Below are positions 1-64,000 of a stretch of 64,000 nt of DNA, piece by piece. Made by a program: the position numbers and the translations under genes. The stretch spans positions 2,880,001-2,944,000 of the forward strand of contig OX638340.1 in NCBI GenBank assembly GCA_951812955.1, given 5' to 3'. Position 1 is the stretch's first letter, and each line of letters starts with the position of its first letter. Source of the stretch: an uncultured Gemmatimonadota bacterium (GTDB taxonomy: Bacteria; JAAXHH01). The notes beneath the pieces were generated by a model. The model was given only the letters and a program-made list of their open reading frames with translations. It did no database searches and was not told the DNA's origin.

Positions 1-2
1 AT

Positions 3-593
3 GTGCCCGTGATTGTCGACGCCGCCTCGGAATGCCCACCGGTATCCACGCTCACCCGGTTCACGGAGGCCGGCGCCGACCTGGTCATATTCAGCGGTGG
101 AAAGAGCCTCCAGGGTCCGCAGTCTACTGGCCTCATTATCGGGCGGAAGGAGCTGATCAGCGCCTGCGCGGTGAACGGGACGCCCTTCGCCACGGTAGGC
201 CGGCCGATGAAGGTCAGCCGGGAGGAGATCCTCGCGTTCATCAAGGCCCTCGAAATCTACCTGAACCGCGATCACGAAGCGGACGCGGCGCGCTGGGAAG
301 AAAAAGTGCGCTATATCGAGGGGAAACTGGCCGGCATTTCCTACGTGTCCATCAGCAGGATCGATCCCGAAGAGACCTACGCCGTTCCCCAGCTCAGGGT
401 CACCATCGACCCGGAAGCTGGTTTAACCGGGGACGACGCGGTGAAAAGCCTGCTCGACGGCAGTCCTCGGATCGTCGTGCAGGAAAGGGGCGAGGAAGGA
501 TTCTCGATCAATCCCCACAACTTGCAGGACGGCCAGGAGCGGATCGTGGCGGAACGGTGCCGGGAGGTGCTTGTGGGCGGTAGGTCGGGGTAG
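3..593 (+). CDS. SelA-family PLP-dependent enzyme, C-terminal part (5' end outside window)
   Basis: Open frame from the window edge. The motif SGGKSLQGPQSTGLIIGRKELI matches the SelA/DgaE-type PLP-lysine region FSGDKLLGGPQAGII. Confidence 0.5.
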   Translation: MPVIVDAASECPPVSTLTRFTEAGADLVIFSGGKSLQGPQSTGLIIGRKELISACAVNGTPFATVGRPMKVSREEILAFIKALEIYLNRDHEADAARWEEKVRYIEGKLAGISYVSISRIDPEETYAVPQLRVTIDPEAGLTGDDAVKSLLDGSPRIVVQERGEEGFSINPHNLQDGQERIVAERCREVLVGGRSG

Positions 594-856
594 CGCCTGT
601 TCTGAATAAGCGAGACGCTTCGAAACGATATTGCAAAGGTGGTAACCGTTCAAATAACCGTCGGGCTACTACTGTAGTTGTATCCCTTGACGTTTTGCGT
701 ATCTCGCAATAGGTTTGCACCTACACGCAACCACGACGGAACCAGGAAGCAACCGCGACGCAAACTAGTTAGAACCGCCGTCACGTGATGATCACGAATC
801 ACCCTACCCTGGTATGTTAAAATGGATGACACGGGGAAGGGCAACTTCGACTACAC

Positions 857-1798
857 ATGGCAACAGAACAGATCTGGATCGTACCAGATCCACATACGTT
901 GTGTGACGTCCGCCTGGACGATGAGACCGTGGCCGTGCTGCGCAGGCATGGAAATCCGGAAGGCCCGCGCCTCGTCCTGAGCCACGGCAACGGACTCGCC
1001 ATCGACCTTTATTATCCCTTCTGGTCCCTCCTCGTCGACGACTATGATCTGATCATTTACGACCAGCGAAATCATGGTTGGAATACCGTCGGCGATCAGC
1101 AGAAACACGATGTGCCGACACTGATCCACGACCAGCGCCTGATTCTCGAGGCCATCGACAGTGAATTCGGCCACAAGCCGAAAGTCGGCGTCTACCATTC
1201 CGTCTCGGCATTGATTACGTTGCTGTCCATATCGACCTTCAAGGATCTGATTTCATCGGGACCCGCGGTTGATTTCGCCGGGCTGGTCCTGTTCGATCCG
1301 CCCCTCTGCAAGCCGGGGATCAGCCAGGCCGAATTCGATGCAGCCGCGGAACAGGTCGCGGCGGCCACGAGACGCCGCGGTCATCTGTTTCAGACGGAAG
1401 AGGATTTCGTGGAGCTCCTCAGTTTCTCGCCCAGTTTTGTCCGTGTCGTACCGGGGGGCAGGGAGCTCATGGCGAAGACGACGCTGCGAAAGACCGATAA
1501 GGGGGACGGTTTTGAATTGCGATGTCCACGGGAATACGAGGCCCAGATCATCGATTATTCGCGTAGCTATTCGGTGCTCGTGGATTTCGATGAACTCGAA
1601 TGCCCGACAAAAGTCATCGGGGCGGACCCCACCCTTCCTTATTCCTACCTGCCGACCCTGGACCTGCGCGACATGGTGACGGTCGACTACGACTTCCTGC
1701 CCGAGACGACCCATTTCTTCCCCCTGGAACAGCCGGAGGAATGCGTATCGTTGCTCCGGGGTTTCCTCGAAAGCAACGGGCTGGCGCATACGGTGTGA
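857..1798 (+). CDS. alpha/beta-fold hydrolase
   Basis: 313-aa ORF. It has an HGNG oxyanion-hole-like motif and a VYHSVSAL nucleophile-elbow-like motif. The family call is by general resemblance only. Confidence 0.45.
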   Translation: MATEQIWIVPDPHTLCDVRLDDETVAVLRRHGNPEGPRLVLSHGNGLAIDLYYPFWSLLVDDYDLIIYDQRNHGWNTVGDQQKHDVPTLIHDQRLILEAIDSEFGHKPKVGVYHSVSALITLLSISTFKDLISSGPAVDFAGLVLFDPPLCKPGISQAEFDAAAEQVAAATRRRGHLFQTEEDFVELLSFSPSFVRVVPGGRELMAKTTLRKTDKGDGFELRCPREYEAQIIDYSRSYSVLVDFDELECPTKVIGADPTLPYSYLPTLDLRDMVTVDYDFLPETTHFFPLEQPEECVSLLRGFLESNGLAHTV

Positions 1799-2098
1799 AA
1801 AGGCCGGAGCGCGTCAATCGGCAGGACCTGCCGCTGAGCGCGTACAGGCAGGACGCCGCGTCAGTAGGCCGGGTCGATTCCAGTACCAGCATCCGGTATT
1901 CGTCGTTGCTGATGCCGGTGTATACGCCTGTACGGCTGCCCTTCAGACTATCCGGGTCGATCCCGGCATCCTCAAGGGCCTGCCAGCTCGTTTCCACGGT
2001 TTTTTCCCCCGGAACGATTAAGCGGGTTTATGACAGTTCGCGAATGCAAGTCTGACGACATGCTCGTGCCCTTCCATCAGCTGGATATTACGCTCGGT

Positions 2099-3460
2099 TC
2101 AGTCGCTTTTGCCGAATACGGATTCCGGCGCTTCCGCCAACTGCCTGATCCGCTGCAGGAACCGGGCGGCGGGCGCGCCGTCCACGATCCGGTGGTCGAA
2201 GGTCAGGCTGAGCGACATGATCCTGCGTATGCCGGTGGTACCGTCCGCCTCGTCGATTACGACCACCCTTGGCGCCGCCTGCCCCAATCCGAGGATGGCA
2301 CACTGGGGACTATGAATGATCGGGGTGAAGGTATCGATGTTGTACATGCCCAGGTTGGTCAGTGTGAAGGTCCCGCCCTCGATCTGGTCGAGCGTCAATT
2401 TGGTTTCCTGCGCGGTCTGGATCAGCCGCTTCGATGTGGCAGAGATATCCTTGAGCGACTTGCCTGGGACGTCCCGGATCACGGGTGCGATCACCCCGGC
2501 GGCGGTGTCTACCGCGATTCCGATGTGTATCCCGTCGTTCAACGCTACGCCGTCACGCCAGGATGCGTTCATGACGGGATGTTCGGCGAGGGCAATGGCG
2601 GCGATCTTCAACATCAGATCGTACCAGGACGGCCGATTTGCGCCTTCGAACATCGACGAAAGTACCGTGACGTCCGCCTCGGTGTGCAGGGTGACCGGCG
2701 CGGTTGTCCGGTGCGCTTCGGCCATCCGACGGGCGATGACCTTGCGCAGATCGACCTGGCCGCCCCGTGCCGCGGTGGCCTTCCCGTCCGGTCCATCCAT
2801 CGCGGATTCGTGCCGCCTCGAGGCTTCGAGTACGTCCCGTTCCACGATCCGGCCCGATCTTCCGCTCCCCTTCAGCGACCGCCAGTCGATACCCCCGGAC
2901 TGTGCCGCGCGCCGGGCCCTGGGACTGATGGCGGGTGTGTCCTGTTCCGGCAGGACCCCCGTGGCGGGTGCGTCCTGTTCACGCGGCGATCCTGTCGCGA
3001 TTCCGGCGGTTCCCACGGCCGGTTCGGTCGATTCAGTCGTTCGTGACCGTTCCCGTTCCCGTTCGTAATCGGTCGGTTTGCGACCGGGTTCAGTCCTGTC
3101 CTCCGCCCCGGCCACAACAGGTTCGGATGCGATCCCTTGTGCAGGACCGGCCTCCACGCGTTCGCCCGATCCATCGTCTACGGGAACCTGGTTCGGATCG
3201 AAGGTCTCGAGTTCGGCTTCGGCTACGACGTAACCCAGCAGGGTGCCTACCGGCACGGTCTGTCCGGGCTGCGGCGAGGCGTCGGGGATCTTCAGGATTC
3301 CGGATTCAAAGGACTCGACGTCCGTCGCGGCCTTGTCGCCCTCGATAGTGCACACCATCTCGCCCTGGCTTACCTTCTCGCCATCCTGTTTGAGCCATTC
3401 GACCAGTGTGCCTTCTTCCATGTTCCAGCCCAGCCGGGGCATGGCGATTTCGTAGGGCAT
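2099..3460 (-). CDS. 2-oxo-acid dehydrogenase complex E2 (dihydrolipoamide acyltransferase)
   Basis: N-terminal lipoyl domain (CTIEGDKAATDVES), a Pro/Ala/Glu-rich linker, and a C-terminal catalytic domain with the DHRIVDG active-site motif. Confidence 0.85.
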   Translation of the reverse strand: MPYEIAMPRLGWNMEEGTLVEWLKQDGEKVSQGEMVCTIEGDKAATDVESFESGILKIPDASPQPGQTVPVGTLLGYVVAEAELETFDPNQVPVDDGSGERVEAGPAQGIASEPVVAGAEDRTEPGRKPTDYERERERSRTTESTEPAVGTAGIATGSPREQDAPATGVLPEQDTPAISPRARRAAQSGGIDWRSLKGSGRSGRIVERDVLEASRRHESAMDGPDGKATAARGGQVDLRKVIARRMAEAHRTTAPVTLHTEADVTVLSSMFEGANRPSWYDLMLKIAAIALAEHPVMNASWRDGVALNDGIHIGIAVDTAAGVIAPVIRDVPGKSLKDISATSKRLIQTAQETKLTLDQIEGGTFTLTNLGMYNIDTFTPIIHSPQCAILGLGQAAPRVVVIDEADGTTGIRRIMSLSLTFDHRIVDGAPAARFLQRIRQLAEAPESVFGKSD

Positions 3461-3469
3461 GGCCCGTTC

Positions 3470-4447
3470 CTATTCCGCCAGCAGGCCGCGGACGGCTCTG
3501 GCGAGGGCGGCCCGGTCCGGCACGATGGCCTGCTCGAGCGCCGGACTGTACGGCGTGGGCACGTGGGCGCCGTTCAGCCGCATGATCGGCGCATCGAGCT
3601 CGTCGAATCCGTGCTCCGTAACATGGGCCGAAATCTCGGCGCCGATCCCGCAGGGCATGAAGGTCTCGTCCACGATGAGCAGCCTGCCGGTCTTCCGCAC
3701 GGACTCCAGGATGGTTTCCATGTCCAGCGGCGCCACGGTGCGTGGATCGATGACCTCCAGGGAAACCCCTTCGCCGGACAGCTCCTCGGCGACCTGCAGG
3801 GCATGGTGGACCATGACGGTCAGGGCCACGATTGTGGCATCGGTCCCCTCGCGTACCACCGCGGCCTGTCCAAAGGGCACCCGGTGCTCACCATCCGGTA
3901 CCGGCCCCTTCAGACTCAGCAACTGCCGGTGCTCCATGAAGAAAACGGGGTCGTCGCTTTGCAGCGCAGTGGCAAAAAGTCCCTTCGCGTCCGCGGGATT
4001 GGAGGGGAGCGCGACGCGGAATCCGGGGATATGGGCGAAAAGGGGATAGTAACTGCCGGAGTGATGGGTAGCGGCCGAATGGCCAATGCCGATGCATCCC
4101 CTAAGCACCATGGGCATCTTCAGCCGTCCGTTGCTCATGTACTGCATCTTCGAGGTCTGGTTGATTAACTCGCCCAGTCCGTCGAGGATGAAATCCGTGA
4201 ACATGAAATCAACGACGGGCCGGGTCCCGGTCATGGCCGCACCGGTGCACATGCCGATGAACCCACGCTCGCAGATGGGCGTGTCGCAGAGGCGCACGGG
4301 ACCGTGTTTCTCGTAAAGCCCCAGGGTGGTCTCGAAGTTACCGCCCCGTTCGCCCGCGCCTTCACCCACCACGAATATGGTGGGATCCGCGTCCATGGCG
4401 TCGGTCAGCGCTTCGCGCGCGGCTTCCGTGAAGGTTTTCTCGGTCAT
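3470..4447 (-). CDS. 2-oxo-acid dehydrogenase E1 beta subunit (transketolase-like)
   Basis: MTEKTF start overlaps the E1alpha stop as ATGA. Conserved E1beta blocks are present (FVVGEGAG, GFIGMCTGAAMTGTRPVV). Confidence 0.88.
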   Translation of the reverse strand: MTEKTFTEAAREALTDAMDADPTIFVVGEGAGERGGNFETTLGLYEKHGPVRLCDTPICERGFIGMCTGAAMTGTRPVVDFMFTDFILDGLGELINQTSKMQYMSNGRLKMPMVLRGCIGIGHSAATHHSGSYYPLFAHIPGFRVALPSNPADAKGLFATALQSDDPVFFMEHRQLLSLKGPVPDGEHRVPFGQAAVVREGTDATIVALTVMVHHALQVAEELSGEGVSLEVIDPRTVAPLDMETILESVRKTGRLLIVDETFMPCGIGAEISAHVTEHGFDELDAPIMRLNGAHVPTPYSPALEQAIVPDRAALARAVRGLLAE

Positions 4448-5430
4448 GGCGCTTCCCGGTACGCGTGTCGGGCGGCCGTCCCGCGATCGGGCCACGGTGC
4501 GGCGGCGGCTTCCTGCTCCGCTTCGTCCACCTCGGATTTTATGTCGGATTCCATGCGATCCAGGTCGGATTCCGTCATCGTTTCATCGGACAGGATGCGG
4601 CTTCGAAACATCTTGATGGGGTCCTTCTCCCGCCATGCCGCGACTTCCTCCTCGGTGCGATACACACCGGTGAGACCCATGCCCTCGGCGTGGGGCCGCG
4701 TGCGGTAGGTCCTGGCCTCGATGAGGGTCGGACCTCCGCCGTCCCTGGCGCGTCGAATGGCCCGGGAGGCCGCCTCGTGCACGGCCAGCACGTCGTTGCC
4801 GTCCACTGTCACACCCGGGATACCGTAGTTTTCCGCGCGCGGTGCGACCTCAGGATTCCTGGACGCGTGGGAAAAGGGAACCTCGGTCGCGTAAAGGTTG
4901 TTCTCGCAGACGAACAGCGCGGGCAGATCGTAGATGGCGGCCAGGTTGAGGCCTTCGTGAAAGGCGCCGTTCCCCACGGCCCCGTCGCCGAAGAAGGCGA
5001 CCCCGACACTGCCGTTCCCCAGTAACTTGGCGCTGTACCCGGCGCCGGCGGCCTGCAGGATGCAGGGACCTACGATGCCGCTGGTCCCCATGAGGCCGAT
5101 CTCCGGGGCGAAAAGATGCATGCTCCCGCCACGGCCATGGGATACGCCAGTTTCCCGGCCATACAACTCCGCGATGAGCGCGACGGGGGAGACCCCTTTG
5201 GCCAGCGCGTGGCCGTGGCCCCGGTGGGTGCTGAAGACCGCGTCATCCTCGGATAGCGAGGCGCAAACCCCGGCGGCGACGGCTTCCTCGCCGACATAGG
5301 TATGGCACGCGCCATGAATGAGTCCCGCCATGAAAGACCGCGCCAGCCGTTCTTCCACGGTCCGTATCGTGAACATGGTCCGGTACAGCCATCGGTGAAG
5401 CTCGAATCGCTCCCCTGCATCGCTTTGCAT
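4444..5430 (-). CDS. 2-oxo-acid dehydrogenase E1 alpha subunit (TPP-binding)
   Basis: TPP motif GDGAVGNGAFHEGLNLAA...ENN and typical E1alpha blocks (HRGHGH). It is followed immediately by E1beta and E2 on the same strand. Confidence 0.88.
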   Translation of the reverse strand: MQSDAGERFELHRWLYRTMFTIRTVEERLARSFMAGLIHGACHTYVGEEAVAAGVCASLSEDDAVFSTHRGHGHALAKGVSPVALIAELYGRETGVSHGRGGSMHLFAPEIGLMGTSGIVGPCILQAAGAGYSAKLLGNGSVGVAFFGDGAVGNGAFHEGLNLAAIYDLPALFVCENNLYATEVPFSHASRNPEVAPRAENYGIPGVTVDGNDVLAVHEAASRAIRRARDGGGPTLIEARTYRTRPHAEGMGLTGVYRTEEEVAAWREKDPIKMFRSRILSDETMTESDLDRMESDIKSEVDEAEQEAAAAPWPDRGTAARHAYREAP

Positions 5431-5584
5431 AACCTGCTCCGGCTAAAAAACTTGCCTGTTGTACAGGCGCCTTTAAATTGGGTCGAGAGTATTCCAAAAT
5501 ACAGACAGATCTTCATAGCTGGCAAGGGTGATTTTCCCAAACCAGGAAGGCGTGTCCCGGCTCGGTGCTGAAGGGAGATTTATC

Positions 5585-6370
5585 ATGTCTGCGGCACAAT
5601 CGGAAGCCCATCGTGGACTGACCATCGAAGCGGTCGGAGCGTTCCAGGACCAGGGGTTCCTGGTAGCCGGAAAATTGCTAGAGGACGATCACGTGGAAGT
5701 ACTGCGTGCGGAGTACGACCGCTTATTCGAAACGGCGCGTGAGAGCGGCCGTTACCGCAACCTTTCCATCGACGATACGGAAGACAAGAACCGGAAGAAC
5801 AGAGCCCGGACGCAGATGCTTCAGATCATGCAGATGTGCGAACGCAGCATCGAGTTCAGAAGACTGTTGTATCATGAACCCATCCTGGACATCGTCGAAT
5901 CACTGCTGGGACCCAATATCCAACTTTTCCACGACCAGGCGCTATACAAGCCGCCTCGTCAGGGCGGTCCCGTCTTCTGGCACCAGGACAACGGTTACTG
6001 GCAGTGCTCGCCAGCCAATCTGGTCAGCTGCTGGCTCACGCTGGATGACGTGGACGTGTCGAACGGGGCCATGCACCTGATTCCCGGGTCGCACCGGCAC
6101 CTGGTCTCCCATGAACGATCGGCCGAAACCAGCGCCCTGCTCGACCTCGGCGACCAGGCGGCTACGCAAAAGGCGACCGTGGTCGACCTGCCCGCGGGCG
6201 GCGCCATGTTCCACCACTGCCAGACCATGCACCACACCCCGGAAAACGTCACCGACCGGCCGCGCAGGGCTTTCGCCATCCATTACATGACGCCCGGCAC
6301 CAAATCGATCAGGACCGGGGACTACCTGGACGTATCGTTCTCCCGTCCTATGTTGCGGATGAGGGTGTGA
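5585..6370 (+). CDS. phytanoyl-CoA dioxygenase (PhyH) family Fe(II)/2OG oxygenase
   Basis: HQDNGYW motif and a downstream His with other PhyH-like blocks. RBS AGGGAG lies 7 nt before the ATG at 5585; the ORF track's upstream start at 5528 is probably not used. Confidence 0.7.
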   Translation: MSAAQSEAHRGLTIEAVGAFQDQGFLVAGKLLEDDHVEVLRAEYDRLFETARESGRYRNLSIDDTEDKNRKNRARTQMLQIMQMCERSIEFRRLLYHEPILDIVESLLGPNIQLFHDQALYKPPRQGGPVFWHQDNGYWQCSPANLVSCWLTLDDVDVSNGAMHLIPGSHRHLVSHERSAETSALLDLGDQAATQKATVVDLPAGGAMFHHCQTMHHTPENVTDRPRRAFAIHYMTPGTKSIRTGDYLDVSFSRPMLRMRV

Positions 6371-6395
6371 GGAAACGCGTTACAGGGAGATTTTC

Positions 6396-7238
6396 ATGAC
6401 GGAGAAACACCGGTGGGAACCCCTCGCCCCGGACCTGGAATCCATCCTGGCCGCCGAAAGCGATCCGCTCCTGGCCCTTTCGGAGGGCCGTATCCCCGCG
6501 ATCATATGCCGGCAGGCCTATGCGCCCGCTCACTGCCAGGCGTTGATCAAGCGGTTCATCGATCGCGGGCTGATGCGGGACCCCGACGATCCGGAGGCCG
6601 CGGCAACAGATAACCGCACGAGGATAGACATCGGGACCAGCCTGGCGAACCGGGGTTCGGACAAAGAGGCTTTTCTTAATCACGCAGTCGGCACGCGCCT
6701 TCTGTACGAGACCCTGTTCGATGGCTATGACGATCCGGTGAAGCTGCTGTACGGGGTGCTGGACACGCTCGCGGGCGAAAAGCGCGCTATGACCGCGCGG
6801 GAGCCGGACGGCCGCAAGTATGGTCCGGCCATCTTCCGAATCCACTACGGCGGACATACCTACAAACCCCACATCGACCACGTCACGCTCCGCGAGAAGC
6901 GGTTCGACTACGACGTGACCCGGTTCGGCCACCAGTTCGCCGGGGTCCTCTGCTTCCAGAATGCACTGCACGAGGGACGCAGCACCCAGGCCATCCTGCA
7001 CCGGTGCATGTGGACGCCCGAGGTGGAGGAATCCATCGAGACCGATACCTTCCCCGACTACGCCCGGCGCAACGGCGTCAGCAGCTACACGGTCGACCTC
7101 GAGCAGGGTGACCTCTACTTCTTCAACACCCGCCTCATCCACGAGGTGCCGGCCGTGGAGGGCGATCAGCCGCGCATCGTCCTCGCCACTTTCATCGGCT
7201 ATTCCCCCGACGACCCTGAAGTCTACGTCTGGTCGTGA
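6396..7238 (+). CDS. putative Fe(II)/2-oxoglutarate-dependent oxygenase
   Basis: HxD...H...R arrangement (PHIDHV ... LIHEV ... PRIVLAT) in a ~280-aa protein. RBS AGGGAGA precedes the ATG. Family assignment is tentative. Confidence 0.4.
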   Translation: MTEKHRWEPLAPDLESILAAESDPLLALSEGRIPAIICRQAYAPAHCQALIKRFIDRGLMRDPDDPEAAATDNRTRIDIGTSLANRGSDKEAFLNHAVGTRLLYETLFDGYDDPVKLLYGVLDTLAGEKRAMTAREPDGRKYGPAIFRIHYGGHTYKPHIDHVTLREKRFDYDVTRFGHQFAGVLCFQNALHEGRSTQAILHRCMWTPEVEESIETDTFPDYARRNGVSSYTVDLEQGDLYFFNTRLIHEVPAVEGDQPRIVLATFIGYSPDDPEVYVWS

Positions 7239-7240
7239 AC

Positions 7241-7804
7241 CTACAGCCTGCTATCCCACAGCGGCTCGTCCACCCCCCGTTCCTTGTTTTCGTATCGTGA
7301 CATGACGAAGAGCAGGTCGGACAGCCGGTTCAGGTAGGCCAGTACGAATCCGCCGATCGCCTCTTCGCGGGACAGGGCCGAAACCTCCCGTTCCGCCCGC
7401 CGGCAGACGGTACGCGCCAGGTGGAGGAACGCAGCCCCCGGAGATCCGCCGGGCAGGATGAAGTTCTCCAGCGGTCCGACGACGGGATTCAGTTCATCGA
7501 TAATCACTTCGAGATGCTTGACGTGGCGAGCTTCGATCAGCGGTATCTGGTACTTCGCTTTGTCCTCCTCGGTGAAGCACAGGTCTGATCCGAGGTGAAA
7601 GAGCTCGTTCTGGATGACGGGCAGCACTTCTGCGAGTCGCGTAGCCAATCCGTGGGCGAGGGCGATGCCGATGACGGAATTTAGTTCGTCCACGGTGCCG
7701 TAGCTCGCCACCCGGGGCGAATCCTTGGGTACGCGCTGCCGGCTGCCGAGCGCGGTCGTACCGTCGTCGCCTTTGCGGGTGTATATCTTCGTCAACCTGG
7801 GCAT
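7241..7804 (-). CDS. PduO-type ATP:cob(I)alamin adenosyltransferase
   Basis: N-terminus [17 protein letters not shown] is the PduO/MMAB-type signature. GGAGG RBS precedes the ATG at 7804. It is the last gene of the riboswitch-controlled operon. Confidence 0.85.
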
Positions 7805-7856
7805 GAGACCTCCTTGATTCAGATGCGGCGTTTTCGATTGACGCGCCGCCGCCGGT

Positions 7857-8873
7857 TCAGACCCGGCGTTGCCGGTGCAGCAGGTACAGGAAAAATGGCG
7901 CACCGAGTAACGTAGTCAGTATCCCAATGGGCAATTCGGCCGGCGCCATGGCCGTCCGGGCGACCAGGTCGGCCAGGACCAGCAACAGCGCGCCTGCCAG
8001 CGCGGCCATGGGCGTCAGGATGCGGTAGTCGGGTCCCACGATCAGCCGGACCATGTGCGGCGCCAGGAGCCCGACGAAACCGATGATGCCACTCACCGAA
8101 ACCGCGGCCGCGGCGAGGCCGGCCGCCGCCGCCAGCAGAACCAGTTTGACCCGTTCGACGTGCACGCCCAGCTGGGACGCCTGTTCGTCCCCCAGGAGCA
8201 GTACGTTCAGTTCCCGCGCGTACACGAGGACGATGGTCAGCCCCACCGCCGCGTAGGGCAATAGCATCCATACGTGATCCCATCTCCGGGCGGACAGGCT
8301 GCCCATGAGCCAGAAGAGCATCTGGCGCTGGTTCTCGCCGCCCATCACGAGCATGTAGGACGTGAAGGAGGTCGCCATGGCGCCGATGGCGATGCCCGTG
8401 AGGAGCAGGGTGGTCGACGCGACGCGGCCACCACGACGCGAGAAAGCGTATACCGCCATGGTTACGGCGAGGGCGCACATGAAAGCCAGAACGGATACCG
8501 CGTTCAGCCCGAACATCCAGAATTCCAGTTCCAGGGCGACCGCGGTCGTGGCGCCGAGTGCGGCGCCGGCCGATATGCCCATGATGTAGGGATCGGCCAT
8601 GGGATTCTGGAAGAAGCCCTGCATCACCCCGCCCGAACTGGCCAGGGCGGCCCCGACCAGCACGGCGAGGAGCGTTCTCGGCAGCCGGATCTCCCATACG
8701 ATCGTATTGGTCGCGGAATGTGCCGTCTCGATCACCCCGCCCGGCCAAAGGTTATCCGCCAGTACCTGCAGCACGGTTCCGGCCGGGATATACACCGCGC
8801 CTACGCCCATGGAAAGCACACAGGCGGCGAAGAGGATCGCGGCGGTCAATGCCAGGACAATGGATCTGTTCAT
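7857..8873 (-). CDS. FecCD-family ABC permease (BtuC-like corrinoid/iron-siderophore importer)
   Basis: 338-aa polytopic membrane protein with FecCD/BtuC-type conserved blocks ([13 protein letters not shown] ... [18 protein letters not shown]). Confidence 0.85.
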
Positions 8874-8888
8874 CGCCTCTCCAGTCCG

Positions 8889-9674
8889 TCAGTCGCCCGG
8901 CTTCAGGATGATCTGGGGCGAACCCGAATAGGGGCTTTTTATGACGGTCACGTCGGTCTCGAAGACCGCTTTGATGTGCCCGTGGGTGAGGATGTCCTCC
9001 GGCGGCCCGTCGGCGTAGGTGCGTCCGTCTTTCAGCATGAGGAGCCGGTGGCAGTATTCCGAAGACAGGTTCAGGTCGTGGGACACGCACAGGACCGCGA
9101 GTCCGTCGCTTGCGCATACGTGGCGCAGCAGATCGAAAACCTCTACCTGGTGGTTCAGATCCAGGAAGGAGGTCGGTTCGTCCAGCAACAGGATCGAGGG
9201 CTGTTGCGCCAGCGCCCGGGCGATGATAACCCGCTGCCTTTCTCCACCGGACAGTTCGTGGATAGGCCGGTCCCGGAACAGGAAGCAGTCGGTCCGGCGC
9301 ATGGCTTCGAGGGCGATTTCCCGGTCTTCCGGACCTTCTTTTCGGAAGCGCTTCAGGTGCGGCGTCCTCCCCATCATGACGAGTTCGAGCGACGAGAAGG
9401 CAAAAGTCGCGGGCGTCAGCTGGGGGATGACGGCGATCTGCCGGGCGATTTCGCGGACGGTGTAAAGTTGAAGCGGCCTGCCATACAGCTCGATTTGTCC
9501 ATGGCTCAGTGGTAGAATGCGCGTGAGCGCCCGGATCAGCGTGCTCTTGCCGGAGCCGTTCGGTCCGATCACGCCCAGCATCTCGCCCTGGTGCAGGTCG
9601 AAGGTCAGGCCTTCCAGTACCGGGCGCCGATCGTACCCGCAGGACAGGTTCTCGACTTTAATGGCCGTATCCAA
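8889..9674 (-). CDS. ABC transporter ATP-binding protein (BtuD/FecE-like)
   Basis: Walker A GPNGSGKST, signature LSGGERQRV, Walker B ILLLDEPTS. TTG start lies 26 nt downstream of the riboswitch terminator with a GGGGTG RBS. Confidence 0.85.
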   Translation of the reverse strand: MDTAIKVENLSCGYDRRPVLEGLTFDLHQGEMLGVIGPNGSGKSTLIRALTRILPLSHGQIELYGRPLQLYTVREIARQIAVIPQLTPATFAFSSLELVMMGRTPHLKRFRKEGPEDREIALEAMRRTDCFLFRDRPIHELSGGERQRVIIARALAQQPSILLLDEPTSFLDLNHQVEVFDLLRHVCASDGLAVLCVSHDLNLSSEYCHRLLMLKDGRTYADGPPEDILTHGHIKAVFETDVTVIKSPYSGSPQIILKPGD

Positions 9675-9699
9675 GCTGTATCACCCCGAGATTTGGCAC

Positions 9700-9733
9700 A
9701 AAAAAACCAGCCGCTCCATGTTGGAAGGGCTGG
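9700..9733 (-). terminator. intrinsic terminator of the cobalamin riboswitch expression platform
   Basis: On the minus strand: CCAGCCCUUCCAACAUGGAGCGGCUGG hairpin followed by U7. It sits between the aptamer and the ATPase start. Confidence 0.75.
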
Positions 9734-9794
9734 GTCGGGACGGCAGGCATGCGCATCCGGGCTCGGCCTCTCTGCTCACGGAGAAGCGTTCGCA

Positions 9795-9979
9795 CAGCCT
9801 GCAGGCAGGTCTCCTGACTGACGGATCGTCCTACTCCTCAAGTCTTCCCGCCGGCCATTTGGCTTAGCCTAACCGGCAGTGACGAGTTTGAGTTTCGTCC
9901 CCGAACACAGTGGCGGGACCGTGATGGATTCGCACCATCTTCCCTTTTCAGCGTTCTAGCTAACCGCCACCTGCGGCTG
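9795..9979 (-). ncRNA. cobalamin (AdoCbl) riboswitch aptamer
   Basis: Minus strand reads ...AAAAGGGAAGAUGGUGCGAAUCCAUCACGGUCCCGCCACUGUG... and later the B12 box AGUCAGGAGACCUGCC. The P1 stem is CAGCCGCAGG / CCUGCAGGCUG. Confidence 0.85.
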
Positions 9980-10078
9980 TATTCGATTGTCCTTTCAATT
10001 TACAGGATAGCGGAAATACCGCAATGCAAATTCTCCTTCGGACCTCGAGTCGTACGATGTATGAGGATAGAACGATAG

Positions 10079-10107
10079 TTGAATTGCACGGCTGGAACGG
10101 TTATAAT
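10079..10107 (+). promoter_or_regulatory. sigma70-like promoter for cbiZ-cbiB (TTGAAT-N17-TATAAT)
   Basis: Seen directly in the AT-rich divergent region. A transcript start would lie about 60 nt upstream of the cbiZ start. Confidence 0.4.
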
Positions 10108-10173
10108 CTAACCTTACACGAATGGTTGGCGGCAATGATCGTCGAGTTATGATCCACGCGTCCAGAGTTGAAG

Positions 10174-11298
10174 ATGAAAGCGTTACTTGATCGCCACGAG
10201 CATTACGTGCTTGAAAGAGATGGCCGTTTTCTCGTCGCGGCATTGCAGTCGCCCCACCAGGTGCTGAGTACCTCGGTCTGCGGCGGCGGAATGACCGACC
10301 GGGTCCGGTTTATCGTGAATCACCAGAGCTGCGAGGGCCAGGGCCACGGTGATCGGTTCGAATGGATGAATGAACTCGGCGAGCCCGGATACCATCGGCA
10401 CGTATGCAATGAACTCGGACTGGAACCCGAGGCCGTCGCGATGATGGGCACGGCCGCCAACATGAACTATGCCGCCCGGATCGTGGAGACCTTTGCGGAA
10501 TTGCGCGTATGCGCCGTCGTTACCGCCGGAGTCGAGGGCAACGCCGGCTGCGCGGGCGATCCCGCGAACTGGCATGAGACCGAATCCGGCCAGATGGAAA
10601 GACACCCCCACGACGGTACGATAAACACGATGCTGCTCATCAACTGGCCGCTTACGCCCGGCGCCATGGCGCGAGCGGCCGTCACCATGACCGAAGGCAA
10701 ATCGGCCGCCCTCCAGGAGCTTGCCGTTTCAAGCCTGTACTCCCAGGACCTGGCGACCGGGACGGGCACGGACCAGTACTGTATCGCCGCTCCGATGGAC
10801 GAAGCGAAACGGCCCAAGGCCCGGGCGGGACATCACGCAAAACTGGGCGAACTGATCGGCAGGTCCGTCCGCAGGGCGACCCTGGAAGCGCTTCGGTGGC
10901 AGAACGGACTGGAGGCGTCGAGCACCCGGAGCCTGTATCATGCGCTGAAACGGTACGGAATCAAGGCGGACCTGTTTCTGTCCGCCATGGAAAGCCGCCT
11001 GGAAGCGGACGAGTTAGCCTTTTTTGACAAAAACATCCGATCGGTCATCCACGATCCGGGCGTTTCGGCCGCCGCCTACGCCTTCGCGGCAGTATGGGAC
11101 CGACTCAGGCACGGAACGCTCTCCCCAACGCTGGCCGCACCGTTATTGCGACAGCAGGCCGCGGTGCTGGCGTCCTCGCTGGCTGCGAAACCCGAAACCT
11201 GGCCGACCTGTTACGAACAACTCGTCGTCCATGAAGACGCATTGCTGGATACCGTCTACGACGCGATAGCATTGGGATGGCGTCTCAAATGGACCTGA
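10174..11298 (+). CDS. cbiZ: adenosylcobinamide amidohydrolase CbiZ-like, with C-terminal extension
   Basis: CbiZ-family resemblance over the N-terminal ~250 aa, plus a ~120-aa C-terminal extension. It is adjacent to cbiB. The start could be the TTG at 10168 or the ATG at 10174. Confidence 0.6.
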   Translation: MKALLDRHEHYVLERDGRFLVAALQSPHQVLSTSVCGGGMTDRVRFIVNHQSCEGQGHGDRFEWMNELGEPGYHRHVCNELGLEPEAVAMMGTAANMNYAARIVETFAELRVCAVVTAGVEGNAGCAGDPANWHETESGQMERHPHDGTINTMLLINWPLTPGAMARAAVTMTEGKSAALQELAVSSLYSQDLATGTGTDQYCIAAPMDEAKRPKARAGHHAKLGELIGRSVRRATLEALRWQNGLEASSTRSLYHALKRYGIKADLFLSAMESRLEADELAFFDKNIRSVIHDPGVSAAAYAFAAVWDRLRHGTLSPTLAAPLLRQQAAVLASSLAAKPETWPTCYEQLVVHEDALLDTVYDAIALGWRLKWT

Positions 11299-12254
11299 CG
11301 GTACTCGCACCGGATCCCGTGCTGATAATTTGCGCGGTCGTGCTCGACGGCATCCTGGGCGATCCGGTTTACCGGTGGCATCCGGTACGCCTCATGGGCC
11401 ATACGCTCACCGTGCTGGAGCGCGTGCTCCGGCGGATAGGACTGGATGGGTACGCCGGCGGATGCATGCTGTTCCTGGTGCTCTCCGTGTTCTGGGTAGG
11501 CGTCAGCGCGGCATTGGCCCTCGGATTACACGATCAGCATCCCGCCCTGAACGGGATCTACCAGATTTTCGTGATTTACAGCATGGTGGCGCTCAGGGAC
11601 CTCTGCCGCCACGGCCTGGCCATCGATCGCGCCGGAGACCTCAAAGGCGCGCGGCGGGCCGTGTCCATGCTGGTCGGTCGGGATACCTCCACCATGGACG
11701 CCGCGGCCTGCGGGCGCGCGGGCATGGAAAGCCTGAGCGAGAACGCGGTGGACGGCTTCATTGCGCCACTGTTCTGGTATGCCCTGCTGGGATTGCCGGG
11801 CATCGTGCTTTTCAAGGTGATCAGCACGATGGATTCCATGGTGGGATACCGGACGCCCCGGTATGCGGCCTTCGGCTGGTGCGGCGCGCGGCTGGACGAC
11901 CTGTTCAATCTCATCCCCGCCCGGCTCACCTATCTGCTGATGGCGGTGATCGCGTTTCTTCTGCCTGGATATTCAGGCCGCAAGGCCCTGTTTGTGGGTT
12001 GGCGGCAGCACGCGCAGATTCCGGGTCCGAACTCCGGTTGGAGCGAAGCATCGGCGGCCGGCGCTGTGCAGCGGCGGCTGGTCGGACCGGTCCTGCAGGA
12101 CGGGGAGCTGGTTACCGAGGTCTGGATCGGCGACGCAGGCGACCCGGAAGGCGGCCAGGCCGGCGATCTGCGCCGCATGTGCCTGTTCGTGGTGGTTACC
12201 TGTTCGCTGACCACCGCACTCGCTGTTCTGGTCCTGGTCGTGCTGGCGAATTAA
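11277..12254 (+). CDS. cbiB: adenosylcobinamide-phosphate synthase CbiB/CobD
   Basis: Membrane protein with CbiB/CobD blocks (HPVRLMG, FWYALLG, PGIVLFKVISTMDSMVGY). It overlaps the cbiZ end. Confidence 0.85.
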   Translation: MASQMDLTVLAPDPVLIICAVVLDGILGDPVYRWHPVRLMGHTLTVLERVLRRIGLDGYAGGCMLFLVLSVFWVGVSAALALGLHDQHPALNGIYQIFVIYSMVALRDLCRHGLAIDRAGDLKGARRAVSMLVGRDTSTMDAAACGRAGMESLSENAVDGFIAPLFWYALLGLPGIVLFKVISTMDSMVGYRTPRYAAFGWCGARLDDLFNLIPARLTYLLMAVIAFLLPGYSGRKALFVGWRQHAQIPGPNSGWSEASAAGAVQRRLVGPVLQDGELVTEVWIGDAGDPEGGQAGDLRRMCLFVVVTCSLTTALAVLVLVVLAN

Positions 12255-12288
12255 ACGCCGTGCCAGGAAGTTCGCGGTTTCCGGGCCC

Positions 12289-13301
12289 TTACCTGACCAC
12301 CCCATAGAACCGCGCCAGGAATCTTGCCGGAACAAACAGGGAAAAAAGCAGCCGCAGGAGCCAGGTCAGCAACAGCGTGCGAACCGGCCCACGGCGTTCC
12401 CAGCGCCGTGCGGAAGTAAGCACGGGTTCGTCGATCCAGTCCAGTCCGCCGGCCTTCTTCAGCCGGTCGGCGAATCGGGCGTCTTCAAAGACCGGGATCC
12501 CTGGAAATCCGCCCACTGTCTCGAAGGCCTCCCGGGTGGTATAAATCGCCTGATCGCCGTAGGTAATACCCAGGAAGCGCGAGCGGAAATTGGTTCCCCC
12601 CGCGATCCACCGGTATATCCGGCTTGCATGGGCAATGTCGAAACGAAACCTTCCCCCCGCCTTGCCGCGTCCGAAGATCGATTCAGCTACCAGCTCCCGC
12701 CAACGGTTCGGAAGCCGGGTGTCTGCGTGAAGGAAAAGCAGCACGTCTCCGGACGAGGCCGCGGCACCCTCGTTCATCTGGACCGCACGGCCCGGTTTGC
12801 CCAGCTCGACCAAGCCTACCTCGGAACGTGACCGGACGATTCCCGCCGTTCCGTCGTCGCTTCCGCCGTCCACGACGATAATCTCCAGTCCATCTGAAAC
12901 GTCCGGCAGGCCACTGCGGCCCAGTCCGCCCGATCCGCCCGATTCGCCCAGAGCGCCTCGCAGGCCCGATCCGCTCGATCCGCCCGATTCGCCCATCACG
13001 CCTCGCAGGCCCGATCCGCCCGATCCGCCCGATCCGCCCGATCCGCCCAAACCGCCTGATTCGCCCTGTCCGCAATCGAACTGGTCCAGGCAGTCTCCGA
13101 TGGTCGTGGCTTCGTTGAGCGTGGGGATGATGATGCTGACGCGGAGGGGCTTGGCCAATCGTGCTTTCGCGCGTCTCGAGGTCACGTGATCGGAGGATGC
13201 GTTCCCGCGTCCGGACTTATCGAGCGGCGTCTGAGATGTTGAAGGCGATGCGCGCGACTTACCCGAGGGTTCGTTCCAATGCCCGGATGAAGGCTTCATT
13301 T
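12289..13301 (-). CDS. family-2 glycosyltransferase (TIGR04283-like) carrying an internal Gly/Ser-rich repeat insertion
   Basis: IIIPTLNE and EIIVVDGGSDDGT motifs are split by an insertion of about 60 aa of GGSGG/LRG repeats. Start placed at the ATG after a GAGAGAAG RBS. The longer ORF upstream overlaps the aminotransferase and is unlikely to be coding. Confidence 0.65.
12921..13063. repeat. in-frame 9-bp tandem repeat tract (CCCGATCCG x4 perfect plus degenerate copies) inside the GT2 gene
   Basis: Direct reading of the DNA. It encodes GSGGSGG/LRG repeats on the minus strand. Confidence 0.8.
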
Positions 13302-14602
13302 TCTTCTCTCGAACCCGTCGAAACCCGGATGTGGTTCGGTGACGCCCACTGGCCGGCGCCCGCGCGGACCATGACCCGCCTGGACCATAACGAACGCACG
13401 ATGCGCTGCGTCTCCCGCCCGAAATCGGCCCAGAGAAAGCACGCGTGGCTGGGCACGACCCGGGCGCCCAGTCGCTCCAACTCGGCCGTGAGGTAATCGT
13501 TGCCTTCCCATACGGCCTGCAGGGACCGCTTGACGTGTTCATCGTCACCGAGGGCCGCTGCGGCCGCGTGGACGGACAGGACGTTCCGGCCGAGGAGTCC
13601 CATGGAGAAAGGCGCCAGCCTGTAGATCACGTCCCGATGCGCGATGGCATAGCCCACGCGGATGCCGCCGAGTCCGTACACCTTGGAGAACGTCCGGAGC
13701 ACGATCACGTTTTCCCGTTCCTTGGCGACTTCGATGAAATCCCGATATTCCGGGTCACGGACAAAGTGAACGTAGACCTCGTCAATGGCCACGAGGACAT
13801 GCGGCGGCACCCGGTCGATGAAGTCCAGGATCCGATCATGGGGCAGCAGCGCTCCGGTGGGGTTGTGGGGGTTGCAAATGATGACCAGGCCTGTGCTTTC
13901 GCCGATCCGCTTCCCCATGTCTTCGAGATCGTGGTTTCCGTCCGGCAACACGGGCGACCGTTGCGACTGCACCCCGTGGCCGGCGTCGCGGAGTTCGTCG
14001 CCGACGCGGGTAACCTGGCCGTAGGAAGGGAATGCTTCCACGACTTCGCCGTGTTTCATCAGGGCCTGCAGGGCCAGGATCTGGAGTAGTTCGGTCGTTC
14101 CCACACCAAGCATCAGGCCGTGGCGCTCGCCTGTCGCCTTGAAATCGAAGCCCGACGGGCGGGGAATGTCCAGGCCGTGGTGCCGGATGATCGCGTTTTG
14201 CAGGGTGGTCGTGTAATCATACCGGTTCATCCAGTCCTGGTGGCGCAGCACGGCTTCTATGGCCGCCGGGGACGCGCCCAGGGGGTTTTCGTTGAAGGCG
14301 AGCCGGACGCGGCCCGGTTCGACTCCCACGCCCTTTACATCCGTGGGTTGACGCCCGGAGAGCTGGGCAGCTACCGATTCGGGTGCATGCGGTCCGCCCA
14401 GTCCCGCCACCAGCGCTGCCGCGCCTGTCAGTCCACCCCGGAGGAAATCTCTCCGTGATACGGGCTCGTCCGGCGGGTATCCGTCCGGCAGGAATCCGAA
14501 TGAATGGACGGACTCGTCTAGTCTTTCTGGGGAAGGCACAGGGTAGATCCATCGGTATGGGTGAATGCGCGGCAACCAGGTTCTAAGCGGACAGCGCGTC
14601 AC
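13259..14602 (-). CDS. class I/II PLP aminotransferase (HisC-like) with twin-arginine signal
   Basis: SRRDFLRGGLTGAAALVAGLGG Tat motif. LAFNENPLG, NPHNPTG and SKVYGLGGIRVGY blocks are typical of HisC-type aminotransferases. GTG start lies 10 nt after the relA stop; the exact start is uncertain. Confidence 0.7.
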   Translation of the reverse strand: MTRCPLRTWLPRIHPYRWIYPVPSPERLDESVHSFGFLPDGYPPDEPVSRRDFLRGGLTGAAALVAGLGGPHAPESVAAQLSGRQPTDVKGVGVEPGRVRLAFNENPLGASPAAIEAVLRHQDWMNRYDYTTTLQNAIIRHHGLDIPRPSGFDFKATGERHGLMLGVGTTELLQILALQALMKHGEVVEAFPSYGQVTRVGDELRDAGHGVQSQRSPVLPDGNHDLEDMGKRIGESTGLVIICNPHNPTGALLPHDRILDFIDRVPPHVLVAIDEVYVHFVRDPEYRDFIEVAKERENVIVLRTFSKVYGLGGIRVGYAIAHRDVIYRLAPFSMGLLGRNVLSVHAAAAALGDDEHVKRSLQAVWEGNDYLTAELERLGARVVPSHACFLWADFGRETQRIVRSLWSRRVMVRAGAGQWASPNHIRVSTGSREENEAFIRALERTLG

Positions 14603-14611
14603 AGACTGGAG

Positions 14612-16927
14612 TCAGCTGCCGGGATTCTGGCCGAGATGATCGAAGACGTCTTCCGATACGCCACCGGGTTTCACGCCGGTTTCCCGTTCCACCCGGTCCA
14701 CGCCCTTTAACCTGTTGATGCGGACGATCAGGCGTTCCAGCTGGCTGAGATGTTCCACCTCGATGGTGAAATTTCCGTCCGCCAACCCGTCTGTGGAGTC
14801 CATCGCGGCGTGGGTGATGTTGATGCCGGCCTCCGTAATCGTCCTGGAAATCCCGTTGAGCAGACCGGGCCGGTCGTTTCCGTAGATACGCAGGCCGACG
14901 ACGAAGAACTGGTCCTTCTCCACGTCCCAGTGTACCTCGAGGCGCCGTTCCAGATCGTCCACGATATTCGAGCATTCCTTGTTGTGCACCGTCACGCCCC
15001 GTCCGCGGGTGATGAAGCCGATGATGGGATCTCCCGGAACCGGCTGGCAGCACTGGGCGAAACGGATCATCAGATTGTCTATGCCCGTGACCTTGACTCC
15101 GCCCCGAGAACGGCGCACCCTGTCCACGAACCGGGTCAGTACCGACGCTTTTGCCGGATCCTTTTCGGCATCGGGCTCTTCGGGAAGCAGCCTCTGGGCG
15201 ACCTGGGCCGCGGAATATTCGCCCCGGCCGATCGCGGCGTAGAGTCGACTCGCGTCAGTCAGCCCGAATTCCTTCGCTAAAGCCTCCAGCTCATCGGATA
15301 CCTTGCGCTTTACCTTCAGCCGCTTCAGTTCCCGGCCCAGCAGGTCTTCGCCCAGCCTGATGCTCTGTTCCAGCGTGGCCTTCCTGAACCACGACCTGAT
15401 CTTGGAGGAGGCCTTGGTCGTCTTGACGATATCGAGCCAGTACGAACTCGGGGTCTGGTGCGGTGAAGTGAATATGGTGACCGTGTCGCCATTGTTCAAC
15501 TTCCCGGCCAGCGGCGCGATGTTGCCGTTCACCTTCGCTCCGCTGCATTGGAGCCCGATGTCGGTGTGAATGGCGAAGGCGAAGTCCAGCACGCTGGCGC
15601 CCTGCGGCAGTTCCTTGAGATCCCCGCGCGGGGTGAATACGAAGATGGCGTCGTCGTAAAGGTCCATGCGCAGGTAACTCATGAATTCCTTCGGATCGGT
15701 CATGTCCGTCTGCCAGTCCAGCGCCTGGCTGAGCCAGTCTTCTCGACCCTCGCCGTCCGTGACCTCCTCCTTCCCTTCCTTGTAGAGCCAGTGGGCGGCG
15801 ATCCCCACTTCCGCGACCCGGTCCATCTCCCGCGTGCGGATCTGGATTTCGGCCGTTTCGCCGTTGGACGCGATGATCGTGGTGTGCAGGGACTGGTACA
15901 TGTTCATCTTGGGGCGGGAGACGTAGTCTTTGAAGCGGTCGAAAATCGGGGTGTAGAGGGTATGGATGATCCCCAGCGCGTGGTAGCAGTTGGGCACCGT
16001 GTCGGTCACGACGCGAAGCGCATGGAGGTCGTAGATCTCCTCGAAAGGACGTTGGCGGCGCTGCATTTTCGTGTAGATACTATGGAAATGCTTCGCGCGG
16101 CCGTTCACCGTGGCGTCGATACCCGCGTCCTTCAGCGCTTTGACGATAGGCTGCCGGATCTCGTCGATCAGTTTTTCCCGCTCCTCCCGTTTCTGGTCCA
16201 GCTTGCTCGCGAGGTCCCGGTACACATCGGGAGACAGGTATTTCAGGCAGAGGTCTTCCAGTTCGGACTTGATCTTGGCCATGCCGAACCGGTGGGCGAG
16301 GGGGGCGTAGATCTCCCGGGTTTCGAGGGAGATGCGCTGCTGCTTCTCCTCTACCAGGAAGGACAGCGTCCGCATGTTGTGAAGCCGGTCCGCGAGTTTG
16401 ATGAGGATGATCCGTACGTCCTTGGCCATGGAAACGAGCATCTTGCGGAAATACTCGGCCTGCAGCTCCTCCTGGCTTCGGAAGGACAGCCCGGTGATCT
16501 TGGTGACGCCGTTTACCAGGACGGCCACTTCCTCGCCGAACTCCGCTGCCAATTGCTCGATGGTAACGTCTTCCACGTCTTCCACGACGTCGTGCAACAG
16601 TCCCGCCGCTATGGTCACGGCGTCCAGTTGCAGACCGATCAGCGTAAGCACCACCTGCGTACAGTGCACCATGAAGGGTTCGCCGGACTTGCGGACCTGG
16701 CCGGCGTGATGCAGCATGCTGAAGTGATAGGCCCGTTCGATGAGGTCAAGCTGGATTTCCAGCGCTTCGTCGGAGTCGATCTCCGGATGTGAAATGGCGT
16801 ATTGTTCCAGCAAGACCTGGACCGGAACGATCGCGGAGTTCGAAATGGCGCTTTCAACCGTGGCAGTCATCTGGATACTCGCCCGGGCAGGTCCGACTGC
16901 CCGCTTGGAGTCGTTTAACAGGGACAC
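14612..16927 (-). CDS. bifunctional (p)ppGpp synthetase/hydrolase RelA/SpoT
   Basis: 771 aa. HD hydrolase motif (HDVVEDV), a RelA/SpoT synthetase domain, and TGS and ACT regions. Confidence 0.9.
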   Translation of the reverse strand: MSLLNDSKRAVGPARASIQMTATVESAISNSAIVPVQVLLEQYAISHPEIDSDEALEIQLDLIERAYHFSMLHHAGQVRKSGEPFMVHCTQVVLTLIGLQLDAVTIAAGLLHDVVEDVEDVTIEQLAAEFGEEVAVLVNGVTKITGLSFRSQEELQAEYFRKMLVSMAKDVRIILIKLADRLHNMRTLSFLVEEKQQRISLETREIYAPLAHRFGMAKIKSELEDLCLKYLSPDVYRDLASKLDQKREEREKLIDEIRQPIVKALKDAGIDATVNGRAKHFHSIYTKMQRRQRPFEEIYDLHALRVVTDTVPNCYHALGIIHTLYTPIFDRFKDYVSRPKMNMYQSLHTTIIASNGETAEIQIRTREMDRVAEVGIAAHWLYKEGKEEVTDGEGREDWLSQALDWQTDMTDPKEFMSYLRMDLYDDAIFVFTPRGDLKELPQGASVLDFAFAIHTDIGLQCSGAKVNGNIAPLAGKLNNGDTVTIFTSPHQTPSSYWLDIVKTTKASSKIRSWFRKATLEQSIRLGEDLLGRELKRLKVKRKVSDELEALAKEFGLTDASRLYAAIGRGEYSAAQVAQRLLPEEPDAEKDPAKASVLTRFVDRVRRSRGGVKVTGIDNLMIRFAQCCQPVPGDPIIGFITRGRGVTVHNKECSNIVDDLERRLEVHWDVEKDQFFVVGLRIYGNDRPGLLNGISRTITEAGINITHAAMDSTDGLADGNFTIEVEHLSQLERLIVRINRLKGVDRVERETGVKPGGVSEDVFDHLGQNPGS

Positions 16928-17048
16928 GGGGCAACCGACACTGCTTCATGACCCGCGCATTCACCTGGAATAGCAAGCGAGTGTAACATCGCTTATTTAC
17001 AATAGGTTACCTTATATCATTATAGATAATGGACGTAAAGGTCCGATG

Positions 17049-18227
17049 TCAAGCCGGTTTTGGCCGGCCGGGAAACAGGAAAGCCGATACATCGTGGACG
17101 AAACGGTCGAAGGCGGATCTGTACGCCGGGCTGATGTGGTGGGCGTTCCGGACGTTCCTGATCATGGTGCGGGTCGCCGCCCCGCGCCGGTCGTAGACAG
17201 TGGGTAGCGGATCGCCCGTGGTAAAGGGAAACTCGTGTACGCCCAGGTCCAGACGCAGCACGTGCGCCGGATGCAGGTTCCATGCCGCCCTTTCGGCCGA
17301 TATGACCCGGTCGGCGGGGTTGACGACCAGCAGCAACCGGTCTCGCAGGATCTCCATGCGGTCTTTCAGCCCTTCGCCATGAATCAGTACCTCCGCAAGC
17401 CAGCGGGCAGGCGCCTCGACCAGTTTCCGGTGTCGGTCATCGACCGCATCGAGCAGAAAAGACCGTCCCTGAAGGTATGCCGATAGCCGATTCGCGGCCG
17501 CATCATCCATGATAAACAGACTTCCTGGCCGGATGCCGTCGAGGGGAGCGCCTGAGGCGAAGAGCGCTGCGCGGCCATTGGAAAACCGGCCGCCGGGATC
17601 GTCGAGCAACAGAATCAGGGCAAGGTAGCCGCCGGCCGAGTATCCCAGGAAACGCGCGCTTGCACCCGCTTTGCAGCCTTCGTGATCGCCCGCTTCGATC
17701 CGGTCCGCCAGGTCCACTGCGTCGAAATAGGACTGCAGTCCACCGAGCACGTAGCGTTCAGGCGCTCGGCTCAACCGTTCGCTAATGCGGCCATTGAAGG
17801 GACTTGTCTGTCCGTTCGCGGCCAGGGCGGCGCGCTGGGTGGCGATCCGGGTCTGGTCCTGCGAACTCCAGAGTTTCGACCGCCTTCCGACGTGGAAGGA
17901 CAGGGGGAAGAGTATGACGGGAATCCCGAGCCGCAGGGCGAAACTGGCGGCCCAGGGCAGCATTCTGGCGTAACTGCCCTCGTTCAGGCCGTGGAATATG
18001 ACCAGGACTTCATCGGCGCCTCCGGCGGGCAGGTCGACCGGCTCCACCATGAGGTAGTTGAATCCGCGATTCTCCGCGACATCCCGGTCTACCGGCACCA
18101 GCAGTCCGTTCCAACGGGATTCGAATCGCGGCCGGCGCAACCGGTAGCGTCCGTCGTCCACGGAGTCGCCGCCGGCCCGGTACAGCCTGTACAGCCTATC
18201 GGGCTCGTATACATTCCCGGGCATCAA
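17049..18227 (-). CDS. alpha/beta hydrolase (GYSAGG nucleophile motif)
   Basis: 392-aa ORF with a GxSxG motif (LGYSAGGY) and hydrolase-fold-like blocks. Confidence 0.5.
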   Translation of the reverse strand: MMPGNVYEPDRLYRLYRAGGDSVDDGRYRLRRPRFESRWNGLLVPVDRDVAENRGFNYLMVEPVDLPAGGADEVLVIFHGLNEGSYARMLPWAASFALRLGIPVILFPLSFHVGRRSKLWSSQDQTRIATQRAALAANGQTSPFNGRISERLSRAPERYVLGGLQSYFDAVDLADRIEAGDHEGCKAGASARFLGYSAGGYLALILLLDDPGGRFSNGRAALFASGAPLDGIRPGSLFIMDDAAANRLSAYLQGRSFLLDAVDDRHRKLVEAPARWLAEVLIHGEGLKDRMEILRDRLLLVVNPADRVISAERAAWNLHPAHVLRLDLGVHEFPFTTGDPLPTVYDRRGAATRTMIRNVRNAHHISPAYRSAFDRFVHDVSAFLFPGRPKPA

Positions 18228-18582
18228 TCCTTCTCCTTGAGGCGCCGCCTACCGGTCGGATCCGGCGAATCCAAACGGGGCCGACGTGCATATCCAGGAT
18301 CTCCCGGGGCCGACGTGCACATACAAGACCACCGGCGCGTGACCCTCCGCTCGATCCTGGCCGGTAACGTCCTGTCCGTTTTCATCAACTTCACGAGCTA
18401 TTTCATCGAGGTGATCACCACTCCGTACTATTTTGCTTCACCCGAAAATCAATGGAAAGCGATTTTCTTCCAGCCGGTTCCCGGGGCAGGGACATCGGAT
18501 CCATGGCTGGTAGCGGTTCAGGTCGGCCATTTCACGTGGCTTGTGAGGGTATGGGAAATGTTACGACCCGTGACGAATAGAA

Positions 18583-18612
18583 TTGACATTCGGGTATCTA
18601 AACCCATATAAT
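18583..18612 (+). promoter_or_regulatory. sigma70-like promoter for korAB (TTGACA-N18-TATAAT)
   Basis: Perfect hexamers in the AT-rich region about 50 nt upstream of korA. Confidence 0.45.
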
Positions 18613-18662
18613 CAAATGATTTTGCGGATTTAATCCGACCTGGCGGTCGAGAAGGGTATTTC

Positions 18663-20399
18663 ATGGATCAACTGGACCTTACCATTCGCATAGCCGGAGA
18701 GAACGGTGAAGGCGTGCTTACCGTGGGCGACGTGCTGGCAGAAGCGCTGGCCCGGTCGGGTCTGCACATCTACACTTTCAAGAATCTCCCGGCCGAGATC
18801 AAAGGCGGCGCATCCATGACGCAGGTCAGGGTGCAGGATACCCCCGTCCGCTCGCCGGGCGACGCCCTCGATATCCTGATGGTCTGGAACCAGGAGAACT
18901 ACGACATCCACGTGGGCGAGGTGAAGCCCAGCGGCGTCGTGATATTCGATCCAGATGAATGCGAGGCGGACGAAAGCCTGGCGCTTACCCAGATCGCCGT
19001 CCCGCTTCAGAAGATCACGAAAACCGTCATCAAGACGATGAAGTCCAAGAATGTGCTGGCCTTCGGGATCCTGACCACGTTCCTGGGCATTCCCGTCGAA
19101 GCCGCGAAGCAGATGGTGGCCGAGAGTCGTTGGGGCCGGCGCAAAGAGTTCCTCGAGTCAAACATCAACGCCCTGAAGCAGGCCTACATCTACGTCGCCG
19201 ACAACGATATCGATCTGGGGCTCAGCGTCCCGGTAAACCAGAGGAACGGCCACGCCCAGCTGATCATGACGGGGAACGACGCGCTCTGCATGGGCGCCCT
19301 GGCCGCCGGTTGCCGGTACTACGCCGGATACCCCATTACACCCGCCAGCGACGTGATGGAGACACTTGCGAAAGCGATGCCCAGGGTGGGCGGCGTCCTG
19401 ATGCAGACCGAAGACGAGATCGCGGCCATCACCGCGTCCATCGGGGCTTCCTTCACCGGCGCGAAGGTAATGACCGCCACCGCGGGACCGGGTCTGTCCC
19501 TCATGGTCGAGGCCCTTGGCCTGGCGACCATGGAGGAGATCCCCATGGTTGTCGTGGACGTCCAGCGCGGCGGACCGAGCACCGGCATGCCCACCAAGAC
19601 CGAACAGTCGGACCTGAATCTGGCCATATACGGAGCCCACGGCGAAGCGCCGCGCATCGTGATCGCGGCGACCAATACCGAGGACTGTTTCTACACGGCG
19701 GTCAAGGCTTTCAATCTCGCCGAAAAATACCAGACGCCGGTCATCATGCTCAGCGACCAGCATCTCTCGCAGCGTGCGCAGGTCATGTCTCGTCCCGATC
19801 TCAGCCGGATCGAGATCGTCGAGCGGAAACAGCCCGAAGTAAACGGCAGTGTTTCTCCCCAGGAATTCGACCGGTACGAGATGACCGACGACTACGTTTC
19901 CCCCATGCCGTTGCCGGGCCGCCACGGACAGCACTACGTGGCGACGGGCCTGGAGCACGACGAGCACGCCCATATCGACTACTCGCCGGAAGCCCATATC
20001 CGGATGACTGAAAAACGGCATCAGAAAATCGAATCCGCGGTGAACGAGCCCGGGTTCGTACAGCGGTACGGCGCGGAGGACGCCCAACTCGGGCTGATCG
20101 GCTGGGGATCGTCGGAAGGCCCCATACTGGAAGCGCTGGACCGGACCCTGGCGAAGGGGTACAAGGTCGCCGCTCTGATATTCAAGATGTTGCAACCCCT
20201 GCCGGAAAAAGAAGCACGCGCCTTCATCGAATCCATTCCGGTAGTCTCGGTAGTCGAGCTGAACGCCAGCGGGCAGTTCGCAAACTACCTGCAGGGACGC
20301 CTGGCCGTTTCCCTGAAGCGGTTCAACATCATTACGGGACTGCCCTTCAAGGCGGGCGACATCGAGGAATACATCGAAGGAGTGCTGCAGTATGGCTGA
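18663..20399 (+). CDS. korA: 2-oxoacid:ferredoxin oxidoreductase, fused gamma-alpha subunit
   Basis: N-terminal gamma-type domain (IRIAGENGEGVLTVGDVL) followed by the alpha (KorA) domain. Confidence 0.85.
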   Translation: MDQLDLTIRIAGENGEGVLTVGDVLAEALARSGLHIYTFKNLPAEIKGGASMTQVRVQDTPVRSPGDALDILMVWNQENYDIHVGEVKPSGVVIFDPDECEADESLALTQIAVPLQKITKTVIKTMKSKNVLAFGILTTFLGIPVEAAKQMVAESRWGRRKEFLESNINALKQAYIYVADNDIDLGLSVPVNQRNGHAQLIMTGNDALCMGALAAGCRYYAGYPITPASDVMETLAKAMPRVGGVLMQTEDEIAAITASIGASFTGAKVMTATAGPGLSLMVEALGLATMEEIPMVVVDVQRGGPSTGMPTKTEQSDLNLAIYGAHGEAPRIVIAATNTEDCFYTAVKAFNLAEKYQTPVIMLSDQHLSQRAQVMSRPDLSRIEIVERKQPEVNGSVSPQEFDRYEMTDDYVSPMPLPGRHGQHYVATGLEHDEHAHIDYSPEAHIRMTEKRHQKIESAVNEPGFVQRYGAEDAQLGLIGWGSSEGPILEALDRTLAKGYKVAALIFKMLQPLPEKEARAFIESIPVVSVVELNASGQFANYLQGRLAVSLKRFNIITGLPFKAGDIEEYIEGVLQYG

Positions 20400-21339
20400 A
20401 GTCCGTACGGCCGACGCCGAAAAAACCGGGACGACGGAACGGTCCGGTGATGAAGGCCGGGTAGTCAAGCGTAAGCTCAAAGACTACAGGAGCGAAGTAA
20501 AGCCCACATGGTGCCCCGGCTGCGGAGATTTCGGTGTGCTAGCTGCTCTGCAGCGCGCGCTCGCTGAACGGGACCTGGATCCGAAGGACGTGGTCATCGT
20601 ATCCGGGATCGGCTGTTCCGGCCGTCTCCCCGAATTCGTCAACGCCTACGGTCTGCACGTGGTGCACGGGCGGGCGCTGCCCGCCGCCCAGGGCGTCAAG
20701 GCGGCCAATCCCGATTTGACGGTCATCGCCGTTGGCGGCGACGGCGACGGGTTTGCCATCGGCGGCGGTCACGTGCCCCATGCCGTGCGCCGCAACCAGG
20801 ACATCACCTACATCGTCATGGACAACCAGGTTTACGGACTGACCAAGGGCCAGCCGTCACCGAGCACGCCCACGGGGATGCAGGCGTTGCGCCGCAGCGT
20901 TTCCATGCCCAAGATGGCGCCTTACGAAGGGGTGCTGGAAGGCCAGTTGAACATCCTGGCCATGGTGATCGTCTACGGCTGCAGTTTCGTCGCGCGCACC
21001 TTCTCGAGCCAGGCGACGGAAATGGCGAAAACCATCGGCCGTGGACTCGACCACCCCGGATTCGCCTTCGTCCACGCGATGAGTCCCTGCCCCACCTTCT
21101 ACAACACCTACGATCCCTGGAAGGAGTCCTTCATGCCTTTGCCGGAAGGCTGGGACACCGGCGACCGGATCAAGGCGATCGACATGGCCATGGAAGAGGT
21201 GGGCGACGGAGTTTTCCACAGCGGCGTGTTCTTCCAGGAAGAGTACCGCACCTATACCGACAAGTTGCAGGACGTATACACCAAGGCTTATGGGGACGAG
21301 CAGGCGACCATAGACGCCTTGATGGACCAGTACGCCTGA
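20392..21339 (+). CDS. korB: 2-oxoacid:ferredoxin oxidoreductase beta subunit (TPP-binding)
   Basis: WCPGCGDFGVL and GGDGDGFAIGG TPP motifs. Start overlaps the korA stop. Confidence 0.85.
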   Translation: MAEVRTADAEKTGTTERSGDEGRVVKRKLKDYRSEVKPTWCPGCGDFGVLAALQRALAERDLDPKDVVIVSGIGCSGRLPEFVNAYGLHVVHGRALPAAQGVKAANPDLTVIAVGGDGDGFAIGGGHVPHAVRRNQDITYIVMDNQVYGLTKGQPSPSTPTGMQALRRSVSMPKMAPYEGVLEGQLNILAMVIVYGCSFVARTFSSQATEMAKTIGRGLDHPGFAFVHAMSPCPTFYNTYDPWKESFMPLPEGWDTGDRIKAIDMAMEEVGDGVFHSGVFFQEEYRTYTDKLQDVYTKAYGDEQATIDALMDQYA

Positions 21340-21456
21340 GTCAGCAGGTCCGTCCCGTTTTCCCGTTCCGCCCGTTCCGCCCGGTCCTTCCCGATCTTCC
21401 CGTATTCTCGGCGACGCCCGTTCCACCCGGTACGGGCAGCTTTTACTCCCAAATCC

Positions 21457-22314
21457 TTACCGAAACACGACGGTACGGCGTCCGTTGATCAATACGCGCC
21501 GCTGGATATGGTAGTGTACGGCCCGCGCCAGGACGATCCGTTCGATATCGTGTCCAACCGCCGTCAGTTCCGCCGGCGACATGCGATGGGTCACGGCTTC
21601 CACATCCTGCTCGATGATCGGCCCCTCATCGAGATCGGCCGTCACGTAGTGGGCGGTCGCGCCGATCAGCTTTACGCCGCGCCGGTGAGCCTGGTGGTAG
21701 GGCCGGGCGCCCTTGAAACCGGGCAGGAACGAATGGTGAATGTTGATGATGCGCCCCACCATCCTGTCGCACACCTCGGGACCGATTATCCGCATGTATC
21801 TGGCCAGCACGACGAAATCGATGTTGTTCTCCTCGATCTCGTCGATCAACCGCTCCTCCTGCTCCGCCTTGTTCTCGGGCGAAATCGGCAGGTGCAGAAA
21901 GTCGATGCCCGATTCCTTCGCCAGTTGCCCGGCGTCGGTATGGTTGGAGATGATCAGGGGGATATCCAGCTGAAGCTTGTCCATGCGCGTGCGGTTCAGC
22001 AGGTCCAGCAGGCAGTGCAGATCCCGCGACACCATGATCAGGGCCCGGGGCCGCGTGTCGTCGGCCGTCAGGTCCCACTGCATTTCCAGTTCCTCCGCCA
22101 GTGGAGCGAAGGTCCTCCACAGGGAACCCAGGGTTACCTTGCCGCCGAAATGCACGCGCATGAAGAACCGCTCGCTGTACGGGTCGATGTACGTATCGCT
22201 TTCGATAACGTGACATCCCTGTTCCGAAAGCCAGCGGGTCACGGTGTAGATCAATCCGGTTCGCTTGGGACAGGACAGGGCCAGCAGGAAGTTCTTTACG
22301 GTGCGTGCCTTCAT
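21457..22314 (-). CDS. purU: formyltetrahydrofolate deformylase
   Basis: N-terminal ACT domain followed by a formyltransferase domain (HHSFLPGFKGARPYHQA). Confidence 0.85.
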   Translation of the reverse strand: MKARTVKNFLLALSCPKRTGLIYTVTRWLSEQGCHVIESDTYIDPYSERFFMRVHFGGKVTLGSLWRTFAPLAEELEMQWDLTADDTRPRALIMVSRDLHCLLDLLNRTRMDKLQLDIPLIISNHTDAGQLAKESGIDFLHLPISPENKAEQEERLIDEIEENNIDFVVLARYMRIIGPEVCDRMVGRIINIHHSFLPGFKGARPYHQAHRRGVKLIGATAHYVTADLDEGPIIEQDVEAVTHRMSPAELTAVGHDIERIVLARAVHYHIQRRVLINGRRTVVFR

Positions 22315-22494
22315 GTATGGAGACCGTTACCGTGGGTATATGTAATGTTTACGTGCCGCGTTTCCTCTTCGGAGGGAATCGATCAATGATGAAGAGGACA
22401 TGAAGGCGAACCCTCCCGCCGGGTCCGGTTGCCGTGGATCGGCGGGCGAGAGACTGGCCGGGCGTCGACGAGCGTCACGCCCGGTGCGTTTCCG

Positions 22495-22740
22495 TCAGTC
22501 GTCCTGGAAGAAGTCCGCGTTGATCTGGATATAGTTCTGCCAATCATCCGGGGTATCTTCTTCGGCAAAAATGGCCTCAACAGGACATTCCGGCTCGCAG
22601 GCGCCGCAGTCTATGCACTCTTCAGGATCGATGTACAGCATGCGTTCGCCGTCCTTGGTGTGAATGCAATCCACCGGGCATACATCGACACAGCCCTTGT
22701 CCATTACGTCAATGCATGGCTCTGCGATTATGTAGGTCAT
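22495..22740 (-). CDS. 7Fe ferredoxin (FdxA-type)
   Basis: MTYIIAEPCIDVMDKGCVDVCPVDCIH...CIDCGACEPECP. GAGGAG RBS precedes the ATG at 22740; the ORF track's longer 5' extension is probably not used. Confidence 0.8.
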   Translation of the reverse strand: MTYIIAEPCIDVMDKGCVDVCPVDCIHTKDGERMLYIDPEECIDCGACEPECPVEAIFAEEDTPDDWQNYIQINADFFQDD

Positions 22741-22935
22741 ACGAGACTCCTCGCTAAACACGGCTTTCTGAAACAATTCGGCTTCGCGGATGCGTCGCAT
22801 CAAGTGTCGGCAGGACAGAAAACCGGTCAATGGTTCCGCCGCCAAAAATACCGTTATATTATAGCCGGACCGGCGTGGCGTGTCAAGCCTGAAATCGATT
22901 GACCGCCGGGCTGTTCTTCGTTAAGTTCAAAGGCC

Positions 22936-23619
22936 ATGCCACCGTCCGCCGTACCCGCCGACTTGGCCCGCCGTTACGACGTCTGTTTCAAGTCCATAGC
23001 CATTGGAAAGTGGGTGACTCTGGACATTCTGGCGGTACGCGATCCGGACGTGCTCATAGACGAAATCGACCCGGAATGCTACGATGAGGATGAACGCCTG
23101 CCCTACTGGGCGGAGATCTGGCCCTCGGCGATCGGTCTCGGCCGCCACCTGTTCGAGTATCCCGCTCCCCCCGGTTCAAAGATCCTGGAACTGGGCTGCG
23201 GCATCGGAGTGGCCGGTATCGCGGCGGCCGCGGCCGGACTGGTGGTCACCGCGTGCGACTACGAAGAGGACGCCCTGGCCTTCGCCCGGCACAATGCCCG
23301 GTTGAATGCCCTGAACGCGCGCGTATCCTTCCGCTTCCTGGACTGGAGAAACCCGGATCTCGACCGCAAGTACGCCATCATTATCGGTTCGGACATTCTT
23401 TACGAACGGCCAAATCACGAACCGATCCAGCGCTTGCTCAACGACACGCTGGAACCGGGCGGCATGTTTCTCGCGAGCGATCCCGGCCGCCGTGCGGCCA
23501 CCCCATTTGTCGAATCCATGATAGCCCGGGGATACCGACACAGCGCGCAGCCTCGAAGGATAAAGTTCGAAACGAATGACAACCGGATCATCGTTCACCG
23601 GTTTATGAAAGAGGCCTGA
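22936..23619 (+). CDS. class I SAM-dependent methyltransferase (METTL21/Methyltransf_16-like)
   Basis: ILELGCGIGVAGIAAA motif I and the overall architecture. Confidence 0.55.
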   Translation: MPPSAVPADLARRYDVCFKSIAIGKWVTLDILAVRDPDVLIDEIDPECYDEDERLPYWAEIWPSAIGLGRHLFEYPAPPGSKILELGCGIGVAGIAAAAAGLVVTACDYEEDALAFARHNARLNALNARVSFRFLDWRNPDLDRKYAIIIGSDILYERPNHEPIQRLLNDTLEPGGMFLASDPGRRAATPFVESMIARGYRHSAQPRRIKFETNDNRIIVHRFMKEA

Positions 23620-23645
23620 ATACGCAACCCCTGATTGGACCGGTC

Positions 23646-24920
23646 ATGAAAGAAGCCATCGCCCAACTTCCGGCGGGAATCCGGGATCGGCTGAGCCAGG
23701 CAGGTCGCCTGGCCGATGAGTCGGGACTGGACCTGTACCTGGTCGGCGGGACCGTGCGGGACATGCTGCTGGGATGGTCCAGGACGGACATAGACCTGGT
23801 GGTAGAGGGGGATGGGATGGGGTTCGGCGGCCGGCTTGCCCGGGCCGCGGGAGGCCGTTGCACGCCGCATCCCCGTTTTCTGACGACCACCGTGGATCTG
23901 CCTGAAGGTATAAACATGGACGTGGCGACCGCCCGCAGCGAGACCTACGAGCGCCCTGGTGCGCTTCCCCGGGTGGCGTCCGCGCCGATGGACGTGGACC
24001 TGGCGCGGCGCGATTTCACGATCAATGCCATGGCGGTCTCGTTGAACGAGCGACGCTTCGGCGACCTGGTCGATCCTTTCAACGGCCGGGCCGACCTGCA
24101 AAAGAAACGGGTCCGCATCCTCCACAACGGGAGCTTTATCGACGACCCCACCCGCCTCTTCCGGGCCGTCCGGTTTGAACAGCGCCTGCGGTTCAGGCTC
24201 GAGCGCGGGACGGAACGGAGATTTCGGGAAGCCGTCGCCGGGGGTATGGTCGGGAACCTTTCGGGTCCCCGGTTGCTCGAACAATTGAGGCTGATCTGCG
24301 TCGAATCAGATCCCTGGCCGATATTCGAACGGCTGGAACGACTCGGTGCGCTCTCGGCCATCCACCCAGCCCTGGCTTCCGACGAAGGCCTGGAAACGCT
24401 TGTCCGGGAGATCAGCCGGACCGGCGGTCCGGCGCCTTCCACCTACGACGGGTGGTGGATCCTGTACTTGGTCGCGCTGTTCCGGCCGCGCAGAGAGGAG
24501 ACCCTTCAGAGCGTCGTGGACCGGCTGAAGCCCAACAGGCGCCTTCGGAGAGCCATCGAGGACATGTCCCGGTGGTCCCGCGTGGAGCAGGCCGTCGAAT
24601 CGGGTGCAATCGAAACACCGGCGGACTTCTGCCGCGCGGTGCGCACGATTTCGGAGGACACCATGTTGTTCGTCACCCTGACCCATCCGGACGAAGGCAT
24701 GCGGAGGCGCTGCGAATCCTACTACCACAAACACAGGCACATGCGCCTTTCGATCGACGGAGGGACGCTAAAGGATCTGGGCATCCCGGTGGGACCGGAA
24801 TACGGCCGGATCCTGGACGAGGTACTGTCGATGAAGATTAACGGCGAAATCGGGACCGCGGACGAGGAACGCCGCGCCGCGCGGGATCTCTGGTTGCGCC
24901 TTCACCGCCCCACGCACTGA
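23646..24920 (+). CDS. CCA tRNA nucleotidyltransferase / poly(A) polymerase family protein
   Basis: Polymerase-beta head domain (LYLVGGTVRDMLLG...DIDLVV) followed by a probe-binding and HD-like C-terminal region. Confidence 0.7.
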   Translation: MKEAIAQLPAGIRDRLSQAGRLADESGLDLYLVGGTVRDMLLGWSRTDIDLVVEGDGMGFGGRLARAAGGRCTPHPRFLTTTVDLPEGINMDVATARSETYERPGALPRVASAPMDVDLARRDFTINAMAVSLNERRFGDLVDPFNGRADLQKKRVRILHNGSFIDDPTRLFRAVRFEQRLRFRLERGTERRFREAVAGGMVGNLSGPRLLEQLRLICVESDPWPIFERLERLGALSAIHPALASDEGLETLVREISRTGGPAPSTYDGWWILYLVALFRPRREETLQSVVDRLKPNRRLRRAIEDMSRWSRVEQAVESGAIETPADFCRAVRTISEDTMLFVTLTHPDEGMRRRCESYYHKHRHMRLSIDGGTLKDLGIPVGPEYGRILDEVLSMKINGEIGTADEERRAARDLWLRLHRPTH

Positions 24921-24951
24921 AACGTTCCGCAACCGCGGCAAAGGAGTATTC

Positions 24952-25602
24952 ATGCCCTTCGATTTTACCATCCTGTTCATCGCCATGCCCGCGATCCTCT
25001 TCGCCCTGACCTTTCACGAATACGCCCATGCCTGGGCGGCGTGGAAACTGGGCGATCCCACGGCGCGCAGCATGGGTCGGCTTTCGTTGAACCCCCTGGT
25101 GCATCTCGACCCGGCCGGGACGATCATGCTGGTCATCACCGTCATGAGCGGGTTCGGTATCGGCTGGGCGAAGCCCGTGCCGGTGGATCCCCGCTATCTG
25201 CGGAACCCCCGAAAGGACATGCTCTGGATCGCCCTGGCGGGACCGGTATCCAATATCATCCTCGCTTTCATCCTGGTGGGCGTATTCACCCACATGCCCT
25301 CCGGGGGCGCCCTGACCGATACCTTGCGCCAGATGGTCCGGTACGGCATTGTCATCAACCTGGCGCTGGCATTCTTCAACATGCTGCCGATCCCCCCGCT
25401 GGACGGGTCGCGGGTCCTGAAGGGACTGCTGCCGGCACAGCAGGCTCAGCGGTACGGCCAGCTCGAAATGTACGGCCCCATCCTGCTGATCGGGATTATC
25501 GTGGCGGACCAGATGTTGCGGCTGGGCATCATCCGGACCTGGATCATGGTTCCTGCCCAGATCAGCCTGCGCGTGATGAGTGAGATTTACGGCAGCTTCT
25601 AA
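24952..25602 (+). CDS. site-2 protease family (M50) zinc metalloprotease
   Basis: HEYAHAWAA HExxH motif in a small polytopic membrane protein. Confidence 0.75.
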   Translation: MPFDFTILFIAMPAILFALTFHEYAHAWAAWKLGDPTARSMGRLSLNPLVHLDPAGTIMLVITVMSGFGIGWAKPVPVDPRYLRNPRKDMLWIALAGPVSNIILAFILVGVFTHMPSGGALTDTLRQMVRYGIVINLALAFFNMLPIPPLDGSRVLKGLLPAQQAQRYGQLEMYGPILLIGIIVADQMLRLGIIRTWIMVPAQISLRVMSEIYGSF

Positions 25603-25613
25603 GCGGGGGCATT

Positions 25614-26627
25614 ATGCGGCTAAGCGCCGACACGGTCCGTCTGGACCTCATCCATCCCTTTCGCATTGCCCGCGAGGTCAGCGATCACAAGAACAACGTG
25701 CTCGTGCGTATCTCCGACGCAGGACTGACCGGCATCGGCGAAGCAGCGCCATCAGGTTACTACGGAGAAGACGCAGCGTCTGTGCTGCGGGCGCTTAAAG
25801 GAGCGCCGGCGATGCTGGGCGGAGATCCCTTAGGACTCGAGGCGACGCTGGATCGCCTTTCTTCCGGGCTTCCCGGCGATCCATCGGCGCGCGCGGCGGT
25901 GGATATCGCGCTTCACGACCTGGCCGCGCAACGGCTTGGCGTACCCCTTTACCGATGGCTCGGTCTCGATTCGGGGGAAACGCCCGTCACTTCGTTCACC
26001 ATCGGTATCGACGAACCGGAAGCCATACGCCGCAAGGTGCGCGCAGCCGCCGGATACCCGGCGTTGAAGGTCAAGCTCGGTTCGGTAAACGACCTTGAAA
26101 TCATGCGTACGATCCGCGGTGAAACGGATGCGCGTATCCGCATCGACGCCAACGCGGGATGGACGGTGGATCAGGCCGTGGAAATGGTCGACCGGCTGTC
26201 CGATTACGACGTGGAGCTCGTCGAGCAGCCTCTTTCCCCCGGTTCGCCGGAAGACTGGCGCAGGGTGCGCGAGGCTGCGTCCATGCCCATCTTCGCCGAC
26301 GAAAGCGTGCTGGTCTCCCAGGACGTGCCTGCCATGGCCGGCCTGGTGGACGGCGTCAACGTAAAACTGATGAAGAGCGGCGGAATCCGCGAAGCGCTCC
26401 GGCTCATCCATACCGCCCGTGCCCACAGGATGGGTGTCATGATCGGTTGCATGATAGAAACCTCCGTCGCCATCACCGCAGCGGCCCACCTCTCCCCCCT
26501 GGCCGATTACGCCGACCTGGACGGCAACCTTTTGATTTCAAACGATCCCTTCAGCGGGGCAACCGTGCGGCAGGGGCGCCTGATCCTGCCGGAGGGTCCC
26601 GGAATCGGGGTAACGCCCAGGGCATAG
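25614..26627 (+). CDS. dipeptide epimerase (L-Ala-D/L-Glu epimerase-like), enolase superfamily
   Basis: KxK motif (ALKVKLG) and metal ligands (IRIDANAGW, ELVEQP, FADES) typical of the MLE subgroup. Confidence 0.8.
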   Translation: MRLSADTVRLDLIHPFRIAREVSDHKNNVLVRISDAGLTGIGEAAPSGYYGEDAASVLRALKGAPAMLGGDPLGLEATLDRLSSGLPGDPSARAAVDIALHDLAAQRLGVPLYRWLGLDSGETPVTSFTIGIDEPEAIRRKVRAAAGYPALKVKLGSVNDLEIMRTIRGETDARIRIDANAGWTVDQAVEMVDRLSDYDVELVEQPLSPGSPEDWRRVREAASMPIFADESVLVSQDVPAMAGLVDGVNVKLMKSGGIREALRLIHTARAHRMGVMIGCMIETSVAITAAAHLSPLADYADLDGNLLISNDPFSGATVRQGRLILPEGPGIGVTPRA

Positions 26628-26699
26628 GCGTCTTAAGCGCCGGCCACGTCTCATGGTTCTCCCCAAGCCATATAATACACCTGAATAAATAAGAATAGT

Positions 26700-27087
26700 G
26701 GTATTATATCCGATTGCCTTCGCGCCGGTCGCGCCCTGATCAAACCTAACCAACCTGCGCTTTGACCGAGGCCCCGGGATTTCCGTCCCGCAATTTTGGC
26801 CTGGCCCCGCTCTTTCAATCAAAACACAAAAAAGTGTTGACTACAACGAAACTAAGATTAGATTAATAAAAATAAAGAGTTACTAAGATACGTTTAATTT
26901 AATCAAACTAAAGTGCGATGAGCGGAGTTACATCGAGTCAACATCAGTCTTCAGGCAATCTCTGACAGGTAAGCGACTGTCCATCTCGTAATACGCACAG
27001 GACGGGAAAGGAGGCCATATAGATCCGTGCCTTTACGCAGCAGCAATTTTACAGCAAAGAGTAACATTCGATAAACGGGAGACAAAG
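26700..27087. other. AT-rich non-coding island upstream of the collagen-like gene
   Basis: About 390 bp, markedly AT-rich against the 65% GC background, with no ORF above 60 aa. Confidence 0.6.
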
Positions 27088-28512
27088 ATGCATTATCTCA
27101 TATTGTTTGTGATTGCGTTCGCGCTATCCATGATGGGATGCGAAGGCAAGACAGGCCCCGCCGGCCCTACTGGTCAGCAGGGCGTGGCTGGTCCGCAGGG
27201 TGTTGCCGGGTCTACGGGATCTCAGGGATCTGCCGGTCCCCAGGGTCCTGAAGGTCCTCAAGGTCCCCAGGGCGATACCGGTCCCGCCGGTCCCCAGGGT
27301 CCTGAAGGTCCGCAGGGTTCCCAGGGCGATACCGGTCCCGCCGGCCCAGAGGGTCCCGCCGGTCCTCAGGGCGATACCGGTCCCGCCGGTCCAGAGGGTC
27401 CTGAAGGTCCGCAGGGCTCCCAGGGCGATACCGGTCCCGCCGGTCCTCAGGGACCTCCGGGCGAGGGCATAGACGCAGGTCAGGTGATCGACAGCGGCGT
27501 GCTGTCCGCCATTCATCACATCAAGTTGACCCAGGATGGAAACGCCAAGATGGTCGCCGTGTTCGACGCGCCTGATTTCGCGCTCAGAGCCGATCCGGGC
27601 AACAATCTGGATCTGACTATGGCCGTCGGTGAAACGACCACCATTGTCGCAAAGGCCGCCAGTCAGGACGGTGCGGTACTGGCCGTCGGTTTCGAATGGG
27701 AAACCAACTCTCAGGCCATTACGGTCGACGGCGGCACGATTACGGCAGTGGAACCGACCGCGGACGCCAAGATTACCCTCACGGCTGTTGGCAGGGGGGT
27801 GGAGATCGAGCTGGACGTCACGGTGCTCGACCTGATAAAGCGGATCGAGATCGCCATGCCGCACGCTTACGTTCTTCCAGTCGACGGTTCGGTCACGTTG
27901 TCGGCTACGGCCTACGATGCGACAAAGGGCGGAGATGAAATCGAAGGCGCCCAGATCATGTTCCTGAGTTCCGACACCAACGTGGTCAGCGTTGACGGCA
28001 ATACAATTACCGCCGAAGACGTGGGCACGGCCGAGGTCGTTGCCACGGGTGGCGGCGTCGACTCCAAGGATAAAGTCAAGATCACCGTCACCGGTACCGG
28101 CACGCTTCTGTATGCGATGCGATATACCAATATAGAAGCCGCCGCCCGTACCAGGGAACTGACAAAAGCCGATCCCGATGCCGTCGATGATGAGGGCAAT
28201 GCAGCTCCGATAACCCGGGAGGTGGATCCTGATACGAACATCGTTTTTCGAGTCCAGGTATTCGACATCGAGGCTGACGGTTCTCTGTCACTTACTTCTG
28301 ATACTCCGAATGTGACGGTCCGCAGCCAGCAGCCTGAGGTGGTAGCGATTCCCACTGACCAGAACTCGTTTGCTGTAGCCAATGGCATAGCGACAATTGC
28401 CATCCAGACCGGTGATACTTGGATCCTGGAACACGGGACGGCTTACCTGGTCGTTTCGTTGGACGGCGCCGAGGACATCGCTCTGCCCGGCATTATGATC
28501 GACGCACCCTGA
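27088..28512 (+). CDS. collagen-like (Gly-X-Y) repeat lipoprotein with bacterial Ig-like (Big_2-type) domains
   Basis: Signal peptide with lipobox (LSMMGC). About 36 uninterrupted GXY triplets ([16 protein letters not shown]...), then beta-rich repeats resembling Big_2 domains. Confidence 0.8.
27142..27468 (+). repeat. coding tandem repeat (collagen GXY tract with about 45-bp higher-order periodicity)
   Basis: Repeated ggtcccgccggtcc(c/a)cagggtcctgaaggtccgcagggttcccagggcgatacc units. Confidence 0.8.
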
Positions 28513-28761
28513 AAAGCTCCAGGTCGTTCTCACGGTTCGGGATAATCCGGGCCCGTAGCCAGGGTGCAGACAGAGTCCTGGAAGTACAGTAGAAGTTCCG
28601 GGGTGTCGCCTGGGATTATCCAAAATGAGGTCAGGATCCTCTTCACCGGGGATCAGCCTTCGCGGAAGCCTCATGCATTTGTATCAGGCACCTTGGGACA
28701 CCTTCCCGTTCGCCTTGAGTAGGAGCCACGGCCACTGAAAGGGGCGAGCGGCCGAACGAAC

Positions 28762-28795
28762 GGAAGCCCCGGCGCTCGAGTGCGCCGGGGCTTCC
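28762..28795. terminator. perfect 14-bp-stem hairpin between convergent genes (no U-tract)
   Basis: GGAAGCCCCGGCGC-tcgagt-GCGCCGGGGCTTCC. It may act bidirectionally. Confidence 0.4.
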
Positions 28796-28832
28796 GGTTC
28801 TACGGACTACCCTTGCATACCTCGCCTTCCGG

Positions 28833-29588
28833 TTATTTCGTCCTGGACTCCTTCCCCTCGTTCCCGTACTTCTCCAGACTCATCTCACCTTCGCGCAACA
28901 CGCCATATGTACCGTGCTGGATCCAGTCGCCCAGATTGATGTATACCTTCTCGCCCTTACAATCGAGCGTCGGACAGTGGTTGTGCCCGAACACTACCAT
29001 GTCGTAGCCTTCGTCGAGCAGTGAGAAAGCCAGGTCCTGGTAGGCTTGACGCGGATTCCACGAGGCGGGTTTTCTGTGGCGCCTGCTCAGCCGCGATGCC
29101 AGGCGGCCGATCGTGAAACCCCAATCCGGATGGATCATCTGAAACAGTCGGATGCTTATCGCGCTGTGCATGATCTTCGAAAGCGCGCGGTACCCGCGAT
29201 CGCTGGTAATCATGCCGTGGCCATGGGCGACATAGATCCTCCGTCCGTGGTGGGTCACGGTCAGCGGACCTTCCGCCGTTTCCACCCCGACCTGTTCGTC
29301 CAGAAAGGTTCCCAGCCAGAAATCGTGATTGCCCGGAAGGTATACGACCCGCGTGCCGTGCTCCACCAGCGAGCTCAGTGCGTGCAGCACCGTGTAGTGC
29401 TGGCGAGGCACGACGCTTCGGTATTCGAACCAGAAATCGAATAGATCACCGACGATGTACAATTGCCGGGCATCGCCCCTGAGGCTATGCAGGAAGGCCA
29501 GCAGACGCGCTCTTCTGCCTTCTTCTGCCGCATAATCTTCGATCCCCAGGTGGGCATCGGAAATGAAGTAGACGGGACCTTCCATCAT
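28833..29588 (-). CDS. LpxH-like metallophosphoesterase (UDP-2,3-diacylglucosamine hydrolase family)
   Basis: ISDAHLG, IVGDLFDFW, LPGNHD, HGHGM and FGHNH blocks match the LpxH pattern. The start is at MMEGPVYF, not the longer ORF. Confidence 0.7.
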   Translation of the reverse strand: MMEGPVYFISDAHLGIEDYAAEEGRRARLLAFLHSLRGDARQLYIVGDLFDFWFEYRSVVPRQHYTVLHALSSLVEHGTRVVYLPGNHDFWLGTFLDEQVGVETAEGPLTVTHHGRRIYVAHGHGMITSDRGYRALSKIMHSAISIRLFQMIHPDWGFTIGRLASRLSRRHRKPASWNPRQAYQDLAFSLLDEGYDMVVFGHNHCPTLDCKGEKVYINLGDWIQHGTYGVLREGEMSLEKYGNEGKESRTK

Positions 29589-29656
29589 GGACGATATAAG
29601 ACCCGAATAATGCCGGGATCCGGAGGGTTTCCCGGGCATCCAGTTGAGACAACTTT

Positions 29657-29688
29657 GAATTGACAATTCGCCTTTAGCACGTTAATTA
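29657..29688 (+). promoter_or_regulatory. candidate blaI promoter (TTGACA-N17-TAATTA) overlapping a perfect 6-1-6 palindrome GAATTGaCAATTC (putative BlaI-family operator)
   Basis: Seen directly in the AT-rich divergent region between the LpxH-like gene and blaI. Confidence 0.35.
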
Positions 29689-29757
29689 AGATACATTGGG
29701 CCATATATTTAACTACCAAAAACTTAGACATGCCTCCCGCAGATTCGACGCGCGGGC

Positions 29758-30177
29758 ATGGTGAATTCGGAGATGGACCGGATGGCCAGGAAGAAGCTGT
29801 CTTCGTTGACGGACCTGGAAATCGACATCATGAATGTCGTCTGGCGGCTGGGACGGGCGACGGTGCGCCAGATCGTCGATTCGCTTCGGGATCAGCGTCC
29901 CCTGGCGTACACGACAGTGCAGACGGTCCTGTCAATACTCACTCAGAAGGGCGTGGTTCAGTATACCCGCGAAGGCCGGGCCTATGTCTACACCGCCATC
30001 GTAAAGCCGGAAGGCGTGCGCAAGGAGACCGTCAGGGCCGTCGTGGACAAGTTGTTCGCCGGATCGCCGCAGTCCCTCGTGCTTCACCTGATCGAATCGG
30101 ACGCGTTAACCGCGGAGGAAGCCGAAAGCCTGCGCAAGCTGCTGGACCGGATGGCCTCGGAGGCGTCTGATGATTGA
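29758..30177 (+). CDS. BlaI/MecI/CopY-family transcriptional repressor
   Basis: Winged-helix N-terminus (LEIDIMNVVWRLGRATVRQIVD...YTTVQTVLSILTQKGVV) and a dimerisation C-terminus. The start could be at 29773 or 29782. Confidence 0.8.
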   Translation: MVNSEMDRMARKKLSSLTDLEIDIMNVVWRLGRATVRQIVDSLRDQRPLAYTTVQTVLSILTQKGVVQYTREGRAYVYTAIVKPEGVRKETVRAVVDKLFAGSPQSLVLHLIESDALTAEEAESLRKLLDRMASEASDD

Positions 30178-32056
30178 CCCGGGGTACGCGATAAACCTCT
30201 TCGAGCGGTTCGGCCGGCAGGTCGTGGACCTTCTGTGGCTGCCGAGCCTGGAAGCGTTGCTTCTGGGCGTTCTGGTCTGGGTCCTGCTTTTCGTAAACCG
30301 GGGATGTTCGCCCGGGATCAGGCATTTCCTCTGGTTGCTGGTGCTGGCAAAACCGCTGCTCACCCTTGTGTTGCCCTGGCAGGGACCTTTCGAGATCCCG
30401 TTGGCGTCGATAGCAGGATATGGAGATCCCGCCGCGGGCAATCATATCTTCCTGGCTTCCAGCATTTACGCCGCCGCGGGCTTGATCTGGATGGTCTTCG
30501 CAGGTTTCGGCCTGTACCGCATCGGTTCCTCGGTCATCACGATGACCCGCAGAAAGCGCAGGGCCGTTCCGGTCGCCGTCCCCCGGATACGCGCCTTGTT
30601 CGACGAATGTCTGGCCGAATTGGGACTGAAGCGCGGCGTGGCCTTGCGGGTCTCGGACGAGTTCGAAGGCCCCGCGTTGATCGCCGTGGGGCGGCCCGTA
30701 ATCGTGATCCCCTCCTGGTGCATCCTGGAGCTTTCCAACTCGGAACTCAAGCAGGTTCTGCTCCATGAACTGACGCATTATGCCCGGCGGGACCACCTCA
30801 CGGTAGTGCTGGTAGAATTCACCAGGATCTTCTTCTTCTTCCATCCGGCGGTCTGGTATGCCGCGCGCCGAGTAGGGATTGAGGCCGAACGGGCCTGCGA
30901 CGTGGCCGTCGTCCGTGTTTCCAAACATCCGGAACGCTATGCTTCTATCCTGCTCAAGGTTGCCGGAAGCAAGGTCAGGACGCACTGGCAGGCGGTCCTC
31001 GAACTGGCCAGGTCGGCCTCCGTCGTTGCCATACGTATCCGGGGCGTGCTCGGTTCGGCGGTGAACCGGAAGGGCAGCACCTTCTTCTCGTTGCTGGCCG
31101 CCGGTATATGCACGGTGTTCGCGGTCACGCCCATTTTGCGGCCGACGGTCCATGCCCCCGCCGACATGCCCGTGCCGGCGTGGACTAGCACACCCGACGA
31201 ACAGTCGATCCCCGGCCGGATCGATACGACTCCGGTCAGGCCGAGCCATGACGCCGTGGTAACCGGCGGGTCGAAATCGCTGGTCGAGCACGATCCGGCC
31301 CCGTCCGTCCGTGAAGAGACTCCCAGGATCATGGTCGATGGCCGGCCTTTGCAGCGTAGATCCATGGCCGACCTGATGGTTGATCGTAGCGTCCGGTATG
31401 CAGGCGTGGCCTACGCACCTGTGGGTAGCCAGAGAATAAACCCCGCCGTGCTCGGTCATTCAGCCGCCGCGAGGCTGCCGGACAGATCCCCAGCGCTGGG
31501 GAGCAAGCTCGGACCTGGACGTATCGAGGTGCAGGGTGTGGGTCAGACCGGGAACGCGTTGTTCGATCCGACCACGGTCTCCCTGAGCGCCGGTTATTTC
31601 CTTACATCCACCCACCAGTTCGGCGGCGTGTTTTCCATCCGGCGGCCGAACGATGCCGAATCGCTTGACGACACCTCGCGGTCCCCGGTTTCTTCGTATG
31701 ACGGCACCCCGCTTCGAGCCCGGAAACTGGCCGGGTACGGGACCACGGCGGTGCACGGGACGGTGCTTGAAACCCAGGAGGAAGAGCAGGCCGACCGGAT
31801 AACCCGGATCGGAGCCTTCTATCGGTACAACCCACTCGTTCCGGGTGGTTCCTTCACGCCTTTCTTCGGCTGGGGCACCGGACTGGAGATCAGGCCTCAG
31901 AACCGGTATATGGCCATGATCGACGCCGGGGTTGGACTGCGTTACTTCTGGGAACGGCACGTCGCCGTGATCGTGCAGGCTTCCTACCGAAAGGAGCTCG
32001 ATGTCACCTCGCGACCTTTCCCGGAGATGACGCTGGGCTTCTCAGCGATCTTCTAG
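30170..32056 (+). CDS. BlaR1/MecR1-family M56 peptidase sensor with a non-PBP beta-rich C-terminal domain
   Basis: Four N-terminal TM segments plus the HELTHYARRDH zinc motif. The C-terminal ~300 aa lack transpeptidase/SxxK motifs, are rich in alternating beta-strand patterns and end in ...LGFSAIF. Start overlaps the blaI stop. Confidence 0.7.
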   Translation: MIDPGYAINLFERFGRQVVDLLWLPSLEALLLGVLVWVLLFVNRGCSPGIRHFLWLLVLAKPLLTLVLPWQGPFEIPLASIAGYGDPAAGNHIFLASSIYAAAGLIWMVFAGFGLYRIGSSVITMTRRKRRAVPVAVPRIRALFDECLAELGLKRGVALRVSDEFEGPALIAVGRPVIVIPSWCILELSNSELKQVLLHELTHYARRDHLTVVLVEFTRIFFFFHPAVWYAARRVGIEAERACDVAVVRVSKHPERYASILLKVAGSKVRTHWQAVLELARSASVVAIRIRGVLGSAVNRKGSTFFSLLAAGICTVFAVTPILRPTVHAPADMPVPAWTSTPDEQSIPGRIDTTPVRPSHDAVVTGGSKSLVEHDPAPSVREETPRIMVDGRPLQRRSMADLMVDRSVRYAGVAYAPVGSQRINPAVLGHSAAARLPDRSPALGSKLGPGRIEVQGVGQTGNALFDPTTVSLSAGYFLTSTHQFGGVFSIRRPNDAESLDDTSRSPVSSYDGTPLRARKLAGYGTTAVHGTVLETQEEEQADRITRIGAFYRYNPLVPGGSFTPFFGWGTGLEIRPQNRYMAMIDAGVGLRYFWERHVAVIVQASYRKELDVTSRPFPEMTLGFSAIF

Positions 32057-32096
32057 CTACTCCCTTCGTCCACATGACTATCTGAATCTAAAGCAA

Positions 32097-33548
32097 ATGG
32101 ATCACCATATGAACAGAGCGGCCTCGGCGCTGATTATCGCCGGCGGCGCGGGCGTGCGCCTTCAAACGGTAACCGGCCAGGTTCCCAAACCCTTGATGAA
32201 GCTTTGCGGCGTGCCACTGATCAAGCGGATCATTTTGACAGCGGCCAGGGCCGGCATTTCGCGTTTCGTGATCGTAACGGGGTACCAGGCGGACCTCTTT
32301 CACGAGGTCCTTTCGGACGATCCCGGCCTGGACGGCTGCCGGATCGAGTGGGTGCATAACGAGCGGTGGCACCTGCCCAACGGGGTTTCCGCCCTGGCCG
32401 CCCGTTCCCGCCTGGCGGAACCGTTCGCGCTGCTCATGGCGGATCACCTCTTCGAGCAAAGTACGTTGGAGCGTCTGCTCGAGGAACCGGTCGCCGATGG
32501 GGAATGTCTGCTCGCCGTCGACCGGAAAATCGATAGCGTGTACGACCTGGACGACGCCACCAAGGTCGAGGTGCGCGGGGACGAAGTTGTTCGCATCGAT
32601 AAAGCGCTGCAGGAGTTCAATGCGGTAGACACGGGCATGTTCCTTTGTACGCCGGCACTGTTCGATGCCCTCGATGCCGTGGACGGACCGGAGGGGTGCG
32701 CGTTGAGCGACGGCGTCCGGGCGCTGGCGGAAGACGGGAGGATACACGCCTTCGACGTCGGCGATGGATTCTGGCAGGACGTGGATACGCCCGAAATGCT
32801 GGCGCACGGCGAAAAGAACCTCCTGGAGCGCCTAGTAAAGCCCACGGATGGCTGGATCGCCCGGTACTTGAACCGGCCGGTTTCGACCCGTCTCAGCCGA
32901 TGGCTGGTCCGGACGCCGATCACCCCCAACATGGTGACCCTGGTCACCTTCCTGACCGGCCTGGCCGGAGCGTGGTTCGTGATGGGCGGCACGTACTGGA
33001 CGGTACTTCTTGGCGCCTTTCTTTTCCAGGTTTCGTCCATCCTCGATGGATGCGACGGGGAGGTGGCGGTCCTGACCTTCCGCGAGTCGAAATACGGTTC
33101 ATGGCTCGACACGATCACGGACAACCTGACCTACCTGGCGTTTTTCTCCGCCGTTGTCTGGGCCTATGCGGGCGGTTCCGACGTAACGGCAATCCGGTAC
33201 CTCGGCCTGGTATCCGTCGCCGTGGTGACCGCGTCGATTCTCGCGATGTACTACTACCTGATGCAGACCGGGGGAAGCGGAAGTCTCGTAAGGTTCAACC
33301 GCGCCTTCGAAAGACACGCCGTCGGGCGGCGCCGCAACCTCTCCGCCAGGCTGCTCAATCTGTTTCGGATGATGTGCAAAAGGGATTTCTTTACCTTGTT
33401 GTTGCTGGTTTTTGCCGCAATCGGACTCCTGAACTGGATGTTCTGGACCGTAACGGCCGGCGGCCTGGCCATGGGTCTGGCCATATTCATTTCGACGGGG
33501 CGGCTGTTGGCGCGGGACCGGGCGGTTGAGCAGATGGAGCGCTCATGA
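32097..33548 (+). CDS. bifunctional nucleotidyltransferase / CDP-alcohol phosphotransferase (IPCT/DIPPS-like)
   Basis: N-terminal sugar/polyol-phosphate nucleotidyltransferase motif (IIAGGAGVRL...PKPLMKL). C-terminal CDP-OH P-transferase motif DGCDGEVAVLTFRESKYGSWLDTITDNLT in a polytopic membrane domain. Confidence 0.7.
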   Translation: MDHHMNRAASALIIAGGAGVRLQTVTGQVPKPLMKLCGVPLIKRIILTAARAGISRFVIVTGYQADLFHEVLSDDPGLDGCRIEWVHNERWHLPNGVSALAARSRLAEPFALLMADHLFEQSTLERLLEEPVADGECLLAVDRKIDSVYDLDDATKVEVRGDEVVRIDKALQEFNAVDTGMFLCTPALFDALDAVDGPEGCALSDGVRALAEDGRIHAFDVGDGFWQDVDTPEMLAHGEKNLLERLVKPTDGWIARYLNRPVSTRLSRWLVRTPITPNMVTLVTFLTGLAGAWFVMGGTYWTVLLGAFLFQVSSILDGCDGEVAVLTFRESKYGSWLDTITDNLTYLAFFSAVVWAYAGGSDVTAIRYLGLVSVAVVTASILAMYYYLMQTGGSGSLVRFNRAFERHAVGRRRNLSARLLNLFRMMCKRDFFTLLLLVFAAIGLLNWMFWTVTAGGLAMGLAIFISTGRLLARDRAVEQMERS

Positions 33549-34318
33549 GCGGATTACTGTACCATGTACGGGGACTTTTTACCCTCCGGATCAGGAAGGA
33601 TCTCAACTTCCGCAGGGTCCAGGAAACGGTCCCGGCGCTGCGCTGGCTGAAGCCGCGCAGGGGCGAGCGGATTCTCGATATAGGCTGCGGAGAAGGGACC
33701 TATGATTACCGGGTCGCCATGCGAGGCGCCGAGGTATTCGGTTTAGATTTGAACCGGCACCAATTGCGGCGTGCCGCGTCCTATCACAAGACCCCTTCGA
33801 CGGGATTCTTCTGTGCCGATGCGGGCGCGTTCCCCGTTCGCTCGGGACAGTTCGACACGGTCATGAGCCTGTGCGTCTTCGAGCACCTGCCGGACGACCG
33901 ACAGACGCTGAGGGAGATGTGGCGCGTATTGCGGCCCGGGGGACGCATCCTGTTGACGCTGGACAGTCTGAGCCTCGGGGGGATCGGCGAGGCGTGGCGC
34001 GACGAGCACCGGGAACGTCACAGCGTCCTTCAATTCTATTCGCATCCGTCGGTCGGCTCGTTGCTGGAGGCGTGTGGGTTCAGACTGATAAGACACCGCT
34101 ACCTGCTTCGTTCGAAGCTGGACCTGGCGCTGATCCGGTTGAGCTATGCTACCGAGCGCATGCACGCGATCCCGGCGGCGCTGGTCCGATTGGGGCTGGT
34201 ATCGATCGGCCGGGCAGTGTCTGCGGTTTTTAACCTGTTCACGAAAAACCACGGGGGATGGACGCTGTTGATCGAAGCAGACAGGAAGACCCCCCGTCCG
34301 GCGAATTCCCCACCATGA
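33545..34318 (+). CDS. class I SAM-dependent methyltransferase
   Basis: ILDIGCGEGTY motif I and LRPGGRILLT. ATGA overlap with the upstream gene. Confidence 0.7.
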   Translation: MSGLLYHVRGLFTLRIRKDLNFRRVQETVPALRWLKPRRGERILDIGCGEGTYDYRVAMRGAEVFGLDLNRHQLRRAASYHKTPSTGFFCADAGAFPVRSGQFDTVMSLCVFEHLPDDRQTLREMWRVLRPGGRILLTLDSLSLGGIGEAWRDEHRERHSVLQFYSHPSVGSLLEACGFRLIRHRYLLRSKLDLALIRLSYATERMHAIPAALVRLGLVSIGRAVSAVFNLFTKNHGGWTLLIEADRKTPRPANSPP

Positions 34319-35868
34319 AGCGTACCCTTGAGCAAACGGTTCCGGACCGGTCCGACACCGACGCATCGGCGATCGCCCGGGGCGCGGCCGTCAATTTCAT
34401 CGGAACGGTGGCGCGGCTTACCAAGTCCGTGTCGTTCATCGTCCTTACGCGGCTGTTCGGCGCCGAGATTTTCGGCCTGTACATGCTCGGATGGACCATC
34501 GTGGATCTCGTGGGAAAGGTGGCCCAGTTCTCGTTGGACAAGGGCTTGATCAATTTCATCCCGCGTATGCGCGAGGACGGGAAGAAGGACGCCATCCACC
34601 GAATCATCGCGCAGGCCCTGGGCGTGGGCCTGCTGCTGAGCGTTGGGGTCGGCGCCGCGCTATATGTCGGCGCGCCCGCGCTGGCCGAAGGGCTGCTCGA
34701 AAAGCCACGGCTCACCGGCATGCTGCGGTTGTTGGCGATCGGACTGCCGCTAATCGCCCTGACCCACATCATTTTGGGCGTCACCCGGGCTCACAAAGTC
34801 ATGAAGTACGACGCCATGGTCCGGGGCGCGGTCGAGCCGCTGGTGCTATTCGGGGCGGCCTGCGCCTTGTTCTACTGGGGCTGGCGCACCTACGGCATCG
34901 CCGCGGCCCACCTGGCCGCGCTGACCGGCGGCCTGCTGTTCGCCGTTTACGTGTTCACCAGGTTCTATTCCTGGCGTGCCTGTCTCGTCCACCTGCGCGA
35001 ACTGCGTTTCGTCACTCCGCTGACCCGATTCTCGCTGCCGGTAATGGGCTATGAACTGGTCTACATGGCCATGATACGTCTTGACGTGCTCATGGTCGGC
35101 TACTTCCTGCCGGCGGCGCAGGTGGGCATCTACGTGATCGCGGTCGAAATCGCCTTGCTGACCAAGAAGGTCCGCCAGTGGTTCGACCCGATTTTCAGTC
35201 CCATCGTCGCCGAACTGAATCACCGCAACGACCTGCCGCGGCTGGAGCGCAACCTCAGGCTGGTCACCCGGTGGGTCCTGACCATCGGCGTGGGGTTCCT
35301 CTGCGTCATAGCACTGATCGGCAATGAATTGCTGGGGCTGTTCGGTCCGGCATTCGTCACCGGGTTCATGGCGATGGTCGTCCTGGCCATGAGCCAGGTC
35401 GTATATGCCGCCATGGGTTCTGGCGATACCGTGCTCATCATGTCGGGCCGGCCCTATCTGAATCTCATCAACACGGTCGTGGTCGTAGCAGTGAATTTCG
35501 CCCTGAACCTGTGGCTGATACCATCCCTGGGCATCCTGGGCGCCGCCCTGGGAACGCTGGTATCCTTCGGCCTGCTGACACTAACGCGCCTGGTCGAGGT
35601 ATACCACCTGTTCCGGATCCATCCCCTGGACTGGCGCATTTTGAAGCCCTGCGCCGCAGCGGTCGTCGCCTTCGCATGCGCGTACATGGCGGGGGCCTAC
35701 GCGCCTGATGCCCCGTGGTTGCGCATGGCCGCGCTGCCTCTGATTTTCCTGGCCCCCTATCTCGGTGTGCTGTTCCTGATGGGTTTGGAAGAGGATGACC
35801 GGATCGTGCTCCGGCGCCTGCGGGGGCGGTGGGCACGAAGACGTGGGCACCGAGCTTCAGCGCCATGA
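34315..35868 (+). CDS. MOP-superfamily flippase (Wzx/polysaccharide-biosynthesis-protein type)
   Basis: About 500-aa protein with 12-14 predicted TM helices and Wzx-like N-terminal blocks. Start MKRTLEQ overlaps the upstream stop. Confidence 0.6.
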   Translation: MKRTLEQTVPDRSDTDASAIARGAAVNFIGTVARLTKSVSFIVLTRLFGAEIFGLYMLGWTIVDLVGKVAQFSLDKGLINFIPRMREDGKKDAIHRIIAQALGVGLLLSVGVGAALYVGAPALAEGLLEKPRLTGMLRLLAIGLPLIALTHIILGVTRAHKVMKYDAMVRGAVEPLVLFGAACALFYWGWRTYGIAAAHLAALTGGLLFAVYVFTRFYSWRACLVHLRELRFVTPLTRFSLPVMGYELVYMAMIRLDVLMVGYFLPAAQVGIYVIAVEIALLTKKVRQWFDPIFSPIVAELNHRNDLPRLERNLRLVTRWVLTIGVGFLCVIALIGNELLGLFGPAFVTGFMAMVVLAMSQVVYAAMGSGDTVLIMSGRPYLNLINTVVVVAVNFALNLWLIPSLGILGAALGTLVSFGLLTLTRLVEVYHLFRIHPLDWRILKPCAAAVVAFACAYMAGAYAPDAPWLRMAALPLIFLAPYLGVLFLMGLEEDDRIVLRRLRGRWARRRGHRASAP

Positions 35869-35940
35869 CGTTAGTGGTCCGGCGCCTGCGGGGCCTGTGC
35901 GGCCCGCCGCCTCTACCCGGTAAGAGGCCAAGCGCAAGCC

Positions 35941-37284
35941 GTGGGATGGAGGGGAGCGCGTACTTGGGACATCTGTCGACGGGGAGACTTGGTTATTTTG
36001 AATTACAGCGTGGTATTGTTCGCCGATACGGATGACATCACAGCCGGCGCCGGTCGATCGGTTTACGGCATTTCTCTGTTGGAACGGCACCTTCGGGTCT
36101 TTGCTTCCCTGGGGGCCCGGCGGGTAACCGTGGTCGGACCTGCACCCGGCCGGGGTTCGAAGGTCCGAGTCGACGGATTCGACGAACGCTGGTTCGCTGA
36201 GCTGCGCGCCGTCGACTGCGTGGGGGCCGAAGAAAGCCCTGCCCGCTGGCTGCCCGGGAAGGACGAAGTGGCCCTGGTGCTGGACGCCCACCACCTGTAT
36301 GACCCGCGTGTCCTGCGGGCCATGGTCGAAGGCGGCCCGAACCGTAAAGCCGCGGACTCGGCAGTCAGGGAATCCTGCAGGCTGCTGGTGGCCGACGCAG
36401 ACCTGCTCGCAAGCCTCACAGCGTGCTGGAACGGCTCCGAATCACTATGGTCATCGCTGGACTCGGCGCGGGAATCGACCTGCCCGGTATTCGATCTCCG
36501 CGAAATGGACCCCTATATCGTGGATCTGCGCCGAAGCCTGCCCCCCTGGTGGGTGGTCCTGGGTTCGGACCGGAAAGCGCGCCGGGCGGAGGCGCTTCTG
36601 ATCAATGCCGCACAGAAGGGAACGCTGGATTTTCCGGCGGAATTCATACATCCACCCCTGGAGAACCTGCTTACAAAGTGGATCTCGGCCGGAACCGTGA
36701 CGCCTAACCAGGTAACCACCCTCACCATATTGCTGGCCTTCCTGACCACCGGCCTGCTGGCCGTGGGGCAATCGGGCCCGGGTTACACGGCCGCCGGACT
36801 GATCATCGCCTTCATCGTCGGAGTACTGGACGGGGTCGACGGCAAGTTGGCCCGTGTTACGGTGCGATGCACGCGGTTCGGGGACCGATTTGAACACATC
36901 CTGGACGTGATCTGGGAGCTGACCTGGTACTGGGCCCTGGGGTGGATGCTCGGCGGCAGTGGCGATGTGGCGGGGCCTTTCGTGCTCGCTTCGGTAATCA
37001 CGCTCTTTTATCTGCTTGACAAGACGGCCACGGGGATGTTCAAGTCACGGCAGGGAATCGAACTGTTTGACTACGAGCCCATGGATCGCTTTTTTCGCCG
37101 TATCGGCGCCCGGCGCAACACGAACGTCCTGCTGCTGCTGGGTGGTACGGCGGCAGGTATGCTGGAGGAAGCGTTTACATGCGTGGCCATCTGGACGGTG
37201 ATTACGGCGGCGTTTCACTGGACGCGGGCGATCTGGGTGCTGTCGAAGCCGACATCGGCCGGCGATGTGAAACGGCTTCCTTAA
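35941..37284 (+). CDS. second CDP-alcohol phosphotransferase with divergent N-terminal nucleotidyltransferase-like domain
   Basis: DGVDGKLARVTVRCTRFGDRFEHILD motif in the membrane domain. The N-terminal ~230 aa resemble an NTP-transferase fold (LFADTDDITAGAGRS) but lack the canonical G-x-G-x-R...K residues. Confidence 0.6.
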   Translation: MGWRGARTWDICRRGDLVILNYSVVLFADTDDITAGAGRSVYGISLLERHLRVFASLGARRVTVVGPAPGRGSKVRVDGFDERWFAELRAVDCVGAEESPARWLPGKDEVALVLDAHHLYDPRVLRAMVEGGPNRKAADSAVRESCRLLVADADLLASLTACWNGSESLWSSLDSARESTCPVFDLREMDPYIVDLRRSLPPWWVVLGSDRKARRAEALLINAAQKGTLDFPAEFIHPPLENLLTKWISAGTVTPNQVTTLTILLAFLTTGLLAVGQSGPGYTAAGLIIAFIVGVLDGVDGKLARVTVRCTRFGDRFEHILDVIWELTWYWALGWMLGGSGDVAGPFVLASVITLFYLLDKTATGMFKSRQGIELFDYEPMDRFFRRIGARRNTNVLLLLGGTAAGMLEEAFTCVAIWTVITAAFHWTRAIWVLSKPTSAGDVKRLP

Positions 37285-37426
37285 CGCCAGCCACGATTTC
37301 TCCCGGGCATGGGCCGGCCCATGCCCGTTAATTTGGATCAAAAAGTGGAATTGTGCGTCTAATATGCTTGATAATGAGCGAGTCGGCCATGGCTGTGCGT
37401 CGACGCTTGTGCTAAGCGGAGGCATC

Positions 37427-38803
37427 GTGTTTCGTTTCCTGGTCCACATCCTGGCGGTATCTCTGATCACGGGGCCGGCGGTCGCACAGGGATCGGACCG
37501 TCCCGTACAGGCCGTCCAATCCGTCCGGATGACGCTGGAGCAGTGCGTGGACAGGGCGTTGACGGTCAGTCCTGATATCGAGCAGGCGGCCCTTGCCGTC
37601 GAAGGCCTGGAAGCCAGGTTGAGCGAAGCGAAATTTGCGGGCATCGCACCCCGGTTGCAGTGGACCAACATCTTCGGTCCGGCGCCCGGCATAAAAGGCG
37701 ATACAGAACGGGTCGAGACCATCCGGAGCGACCTGTCCGACCTGGGCGTTTTTTCCCGCACGCAGATCGAATTGGTCCAGCCGCTGTATACCTTCGGGAA
37801 GCTCAGCAATGCGAAGAAGGCGGCCGGATACGGTCTCGAGGCGGGCGAGGCCGCCGTGGAATCCAGGAAGCACGACGTGGCCTTCCAGGTTAAGAAACTG
37901 TTCTACGGACTCGTGTTGGCCCGTGAACTCAGGGAAATCATTCTGGAAAGCGAAGAAAGCGTACGTGAAGCCCGGGAGCGCGTCAACGAGATGATCGAGG
38001 AGGATTCGGAAGATGTCGGCCAGAACGACCTGTTGAAAATCGATGTCTTCGAGTATGAAGTGCAACAGAGCCGGGCGCGGGCCGAGAAGTCGATCGAAAT
38101 AGGGAAGGCGGCGCTGAAATCGGTGCTTGAAATCGATCGCTCCAGCGATTTCGATATCGTCGACACGACCGCGGAACCCAGTACGGCAGACCTCGACGGA
38201 CTGGAATTCTACATCGAACAGGCGAAGAACCGGCGGTACGACATCCGGCAGCTCAGGGCCGGCGTGCTGGCCCGCCGCGCGCTGCTGAAGGTAGCCCGGA
38301 GCGACTACTACCCCCAGATCGCCCTTGCGGGGTCCATCCAGTGGGGTATCGCGCCCCACCGGCCGGAACTCGACAATCCGTTCCTCAGGGACGAGTTCAA
38401 TTTCCTGCGGGGGGGCGCGGTGATTACCTTGCGGCAGAACTTCAATTTCGGCCTGACCCGCGCGAAGTACCAGGCCAGGAAAGTGGAGCTGGAAGCGCTG
38501 GTGACCAGGGAATCACAGGCGATGAACGCGATCGAACTGCAGGTGGAATCGACCTACCGGGACGTGATCGAGGCCCGTACCAACGTCGTCAACAGCGACC
38601 GGGCGCTTCGCTCCGCCAGGGCATGGCTGACATCGGCAAAGCTGGGCTTCGACATCACGGGAGACAGTTCGGAATTGCTGGACGCCTTCACCGCGCACGC
38701 GAAAATGCAACATGCACACCGGCAGTCGCTTTTCCAGTACCGGGTTTCGCTGGCCGAACTCGATCACGTAACCGGTAACGGGATTTCAAATGTGCGGCGC
38801 TGA
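37427..38803 (+). CDS. TolC-like outer-membrane efflux protein (OMF family)
   Basis: Signal peptide after a GTG start (GGAGG-N5-GTG). Paired coiled-coil/beta-barrel repeats typical of OMF proteins. Confidence 0.7.
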   Translation: MFRFLVHILAVSLITGPAVAQGSDRPVQAVQSVRMTLEQCVDRALTVSPDIEQAALAVEGLEARLSEAKFAGIAPRLQWTNIFGPAPGIKGDTERVETIRSDLSDLGVFSRTQIELVQPLYTFGKLSNAKKAAGYGLEAGEAAVESRKHDVAFQVKKLFYGLVLARELREIILESEESVREARERVNEMIEEDSEDVGQNDLLKIDVFEYEVQQSRARAEKSIEIGKAALKSVLEIDRSSDFDIVDTTAEPSTADLDGLEFYIEQAKNRRYDIRQLRAGVLARRALLKVARSDYYPQIALAGSIQWGIAPHRPELDNPFLRDEFNFLRGGAVITLRQNFNFGLTRAKYQARKVELEALVTRESQAMNAIELQVESTYRDVIEARTNVVNSDRALRSARAWLTSAKLGFDITGDSSELLDAFTAHAKMQHAHRQSLFQYRVSLAELDHVTGNGISNVRR

Positions 38804-38824
38804 CACACGGAACGGAGGATGGTC

Positions 38825-39655
38825 ATGAAGAATCGACGTGCGGGGGCGGGCAGGACGCTCAGTCTGGTGGCTGGCACCGTCCTGTTGCTCATTGCCACGT
38901 TCATCGATCCGTCTTCCGTCCTTCGCACGGACTCAGCGGATAAAGGAACGCCGCCCCGATTTTCCGTGCTGGGGATCGACTCTTTTGTTCCGGCAGCCGC
39001 GCGGGCGGATCATCCTCAACGCCGCGATGATCGTCGTGCGTCCGTCCTCATCGATGGCTTCGACAGTTCGGCCCCGGGCAGCTTCCCCCTGACCTGGAAG
39101 GCCTGGCGGGGAGACGATGACCTGGCTCGAAAAACGTATACGATCCGGGAGGAAAACGGAAACCGGTATCTCCACGCCGCCGACGACGGCTCATCCATCA
39201 TCATTCGCAAGCAGCTTAGCGAATGGGATGCGAACGAATACCCGGTGCTGTCATGGCGCTGGAGGGCGAAGGTCCTGCCCGAAGACGGAGATGAACGCAT
39301 CGGTTCCAGGAACGACAGTTCAGTGGCCGTGTACGTGGTCCTGGATCAGAACTTCATCGGCGTGCCCAAAACCCTGAAGTACGTCTGGAGTACCACCCTG
39401 CCGGTCGGCACCCATCACCGCCGCGACGGTATTGGCCGTCCCCACGTGATCGTGCTCGAAAGCGGTACGGAGAAGCTCGGGGAATGGGTCAAGGAGTCGG
39501 TCGACGTGTATGCGGACTATGTCCGGATCTTCGGGAAAAAGCCGCCCCGGAAAGCCGTAGGGATCGGTATTCTTACGGATGGCAACGCGACGGGAACGGA
39601 CTCGAAGGGGGATTACGACGACTTCATGGTTCATCGCCGGAACACCGGGTCCTGA
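38825..39655 (+). CDS. DUF3047-family protein (secreted)
   Basis: Signal peptide plus DUF3047-like blocks (WKAWRGD...YLHA...SSVAVYVV). Confidence 0.5.
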   Translation: MKNRRAGAGRTLSLVAGTVLLLIATFIDPSSVLRTDSADKGTPPRFSVLGIDSFVPAAARADHPQRRDDRRASVLIDGFDSSAPGSFPLTWKAWRGDDDLARKTYTIREENGNRYLHAADDGSSIIIRKQLSEWDANEYPVLSWRWRAKVLPEDGDERIGSRNDSSVAVYVVLDQNFIGVPKTLKYVWSTTLPVGTHHRRDGIGRPHVIVLESGTEKLGEWVKESVDVYADYVRIFGKKPPRKAVGIGILTDGNATGTDSKGDYDDFMVHRRNTGS

Positions 39656-39690
39656 CCCGTCAATTCCGGCCGGAAGGTAGGAGGAAGAAA

Positions 39691-40290
39691 ATGCATGCTA
39701 TTTGCCGCGCACTCCGCCCCTTGGGACCACTTGTCGCCTGGGCGGCGGTGTCGTTGATCGCTTTCGGGAGTAACGCGCAGGAATACTCGCCCATCGAGAC
39801 CCTGAAACAGCGGGACGCCGCGTTACTCGGCCTGGATGGAGCCACCACCGAAGCGGCACGGGACAGTCTCGTGCGCCGGGCCGTCGTCGAGGGGTTCGAT
39901 TTCGTACGACACAGCCGTATCTCGCTCGGCAGGCACTGGCGGGAGAGGACGGACGCGGAACAAGAAGAATTCGTTTCGGTCCTGCGTAAGTGGACGGAAA
40001 ACCGGGCCCTCGACAAGTTGCGCAAGCGGTCGGACAGGACGACTTATGACGGAGAGGAGACCCGGGGCAGCAGGTCGCTGGTGAGAACCACGGTATGGTA
40101 CAAGGGTACCAAAACACTCGTCGACTACAAGATGGAGTTGCAGGAAGGGCACTGGCTCATTTACGACATGGTCATCGACGGGGCGAGCGTCGCGCTGGCC
40201 AACCGGGACGCATTCTACAAGAAGATCAGCAGGACCTCCTACGACGAATTGCTCGATACCCTACTCGCAAAAACCCTTGAAATAGAGTAG
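39691..40290 (+). CDS. MlaC/Ttg2D-family periplasmic phospholipid-binding protein
   Basis: Block-by-block match to MlaC (FDFVRHSRISLGRHWRERTDAEQEEF ... VDYKMELQEGHWLIYDMVIDGASVALANRDAF). GGAGGA RBS precedes the ATG at 39691. Confidence 0.8.
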   Translation: MHAICRALRPLGPLVAWAAVSLIAFGSNAQEYSPIETLKQRDAALLGLDGATTEAARDSLVRRAVVEGFDFVRHSRISLGRHWRERTDAEQEEFVSVLRKWTENRALDKLRKRSDRTTYDGEETRGSRSLVRTTVWYKGTKTLVDYKMELQEGHWLIYDMVIDGASVALANRDAFYKKISRTSYDELLDTLLAKTLEIE

Positions 40291-40370
40291 TATTTCTTGT
40301 ATATTTCCGGGTCTGTGAGATATACTCGTTTCAAGCGGTATATTCATGTCCTAAGTTTTTAGGAGACAGA

Positions 40371-41813
40371 ATGGCGAAGACGGTATACGACCGGTGTATC
40401 TTTTTCCTCGTCGACGGCGCCCGCGAAGACGTCATGCGGGAAATGACCGAGGCGGGCGAACTGCCTGCCCTGCGGCGCTACGTGCTGGACAGGGGAGACT
40501 ACCGAAAGGCGGTGACTTCGTTTCCGTCCACGACCGGTCCGGCCCATGTGCCCTTTCTGACCGGTTGTACGCCCGGTTCGTGCAATCTCCCCGGAATCCG
40601 CTGGTTCGACCGGTCCCAGCCCAATGGTCTCACCCATTTCCGCCAGGCGCGCAGTTACGTGGGTCCGGGAGGCCTGTATATCGACCAGGACCTCAAGGAT
40701 GAAGTCCACACCATCTTCGAGTACTTCGAGCGCCCGGCGGGGGTCTTCAGTTTTGTGAACAGGGGATTGGGCATATTCGAAAACCGGACGCTGCTGACCA
40801 GGGGCTGGTACTGGCTATACGCCCATTACTCCGGCCAGTGGCAGGCCGTGGACGACGCGGCCTGGCGGTACATCGACCGGGCCGTTGACCAGGGCGCCGA
40901 TTTCCTGTCGGTCGTATTCCCCGCGGTGGACGAATACTCGCATTACACCGATCCATTTTCGGACGCCACGTTGAACGCGTACCGGGAATTCGACCGGGGG
41001 CTCGGCAGGTTGGCGGAGCGGCTTCAACGGCAGGACAGACTGGACAGTACGCTTTTCGTGATCTCCAGCGATCATGGCCTGACCTCTACGCACACGCACT
41101 TCGAACTTTGGTCGTTTTTTGACGAATTGGGATTCAACACGCTGTATTATCCCCGGATCCTGCGCAACGGATGCGACGCGGCAACTATGGTCTCGGGCAA
41201 CGGCATGGCGCATATCTACCTCAAGAAAGGCGACTCCTGGGAAGAAAGGCCTTCCTACGAGGAGATCCGCACGCTGGGGGAAACGGACCCGATCGAAGCC
41301 CTGCTGGGGCAGGAGGCGATCGACCTTGTGGCGGCGGTCCAGGATGACTCGGTCATCGTCTGCGGGCGCCGGGGGATCAGTGAAATTAGGGAGACGCCCG
41401 AAGGCATCGCGTACCGGGTTATTGAGGGCCAGGATCCGTTCGGCTATGGAGGCATCCCGGCTGAAGCGTCCGATGAGCAATTGCTCTCCGCCACGTTCGA
41501 CACGGACTATCCCGACGCGCCTTACCAATTGCTGCGTGTCCTCGGTTCTCCGCGGTCGGGCGATTTGATCGTCAGTGCGCGAAAAGGCTACGATCTGAGA
41601 TACCGGTACGAGCATCCTGAGCACAAGTCGACCCATGGTTCACTGCATCGCGACCATATGCACGTTCCCTTGATGATGAATACGGAGATTGCGGCGGACC
41701 ACGTGCGCACCGTGGACCTCTTCCCCGCCATGCTGAACCTGACGGGGCGTTTGGTCGAAGGAACTATTGACGGCAGAGATTCTGTCACCGCCGCTTCGCG
41801 TGCGGTGGCGTAG
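40371..41813 (+). CDS. type I phosphodiesterase / nucleotide pyrophosphatase (NPP, alkaline-phosphatase superfamily)
   Basis: FPSTTGPAHVPFLTG metal/nucleophile-Thr motif and further NPP-like blocks (SSDHG). AGGAGA RBS. Confidence 0.7.
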   Translation: MAKTVYDRCIFFLVDGAREDVMREMTEAGELPALRRYVLDRGDYRKAVTSFPSTTGPAHVPFLTGCTPGSCNLPGIRWFDRSQPNGLTHFRQARSYVGPGGLYIDQDLKDEVHTIFEYFERPAGVFSFVNRGLGIFENRTLLTRGWYWLYAHYSGQWQAVDDAAWRYIDRAVDQGADFLSVVFPAVDEYSHYTDPFSDATLNAYREFDRGLGRLAERLQRQDRLDSTLFVISSDHGLTSTHTHFELWSFFDELGFNTLYYPRILRNGCDAATMVSGNGMAHIYLKKGDSWEERPSYEEIRTLGETDPIEALLGQEAIDLVAAVQDDSVIVCGRRGISEIRETPEGIAYRVIEGQDPFGYGGIPAEASDEQLLSATFDTDYPDAPYQLLRVLGSPRSGDLIVSARKGYDLRYRYEHPEHKSTHGSLHRDHMHVPLMMNTEIAADHVRTVDLFPAMLNLTGRLVEGTIDGRDSVTAASRAVA

Positions 41814-41822
41814 GAGTAATCC

Positions 41823-42914
41823 ATGTCCGAGCAGGTCCAGATTGCCCCGGCGCCGGAACCTGTCCCGCCGTCTCCCGCGCTGCCCGTACTGCAACCGGAC
41901 TCGGGCTATCTCGGGTACGACCGGGCGCTGTTGCGGCCCATGTCCCTCGGCACTAAGCTCCGAGCCTTGTTCAAGTACCTCTGGGTACGATTGAAGGGCG
42001 GACCGATGGCGGTGAACATGGAGGTGACCTATCTGTGCAACGCCACCTGCGATTTCTGTGATTACTGGAAGACGAAACGTTCAGGCAAGCTGGGCGATTA
42101 CGACTACATGGAGGCGCTCAGGAAGCTGAACCCCCTGACGGTCACGCTGACCGGCGGGGAACCCATGATCAACAAGCGACTGCCCGAGGCGGTCAGACGC
42201 ATCAAGGATGGCCTGGGATTCGTTTATATCGGCATGGTCACCCACGGATCTCTGCTGACCGTAGAAAAGGCCATGGCCCTGTGGGATGCCGGCGTGGACC
42301 ACATTTCGATCTCGTTGAACTATATCGGCCGCGAACATGACGAGGAACGGGGTATCGCGGGTTTGTACGAGCATATCTCCACGCTCGTTCCCCAGCTGAC
42401 GGCCCGAGGGGTCAACGTGATCTTCAACACGGTGATCATGCGTGAGAACCTGGACCACGTCGTACCCATCGCGCACCTGGCGCGTTCTATGGGCGCGAAG
42501 GTTTCCTACAGTTGCTACAGCGACTACAAGAATGGGAACGAAACCCACCTTGTGGATCCCGGTCACGAGGAGCAGTTGGAATCCGTGATCGAGGATCTGA
42601 TCTACCAGAAATCCCGATTGGGAAACATCGTCAATTCCGCCTGGTACTTGCGCCGGATCCCCGATTACTTCCAGGATGCGCTTCCAAGGTCCTGCACGGC
42701 AGCGGGCAAGTGGCTGGTGCAACTGACTCCCGACGGCAACGTAAAACCCTGTGCGGAACTGCCCGTAATGTCCGGGTATGCCGATTTCAAGCGGGTTTCA
42801 ACGAAGATCGACTGCAACCGGTGCTGGTACAGTTGCCGGGGTGAGACCGAATCTTCGTTGAAGCTTGTAAGGGTGCTGGAAGGCCTGGGCAGGGCCTGGC
42901 GCAGTAGCGCTTAA
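41823..42914 (+). CDS. radical SAM enzyme with C-terminal SPASM/twitch-like Cys cluster
   Basis: CNATCDFCDYW (CxxxCxxC) plus C-terminal Cys-rich CAELPV...CNRCWYSCRGE. AGGAG RBS. Confidence 0.75.
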   Translation: MSEQVQIAPAPEPVPPSPALPVLQPDSGYLGYDRALLRPMSLGTKLRALFKYLWVRLKGGPMAVNMEVTYLCNATCDFCDYWKTKRSGKLGDYDYMEALRKLNPLTVTLTGGEPMINKRLPEAVRRIKDGLGFVYIGMVTHGSLLTVEKAMALWDAGVDHISISLNYIGREHDEERGIAGLYEHISTLVPQLTARGVNVIFNTVIMRENLDHVVPIAHLARSMGAKVSYSCYSDYKNGNETHLVDPGHEEQLESVIEDLIYQKSRLGNIVNSAWYLRRIPDYFQDALPRSCTAAGKWLVQLTPDGNVKPCAELPVMSGYADFKRVSTKIDCNRCWYSCRGETESSLKLVRVLEGLGRAWRSSA

Positions 42915-45900
42915 ACTACTACCGGCGCCAGTTCCCGGGCGAGGATCTTCCCGGTATGGGACAACAGGGACGCTGCGATATCCTCGGGCGTACCCGCGGC
43001 AACCACGTGACCGCCCCGGTCACCGCCTTCCGGACCTAGATCGACGATCCAGTCGGCCGTCTTGATGACGTCCAGGTTGTGTTCGATGACGAGCACGGTG
43101 TTCCCCTTGTCCACCAGCCTGTTGAGGACGTTCAGCAACTTGCGGATGTCGTCGAAGTGCAGCCCGGTGGTCGGCTCGTCCAGCAGGTAGACGGTCTTGC
43201 CGGTACCCGGCCGCGAGAGCTCCTTCGCCAGCTTGACGCGTTGCGCCTCGCCTCCCGAGAGCGTAATGGCCGACTGGCCGAGCTTGATGTAGTCGAGTCC
43301 CACGTCGTAAAGCGTCTGCAACATACGCCGGATGCGGGGCACGTTCTCGAAGTGCTCCAGGGCTTCGGCCACGGTCATCTCCAGCGTATCCGCGATCGTC
43401 TTACCCTTGTAGGTCACTTCCAGCGTCTCCTTCATGTAGCGCTTGCCGTCGCACACTTCGCAGGTCATCCACACGTCCGCCAGGAAATGCATCTCGATCT
43501 TGCGCACGCCGAGTCCCTGGCAGGCCTCGCACCGTCCAGCGGGCACGTTGAAGCTGAACCGTCGGGGTTCGTAGCCCCGCATCCGAGCCTCCACGGTCCG
43601 GGAGAAGAGCGACCGGATCGGCGCGAAGAGCCCGACGTAGGTGGATGGATCCGACCTGGGGGAATGGCCGATCGGGGTCTGGTCGATGTTTATGACCTTG
43701 TCCACGAACCGCAACCCCTTGATTTCATCGTGGGGTCCAGGGTTTACCTGGGCGCGGTGCAGGGTGGAGGCCAGCACAGGATGAAGGATGTCGTTGACGA
43801 GCGAGCTCTTTCCCGAACCGGACACCCCTGTGACGCAGATGAAAACGCCAAGGGGCAACGTCACGTCGATGTTCTTCAGGTTGTTCTGGCGCGCCCCGAG
43901 GATGCTAAGCCTGTTCCGGCCCGGCTTGCGGCGGTCCCGCGGCACTTCGATGCGAAGCCTGTTTCCCAGGTAACTGCCGGTGAGTGAAGTCTCGAGTTCC
44001 CTGAGGGCGGCGGGGGTGCCTTCGCCCACGATCCGGCCTCCGAACACCCCCGCTCCCGGTCCGAAATCCACCAGGTTGTCGGCATGCTCCAGCGTGTCGC
44101 GGTCGTGTTCGACCATGATCAGCGTATTGCCGAGATCGCGCAGGTTCTCCAGGGCATGGATCAGCCTGAGGTTGTCCCGCGGGTGAAGCCCGATCGTGGG
44201 TTCGTCCAGCACGTAGAGCACGCCGGTCAGCCCCGATCCGATCTGGCTGGCCAAACGGATTCGCTGTGCTTCGCCGCCCGATAGCGAGGGCGCCCGGCGG
44301 TCGAGGGTCAGGTATTCCAGCCCCACGTCGAGGAGGAAGCGCATGCGGTTTCTGATTTCCTTCATCACCTCGCCCACGACTTCCCGCTGCGGCGCCGAGA
44401 GTTTCAGGCCTTCGATGAAGTCCAGGGCACGGTCGGTGGACATGGCGCATAGCGCCGCAATGGACACGCCGTCGATCAGCACGGAAAGGCTTTCGGATCG
44501 GAGCCGTCCGCCTTCACATGCCGAGCAGGGCGTCGGCTGCAGGAGGCGGGCCAGTTCGGGAAAGCGGTTCGCGTAGCGGGCGACCAGTTCCACGGCCGGG
44601 AAGATGCCCCGGAACTGGAAGGACAGGCCGGGGACCCGTTGGTCCTCTATCCACCGGTCGCTGCCATAGAGCAACACCTGGAGCTGTTCTGCCGACAGCG
44701 CTTCAACGGGCGTCTCCAGGTTGAATCCCTGGGTGGACGCCACCAGTTCAAGCAGGTCGAGTATGGACCGTTCGCCCACCGTGCCTTCCTCCCAGATCGC
44801 AGCCGCGGCGTCCCTTATGGATTTCGAACGATCGGGAATCAACAGGTCGAGATCGATGCCGGGCTGGGTTCCGAGTCCCTCGCAATCGGGGCACATGCCC
44901 GCCCGGTGGTTGAATGAGAAGCTCTGGGGCGAGAGTTCGTCGTAACTGACTCCGCAGGCGGGACACGAATAGTACCGGCTGAAGCGGATATCGTGTGGAC
45001 CGGCGGAATCCGGTTCCTGCACCTCGGCGATCAGCAATCCCCCCGATAGGTCCAATGCCGTCTCCACCGAATCGGCCAGGCGCTGTCGGACGTCGCCCTG
45101 CATGACGATCCGGTCTACCACCACGCACAGTTCGTGGCGCCGCCGCCGGTCGATCTGAATGTCCTCTTCGAGCCGCCGCAACACGCCATCGATGCGTACC
45201 CGGATGAACCCGTTCCGGCGGGCCCTGTCCAGAAGGGCATCGTATCCCTCGGCGCCTTCGGGTTCCAGCGGCGCATGCAGCGTGGCGCGGGTCTGCTCCG
45301 GGAGGGTCATGATGCGGTCCACGATCTGGCTGGGCGTCTGCGCGCCGATGGGAACGCGGCAGGCGGGGCAGTGGGGCGCGCCGACCAGGGCGTAGAGTGC
45401 GCGCAGGTACTCGTAGATCTCCGTAATGGTGCCCACCGTGGAGCGTGGGTTCCGGCCCGGCGCCTTCTGTTCGATGGATATGGCCGGGGAAAGGCCGACG
45501 ATATGGTCCACCTTCGGCTTCTGCATCTGCTGGAGGAACTGGCGCGCGTAGGCTGAAAGGGATTCCACGTACCGTCTCTGGCCTTCCGCGTAGATCGTAT
45601 CGAGGGCCAGGGAAGTTTTCCCGGAGCCGGAAACGCCCGTGAACACGGTCATCCGGTCCCGGGGGACAGCCACGGTGAGGTCACGCAGGTTGTGCTCCCG
45701 CGCGCCGCGCACGGTGATCTCCCGTATGTGGCCGTCTCCTGCTGCGTCCTGCCTGACCGGTTTAGGAGCCACGGGGAGCGCCCGGGGCCGAAGCGCCTTC
45801 TCCAGGATCCGGCCCGTGGACGATCCGTCGACGCCCGCCACGGTCTCCGGCGTTCCCTCCGCGATGACGCGGCCGCCCGCGTCGCCGCCCTCCGGGCCCA

Positions 45901-48613
45901 GGTCGATGATCCAGTCGGCCGTCTTGATCACGTCGATGTTATGTTCGATGACAACGACGGTGTTGCCCTTGTCCACGAAGGCGTTCAGCACGGCGAGCAG
46001 ATGGGTGATGTCTTCGAAATGCAGGCCGGTCGTCGGTTCGTCCAGCACGTACATGGTCCGTCCCGTGCTTCGCTTGCACAGTTCACGGCCCAGCTTGATG
46101 CGCTGCGCCTCGCCCCCCGACAGCGTGGGCGCGGGCTGGCCCAGCTTGATATACCCCAGGCCTACGTCGTAGAGCGTCCTCAGCACCCGTGCGATGGACG
46201 GAACGTGCTCGAACAGTTCAAGCGCCTCCTGCACGTCCAGGTCGAGCACGTCGGCAATGGAGCGTCCCTTGTATTTCACCTCCAGGGTTTCCCGGTCGAA
46301 GCGCCTGCCTTCGCAAACGGGACAGGAGACCCACATATCCGCCAGGAAGTCCATCTCCACCCGCGTAGCCCCGTTGCCCTGGCAGGCTTCGCACCGGCCG
46401 CCCCGCACGTTGAAGCTGAACCGTCCCGGCCGGTAACCGCGCAACCTGGCTTCGGGGGTTTCGGCGAAGAGGGAGCGGATCGCGTCGAAGACCTTCGTGT
46501 AGGTTGCCGGATTCGATCTGGGCGTGCGGCCGATGGGGGCCTGGTCGATGTTGATCACCTTGTCCAGGTGCCCGACGCCCTTGAGGCCGTCATGTTCGCC
46601 CGGGTCCGTGCCGGCCTTGTTCAGCAGACGGGCCAGAGCCGCGTACAGGATGTCGTTGATCAGCGAGCTTTTACCGGAACCGGACACGCCCGTTACGCAC
46701 GTAAACCGTCCCACGGGCAGGCGCACGTCCAGGTTCTTGAGGTTGTTCTGACGGGCGCCCTGGATCATCAGCCACTTATCGGCCTCGCCGCGGCGCAAGG
46801 CCGGAATCGGGATCGTCTTCTTCCCGCACAGATACTGCCCGGTCAACGAAGCGGCGCTGGCTGCCACTATGCCGGGGCGGCCTTCGGCCACGATCTCGCC
46901 GCCGTTGACGCCGGCGCCCGGACCAAAATCCACGATGTGGTCGGAAGCCCACATGGTTTCTTCATCGTGCTCGACAATGATGACCGTATTGCCCTGGTCC
47001 CGCAACTGGCCCAGGGTATCCAAAAGCCGCCGGTTGTCCCTGGGATGCAGTCCGATACTCGGTTCGTCGAGCACGTACATCACGCCGACGAGCCCGCGGC
47101 CGATCTGGCTCGCGAGACGTATGCGCTGCGCCTCTCCGCCTGATAGCGTCGGCGCCGTGCGTTCCAGCGAAAGGTATTCGAGGCCCACGTTGAGGAGGAA
47201 GTCGAGCCGGGCGACTATTTCCTTGAGCGCTTCGTCGCCGATCTGGCGTTCGGCATCCGAAAGGGTCAGCTTCCGAAAGAAAGCGCGGATATCCAGTATC
47301 GGCAACCGGCACAGCGCGGCGATGGAGAGGCCGCCCAGGGTGACGGAAAGCGCTTCTGGCTTGAGGCGTTCTCCGCCGCAGCGATCGCATTGGCCTATGG
47401 CCATGTACCGTTCGATCTCGGTCTTGTGCCTGGGGGACTTGAGCGTATGGTACCGTTTTTCTAGGTCGGGAACGACCCCGTTGAACCGGTCCTTGTGCGA
47501 CCACTCGCCGCCCTTCCCGTTGTGGAAGGTGAAGGTGATTCGCTTGTATCCCAGGCCGTACAGCACCACCTTCCGCGCCTCTTCGTCCAACCGTTCCCAT
47601 GGCGTGTCCAGGCTGAAACCCACGTGTTGGGCTATCCCCTCGAAAAAGTGCCGTTTCCACTGGTTGGCGATGGTGCCGAGGGGTTCGATCGCCCCTTCGT
47701 TAATGGACTTCGCCGGATCGGGAATGATGAGCCTGGGTTCGATCCGCATCATGGTGCCCAGGCCGTGACAGTTCGGGCACATGCCCTGGGGGCTGTTGAA
47801 GGAGAACAGTTGCGGCGTGGGCTCCTCGTAACTCAGGTCACACGCGTTGCAGGCGTACCGCGTGCTGAAGAGCAGATCAGAAGTCCGGCCGTCCCCCTCC
47901 ATCTGGACCAACACGGAACCCTGGCTCAGGTGCAACGCGCCTTCCACCGCCTCGACCAGGCGGGTGCGGATGTCCTCCCGCACGACGAGCCTATCCGTCA
48001 CCACTTCGATCGTGTGCCGCATGTTTCGGTCCAGATCCGGATCCTCGGAGAGGTTGACGACGTCGCCGTTCACCCGGGCGCGCAGGTAGCCCTGCCGGCG
48101 CAGGTCCTCGAAGAGGTCCCGGTATTCGCCGCGGCGCCCCTGGATGACCGGCGCCAGTACGAGCAGCCGCGTTCCTTCGGGAAGCGCCAGGATCCGCGCG
48201 ACGATCTGTTCGAGGGTCTGCGCCCCTATCGACCCACCGCATTTCATGCAGTGAGGCGCCCCTACCCGGGCATACAGCACGCGCAGGAAGTCGTAGATCT
48301 CCGTGATCGTCCCGACGGTGGAACGGGGGTTCAGCCCGGCGGTTTTCTGTTCGATGGAGATGGCGGGCGCCAGTCCCGTGATCCGGTCGACGTCGGGTTT
48401 CTGCATCTGGCCGAGGAACTGTCTCGCGTAGGCCGATAGGGATTCGACGTAGCGCCGCTGGCCCTCCGCGTAAAGGGTATCGAAAGCCAGCGAAGACTTG
48501 CCGGATCCGGATACGCCGGTGAAGCAGATCAGTGCGTCTTTCGGCAGATCCAGGCTCACGTTCTTCAGGTTGTGAACGCGGGCCCCTTTGATTTGTATGG
48601 ATGTTGCGGCCAT
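42911..48613 (-). CDS. uvrA: tandem-duplicated UvrA (UvrA-UvrA fusion, about 1900 aa)
   Basis: Two complete UvrA units in one frame. Each has N- and C-terminal ABC modules (GVSGSGKS twice), three Zn-finger Cys pairs and a UvrB-binding-like insert. The units are joined by a ~20-aa Pro-rich linker. Start MAATSIQIKGARVHNL aligns with the canonical UvrA N-terminus. Confidence 0.85.
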   Translation of the reverse strand: MAATSIQIKGARVHNLKNVSLDLPKDALICFTGVSGSGKSSLAFDTLYAEGQRRYVESLSAYARQFLGQMQKPDVDRITGLAPAISIEQKTAGLNPRSTVGTITEIYDFLRVLYARVGAPHCMKCGGSIGAQTLEQIVARILALPEGTRLLVLAPVIQGRRGEYRDLFEDLRRQGYLRARVNGDVVNLSEDPDLDRNMRHTIEVVTDRLVVREDIRTRLVEAVEGALHLSQGSVLVQMEGDGRTSDLLFSTRYACNACDLSYEEPTPQLFSFNSPQGMCPNCHGLGTMMRIEPRLIIPDPAKSINEGAIEPLGTIANQWKRHFFEGIAQHVGFSLDTPWERLDEEARKVVLYGLGYKRITFTFHNGKGGEWSHKDRFNGVVPDLEKRYHTLKSPRHKTEIERYMAIGQCDRCGGERLKPEALSVTLGGLSIAALCRLPILDIRAFFRKLTLSDAERQIGDEALKEIVARLDFLLNVGLEYLSLERTAPTLSGGEAQRIRLASQIGRGLVGVMYVLDEPSIGLHPRDNRRLLDTLGQLRDQGNTVIIVEHDEETMWASDHIVDFGPGAGVNGGEIVAEGRPGIVAASAASLTGQYLCGKKTIPIPALRRGEADKWLMIQGARQNNLKNLDVRLPVGRFTCVTGVSGSGKSSLINDILYAALARLLNKAGTDPGEHDGLKGVGHLDKVINIDQAPIGRTPRSNPATYTKVFDAIRSLFAETPEARLRGYRPGRFSFNVRGGRCEACQGNGATRVEMDFLADMWVSCPVCEGRRFDRETLEVKYKGRSIADVLDLDVQEALELFEHVPSIARVLRTLYDVGLGYIKLGQPAPTLSGGEAQRIKLGRELCKRSTGRTMYVLDEPTTGLHFEDITHLLAVLNAFVDKGNTVVVIEHNIDVIKTADWIIDLGPEGGDAGGRVIAEGTPETVAGVDGSSTGRILEKALRPRALPVAPKPVRQDAAGDGHIREITVRGAREHNLRDLTVAVPRDRMTVFTGVSGSGKTSLALDTIYAEGQRRYVESLSAYARQFLQQMQKPKVDHIVGLSPAISIEQKAPGRNPRSTVGTITEIYEYLRALYALVGAPHCPACRVPIGAQTPSQIVDRIMTLPEQTRATLHAPLEPEGAEGYDALLDRARRNGFIRVRIDGVLRRLEEDIQIDRRRRHELCVVVDRIVMQGDVRQRLADSVETALDLSGGLLIAEVQEPDSAGPHDIRFSRYYSCPACGVSYDELSPQSFSFNHRAGMCPDCEGLGTQPGIDLDLLIPDRSKSIRDAAAAIWEEGTVGERSILDLLELVASTQGFNLETPVEALSAEQLQVLLYGSDRWIEDQRVPGLSFQFRGIFPAVELVARYANRFPELARLLQPTPCSACEGGRLRSESLSVLIDGVSIAALCAMSTDRALDFIEGLKLSAPQREVVGEVMKEIRNRMRFLLDVGLEYLTLDRRAPSLSGGEAQRIRLASQIGSGLTGVLYVLDEPTIGLHPRDNLRLIHALENLRDLGNTLIMVEHDRDTLEHADNLVDFGPGAGVFGGRIVGEGTPAALRELETSLTGSYLGNRLRIEVPRDRRKPGRNRLSILGARQNNLKNIDVTLPLGVFICVTGVSGSGKSSLVNDILHPVLASTLHRAQVNPGPHDEIKGLRFVDKVINIDQTPIGHSPRSDPSTYVGLFAPIRSLFSRTVEARMRGYEPRRFSFNVPAGRCEACQGLGVRKIEMHFLADVWMTCEVCDGKRYMKETLEVTYKGKTIADTLEMTVAEALEHFENVPRIRRMLQTLYDVGLDYIKLGQSAITLSGGEAQRVKLAKELSRPGTGKTVYLLDEPTTGLHFDDIRKLLNVLNRLVDKGNTVLVIEHNLDVIKTADWIVDLGPEGGDRGGHVVAAGTPEDIAASLLSHTGKILARELAPVVV

Positions 48614-48844
48614 GGGAATCAAGCCGGATTCAGCGGGTCGTTGGATCAGGGCGAACGGCGGCGGCACAGCAAGCGAAAGATGCTATACGGGTGTTTAGAA
48701 ATCAAGGTATTTTCAAGGTGGACCGTGAATGGCGGAAAAGACGCTTGTTCTATGCCGTTACCGGAGTTAACGTGGTGTCGGCCGGTCCATCAGAATGCGG
48801 CGCGCCGGCCCGCCGCAGCCGATGTCGGAAACGGGACGATCATC

Positions 48845-49570
48845 ATGTCGAACGACTGGTATATCGAATACTTCGACGAAGACTACTACCATTTCGACCA
48901 CCACGAGGATACGGATCTCGAAGTGGACGGACTCGCGCGCCTGTTGGACCGCCGCGAGAGGAAAAGGATACTGGACATTGGCTGCGGCTACGGACGGGTC
49001 AGCACACCGTTGCGGAAACGCGGCTATCGGGTCGTGGGCTACGACCTGTCCCCCGCCCTGCTGAAACGGGCCCGTGAAGGGGATCCCGGGGGAATCTGGG
49101 TCAGGGGAGACATGCGTGAACTGCCCTTTGCCGGAGCATTCGACACGGCCATCAGCCTGTTTAATGCCTTCGGGTACTTCGAAGAAGAAGAAGAAAACTT
49201 CAGGGTCCTGAAGTCTGTTTCGGAGGCATTGCACCCCGGCGGGCTGTTCGTATGCCAACTCGTCAACCGGGACTACCTTGTCCGCCGGTTCGCCGCCCAG
49301 GAAGTCCACCGCCGGGGAGACCTGGTCATACTGGAAGAGCGCGATTTCGATGCGATCGCGAACAGGGTGCTAACCAGGACGACCGTGATCAGTGGCGCGG
49401 ACAGACGGGAGTACGCGTCTTCCATCCGTGTCTACACCGTGACCGAGCTGGACCTGCTCCTGGCCGCTGCCGGCATGACGATACGGGAAGTCCACGGCGG
49501 ACTCGATTTCAGACCCTACGACTGGGATACGAACCAGTTGGTCATCATCGCCGAAAGAACCGATCGGTAG
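48845..49570 (+). CDS. class I SAM-dependent methyltransferase
   Basis: ILDIGCGYGRV motif I and an acidic motif II. The longer 5' ORF overlaps uvrA and is unlikely to be coding. Confidence 0.65.
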   Translation: MSNDWYIEYFDEDYYHFDHHEDTDLEVDGLARLLDRRERKRILDIGCGYGRVSTPLRKRGYRVVGYDLSPALLKRAREGDPGGIWVRGDMRELPFAGAFDTAISLFNAFGYFEEEEENFRVLKSVSEALHPGGLFVCQLVNRDYLVRRFAAQEVHRRGDLVILEERDFDAIANRVLTRTTVISGADRREYASSIRVYTVTELDLLLAAAGMTIREVHGGLDFRPYDWDTNQLVIIAERTDR

Positions 49571-49680
49571 AGGATCCCGGGTGGCTCCGGTTTCCAATAA
49601 GCTTGACAAGACCCTGGTCCAATCTTAGGATTCAATGTCATTTCATTCTGTCTGAATACGGGAAAAACAAAGGATTCTAC

Positions 49681-50724
49681 ATGGCATCGGATCTGTTGCG
49701 CGTTGGCGTGATCGGATTGGGGTTCGGTCAATATCACATCCGTGGTTACCAGGCCTGTAACGGTGTGACGGTTGAGACGATCTGCAGCCGGACAACGGAA
49801 ACCGCGCAACGCGTGGCGAAGGACTACGGGATAGCCGAGACCCAGACGGATTACCGGGCGGTACTGGATCGCAAGGATATCGATGCCGTCAGTATCTGCA
49901 CGCCGGTGAACCTGCACAAGCAGATGGTCATCGAGGCCCTGGAATCCGGTAAACACGTCCTGTGCGAGAAACCGCTCGGGTTGAATACCGCGGAAGCCGG
50001 GGAAATGCTTGAAAGCGCGCGCCGGAGCGGCATGGTGCACATGACCAACTTCGGCTGGCGGTTCAATGGACCGGCCTTTCGCATGAAATCCCTGCTGGAC
50101 GAGGGTTACATCGGCAAGACCTACCATCTCAATGCCCGGTACATGATGGGTTACCGGGCAAGCCCCCGGAAGGAGCACAGCTGGCGTGAGCGGCGCATGG
50201 CGGCGGGACTCGGCGCCATGGGCGATCTCGGTGTACACCTGATCGATATGACACGGTGGTGGATCGGAGAATTCGAACGGGTATGTTCGCTGATGCACAC
50301 GCTCATCCCGGAACGTCCCGCGCCGGACTCATCCACCATGCGGGAGTCTGAACTGGAGGACGCCTGCGCTTTTATCTCACAGATGCAGGACGGGGTCCAG
50401 GCCGTTTTCCACGTGAGCCGTTGCGCCCTGAGCACGGACTACATCCACATAGATATCCACGGCAGCAATGGAGCCCTGCAGTTCCAGTTCCTGCGTGACA
50501 CCATGCAGGCCAGTCTGAAAGGCGGACAGGGCCTGCGAGGAAACATCCAGCCCCTGTCCGTGCCCGCCCGGAAGGGCGCGTTGTCTCCACAGCGACACTT
50601 TATCGACGCGATACGCTCCGGTGGGGAAGCCAATCCGAGTTTTCACGAAGGCTTCTGCGTGCAGCAGGTCGCTGACGCCATCACCGCTTCCGAGGAGAAA
50701 CAGGCATGGGTATCCCTCTTATGA
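49681..50724 (+). CDS. Gfo/Idh/MocA-family NAD(P)-dependent oxidoreductase
   Basis: LRVGVIGLGFGQ Rossmann start and the EKP motif (VLCEKPLG). Confidence 0.75.
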   Translation: MASDLLRVGVIGLGFGQYHIRGYQACNGVTVETICSRTTETAQRVAKDYGIAETQTDYRAVLDRKDIDAVSICTPVNLHKQMVIEALESGKHVLCEKPLGLNTAEAGEMLESARRSGMVHMTNFGWRFNGPAFRMKSLLDEGYIGKTYHLNARYMMGYRASPRKEHSWRERRMAAGLGAMGDLGVHLIDMTRWWIGEFERVCSLMHTLIPERPAPDSSTMRESELEDACAFISQMQDGVQAVFHVSRCALSTDYIHIDIHGSNGALQFQFLRDTMQASLKGGQGLRGNIQPLSVPARKGALSPQRHFIDAIRSGGEANPSFHEGFCVQQVADAITASEEKQAWVSLL

Positions 50725-51626
50725 CATCGCGCTGGACAGCATTTAGGCGTTTTTCATTACTGCCGGTCCTTCTGGTCCTGTGCTGGATCCCTGGCTGTGC
50801 CGATCCCGATTCGGATACGGATTCCGCCGGCGCGGCCCGGGATGAAGCGCGCGTGATTGCGGAAGAGGTGATGGAGGCCATGGGTGGATTGGACAGCTGG
50901 CATGCCACCCGGTATATAGGGTTTTCCTTTTTCGGGTTTCGCACCCACTACTGGGATAAGGACACCGGCCGGTACCGCGTATCCTGGACCGACCGGGAAA
51001 GCGGCCAGTCTCACATCATCCTGATGAACCTGCAAACGGGCGATGGGAGCGTGTACGTGGACGGGGCGGAAGTCACCGACCCCGGGGAGCGGAATGGGTT
51101 TCTGGAGCGCGCACGGGGCGCGTGGATCAACGATACGTACTGGCTGCTGATGCCGTACAAGCTGCAGGATCCGGGCGTGGACCTGGCCTACGCGGGCGAG
51201 GAAGTCGTCGACGGGATAGTCTATGATACGTTACATCTCAGGTTCGATGAGGTGGGTAATACGCCCGGCGACGAATACTGGGCCTATATCAACCGGGACA
51301 CGCGCCTGATGGACAGATGGGTCTATCTCCTGCAGTTGCGGGAGGGACAGGACGAGCGAAGTCGCGGCGAATGGAAGTGGAACGACTGGCGCAAGTACGG
51401 CAAAATCCTGCTGTCCGCCGAGCGCGAAAGGATGGACGGCCAGAAACGCTCCCACGAAGACGTGGCCGTGTACGAACATGTGGCGGATCGGGTATTCACG
51501 TCTCCGGATCCGGTCACTCCTGATATGGTACTGGAACGAACCGATCCGGGCGATCCGGGCGCTTCTGAAGCCTCAGGTGCTTCAGGAGATACCGCCGACA
51601 CCCGGCCCGCCGGACGGTCAGAATGA
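50706..51626 (+). CDS. hypothetical secreted protein / putative lipoprotein
   Basis: Signal peptide with a Cys (LLVLCWIPGC). No recognisable family. Acidic C-terminal tail. Confidence 0.35.
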   Translation: MGIPLMTSRWTAFRRFSLLPVLLVLCWIPGCADPDSDTDSAGAARDEARVIAEEVMEAMGGLDSWHATRYIGFSFFGFRTHYWDKDTGRYRVSWTDRESGQSHIILMNLQTGDGSVYVDGAEVTDPGERNGFLERARGAWINDTYWLLMPYKLQDPGVDLAYAGEEVVDGIVYDTLHLRFDEVGNTPGDEYWAYINRDTRLMDRWVYLLQLREGQDERSRGEWKWNDWRKYGKILLSAERERMDGQKRSHEDVAVYEHVADRVFTSPDPVTPDMVLERTDPGDPGASEASGASGDTADTRPAGRSE

Positions 51627-51635
51627 TGGAGCCTT

Positions 51636-51981
51636 CATGTCCACTGTCCCTCCCGCGCCCGAACACGTGGCCCTCGACCATCCGGAGAAGGGCGCACTGA
51701 CCGTCTTCTGGAATGACGGCAGCGCGAGACAGTATGCGCTGGCCGATCTTCGAAAAGCCTGTCCCTGCGCCACCTGCCGAGATCTGCGCGATCAGTTGTC
51801 CTCCACTGGCGGGTTGACCCTGCTCGCCAACGAATCCCTGGATCCGAGCGTCGAGGTGATCGACATGAGTACCGTGGGCCGGTATGCGCTTCAGTTCACC
51901 TGGAAGGACGGTCACAATACCGGTATCTATACCTACGAGTTTCTCTATGGCGAAGGGCAGGATCTCGAAGCGCCGAGTTGA
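51636..51981 (+). CDS. DUF971-family small protein
   Basis: About 115 aa. Conserved CxCAxC motif (CPCATCRD) plus W/Y-rich blocks typical of DUF971. Confidence 0.45.
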
Positions 51982-52051
51982 TGCCATGGATATGGATCCT
52001 TCCGTGTCTTGAAGCGCACGGAGGTCTATGGTCCGTGAAAGGTGGGATGTC

Positions 52052-53140
52052 ATGAAGGTCAAGGTTGGATTCCTGGGCGTTACCCATCCCCACTCCGGCC
52101 CCCATTTTCGCACCCTGGAGTTGTTGGACGGCGTGTCGGGAATCGTGGCATGGGACGAGGACGAAAATGCCCTGGGTACGTTGAAAAGCGAGGATCATGC
52201 CAAGCTGGAATCCACGGCGGCCACGTTCGATCAGATTATGGAACGGGAAGACATCCCCGTCGTCGTCTCGCTGGCGGCGAACGACCGTAATCCCGACTGG
52301 ATAATCCGGGCGGCAAGGGCGGGAAAGCACATACTTACCGAGAAACCGGTGGCGGCGAGCAGCCGTGACATGGCGCCAGCGCTCGATGCGGTGCGCAGCG
52401 CCGGCGTACACCTGGGGGTATACTACACCTGGCGGTCCAATCCCATTGTAAACGATATCCGTACGTTGATCGATGAGGGCGTTATTGGAAAGCTGATATC
52501 GGTCGAAGGGCGGATGGTCACTTCCCAGGTCCGATTCCGCGATCCCTCGCACTGGCTTTTCAAAAAAGGGATTTCGGGCGGCGGCATCCTGAGCTGGCTG
52601 GCCTGTCACTGGATCGACGCGATCCGGTACATTACCCGGAACGAAGTAGCGGCAGTCTCCGCCATGGTCGATACATTGAACGGACAGGCCATCGACGTCG
52701 AGGACACGGCCGGGATGATTATGCGTCTGGAAGGCGGCGCGATTGCCACGCTTCACGCGGGGTACCTCCTGCCGATCAGCACAGCCGGATACCTGTCCGG
52801 CAGCTACGACACCTACCTGAGTTTCAGGGGTCTCGAGGGCAATGTAACCTGGTATCCCACAGAGGAGGATCGACCGGTCGTCGTCGAGAGTACTTCGGGT
52901 GCCTGGAAAACGACCCCCCGCCGGGAGTTCAAGTACGTCATCGCGGAGACGGGCGCATACGGCGGCCAGTACGGACAGGATTTTGTCGACCGGTTCATCT
53001 CATCGGCCACTGGGGGAGATCCCCCGTCCGATGATGGGGAGAACGCCCTGCGCGTACTGCGGATCATAGAAGCCGCTTACCGGTCCAGCGAAACAGGACG
53101 CATGGTTTCCCTGGACCAGGACCGGTCCGGGGAGGATTAA
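52052..53140 (+). CDS. Gfo/Idh/MocA-family oxidoreductase
   Basis: MKVKVGFLGV Rossmann N-terminus and EKP motif (ILTEKPVA). Confidence 0.75.
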   Translation: MKVKVGFLGVTHPHSGPHFRTLELLDGVSGIVAWDEDENALGTLKSEDHAKLESTAATFDQIMEREDIPVVVSLAANDRNPDWIIRAARAGKHILTEKPVAASSRDMAPALDAVRSAGVHLGVYYTWRSNPIVNDIRTLIDEGVIGKLISVEGRMVTSQVRFRDPSHWLFKKGISGGGILSWLACHWIDAIRYITRNEVAAVSAMVDTLNGQAIDVEDTAGMIMRLEGGAIATLHAGYLLPISTAGYLSGSYDTYLSFRGLEGNVTWYPTEEDRPVVVESTSGAWKTTPRREFKYVIAETGAYGGQYGQDFVDRFISSATGGDPPSDDGENALRVLRIIEAAYRSSETGRMVSLDQDRSGED

Positions 53141-53146
53141 GCGCCC

Positions 53147-53974
53147 ATGGATTCAATGAGTGGCAAGATCGTGGTGGTTACCGGCGCATCGACCGGTATC
53201 GGGCAGGCGGCGGCCGAGGCCTTTGCCCGCGATGGCGCAACGGTCGTCCTTGCGGCCCGTTCCGAAGGGAGGCTGGTCCGGATCGCCGCGGATATAGAGA
53301 ATGCGGGTGGGCGGGCGGTTCCCATGGCCGTGGACGTCACGGATCGGACCGCCGTGTTCGAAAAGATGAAAGAGGTCGCGGAAACCCTCGGAAGTATAGA
53401 CGTGCTGGTCAATAATGCGGGAATCGGCCTGCTGAGCCCGGTGGAGGGTATGGATCCGGAGGAACTGAAACGAATCTTCGAGGTGAATTTCTTCGGCCTG
53501 ATCTGGTGCACGCAGGCGGCGCTGCCCTACATGATCAGGCAGAAACGCGGCAGGATCGTCAACATCTCATCCGTCGCGGGCAAGCGGGCGCTGCCCCACA
53601 TATCTGCCTACTGTGCCAGTAAATTCGCCCTGCAGGCTTTCTCGGACAGCCTGCGCATGGAAACGGCCGAACATGGGATCACCGTTACGGTCGTGTGCCC
53701 GCCCCGGGTCGACACGACCTTCCACGACACGCCCCTGATGAGACAGAAGGGACAGCGGATGAGCGCTCCCTCGATCTCCGCCGAATATGTGGCGGCGGAG
53801 ATTGTACGTGCTACCCGCAAAGGAAGCCGGGAAGTCGTGGTATCCTTCTACGGCAAGTTCTTCGTATTCTTCCACTGGCTTTCGCCCCGCCTGCTGGACT
53901 TCATCATGAAACGTCTCTGGATGCGGCTTGCCATGAAAAAGACCAAAAAGGCGGGTACGGAAGACCAGGGATGA
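53147..53974 (+). CDS. SDR-family short-chain dehydrogenase/reductase
   Basis: TGASTGIG cofactor motif, NNAG, and the catalytic YxxxK (YCASK). Confidence 0.85.
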   Translation: MDSMSGKIVVVTGASTGIGQAAAEAFARDGATVVLAARSEGRLVRIAADIENAGGRAVPMAVDVTDRTAVFEKMKEVAETLGSIDVLVNNAGIGLLSPVEGMDPEELKRIFEVNFFGLIWCTQAALPYMIRQKRGRIVNISSVAGKRALPHISAYCASKFALQAFSDSLRMETAEHGITVTVVCPPRVDTTFHDTPLMRQKGQRMSAPSISAEYVAAEIVRATRKGSREVVVSFYGKFFVFFHWLSPRLLDFIMKRLWMRLAMKKTKKAGTEDQG

Positions 53975-53986
53975 AGCCTGTTCCGG

Positions 53987-55408
53987 CTACCCGTTCACCG
54001 ATTTTGATATCTCCGCGACTGCGCCGAGGATCTTGTCCACCTCGGCCGCCGTGACCATGATATGCATCGAGGCGCGGTTGGCGTCCCAGTTTACCGCCAT
54101 GTGGGTCACGCTGCGGATGTAGATATTGTAATCTTCCCACAGTTTCGTATTCAGGTCCCGCGTGGGCACGCCCTTGATCCGGAAGGGAACCAGTCCCGCG
54201 TGCAGCCTCGGATCCTCGGAAGCGAATACCTCGACCCCGTCGATATTGCGGAGCCCGTTGGCCAGTTTGGTGGCCAGGTAGCGGATACGGGCCTCGATCC
54301 CCTCGGGGGTCAGGTGGTTGTGGAAGTCGAGCGCCGCGTTTACGGACACCCATTTCGGATAGCTGCTCGAACCCCGGCGTGTATACTTGCCCGCCGAAGC
54401 CATCCGCTCGAGAAAGCGCTCGTTCGTGGAGAGATCATTTCCGTACATGTCCTTGCCTGCGTAAGGCGTGGTCGAGATGACCGGCTCGATCCGGTCGAAC
54501 ATGTCCTCTTTAACGTAGAAGAAGCCGGACTGCATGGAGGCCAGCATCCACTTGTGCGACGGACCGGCGTACATGTCGCATCCCAGGTCGTGCATGTCGA
54601 GCTTGACCATGCCCGGCGGCTGCGCGCCGTCGACCAGCGTGATGACTCCCCTGGACCTGGCCATCTCGCAGATCTCCTTGACCGGCATGAACAACCCGTC
54701 CGTGTAATTCGTGTGGCAGAAGCTGAGCAATTTGGTCTTCGGCGTGATCGCGGCTTCGAAGGCCTTCAGAAGCTCGTCCGGAGAGTCCGGCGGATGAAGC
54801 TTCGGGTCCGACAGGTCGATGATCCCAACGTTCAGCTTGTCCCGGTGCGCGCGATTCAGCACGGGATTGGTTCCCGCGCCATGGTCGTGGTTGGTGTAGA
54901 GAATCTCGTCGCCGGGTTCGAGGACGGGGCCGAAAGTACCCGTGATCATTCCGTCCGTCGTGTTGTTCGCCAGGGCGAGTTCGTTGGGATTGCATCCAAC
55001 GTAATTTGCGAACTTGGCATAGAATGCGTCGGCGAATTCCTCGGTATAGAAATCCCTTCTGAAACTCACGTAATCATTGTTTATGCGGTTCAGCGCGTCG
55101 ATCTGCGCCATGTGTACGCTGCGTGGAGATGGTCCCCGGGTCCCGGTGTTCATGTACGCGATATCGGGGCGGATCAGGAACTGCTTGGTCACCAGTTTCC
55201 AGAATTTCTCGTCATCCGGTGCGGCGGCAGCGCCCATGTCGTTCATGGCTTCCGCGCCATGGGCCGGTTTCGTACCCAGCGAAAGAAGGGCGGAACCTGC
55301 CAGCGCACCGCCGAGAAAGCGTCCCAGAAAACCTCTGCGGCTTAGTGCCGCCAGTTCCTTGGGATTTTCGAATCTTGGATCGAAGTTGAAATCGGGCGAG
55401 GAGTACAT
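53987..55408 (-). CDS. class V PLP aminotransferase-fold enzyme with twin-arginine signal
   Basis: SRRGFLGRFLGGALAGSALLSLG Tat motif. Class-V fold blocks (TLVDGAQ, SHKWM). GGAGGT RBS precedes MYSSPDF. Confidence 0.7.
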   Translation of the reverse strand: MYSSPDFNFDPRFENPKELAALSRRGFLGRFLGGALAGSALLSLGTKPAHGAEAMNDMGAAAAPDDEKFWKLVTKQFLIRPDIAYMNTGTRGPSPRSVHMAQIDALNRINNDYVSFRRDFYTEEFADAFYAKFANYVGCNPNELALANNTTDGMITGTFGPVLEPGDEILYTNHDHGAGTNPVLNRAHRDKLNVGIIDLSDPKLHPPDSPDELLKAFEAAITPKTKLLSFCHTNYTDGLFMPVKEICEMARSRGVITLVDGAQPPGMVKLDMHDLGCDMYAGPSHKWMLASMQSGFFYVKEDMFDRIEPVISTTPYAGKDMYGNDLSTNERFLERMASAGKYTRRGSSSYPKWVSVNAALDFHNHLTPEGIEARIRYLATKLANGLRNIDGVEVFASEDPRLHAGLVPFRIKGVPTRDLNTKLWEDYNIYIRSVTHMAVNWDANRASMHIMVTAAEVDKILGAVAEISKSVNG

Positions 55409-55579
55409 GGGAGTACCTCCGGTTCGGCAGCCTGTCACCGGGCAAGTGTACCACGGCACAGGTCGTGTGACCGCATCCGGTCGAAGTGGCTGTGATGCGA
55501 TGGGGAATGGTTACTTGAAAATATGTGCCATTGGGCGATTCGGGTCAACCTGTATTTAGCCAGAAGCCCAAGAATTCAC

Positions 55580-55608
55580 TTGACAAACCACCCCTTTTCC
55601 GTATATTT
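55580..55608 (+). promoter_or_regulatory. sigma70-like promoter of cspA (TTGACA-N16/17-TATATT); predicts a 5'UTR of about 140 nt
   Basis: Hexamers seen directly in the sequence. A long 5'UTR is typical of cold-shock genes. Confidence 0.4.
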
Positions 55609-55754
55609 GCCACGAAGGTCCATATCTCTTCAATCTCTCCCCGACAATCCATGCGCAACCGCGAACCAGAGTATCTCGCCGACTTTGTCGGTGCCGTGTA
55701 TTCATTTGGATCGTCAGGGAAACCATTTCTTCCTAGAAGGGTAGGAGTGTCAGT

Positions 55755-55961
55755 ATGGAACGCGGCACGGTAAAGTGGTTTAACGAACGCAAGGGGTTCG
55801 GATTCATCGCGCGCGACGACGGAGACGACGTGTTCGTCCACTACTCGGCGATTGTCGCTCAGGGATTCAAGACGCTGAACGAAGGCGATGAAGTCACCTT
55901 CGAGATCACGGAAGGTCCCAAGGGACTCCAGGCCGCAAATGTAACCAAGGTGTCCAGTTAG
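55755..55961 (+). CDS. cspA: cold-shock protein (CspA family)
   Basis: [18 protein letters not shown]...[11 protein letters not shown] motifs; 68 aa. Confidence 0.9.
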
Positions 55962-55992
55962 AGGACACCTTCCATAGTGCAGAACAGATCAG

Positions 55993-56038
55993 ATAGCCCG
56001 TGGGCCGATTGACACCGTCTCACGGGCTATTTTGTTTC
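55993..56038 (+). terminator. intrinsic terminator (10-bp stem ATAGCCCGTG/CACGGGCTAT plus UUUUGUUU)
   Basis: Located immediately downstream of cspA. Confidence 0.65.
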
Positions 56039-56129
56039 AAATACCGCAACCGCGACTGCAGACATCAGCATCCCGTCCGCGGCAGGCATCAGGAGCCGCC
56101 CGAATGTCGGGTGATAAGGAGTTCATCAA

Positions 56130-57032
56130 ATGCCCGGCGAAATCACGCCCTTACCGTTGACCGGTTTCTCTACGTCCTGCTTCGAGTTCCACTTCCCCCG
56201 CCTCAGCATTGGCATTGCCGAATACGACGAAGGCCCAACGGGATGTACGGTATTCATTTTCGACCAGGGCGCCGTCACCGCCGTCGACATACGGGGAGGC
56301 ATGCCCGGTGTCGTCGAATCTGAGTACCGGTTCCACCACGCCATTTGTTTCGCTGGCGGGTCGTTGCACGGACTTGAAGCTGTTTCCGGTGTGCGGTCCG
56401 TCCTGACCGCCAAAGAAACCCCCAGTAATCCACCACCGCTGCCCCTGGTCGCTGGCGCGATCATTTTCGACTGGTTTAAACGAAAGGGCTTCATCTACCC
56501 GGACAAGGCGCTCGGCGCGGCCGCTGCGGAAGCGGCGTCCAAGGGTCGTTTCTACAATGGCCGTCGCGGCGCGGGACGCTGGGCGGGCGTGGGGCAGGGC
56601 GGCGCATACAGGGAGATCGGACCGACGAAGATTGCCGTTTTCACCGTGGTGAACGCTCTGGGCGATATCGTCGACCGAGATGGCCGGGTGCGTACACGGG
56701 ATCACATCCATCCCTGTGAAAAACTCGAGGCCCGTCTCGCCAGGGGAGGGAGGTCATCAGCCGACCAGGTGGGACAACACACTACCCTGACGCTCGTCGT
56801 GACCAACCAGAAATGGGATCACGGCGAACTGAGCCAGATCGGAAGACAGGTTCACGCCTCCATGGCCCGCGCGATCCAACCCTTCCACACGATGCGGGAC
56901 GGGGACGTACTCTTTACGGCTACGACCGGCGAAGTGGAGAACAAGCGACTCAAGAGCTCGATGGACTTCGGGATGATCGCCTCGGAACTGGCGTGGGATG
57001 CCGTGCTAAACAGCCTGGGGGAAGAGGACTGA
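56130..57032 (+). CDS. P1-family peptidase (DmpA/S58-like aminopeptidase/amidase)
   Basis: About 300 aa with DmpA-like blocks (GCTVFIFD, GGSLHGLEAVSG, TLTLVVTNQ). Confidence 0.65.
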   Translation: MPGEITPLPLTGFSTSCFEFHFPRLSIGIAEYDEGPTGCTVFIFDQGAVTAVDIRGGMPGVVESEYRFHHAICFAGGSLHGLEAVSGVRSVLTAKETPSNPPPLPLVAGAIIFDWFKRKGFIYPDKALGAAAAEAASKGRFYNGRRGAGRWAGVGQGGAYREIGPTKIAVFTVVNALGDIVDRDGRVRTRDHIHPCEKLEARLARGGRSSADQVGQHTTLTLVVTNQKWDHGELSQIGRQVHASMARAIQPFHTMRDGDVLFTATTGEVENKRLKSSMDFGMIASELAWDAVLNSLGEED

Positions 57033-57075
57033 AGGGACGAGGGCGCCGGGATTGAAGATCAGGTCAAGCCGCTTT

Positions 57076-57165
57076 GGAGCGGACGCCGCTGGCACGGATC
57101 GAATCGGAGCGGACGCCGTTGACAAGGCTCCAATCGGGGCGACCGCCGCTGACAAGGCTCGAAAT
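57076..57165. repeat. three contiguous ~30-bp imperfect direct repeats (GGAGCGGACGCCGyTGrCAmGGmTCsAATc)
   Basis: Seen directly in the intergenic region between convergent genes. No spacers are present. Confidence 0.6.
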
Positions 57166-57179
57166 TGACAACGCCTGGA

Positions 57180-59717
57180 TTACCGCGCGAGGTTTTCGTA
57201 GACCGCTTGCGCTTCACGGAACTGGCCGATCACGTGGTCTATCTCTTCCTGTGAGCGCCAGCCCGGGTGCGCTTCGGCCATTTCGATGAGCCGGTCGATC
57301 CACCGGACGAAATACCCGGCGGATTCCCGGTTGCGGATCGGATCATCTCCCACGTAGATCCGTATGGGTTGTGTCGTGGCCAGCGGAAAACGGTCGTCGA
57401 TGGGGTGGGTCCAGGGGGCACCTTCTGCCTGGAAGGTGTACCATCCGCTCTCACGAACCGTCCACTCTTCCTCGAAGACCGCACGCTTTCCGTCTTCGGC
57501 CAGGGGTATTTCCTTCACAATCTGCCCATTCCTGTAGACCAATACCTTCTCGAGCGGGACGATGCTGTGCATTTCGCCGGCGAGCGAGATCGCACCGCCC
57601 TCTTCAGGTAGATGGATGGTCTCGCCGGGTCCCATGCCGTTGATGGTAAACCCCAGGAGCGGTCCGTTGGTGGCAAAAGTCCGACCGGCCTTCAGTCCCG
57701 CCAGCCAGGCGTCCCAGGACAGGGATTCGTCGCCCAGGTGGACATAGGACCGGACCTGTCCCACGATTGCGGTCCGGTACATGCTGCTGATCGAATCCTC
57801 ACCGCCGGTCAGGACGATGTTGAAGTCGTTGTTGAGCAAATGGTGCCATACGCTGAGGACGGCATGGCCGGCCCCGGAGATCTCGAGTGCTTCCACGGTT
57901 CCCAGTGCCGCGTCGACGGGAAAAGCCTTGGCGCCGCCCAGCGTCGGGTTGTCTCCCCCCAGCGGATCCGCATCGCCGAAAAAGGGATGGACGTATCCGC
58001 GGAAGGCGCCCTGTTCTCCGGCCAGCCGCAACATGTCCGTGTTCGATGGGTAGAGGCTGTGTATTGCGGTTCCCTCGTAGCCGGACGCAAAGGGCGACAG
58101 CAGAAAGTCCGAAAGGTCGATGAAGTAGACGTGACCGTGAAAGGCCGGCCGGTATTCCTCGCCCACGTGCAGGATGCGGTCCGGCGTGGACAGGGCGTCC
58201 GGCCTGCCCGTGAAAAACTGGTAGTCCAGCACGCGGTTGTCCTTGTTTGCCACGAGTTCGTTGACCACGGCCTGATCTTCCGCGTCCGACATGTGCATCA
58301 GGTTCTCCAGGGTGTTATGCAGGTCGCCTGCGTAGTTCATATGCACGTGGGTGCTGCCGCTGTACCAGCCCCTGGAGGGCATGTCCACCATGCGTGAGAG
58401 CGTAAGGGCAACAGCGGTGGTCTTGCCTTCCTCGATCTCTACTGTAGTGCTCACGGGATGATATTCAAAGCCCCGCATGGCTTCCACCGTCAAGGGTCCG
58501 GACGGAACATCGAGGACGAACGAACCGGCACCATGAAAGAAATGCTCGCGGAGACGGCCGACGCGGTGGTAGGCGCCCTCCGGGGCATAGGATTTCCCGT
58601 CTTCGGCTTTTACATAGACACGGGCCGCGGTCGGCTTTCCCGTTTCACCGTCCAGCACGGTGACCGCAGCGCGACCGTGGGAACCGCGCCAGCGCTTTTC
58701 GTTGATCTTGACGTCAGTCAGTCTGCCTCCGACGGTTTCCATGACTCGCATCACGGGCAAACCGGGTTGATTTGAGATAAAGGCGATTTTGGAACCGTCC
58801 GGCGACCAGCGGGGGTAGAAGTCGTCCCATTCGCCGAAGGTGATTTTATATGGGTGCCCCCCGTCTGCCGGCAGGAGGTAGAGTTTCGTGTACTGGCCGC
58901 CGCTGTGGGAGGCATAGACAAAGCGTGAGCCGTCCGGAGACCAGTGCGGACGCGTCCGGTACAGGGTCTGTTCTTCGTGGACGATCCAAGCTTTGTCGAT
59001 ACCGTCCGGTTCGACCGGCATGCGCCATACGGCACCCGATCCAAGTGGGATGCCCCGGTTGCTGACGAACATGAGTTCCTTGCCGTCGGGCGACCAGTGC
59101 GGTTCGATGTGCAGGTCGTACGCGCCGAAATACAGGCGGCGCTTACCGTAGTCATTGTCCCGCGTCAGCTGAATCGGATCTCCGGAGGCGAGGCCGTCTT
59201 TCATGTCCTGAACGAAGATGTTGAAATAGCCGCCGGGTTCCGTGGACACGTAGGCCAGCCTGGAGCCATCGGGCGACCACGCAGGGTCGAGATACAGGTG
59301 GTCTCCGGTAGTCAGCGGCGTGGATGCTCCCGTTTCCACGTCCAGGACCATGAGATCGATCGTCCTGTTGTCGGTTTCAGCCGTGTATACGATCCACCTG
59401 CCGTTGGGCGACCAGGCCGGCGAGGAATCGTAGGTTTCGTTATCGGTAAGTTCGTATGCGATGTTTTCGCCCAGCCCGATACGCCATATGGAACCGTGCA
59501 GGCCAAAGGCCAGTTCGTTTCCTTCGGGCGACCACGCCGGCCGCCGGGGCGTAGTCGTCGAGGGCGGCGGCAGGTAGAAGTTGTGCATGTAGTTGCCGCC
59601 GGTCAGGGCGGCCTGGTACGCCGTGGGAGGGGGTTGCTGGGACACCGAGCGATCTGTCGCCGCCAGGCAGCAGAAGGCCAGCACCAGTCGCAGGGAACCG
59701 GGTAGTCTCGTCATCAT
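57180..59717 (-). CDS. secreted PD40/TolB-like beta-propeller fused to a metal-dependent hydrolase domain
   Basis: Signal peptide. Multiple PD40 repeats (SPAWSPDGSRLAYVS ...). The C-terminal half has a GSTHVHMNYAGD metal-binding start resembling amidohydrolase/PHP-type hydrolases. Confidence 0.55.
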   Translation of the reverse strand: MMTRLPGSLRLVLAFCCLAATDRSVSQQPPPTAYQAALTGGNYMHNFYLPPPSTTTPRRPAWSPEGNELAFGLHGSIWRIGLGENIAYELTDNETYDSSPAWSPNGRWIVYTAETDNRTIDLMVLDVETGASTPLTTGDHLYLDPAWSPDGSRLAYVSTEPGGYFNIFVQDMKDGLASGDPIQLTRDNDYGKRRLYFGAYDLHIEPHWSPDGKELMFVSNRGIPLGSGAVWRMPVEPDGIDKAWIVHEEQTLYRTRPHWSPDGSRFVYASHSGGQYTKLYLLPADGGHPYKITFGEWDDFYPRWSPDGSKIAFISNQPGLPVMRVMETVGGRLTDVKINEKRWRGSHGRAAVTVLDGETGKPTAARVYVKAEDGKSYAPEGAYHRVGRLREHFFHGAGSFVLDVPSGPLTVEAMRGFEYHPVSTTVEIEEGKTTAVALTLSRMVDMPSRGWYSGSTHVHMNYAGDLHNTLENLMHMSDAEDQAVVNELVANKDNRVLDYQFFTGRPDALSTPDRILHVGEEYRPAFHGHVYFIDLSDFLLSPFASGYEGTAIHSLYPSNTDMLRLAGEQGAFRGYVHPFFGDADPLGGDNPTLGGAKAFPVDAALGTVEALEISGAGHAVLSVWHHLLNNDFNIVLTGGEDSISSMYRTAIVGQVRSYVHLGDESLSWDAWLAGLKAGRTFATNGPLLGFTINGMGPGETIHLPEEGGAISLAGEMHSIVPLEKVLVYRNGQIVKEIPLAEDGKRAVFEEEWTVRESGWYTFQAEGAPWTHPIDDRFPLATTQPIRIYVGDDPIRNRESAGYFVRWIDRLIEMAEAHPGWRSQEEIDHVIGQFREAQAVYENLAR

Positions 59718-59854
59718 GTCACTCCGCGGTTATGTAGATGGCTTTCCATTCAAGTCCGCTCTTATGGGATGGGCAGCGAACGGTGGAATATTGAGGCTTT
59801 CGTACGCGAACCGCGTATCCATGTTGGACTTGCGGGTGGGACCTACGCCACGAA

Positions 59855-60664
59855 TCAGTTCCGTTCCAACGCTTTTTCGACTTCGGAATCCCAGGTGCCG
59901 TCCACGCGTATCCCATATTCGGCTACGCCCCCAGTGGCCCGTGGTCCGGTGATATAGGGCCGGTAGTCGCGGCCGTCCTCAATGAGGCGGTCCGGCGCGT
60001 AGTCCGCGCGGAGGAAGTGGAAGGCGATGCCGGCCCGGGCCTTATTCGTACTGTTATGACCCGTGCAGTGCGCGGTGCCATAGCAGAAGAACAGCGCGCC
60101 GCCTGCCTTCAGCTCGATGATATCCGCTTGTTCCTCCGGCGGGTAGCAGCGTATGTGGTGGTCGCTGTACTGGTCCCGGCTATGCTCGTAGGCTGTCCGG
60201 TAGCTGTCCGGGATCACCTGCATGGTGCCGTTTTCGACGTTCGCGTCGTGCACGGCAATCCAGACGGCCGTTCCCATAAGGGGATCGCTGATCTTGAAAT
60301 AGGCGTTGTCCTGGTGCCAGTGGGTGCCCATGCCGTCTCCGCCCGGTTTGAGGAAGACCTGGTCCAGTTGGAGAATATAGGGGTCTCCGATCAACTGGGA
60401 GATGGCGGCGATCACGTCGGGCTGGAACGGAAGGGCCCTGAACAGGTCGCTGTGGCTGAACATAGGGCACAACTGCAGGTTGCGCCGCGTCGTGGACTTC
60501 GTCTCTCCATCGCCCTCCGTGGCCACGTTGCGCAAGGCGCCTTCTTCCATGAGACGATCGATTTCGGCCTGAAGCGCCCGGGTATCCTCGTCGGAGAAGA
60601 ACCCGGGTTTAGCCACGTAGCCATGAGATTTGAAATGGTCGACTTCTTCCTTTGTCAATACCAT
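59855..60664 (-). CDS. phytanoyl-CoA dioxygenase (PhyH) family protein
   Basis: HWHQDNAYF ... H motifs at PhyH-like positions. Confidence 0.7.
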   Translation of the reverse strand: MVLTKEEVDHFKSHGYVAKPGFFSDEDTRALQAEIDRLMEEGALRNVATEGDGETKSTTRRNLQLCPMFSHSDLFRALPFQPDVIAAISQLIGDPYILQLDQVFLKPGGDGMGTHWHQDNAYFKISDPLMGTAVWIAVHDANVENGTMQVIPDSYRTAYEHSRDQYSDHHIRCYPPEEQADIIELKAGGALFFCYGTAHCTGHNSTNKARAGIAFHFLRADYAPDRLIEDGRDYRPYITGPRATGGVAEYGIRVDGTWDSEVEKALERN

Positions 60665-60796
60665 CGTCCTTCGTCCTTTGCCCGGTCCGGCCGGCCGGAA
60701 TGCCCAGGTTCATCCTGCACAAGGTCCGGCGTGGACCTGTTCATGCGCAGAGCCAGCCCATGGTGTCGGCGCCCGGCTCAACACGGTGCCGTCGTG

Positions 60797-63700
60797 TCAG
60801 AAGCTCATGCGAGCCAGCAGGCCGATTCGGTGATCGGACGCGCTGCCATGCCGCTCGAGTCGCATACCGGAGAGTTCCAGGGATGCGCCGCTGGCGCGAG
60901 AACCCGATTGGGAGAGTCTGGCGCCCAGCCGCATCCGCCGCCGGTCGTCTCCGAGGAGATACATTTCGCCGAAAGGCGTCATCAACATGCCAATGGACGG
61001 ATACGCGAGCCCGTAACCGACCTCGGCCTTGAACGCACGGGTGTTGTCCCGGCCGTTCACGGATGTACCGGCAAGCGGTCTGTCACGCCACATCATGCCC
61101 GAGTCTCCCGTACCGGCGCCAATACGCGGCGCGATGGACATGGATAGACCGGTCCCGCCCGCACCGGGATTGAGGTAGGCGGCAACGGAGAACCCGTTTT
61201 CGCTGTATCCATCGGCGGTGTGCACCGCCAGGAACCTGCCCTGCGCGTTTACGCCCACCCGGCCGCCTGACAGGCGCAAGCCTCCCGAGACCTCCAGACC
61301 CTGGCCCGTCTGGCCGGTGCCGCCGTCATAACGTCCGGCAACCTGGGCATAGGGCGTGATCGTGGTTCCGCCGGCAAGCGTCGACGTACGTGACCCTTCC
61401 AGGCCGATCCGGACCCGCTGCACGTCGCTTTCGATGTCGCTCAACGACGGGGATTCGCTGTCGGCGGTCGAAAGACGCAACAGGCCGGCGTCCCCGATTA
61501 CATCGAGACCCGTGCCGCCCGTCCCCGCCACCCGCATGCGCGTGCCCACCATGGCCATGCGCATGGAGAGATCGCTCGCAGCATCCTCCACATCGACTTC
61601 GCCGGTGCCGAGACCCACAATCGACCACACTTCCGTAAGACAGGTGCTGCTTGCCCATCGCAGGTATGGCAGCACACTGGTAAGGCGCGATTCCAGGCTG
61701 CCGCTCGCGACCGTTACGTCGTAATCGGACTGGCCCGCCGCGTGCGAAAGGGCAATACCCGCCATCCAGTTGCGCTCCGTGGCCACATCAAAACCGACGT
61801 AAGCCGTCTTCATGTCGCCATCGTAGCTGGTATTCACGTCGGGTTCGCCCTGGAAGTTCTGCAAATCGCCGGCGCCCCAGACAGACCATCGGAGACCTCC
61901 GTTGGCCGTGCCATCCTCCAGCGCGTACGAGAACGAACTCGTGCTCAACAGGTATCCGCTGTTAACGTAGCGCCGGTTTTCGCCGTCGTTCAACAGCGCC
62001 AGGTGTTTCGCCGAAACCTGGCGTCCGTGGCCGGTAAGTCTGGCCAGGGCCGCCACACTGGACGCGAATCCGTCTATCCTGCGACCTCCCACGGTGAATC
62101 CCTGTCCGCCCGTTCCATCGGAGAAGCGGCCGCCGATCGTTGAGGAGACGCTGGACAGCATGTTCCGGCCCATGGCGCTCAGGATGTTCTCGTAGACCAT
62201 CCGTTCCGCCGCGATGGCCGTAACCGTCACGCCGACGGTAAGGCTGGCCTCGCCGGCCGCGTTCCGGGCGGTGACCGTCACTGTGGCGGAACCCTTGCGA
62301 ACGCCTGTTACGGTCAGCGTGGCCGCCGACATAACGGCCGTTGCCACGCTGTTATCGGATGTGGACGCGGTTAAACTCAGATCTGTACCGCTGAACAGCG
62401 CACCCGCGTTGATTGTCTCGCTTTCACCCGAGTCCAGTGATACCGAAGGCGGACTGCCCACGATTGCCGGGGCATCGTAGGAGTCGGTTATTGTGACCGT
62501 CGCGGAATCCAGGTCCTGGCCATCGTAACTCGCCGTGACGATGATCGTCTCTCCTCCGGACTCGTACACATCGTCGTTGATGACCGTGATGGCAAGCTCG
62601 GAAGAACCTTCCGTGGCCTCGCCTGGAATCGTAATACTCAGGTTGCCACGGACGCTGTAGTCATCGCTGCTGGCCGTACCGGATAGCGCAAGCGGGATTA
62701 CCGTCGTGATCGGTATGGCCCCGCTCGTCTGCGTCGCCGTCACGTTCACGGTCTGCGTACCGCCGTCTTCGGACACAGCCTCGGGGGTAACAGAAAGCGT
62801 AATCTCCGGGACGTAGCCGGTCAGATCGAAATAGAATCCTGACCCGATTACGAGTTCCGTCCCGTCGACCATGACGGTTTCCGTGTAACTCACCTTGGGC
62901 GAGCCCGTATCTTCGTCGCCGTCCACAGCCGGGTTGTCGAAGTAATACTCTACATAACCTCCCCCGGCCTGCGCTGCCGCGATAAGCTCACGAGTGTAAT
63001 AGACCCCATTCAGGTCCTGGTCATCGAAAATGTTCATGTTCTCGATCGATGGGTTGGCACCGTTGAAAACGAGCAGGCCGTCTGTTTGCAGGAAAAAAAT
63101 GTAGATCTCACCCAGCCGCCAGTTTCCGTCCTCGACCCGGAAGGCCTCGACGACGTCACTGTGAAGATCGAATCCCACTTCATCGATGGCGCCTTTGTAG
63201 GCTGCTTTGGCCGCCTGGACAAATGACCTGAGGCTTGCCCGGTCCATCACGTCCGCCGCGGTTACGTCTCCAACAGGAAGAGGAGGTACGAGAACGTCCA
63301 GCACCGTGATCGTCGACGACCCGATATCCTCTCCCTCGTAAGTGGCCTTAACCACGATGGTCTCGCCGTCTTCCTCGGCTACGTCGTCGATCACATCGAA
63401 GGTAAGCGTCGTGGAAGCCGACGTGGCATCCCTTGGAATGATGATTTCGAGCGTTCCGTCCGAGGTATAGTCATCGCTTGTGGCCGTACCCTCGAGTGTC
63501 AGGTCGATGATCGTAGCCACCGGCACCGGGTCGTCGGTGAGCGTGGCCGTCACGGTCACCTCCTGGCCGTCTTCGCCTTCGACGAGGGTTTCACGGTCCA
63601 CCTCCAATGTGATCGCCGGGACGTCGTCCACGGGTCTTCGGTAAAAACCGGCGCCCACGACGAAGGTCTGGCCGGGATAAAAATCCGGATATTCAATAGT

Positions 63701-64000
63701 CTCAGCGTAACTCACCTTGGGCGAACCGAGCTCTTCGTCTCCCATGACCGACGGGTCGTCATAGTGGTACTCGACAAATCCACCGCCCCCAATCGCGACG
63801 TTGATGAGGTCTTCAATGAAGCGCTTGCCGTTCAAGTCTTCCAGGTCGATCCGAATGGCGCCTTCCTGCGTTATGTCCGCCCCGTGGAAGAACACGAACC
63901 CTTGCGTTGTCAGGACGAACAGGTAGATGGCGCCTTCCCTGAACGGTCCTCCTTCTTCCCTCAATGCGGCTTTCAGCCTCCCGACCTCCACGCCGCGCGT
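60797..64000 (-). CDS. large surface protein (N-terminus outside window): tandem [Cache-like sensor + Calx-beta-like] modules on an autotransporter-like C-terminal beta-barrel
   Basis: The frame is open to the window edge. Two Cache-like blocks (…GGGFVEYHYDDP…KVSYAETIE…VVGAGFY and …GGGYVEYYFDNP…KVSYTETV…VIGSGFY). Each is followed by a Calx-beta-like segment (TLTFDVIDDVAEEDGETIVV). The C-terminal ~450 aa are beta-rich and end in ...MSF. Confidence 0.55.
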   Translation of the reverse strand, partial: TRGVEVGRLKAALREEGGPFREGAIYLFVLTTQGFVFFHGADITQEGAIRIDLEDLNGKRFIEDLINVAIGGGGFVEYHYDDPSVMGDEELGSPKVSYAETIEYPDFYPGQTFVVGAGFYRRPVDDVPAITLEVDRETLVEGEDGQEVTVTATLTDDPVPVATIIDLTLEGTATSDDYTSDGTLEIIIPRDATSASTTLTFDVIDDVAEEDGETIVVKATYEGEDIGSSTITVLDVLVPPLPVGDVTAADVMDRASLRSFVQAAKAAYKGAIDEVGFDLHSDVVEAFRVEDGNWRLGEIYIFFLQTDGLLVFNGANPSIENMNIFDDQDLNGVYYTRELIAAAQAGGGYVEYYFDNPAVDGDEDTGSPKVSYTETVMVDGTELVIGSGFYFDLTGYVPEITLSVTPEAVSEDGGTQTVNVTATQTSGAIPITTVIPLALSGTASSDDYSVRGNLSITIPGEATEGSSELAITVINDDVYESGGETIIVTASYDGQDLDSATVTITDSYDAPAIVGSPPSVSLDSGESETINAGALFSGTDLSLTASTSDNSVATAVMSAATLTVTGVRKGSATVTVTARNAAGEASLTVGVTVTAIAAERMVYENILSAMGRNMLSSVSSTIGGRFSDGTGGQGFTVGGRRIDGFASSVAALARLTGHGRQVSAKHLALLNDGENRRYVNSGYLLSTSSFSYALEDGTANGGLRWSVWGAGDLQNFQGEPDVNTSYDGDMKTAYVGFDVATERNWMAGIALSHAAGQSDYDVTVASGSLESRLTSVLPYLRWASSTCLTEVWSIVGLGTGEVDVEDAASDLSMRMAMVGTRMRVAGTGGTGLDVIGDAGLLRLSTADSESPSLSDIESDVQRVRIGLEGSRTSTLAGGTTITPYAQVAGRYDGGTGQTGQGLEVSGGLRLSGGRVGVNAQGRFLAVHTADGYSENGFSVAAYLNPGAGGTGLSMSIAPRIGAGTGDSGMMWRDRPLAGTSVNGRDNTRAFKAEVGYGLAYPSIGMLMTPFGEMYLLGDDRRRMRLGARLSQSGSRASGASLELSGMRLERHGSASDHRIGLLARMSF

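Follow-up and report, generated by a model that had tools for sequence, protein, structure and literature searches.

The uvrA gene in the analyzed window (the whole stretch of DNA under study, 64 kb) is encoded on the reverse strand at 42911..48613 (-). The ORF starts with an ATG at 48613, and the protein begins with MAATSIQIKG and has 1,900 aa, followed by the stop codon. Upstream in the same frame, an alternative GTG at 48667 would yield a protein of 1,918 aa (42911..48667 (-)). The ATG at 48613 is the likely start, because alignments to the UvrA of E. coli and to solved UvrAs open at residues 4-6. The full-length relatives with 90-98% identity have 1,898-1,901 aa. The original prediction was that this single ORF encodes two complete UvrA units in tandem, and the analysis confirmed an uninterrupted ORF with two full units; neither a stop codon nor a frameshift is present between the halves within 42911-48613.

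The N unit comprises residues 1-941 (45791..48613 (-)) and is a complete class I UvrA with NBD-I, the UvrB-binding domain, the insertion domain, NBD-II, and three Zn modules. The C unit, residues 963-1900 (42914..45727 (-)), is a second complete class I UvrA, and a blastp alignment of the two units shows 56.2% identity across 952 columns. All UvrA hallmarks had been expected in each half, and indeed Walker A, LSGGE, and Walker B motifs each occur four times in the protein, and its 12 CxxC pairs make up three Zn modules per unit. The Pfam domains PF17760 (UvrA_inter, the UvrB-binding domain) and PF17755 (UvrA_DNA-bind, the insertion domain) are each present twice. The UvrB-binding domain of the N unit (residues ~126-254, 47852..48238 (-)) is flanked by the CxxC pairs of Zn module 1, with the best PF17760 stretch at residues 132-238. 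That of the C unit (residues ~1086-1216, 44966..45358 (-)) is the second PF17760 stretch and has CxxC motifs at 1082 and 1217, and both domains contain the equivalents of R216 and E222 of E. coli UvrA.

The units are joined by a linker of 21 residues (residues 942-962, RPRALPVAPKPVRQDAAGDGH; 45728..45790 (-)), the boundaries of which were derived from the alignment to E. coli UvrA. Five of the 21 residues are prolines, in agreement with the short, proline-rich linker that had been described. A covalent UvrA dimer, as had been proposed, would be the natural reading of one gene with two complete units.

The uvrA gene is convergent with a gene on the forward strand, and the predicted sharing of stop codons was verified, since the TTAA at 42911..42914 carries the overlapping stops of both genes. 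The neighbor had been described as a radical SAM/SPASM gene. It encodes a radical SAM protein (PF04055), whereas SPASM is represented only by weak, sub-threshold similarity to PqqE/PTO1314-type families. Together with this gene, the near neighbors encode a phosphodiesterase, a MlaC-like protein, a DUF3047 protein, a methyltransferase, GFO/IDH/MocA oxidoreductases, and an SDR protein, and farther out polysaccharide and lipid genes, RelA/SpoT, and others are found. This neighborhood is common only to close relatives (loci L001-L004 and L016). Tandem genes on two circular contigs of 5.9 and 8.1 Mb have unrelated neighbors, and no partner gene is conserved across phyla at the tandem loci.

A tblastn search with the E. 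coli proteins detected neither uvrB nor uvrC nor a further uvrA in the 64-kb window, as had been anticipated for the adjacent genes. Likewise, uvrB and uvrC are absent within 6 kb of the 17 tandem loci retrieved in the genome scan described below, and from the 8 kb flanks of the tandem genes on the 5.9 and 8.1 Mb contigs. Many Gram-positive single-unit loci have a uvrB-uvrA(-uvrC) arrangement; in E. coli the three genes are unlinked as well, and therefore the missing adjacency says little. No biosynthetic (natural-product) or efflux cluster was found near uvrA among the annotated ORFs of the window. Megasynthases are absent from the window, and uvrA is its sole ORF of more than 1,100 aa.

Upstream of uvrA, a near-invariant block with a single variable position, AAAATACCTTGATTTCTAAACAC(C/G)CGTATAGCA, is located at 48681..48713 (-). 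It is conserved in the window and in four close relatives (L001, L002, L003, and L016), and it has been kept while the coding dS among those relatives is 0.42-0.55. The block occurs once in the window and matches neither an Rfam family nor the sigma-70 consensus; promoter/terminator and Rfam scans around uvrA also had no matches. It is probably a promoter or a regulatory site. Between the two units, no terminator or promoter signal was found.

Conservation of the two units and of the linker

Each unit alone is recognized as a canonical UvrA. With the NF001503 equivalog (cutoff 1,147 bits) the N unit reaches 1,440.7 bits and the C unit 1,320.7 bits, and both also pass TIGR00630 (1,385.7 and 1,276 bits, cutoff 729.8). 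The identity to E. coli UvrA is 55.9% for the N unit and 52.5% for the C unit, and solved class I UvrAs are matched end to end, e.g., 9gxk_A with 1,220 bits over residues 6-941.

An alignment of 132 tandem proteins, split into units, and 54 single-unit UvrAs was used to quantify conservation. Positions were regarded as near-invariant if their conservation among the single-unit UvrAs reached 95% or more (n = 278), and 265 of them (95%) are kept in the N unit and 259 (93%) in the C unit. The mean column conservation of the N and C clades is as high as that of the single-unit UvrAs in every domain, including the UvrB-binding domain. At the 11 columns with a conserved Cys in single-unit UvrAs both units have a Cys throughout, Zn module 1 included.

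Nine residues of E. coli UvrA have been tested experimentally, namely K37 and K646 of the two ATPase sites, G502 for damage recognition, R712, R722, R724, and R730 for DNA binding, and R216 and E222, which form the UvrB/Mfd surface (PMC3025350). Neither unit lacks any of the nine, and they are conserved across the N and the C clade. The equivalents of K37 and K646 are 100% conserved in the N and the C clade, and the same is true for R216. At the position of E222 the N clade has E or D and the C clade has E in 97% of its members, and the DNA-contact arginines and G502 have their equivalents in both units. Comparisons with ~90% identical relatives gave dN/dS values of 0.10-0.13 for the N unit as well as for the C unit. 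Both units are thus under equal purifying selection, with a dN/dS of about 0.1.

In comparison to relatives that are ~90% identical overall, the linker has kept its length of 21 residues, while its sequence identity is 43-52% and its dN/dS is 0.33-0.62. Among the 132 tandem proteins the median linker length is 23 aa, 112 have linkers of 20-29 aa, and the extremes are 18 and 62 residues; across the family, A, R, G, P, and K are enriched. Since the length is kept while the sequence drifts, the linker has the hallmarks of a tether that is flexible but limited in reach and that would join two fully functional units.

Distribution and origin of tandem UvrA proteins

A search of 5.8 billion clustered proteins retrieved proteins of 1,880-2,353 aa in 119 of the best 120 clusters, the remaining one being a fragment, with identities to the query of 50-98%. 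The named cluster members are annotated as 'excinuclease ABC subunit UvrA' and stem from MAGs labeled Gemmatimonadota, Latescibacterota, Armatimonadota, Planctomycetota, and Gemmataceae. The closest relatives listed are 98% identical and belong to Gemmatimonadota-labeled MAGs, some of them on contigs of 3.9 Mb. Shorter proteins within the same 90% clusters (e.g., 987 aa and 1,122 aa) look like fragments.

A pattern-dependent scan of one genome per GTDB species yielded 17 tandem and 63 single-unit uvrA genes among the best 80 loci. The tandem loci include Latescibacterota-labeled MAGs with 90% identity, Zixibacteria with 71% identity, and Pirellulaceae, Planctomycetaceae, Gemmataceae, Anatilimnocola, Poribacteria, and Verrucomicrobia with 49-57% identity. 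Chromosomes of relatives include OY843748.1 (closed, 3.94 Mb, with a protein of 90% identity) and, from Poribacteria, OZ240244.1. A frameshift or a stop codon between the halves had been named in advance as evidence for two separate genes; none was detected in the window, and a continuous ORF extends across both units in each of the 17 tandem loci among the 80 listed. Tandem UvrA is widespread, occurs in more than 120 protein clusters, and is routinely annotated as UvrA. The architecture had been regarded as unusual, but it is much less so than had been assumed.

A genuine single-unit uvrA is present in a MAG labeled 'uncultured Planctomycetia' (L071), and therefore not every uvrA in the phyla with tandem genes is of the tandem form. 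Both forms may coexist in one genome. For the 17 tandem-bearing assemblies, no second uvrA locus was found among the 80 best matches of the pattern-dependent scan.

The diversity of tandem forms became apparent in an exhaustive HMMER search with the N unit against 1.84 billion 50%-identity representatives, of which the best 150 were classified by domain content. Almost all are multi-unit proteins. Two full units are present in 38 of them, a full unit plus a unit without the insertion domain (dID) in 37, and two units without the UvrB-binding domain (dUvrB+dUvrB) in 27; smaller tandem classes include the reverse order of full and dID units. Most other tandem proteins are about equidistant from the N unit of the window protein, its C unit, and single-unit UvrAs, and so most other tandem architectures appear to be separate lineages. 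The window protein is a member of the most conservative, full+full family, in which nothing has been deleted. In poribacterial tandem proteins the C unit no longer has its insertion domain, and planctomycetal and armatimonadotal tandem proteins have an additional C-terminal tail of ~350 aa; the C-terminal tails of the longer relatives have no Pfam match.

The origin of the family was addressed with neighbor-joining trees of 205 non-redundant units (100 bootstraps), in which truncated tandem loci were labeled apart from single units. The N units are monophyletic with a bootstrap value of 96 and the C units with 98, and N and C units together are separated from all single-unit UvrAs with a value of 100. 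The N unit of the window protein falls into the N clade and its C unit into the C clade, and its linker of 21 aa is close to the family median of 23 aa. In addition, two derived states are common to both units, R266Q and A276M (E. coli numbering), each at a position with at least 95% conservation among single-unit UvrAs. Because the N and C clades are separate and jointly exclude the single-unit UvrAs, and because the two derived states agree with the tree, the phylogeny indicates one ancient duplication and fusion at the origin of the full+full family, after which N and C would have been co-inherited.

The C unit evolves somewhat faster than the N unit. The C clade has fixed changes at positions that are otherwise at least 95% conserved, i.e., D72K and, in the UvrB-binding domain, G160E, and after the Q-loop of NBD-II it has R695H/T696S together with changes at N700 (GRTPRSN to GHSPRSD). 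In view of these fixed changes, the two halves may not be functionally equivalent.

Comparison with known UvrA proteins

The units of the window protein have the same full domain set as the protomers of the canonical class I UvrA homodimers of E. coli, Geobacillus stearothermophilus (2R6F), Thermotoga maritima (3PIH), and M. tuberculosis (3ZQJ). In contrast to these homodimers, the protomer equivalents are part of one polypeptide, connected by a tether of ~21 residues, and have diverged to 56% identity; the resulting 'dimer' would be an obligate heterodimer with unit-specific substitutions. The class I norm is a single unit of ~940 aa that forms a homodimer, and the window protein departs from it with 1,900 aa and two diverged units per chain. 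Among the features that were tested, the presence of two units in one chain was the only departure from the norm of the class I family.

A uvrA gene of doubled size is known from Chlamydia trachomatis (ct333), which has 5,361 bp and encodes a UvrABC system protein A of 1,786 aa (PMC6686042). Like the window gene, it is a single uvrA of about twice the normal length. The NCBIfam equivalog NF001885, 'excinuclease ABC subunit A', has 1,809 positions. We take this model (PRK00635) to represent the chlamydial-type tandem UvrA. Membership of the window protein in the NF001885 family was rejected, because it reaches 1,399.3 bits versus a cutoff of 3,054 bits, and for both units the best match lies in the first half of this model. 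None of five representatives of ~1,800 aa that were scanned against NF001885 reached the cutoff either. With 1,786-1,809 aa, the chlamydial/NF001885 proteins are ~100 residues shorter than full+full tandem proteins and near the full+dID class in length. No description of a characterized tandem UvrA was found in the literature searched, apart from the length of the Chlamydia gene, and thus the fused form appears to be uncharacterized by experiment.

It had been suggested that the gene might be associated with resistance to DNA-binding natural products. The resistance paralogs DrrC, Ecm16, and CosU are class IIa UvrAs, which have neither the UvrB-binding domain nor Zn finger 1 and act independently of NER (PMC9328131, PMC9241694). 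The window protein shares with class IIa proteins (DrrC, Ecm16, CosU, MtrX) the UvrA fold and the two ABC ATPase modules of a DNA-binding ATPase, and the structure of Ecm16 (7sh1) is a distant match with 497 bits. However, both of its units have retained the UvrB-binding domain, Zn module 1, and the R216/E222 surface, each scores above the canonical UvrA equivalog cutoff, and the gene is not located beside a biosynthetic cluster. These results do not support a role in natural-product resistance.

Full-size ABC transporters and ABCF proteins are full-length proteins that arose by fusion of half-size ABC units. As in the tandem UvrA, the partners of an obligate ABC dimer have been fused, and asymmetry becomes possible. 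In contrast to these proteins, a single UvrA unit already has two NBDs in internal tandem, and therefore its fusion results in four NBDs per chain. UvrA homologs were reportedly classified by Goosen and Moolenaar in 2008.

A single-chain UvrA and its putative function

Taken together, the gene probably encodes a single-chain, pseudo-dimeric class I UvrA that acts in ordinary NER. Its role as the main NER sensor of the cell and its partnership with UvrB and UvrC are predicted from the sequence. It is unlikely that the protein has left the UvrABC pathway, because the UvrB/Mfd surfaces and the DNA-binding and ATPase residues have been kept by purifying selection. This maintenance of surfaces and residues was the strongest argument that we found for a function in ordinary NER. 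An ancestral uvrA would have been duplicated in tandem and fused once, and the N and C units would then have become distinct orthologs in several phyla. The flexible tether of ~21 residues would allow the N and C units to pack like the two protomers of UvrA2; this pairing of N and C within one chain is suggested by the behavior of the linker alone. The single polypeptide would contain four ATPase sites, two DNA-contact surfaces, and two UvrB/Mfd-binding domains. It might scan the DNA, recognize lesions, and load two molecules of UvrB, resulting in a complex (A-A)B2, which would be equivalent to A2B2, and UvrB and UvrC, encoded elsewhere, would then verify the lesion and incise. The fusion would make dimerization independent of concentration, and the fixed 1:1 'heterodimer' of N and C would permit a mild asymmetry between the halves.

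It is conceivable, albeit somewhat doubtful, that this asymmetry is obligate and that the two halves took over different jobs after the ancient fusion. For example, the distal ATPase site or the UvrB-binding domain of one half might differ in its tuning from that of the other, and lesion verification, UvrB loading, or Mfd docking would then be confined to one side. The substitutions of the C clade, i.e., D72K, G160E, and the change from GRTPRSN to GHSPRSD after the NBD-II Q-loop, might be the traces of such a division of labor.

An alternative that we regard as unlikely is that the tandem protein is a specialized UvrA paralog, which would coexist with a single-unit uvrA and would handle particular lesions or DNA-bound small molecules instead of general NER. 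Additional UvrA paralogs of uncertain function are common in bacteria (PMC9328131, PMC3747172), the N+C clade is phylogenetically apart from the single-unit UvrAs, the C unit has its clade-specific substitutions at otherwise invariant positions, and at least one Planctomycetia MAG (L071) contains a single-unit uvrA. However, the traits of class IIa are absent, and UvrB-binding domains and an R216/E222 surface that have been kept under purifying selection in both units can be explained only by binding of UvrB or Mfd. Specialization is also not reflected in the equivalog scores, because each unit passes the canonical cutoff, nor in the surroundings of the gene, which include no biosynthetic or efflux cluster, have no ORF above 1,100 aa except for uvrA, and are not conserved across phyla. 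A weak point against coexistence is that no second uvrA from the 17 tandem assemblies was among the 80 best matches of the pattern-dependent scan.

It is still less probable that the units of different chains pair in trans (N-N, C-C, or N-C). The resulting dimers of tandems, i.e., assemblies of at least four units, could bridge DNA or scan it cooperatively. Linkers of 18-62 residues do occur, and more than one configuration of the UvrA dimer has been described, the 'open tray' and the 'closed groove' (PMC7835731). Nevertheless, the linker length is tightly constrained across phyla (20-29 aa in 112 of 132 proteins), with a free sequence, and such a constraint is expected for a tether that spans a fixed intramolecular distance rather than for a mere connector. 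The strict 1:1 co-inheritance of the diverged N and C orthologs also fits an obligate N-C pair. An artificial merging of two adjacent uvrA genes by a missed stop codon or a frameshift can be dismissed, because nothing was found in its support (the shorter cluster members look like fragments) and it is refuted by the same continuous ORF in 17 independent assemblies, some of them closed long-read chromosomes, by more than 120 protein clusters with the tandem form, and by an in-frame linker of conserved length without a terminator or promoter signal between the units.

For annotation, the gene is to be designated uvrA (fused, two-unit form) and should not be split into two genes, and a tandem uvrA is unsuitable as a marker of a natural-product resistance locus. 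The fused form is already known in that it is abundant in databases, where it is annotated as UvrA, and near-identical sequences have been deposited. The tandem UvrA is no new system and will be no surprise to the specialist, but it is useful for the study of protomer asymmetry. A homodimeric damage sensor seems to have been turned into a single chain, which several phyla have kept for very long under full constraint on both halves. The tandem UvrA would be a natural reagent to study what each ATPase site (four in total) and each of the two UvrB-binding domains does in bacterial NER, as the single chain allows the mutation of one site in one half only. If the halves indeed took over different jobs, it would offer a ready-made natural single-chain tool to assign the roles of individual sites in A2B2.

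Surroundings of the tandem uvrA gene

Upstream of the tandem uvrA gene lies a block of 33 nt, AAAATACCTTGATTTCTAAACAC(C/G)CGTATAGCA (48681-48713, minus strand), which occurs only once in the window. The window and four relatives all keep it, with a single position varying, even though synonymous sites have diverged, with dS values of about 0.42-0.55. It has no match in Rfam, and a sigma-70 consensus was not found within it. The block is probably a promoter or regulatory site that is common to uvrA and the divergent methyltransferase gene. The mechanically called ORF of the latter (48572-49570, plus strand) opens at a GTG overlapping the initial codons of uvrA. Because at some loci good alignment with relatives begins no earlier than about residue 82, the true start is probably situated farther downstream, near 48,810.

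Farther along the plus strand, an ORF of 306 aa (50706-51626) is 76-79% conserved in the close-relative tandem loci L002, L003, and L016, and could not be assigned to any family in Pfam or NCBIfam. Another plus-strand ORF (27088-28512, 474 aa) matches PF01391 with E=3.8e-16 and thus encodes collagen triple-helix repeats, an unusual feature for a bacterial genome.

Single-unit uvrA loci

At many single-unit loci of Firmicutes and Actinobacteria (L020-L024, L027, L028, L031, and others) uvrB is located directly upstream of uvrA, and at some of them uvrC follows downstream. This arrangement was seen at none of the 17 tandem loci among the matches listed. A genuine single-unit uvrA gene is also present at locus L071 of an uncultured Planctomycetia MAG (contig CAZMYR010000075.1); it encodes 950 aa, and its stop codon precedes the contig end. 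Other members of the same class contain the tandem gene, and the two forms may be alternatives in Planctomycetia, or they may coexist.

Domain layouts of tandem UvrA proteins

In planctomycetal and armatimonadotal tandem UvrAs the C-terminus is extended by a tail, which is absent from the protein of the window. In four database relatives (P0029, P0075, P0105, and P0114; 2,240-2,350 aa) this tail is made up of two repeats, each about 170 aa long, and in P0065/P0096 (about 2,118 aa) of one such repeat. Each repeat opens with PW..DGR.WH, and none has a Pfam family match at E<=1. The tail is an uncharacterised domain that has been added onto a repair protein.

The units themselves also vary. In two Poribacteria MAGs (L014 and L015) the tandem UvrA, of about 1,833 aa, has a C unit from which the insertion domain is missing (about residues 285-405 in E. 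coli), and this layout of a complete unit followed by one lacking that domain characterises 37 of the 150 best representative clusters. Among the same 150, 27 clusters, with proteins of about 1,570-1,740 aa (P0215, P0227, P0236, P0252, and others), are two-unit tandems with both units devoid of the UvrB-binding domain. By this domain content they are fused class II-like UvrAs, a distinct architecture that has apparently not been described.
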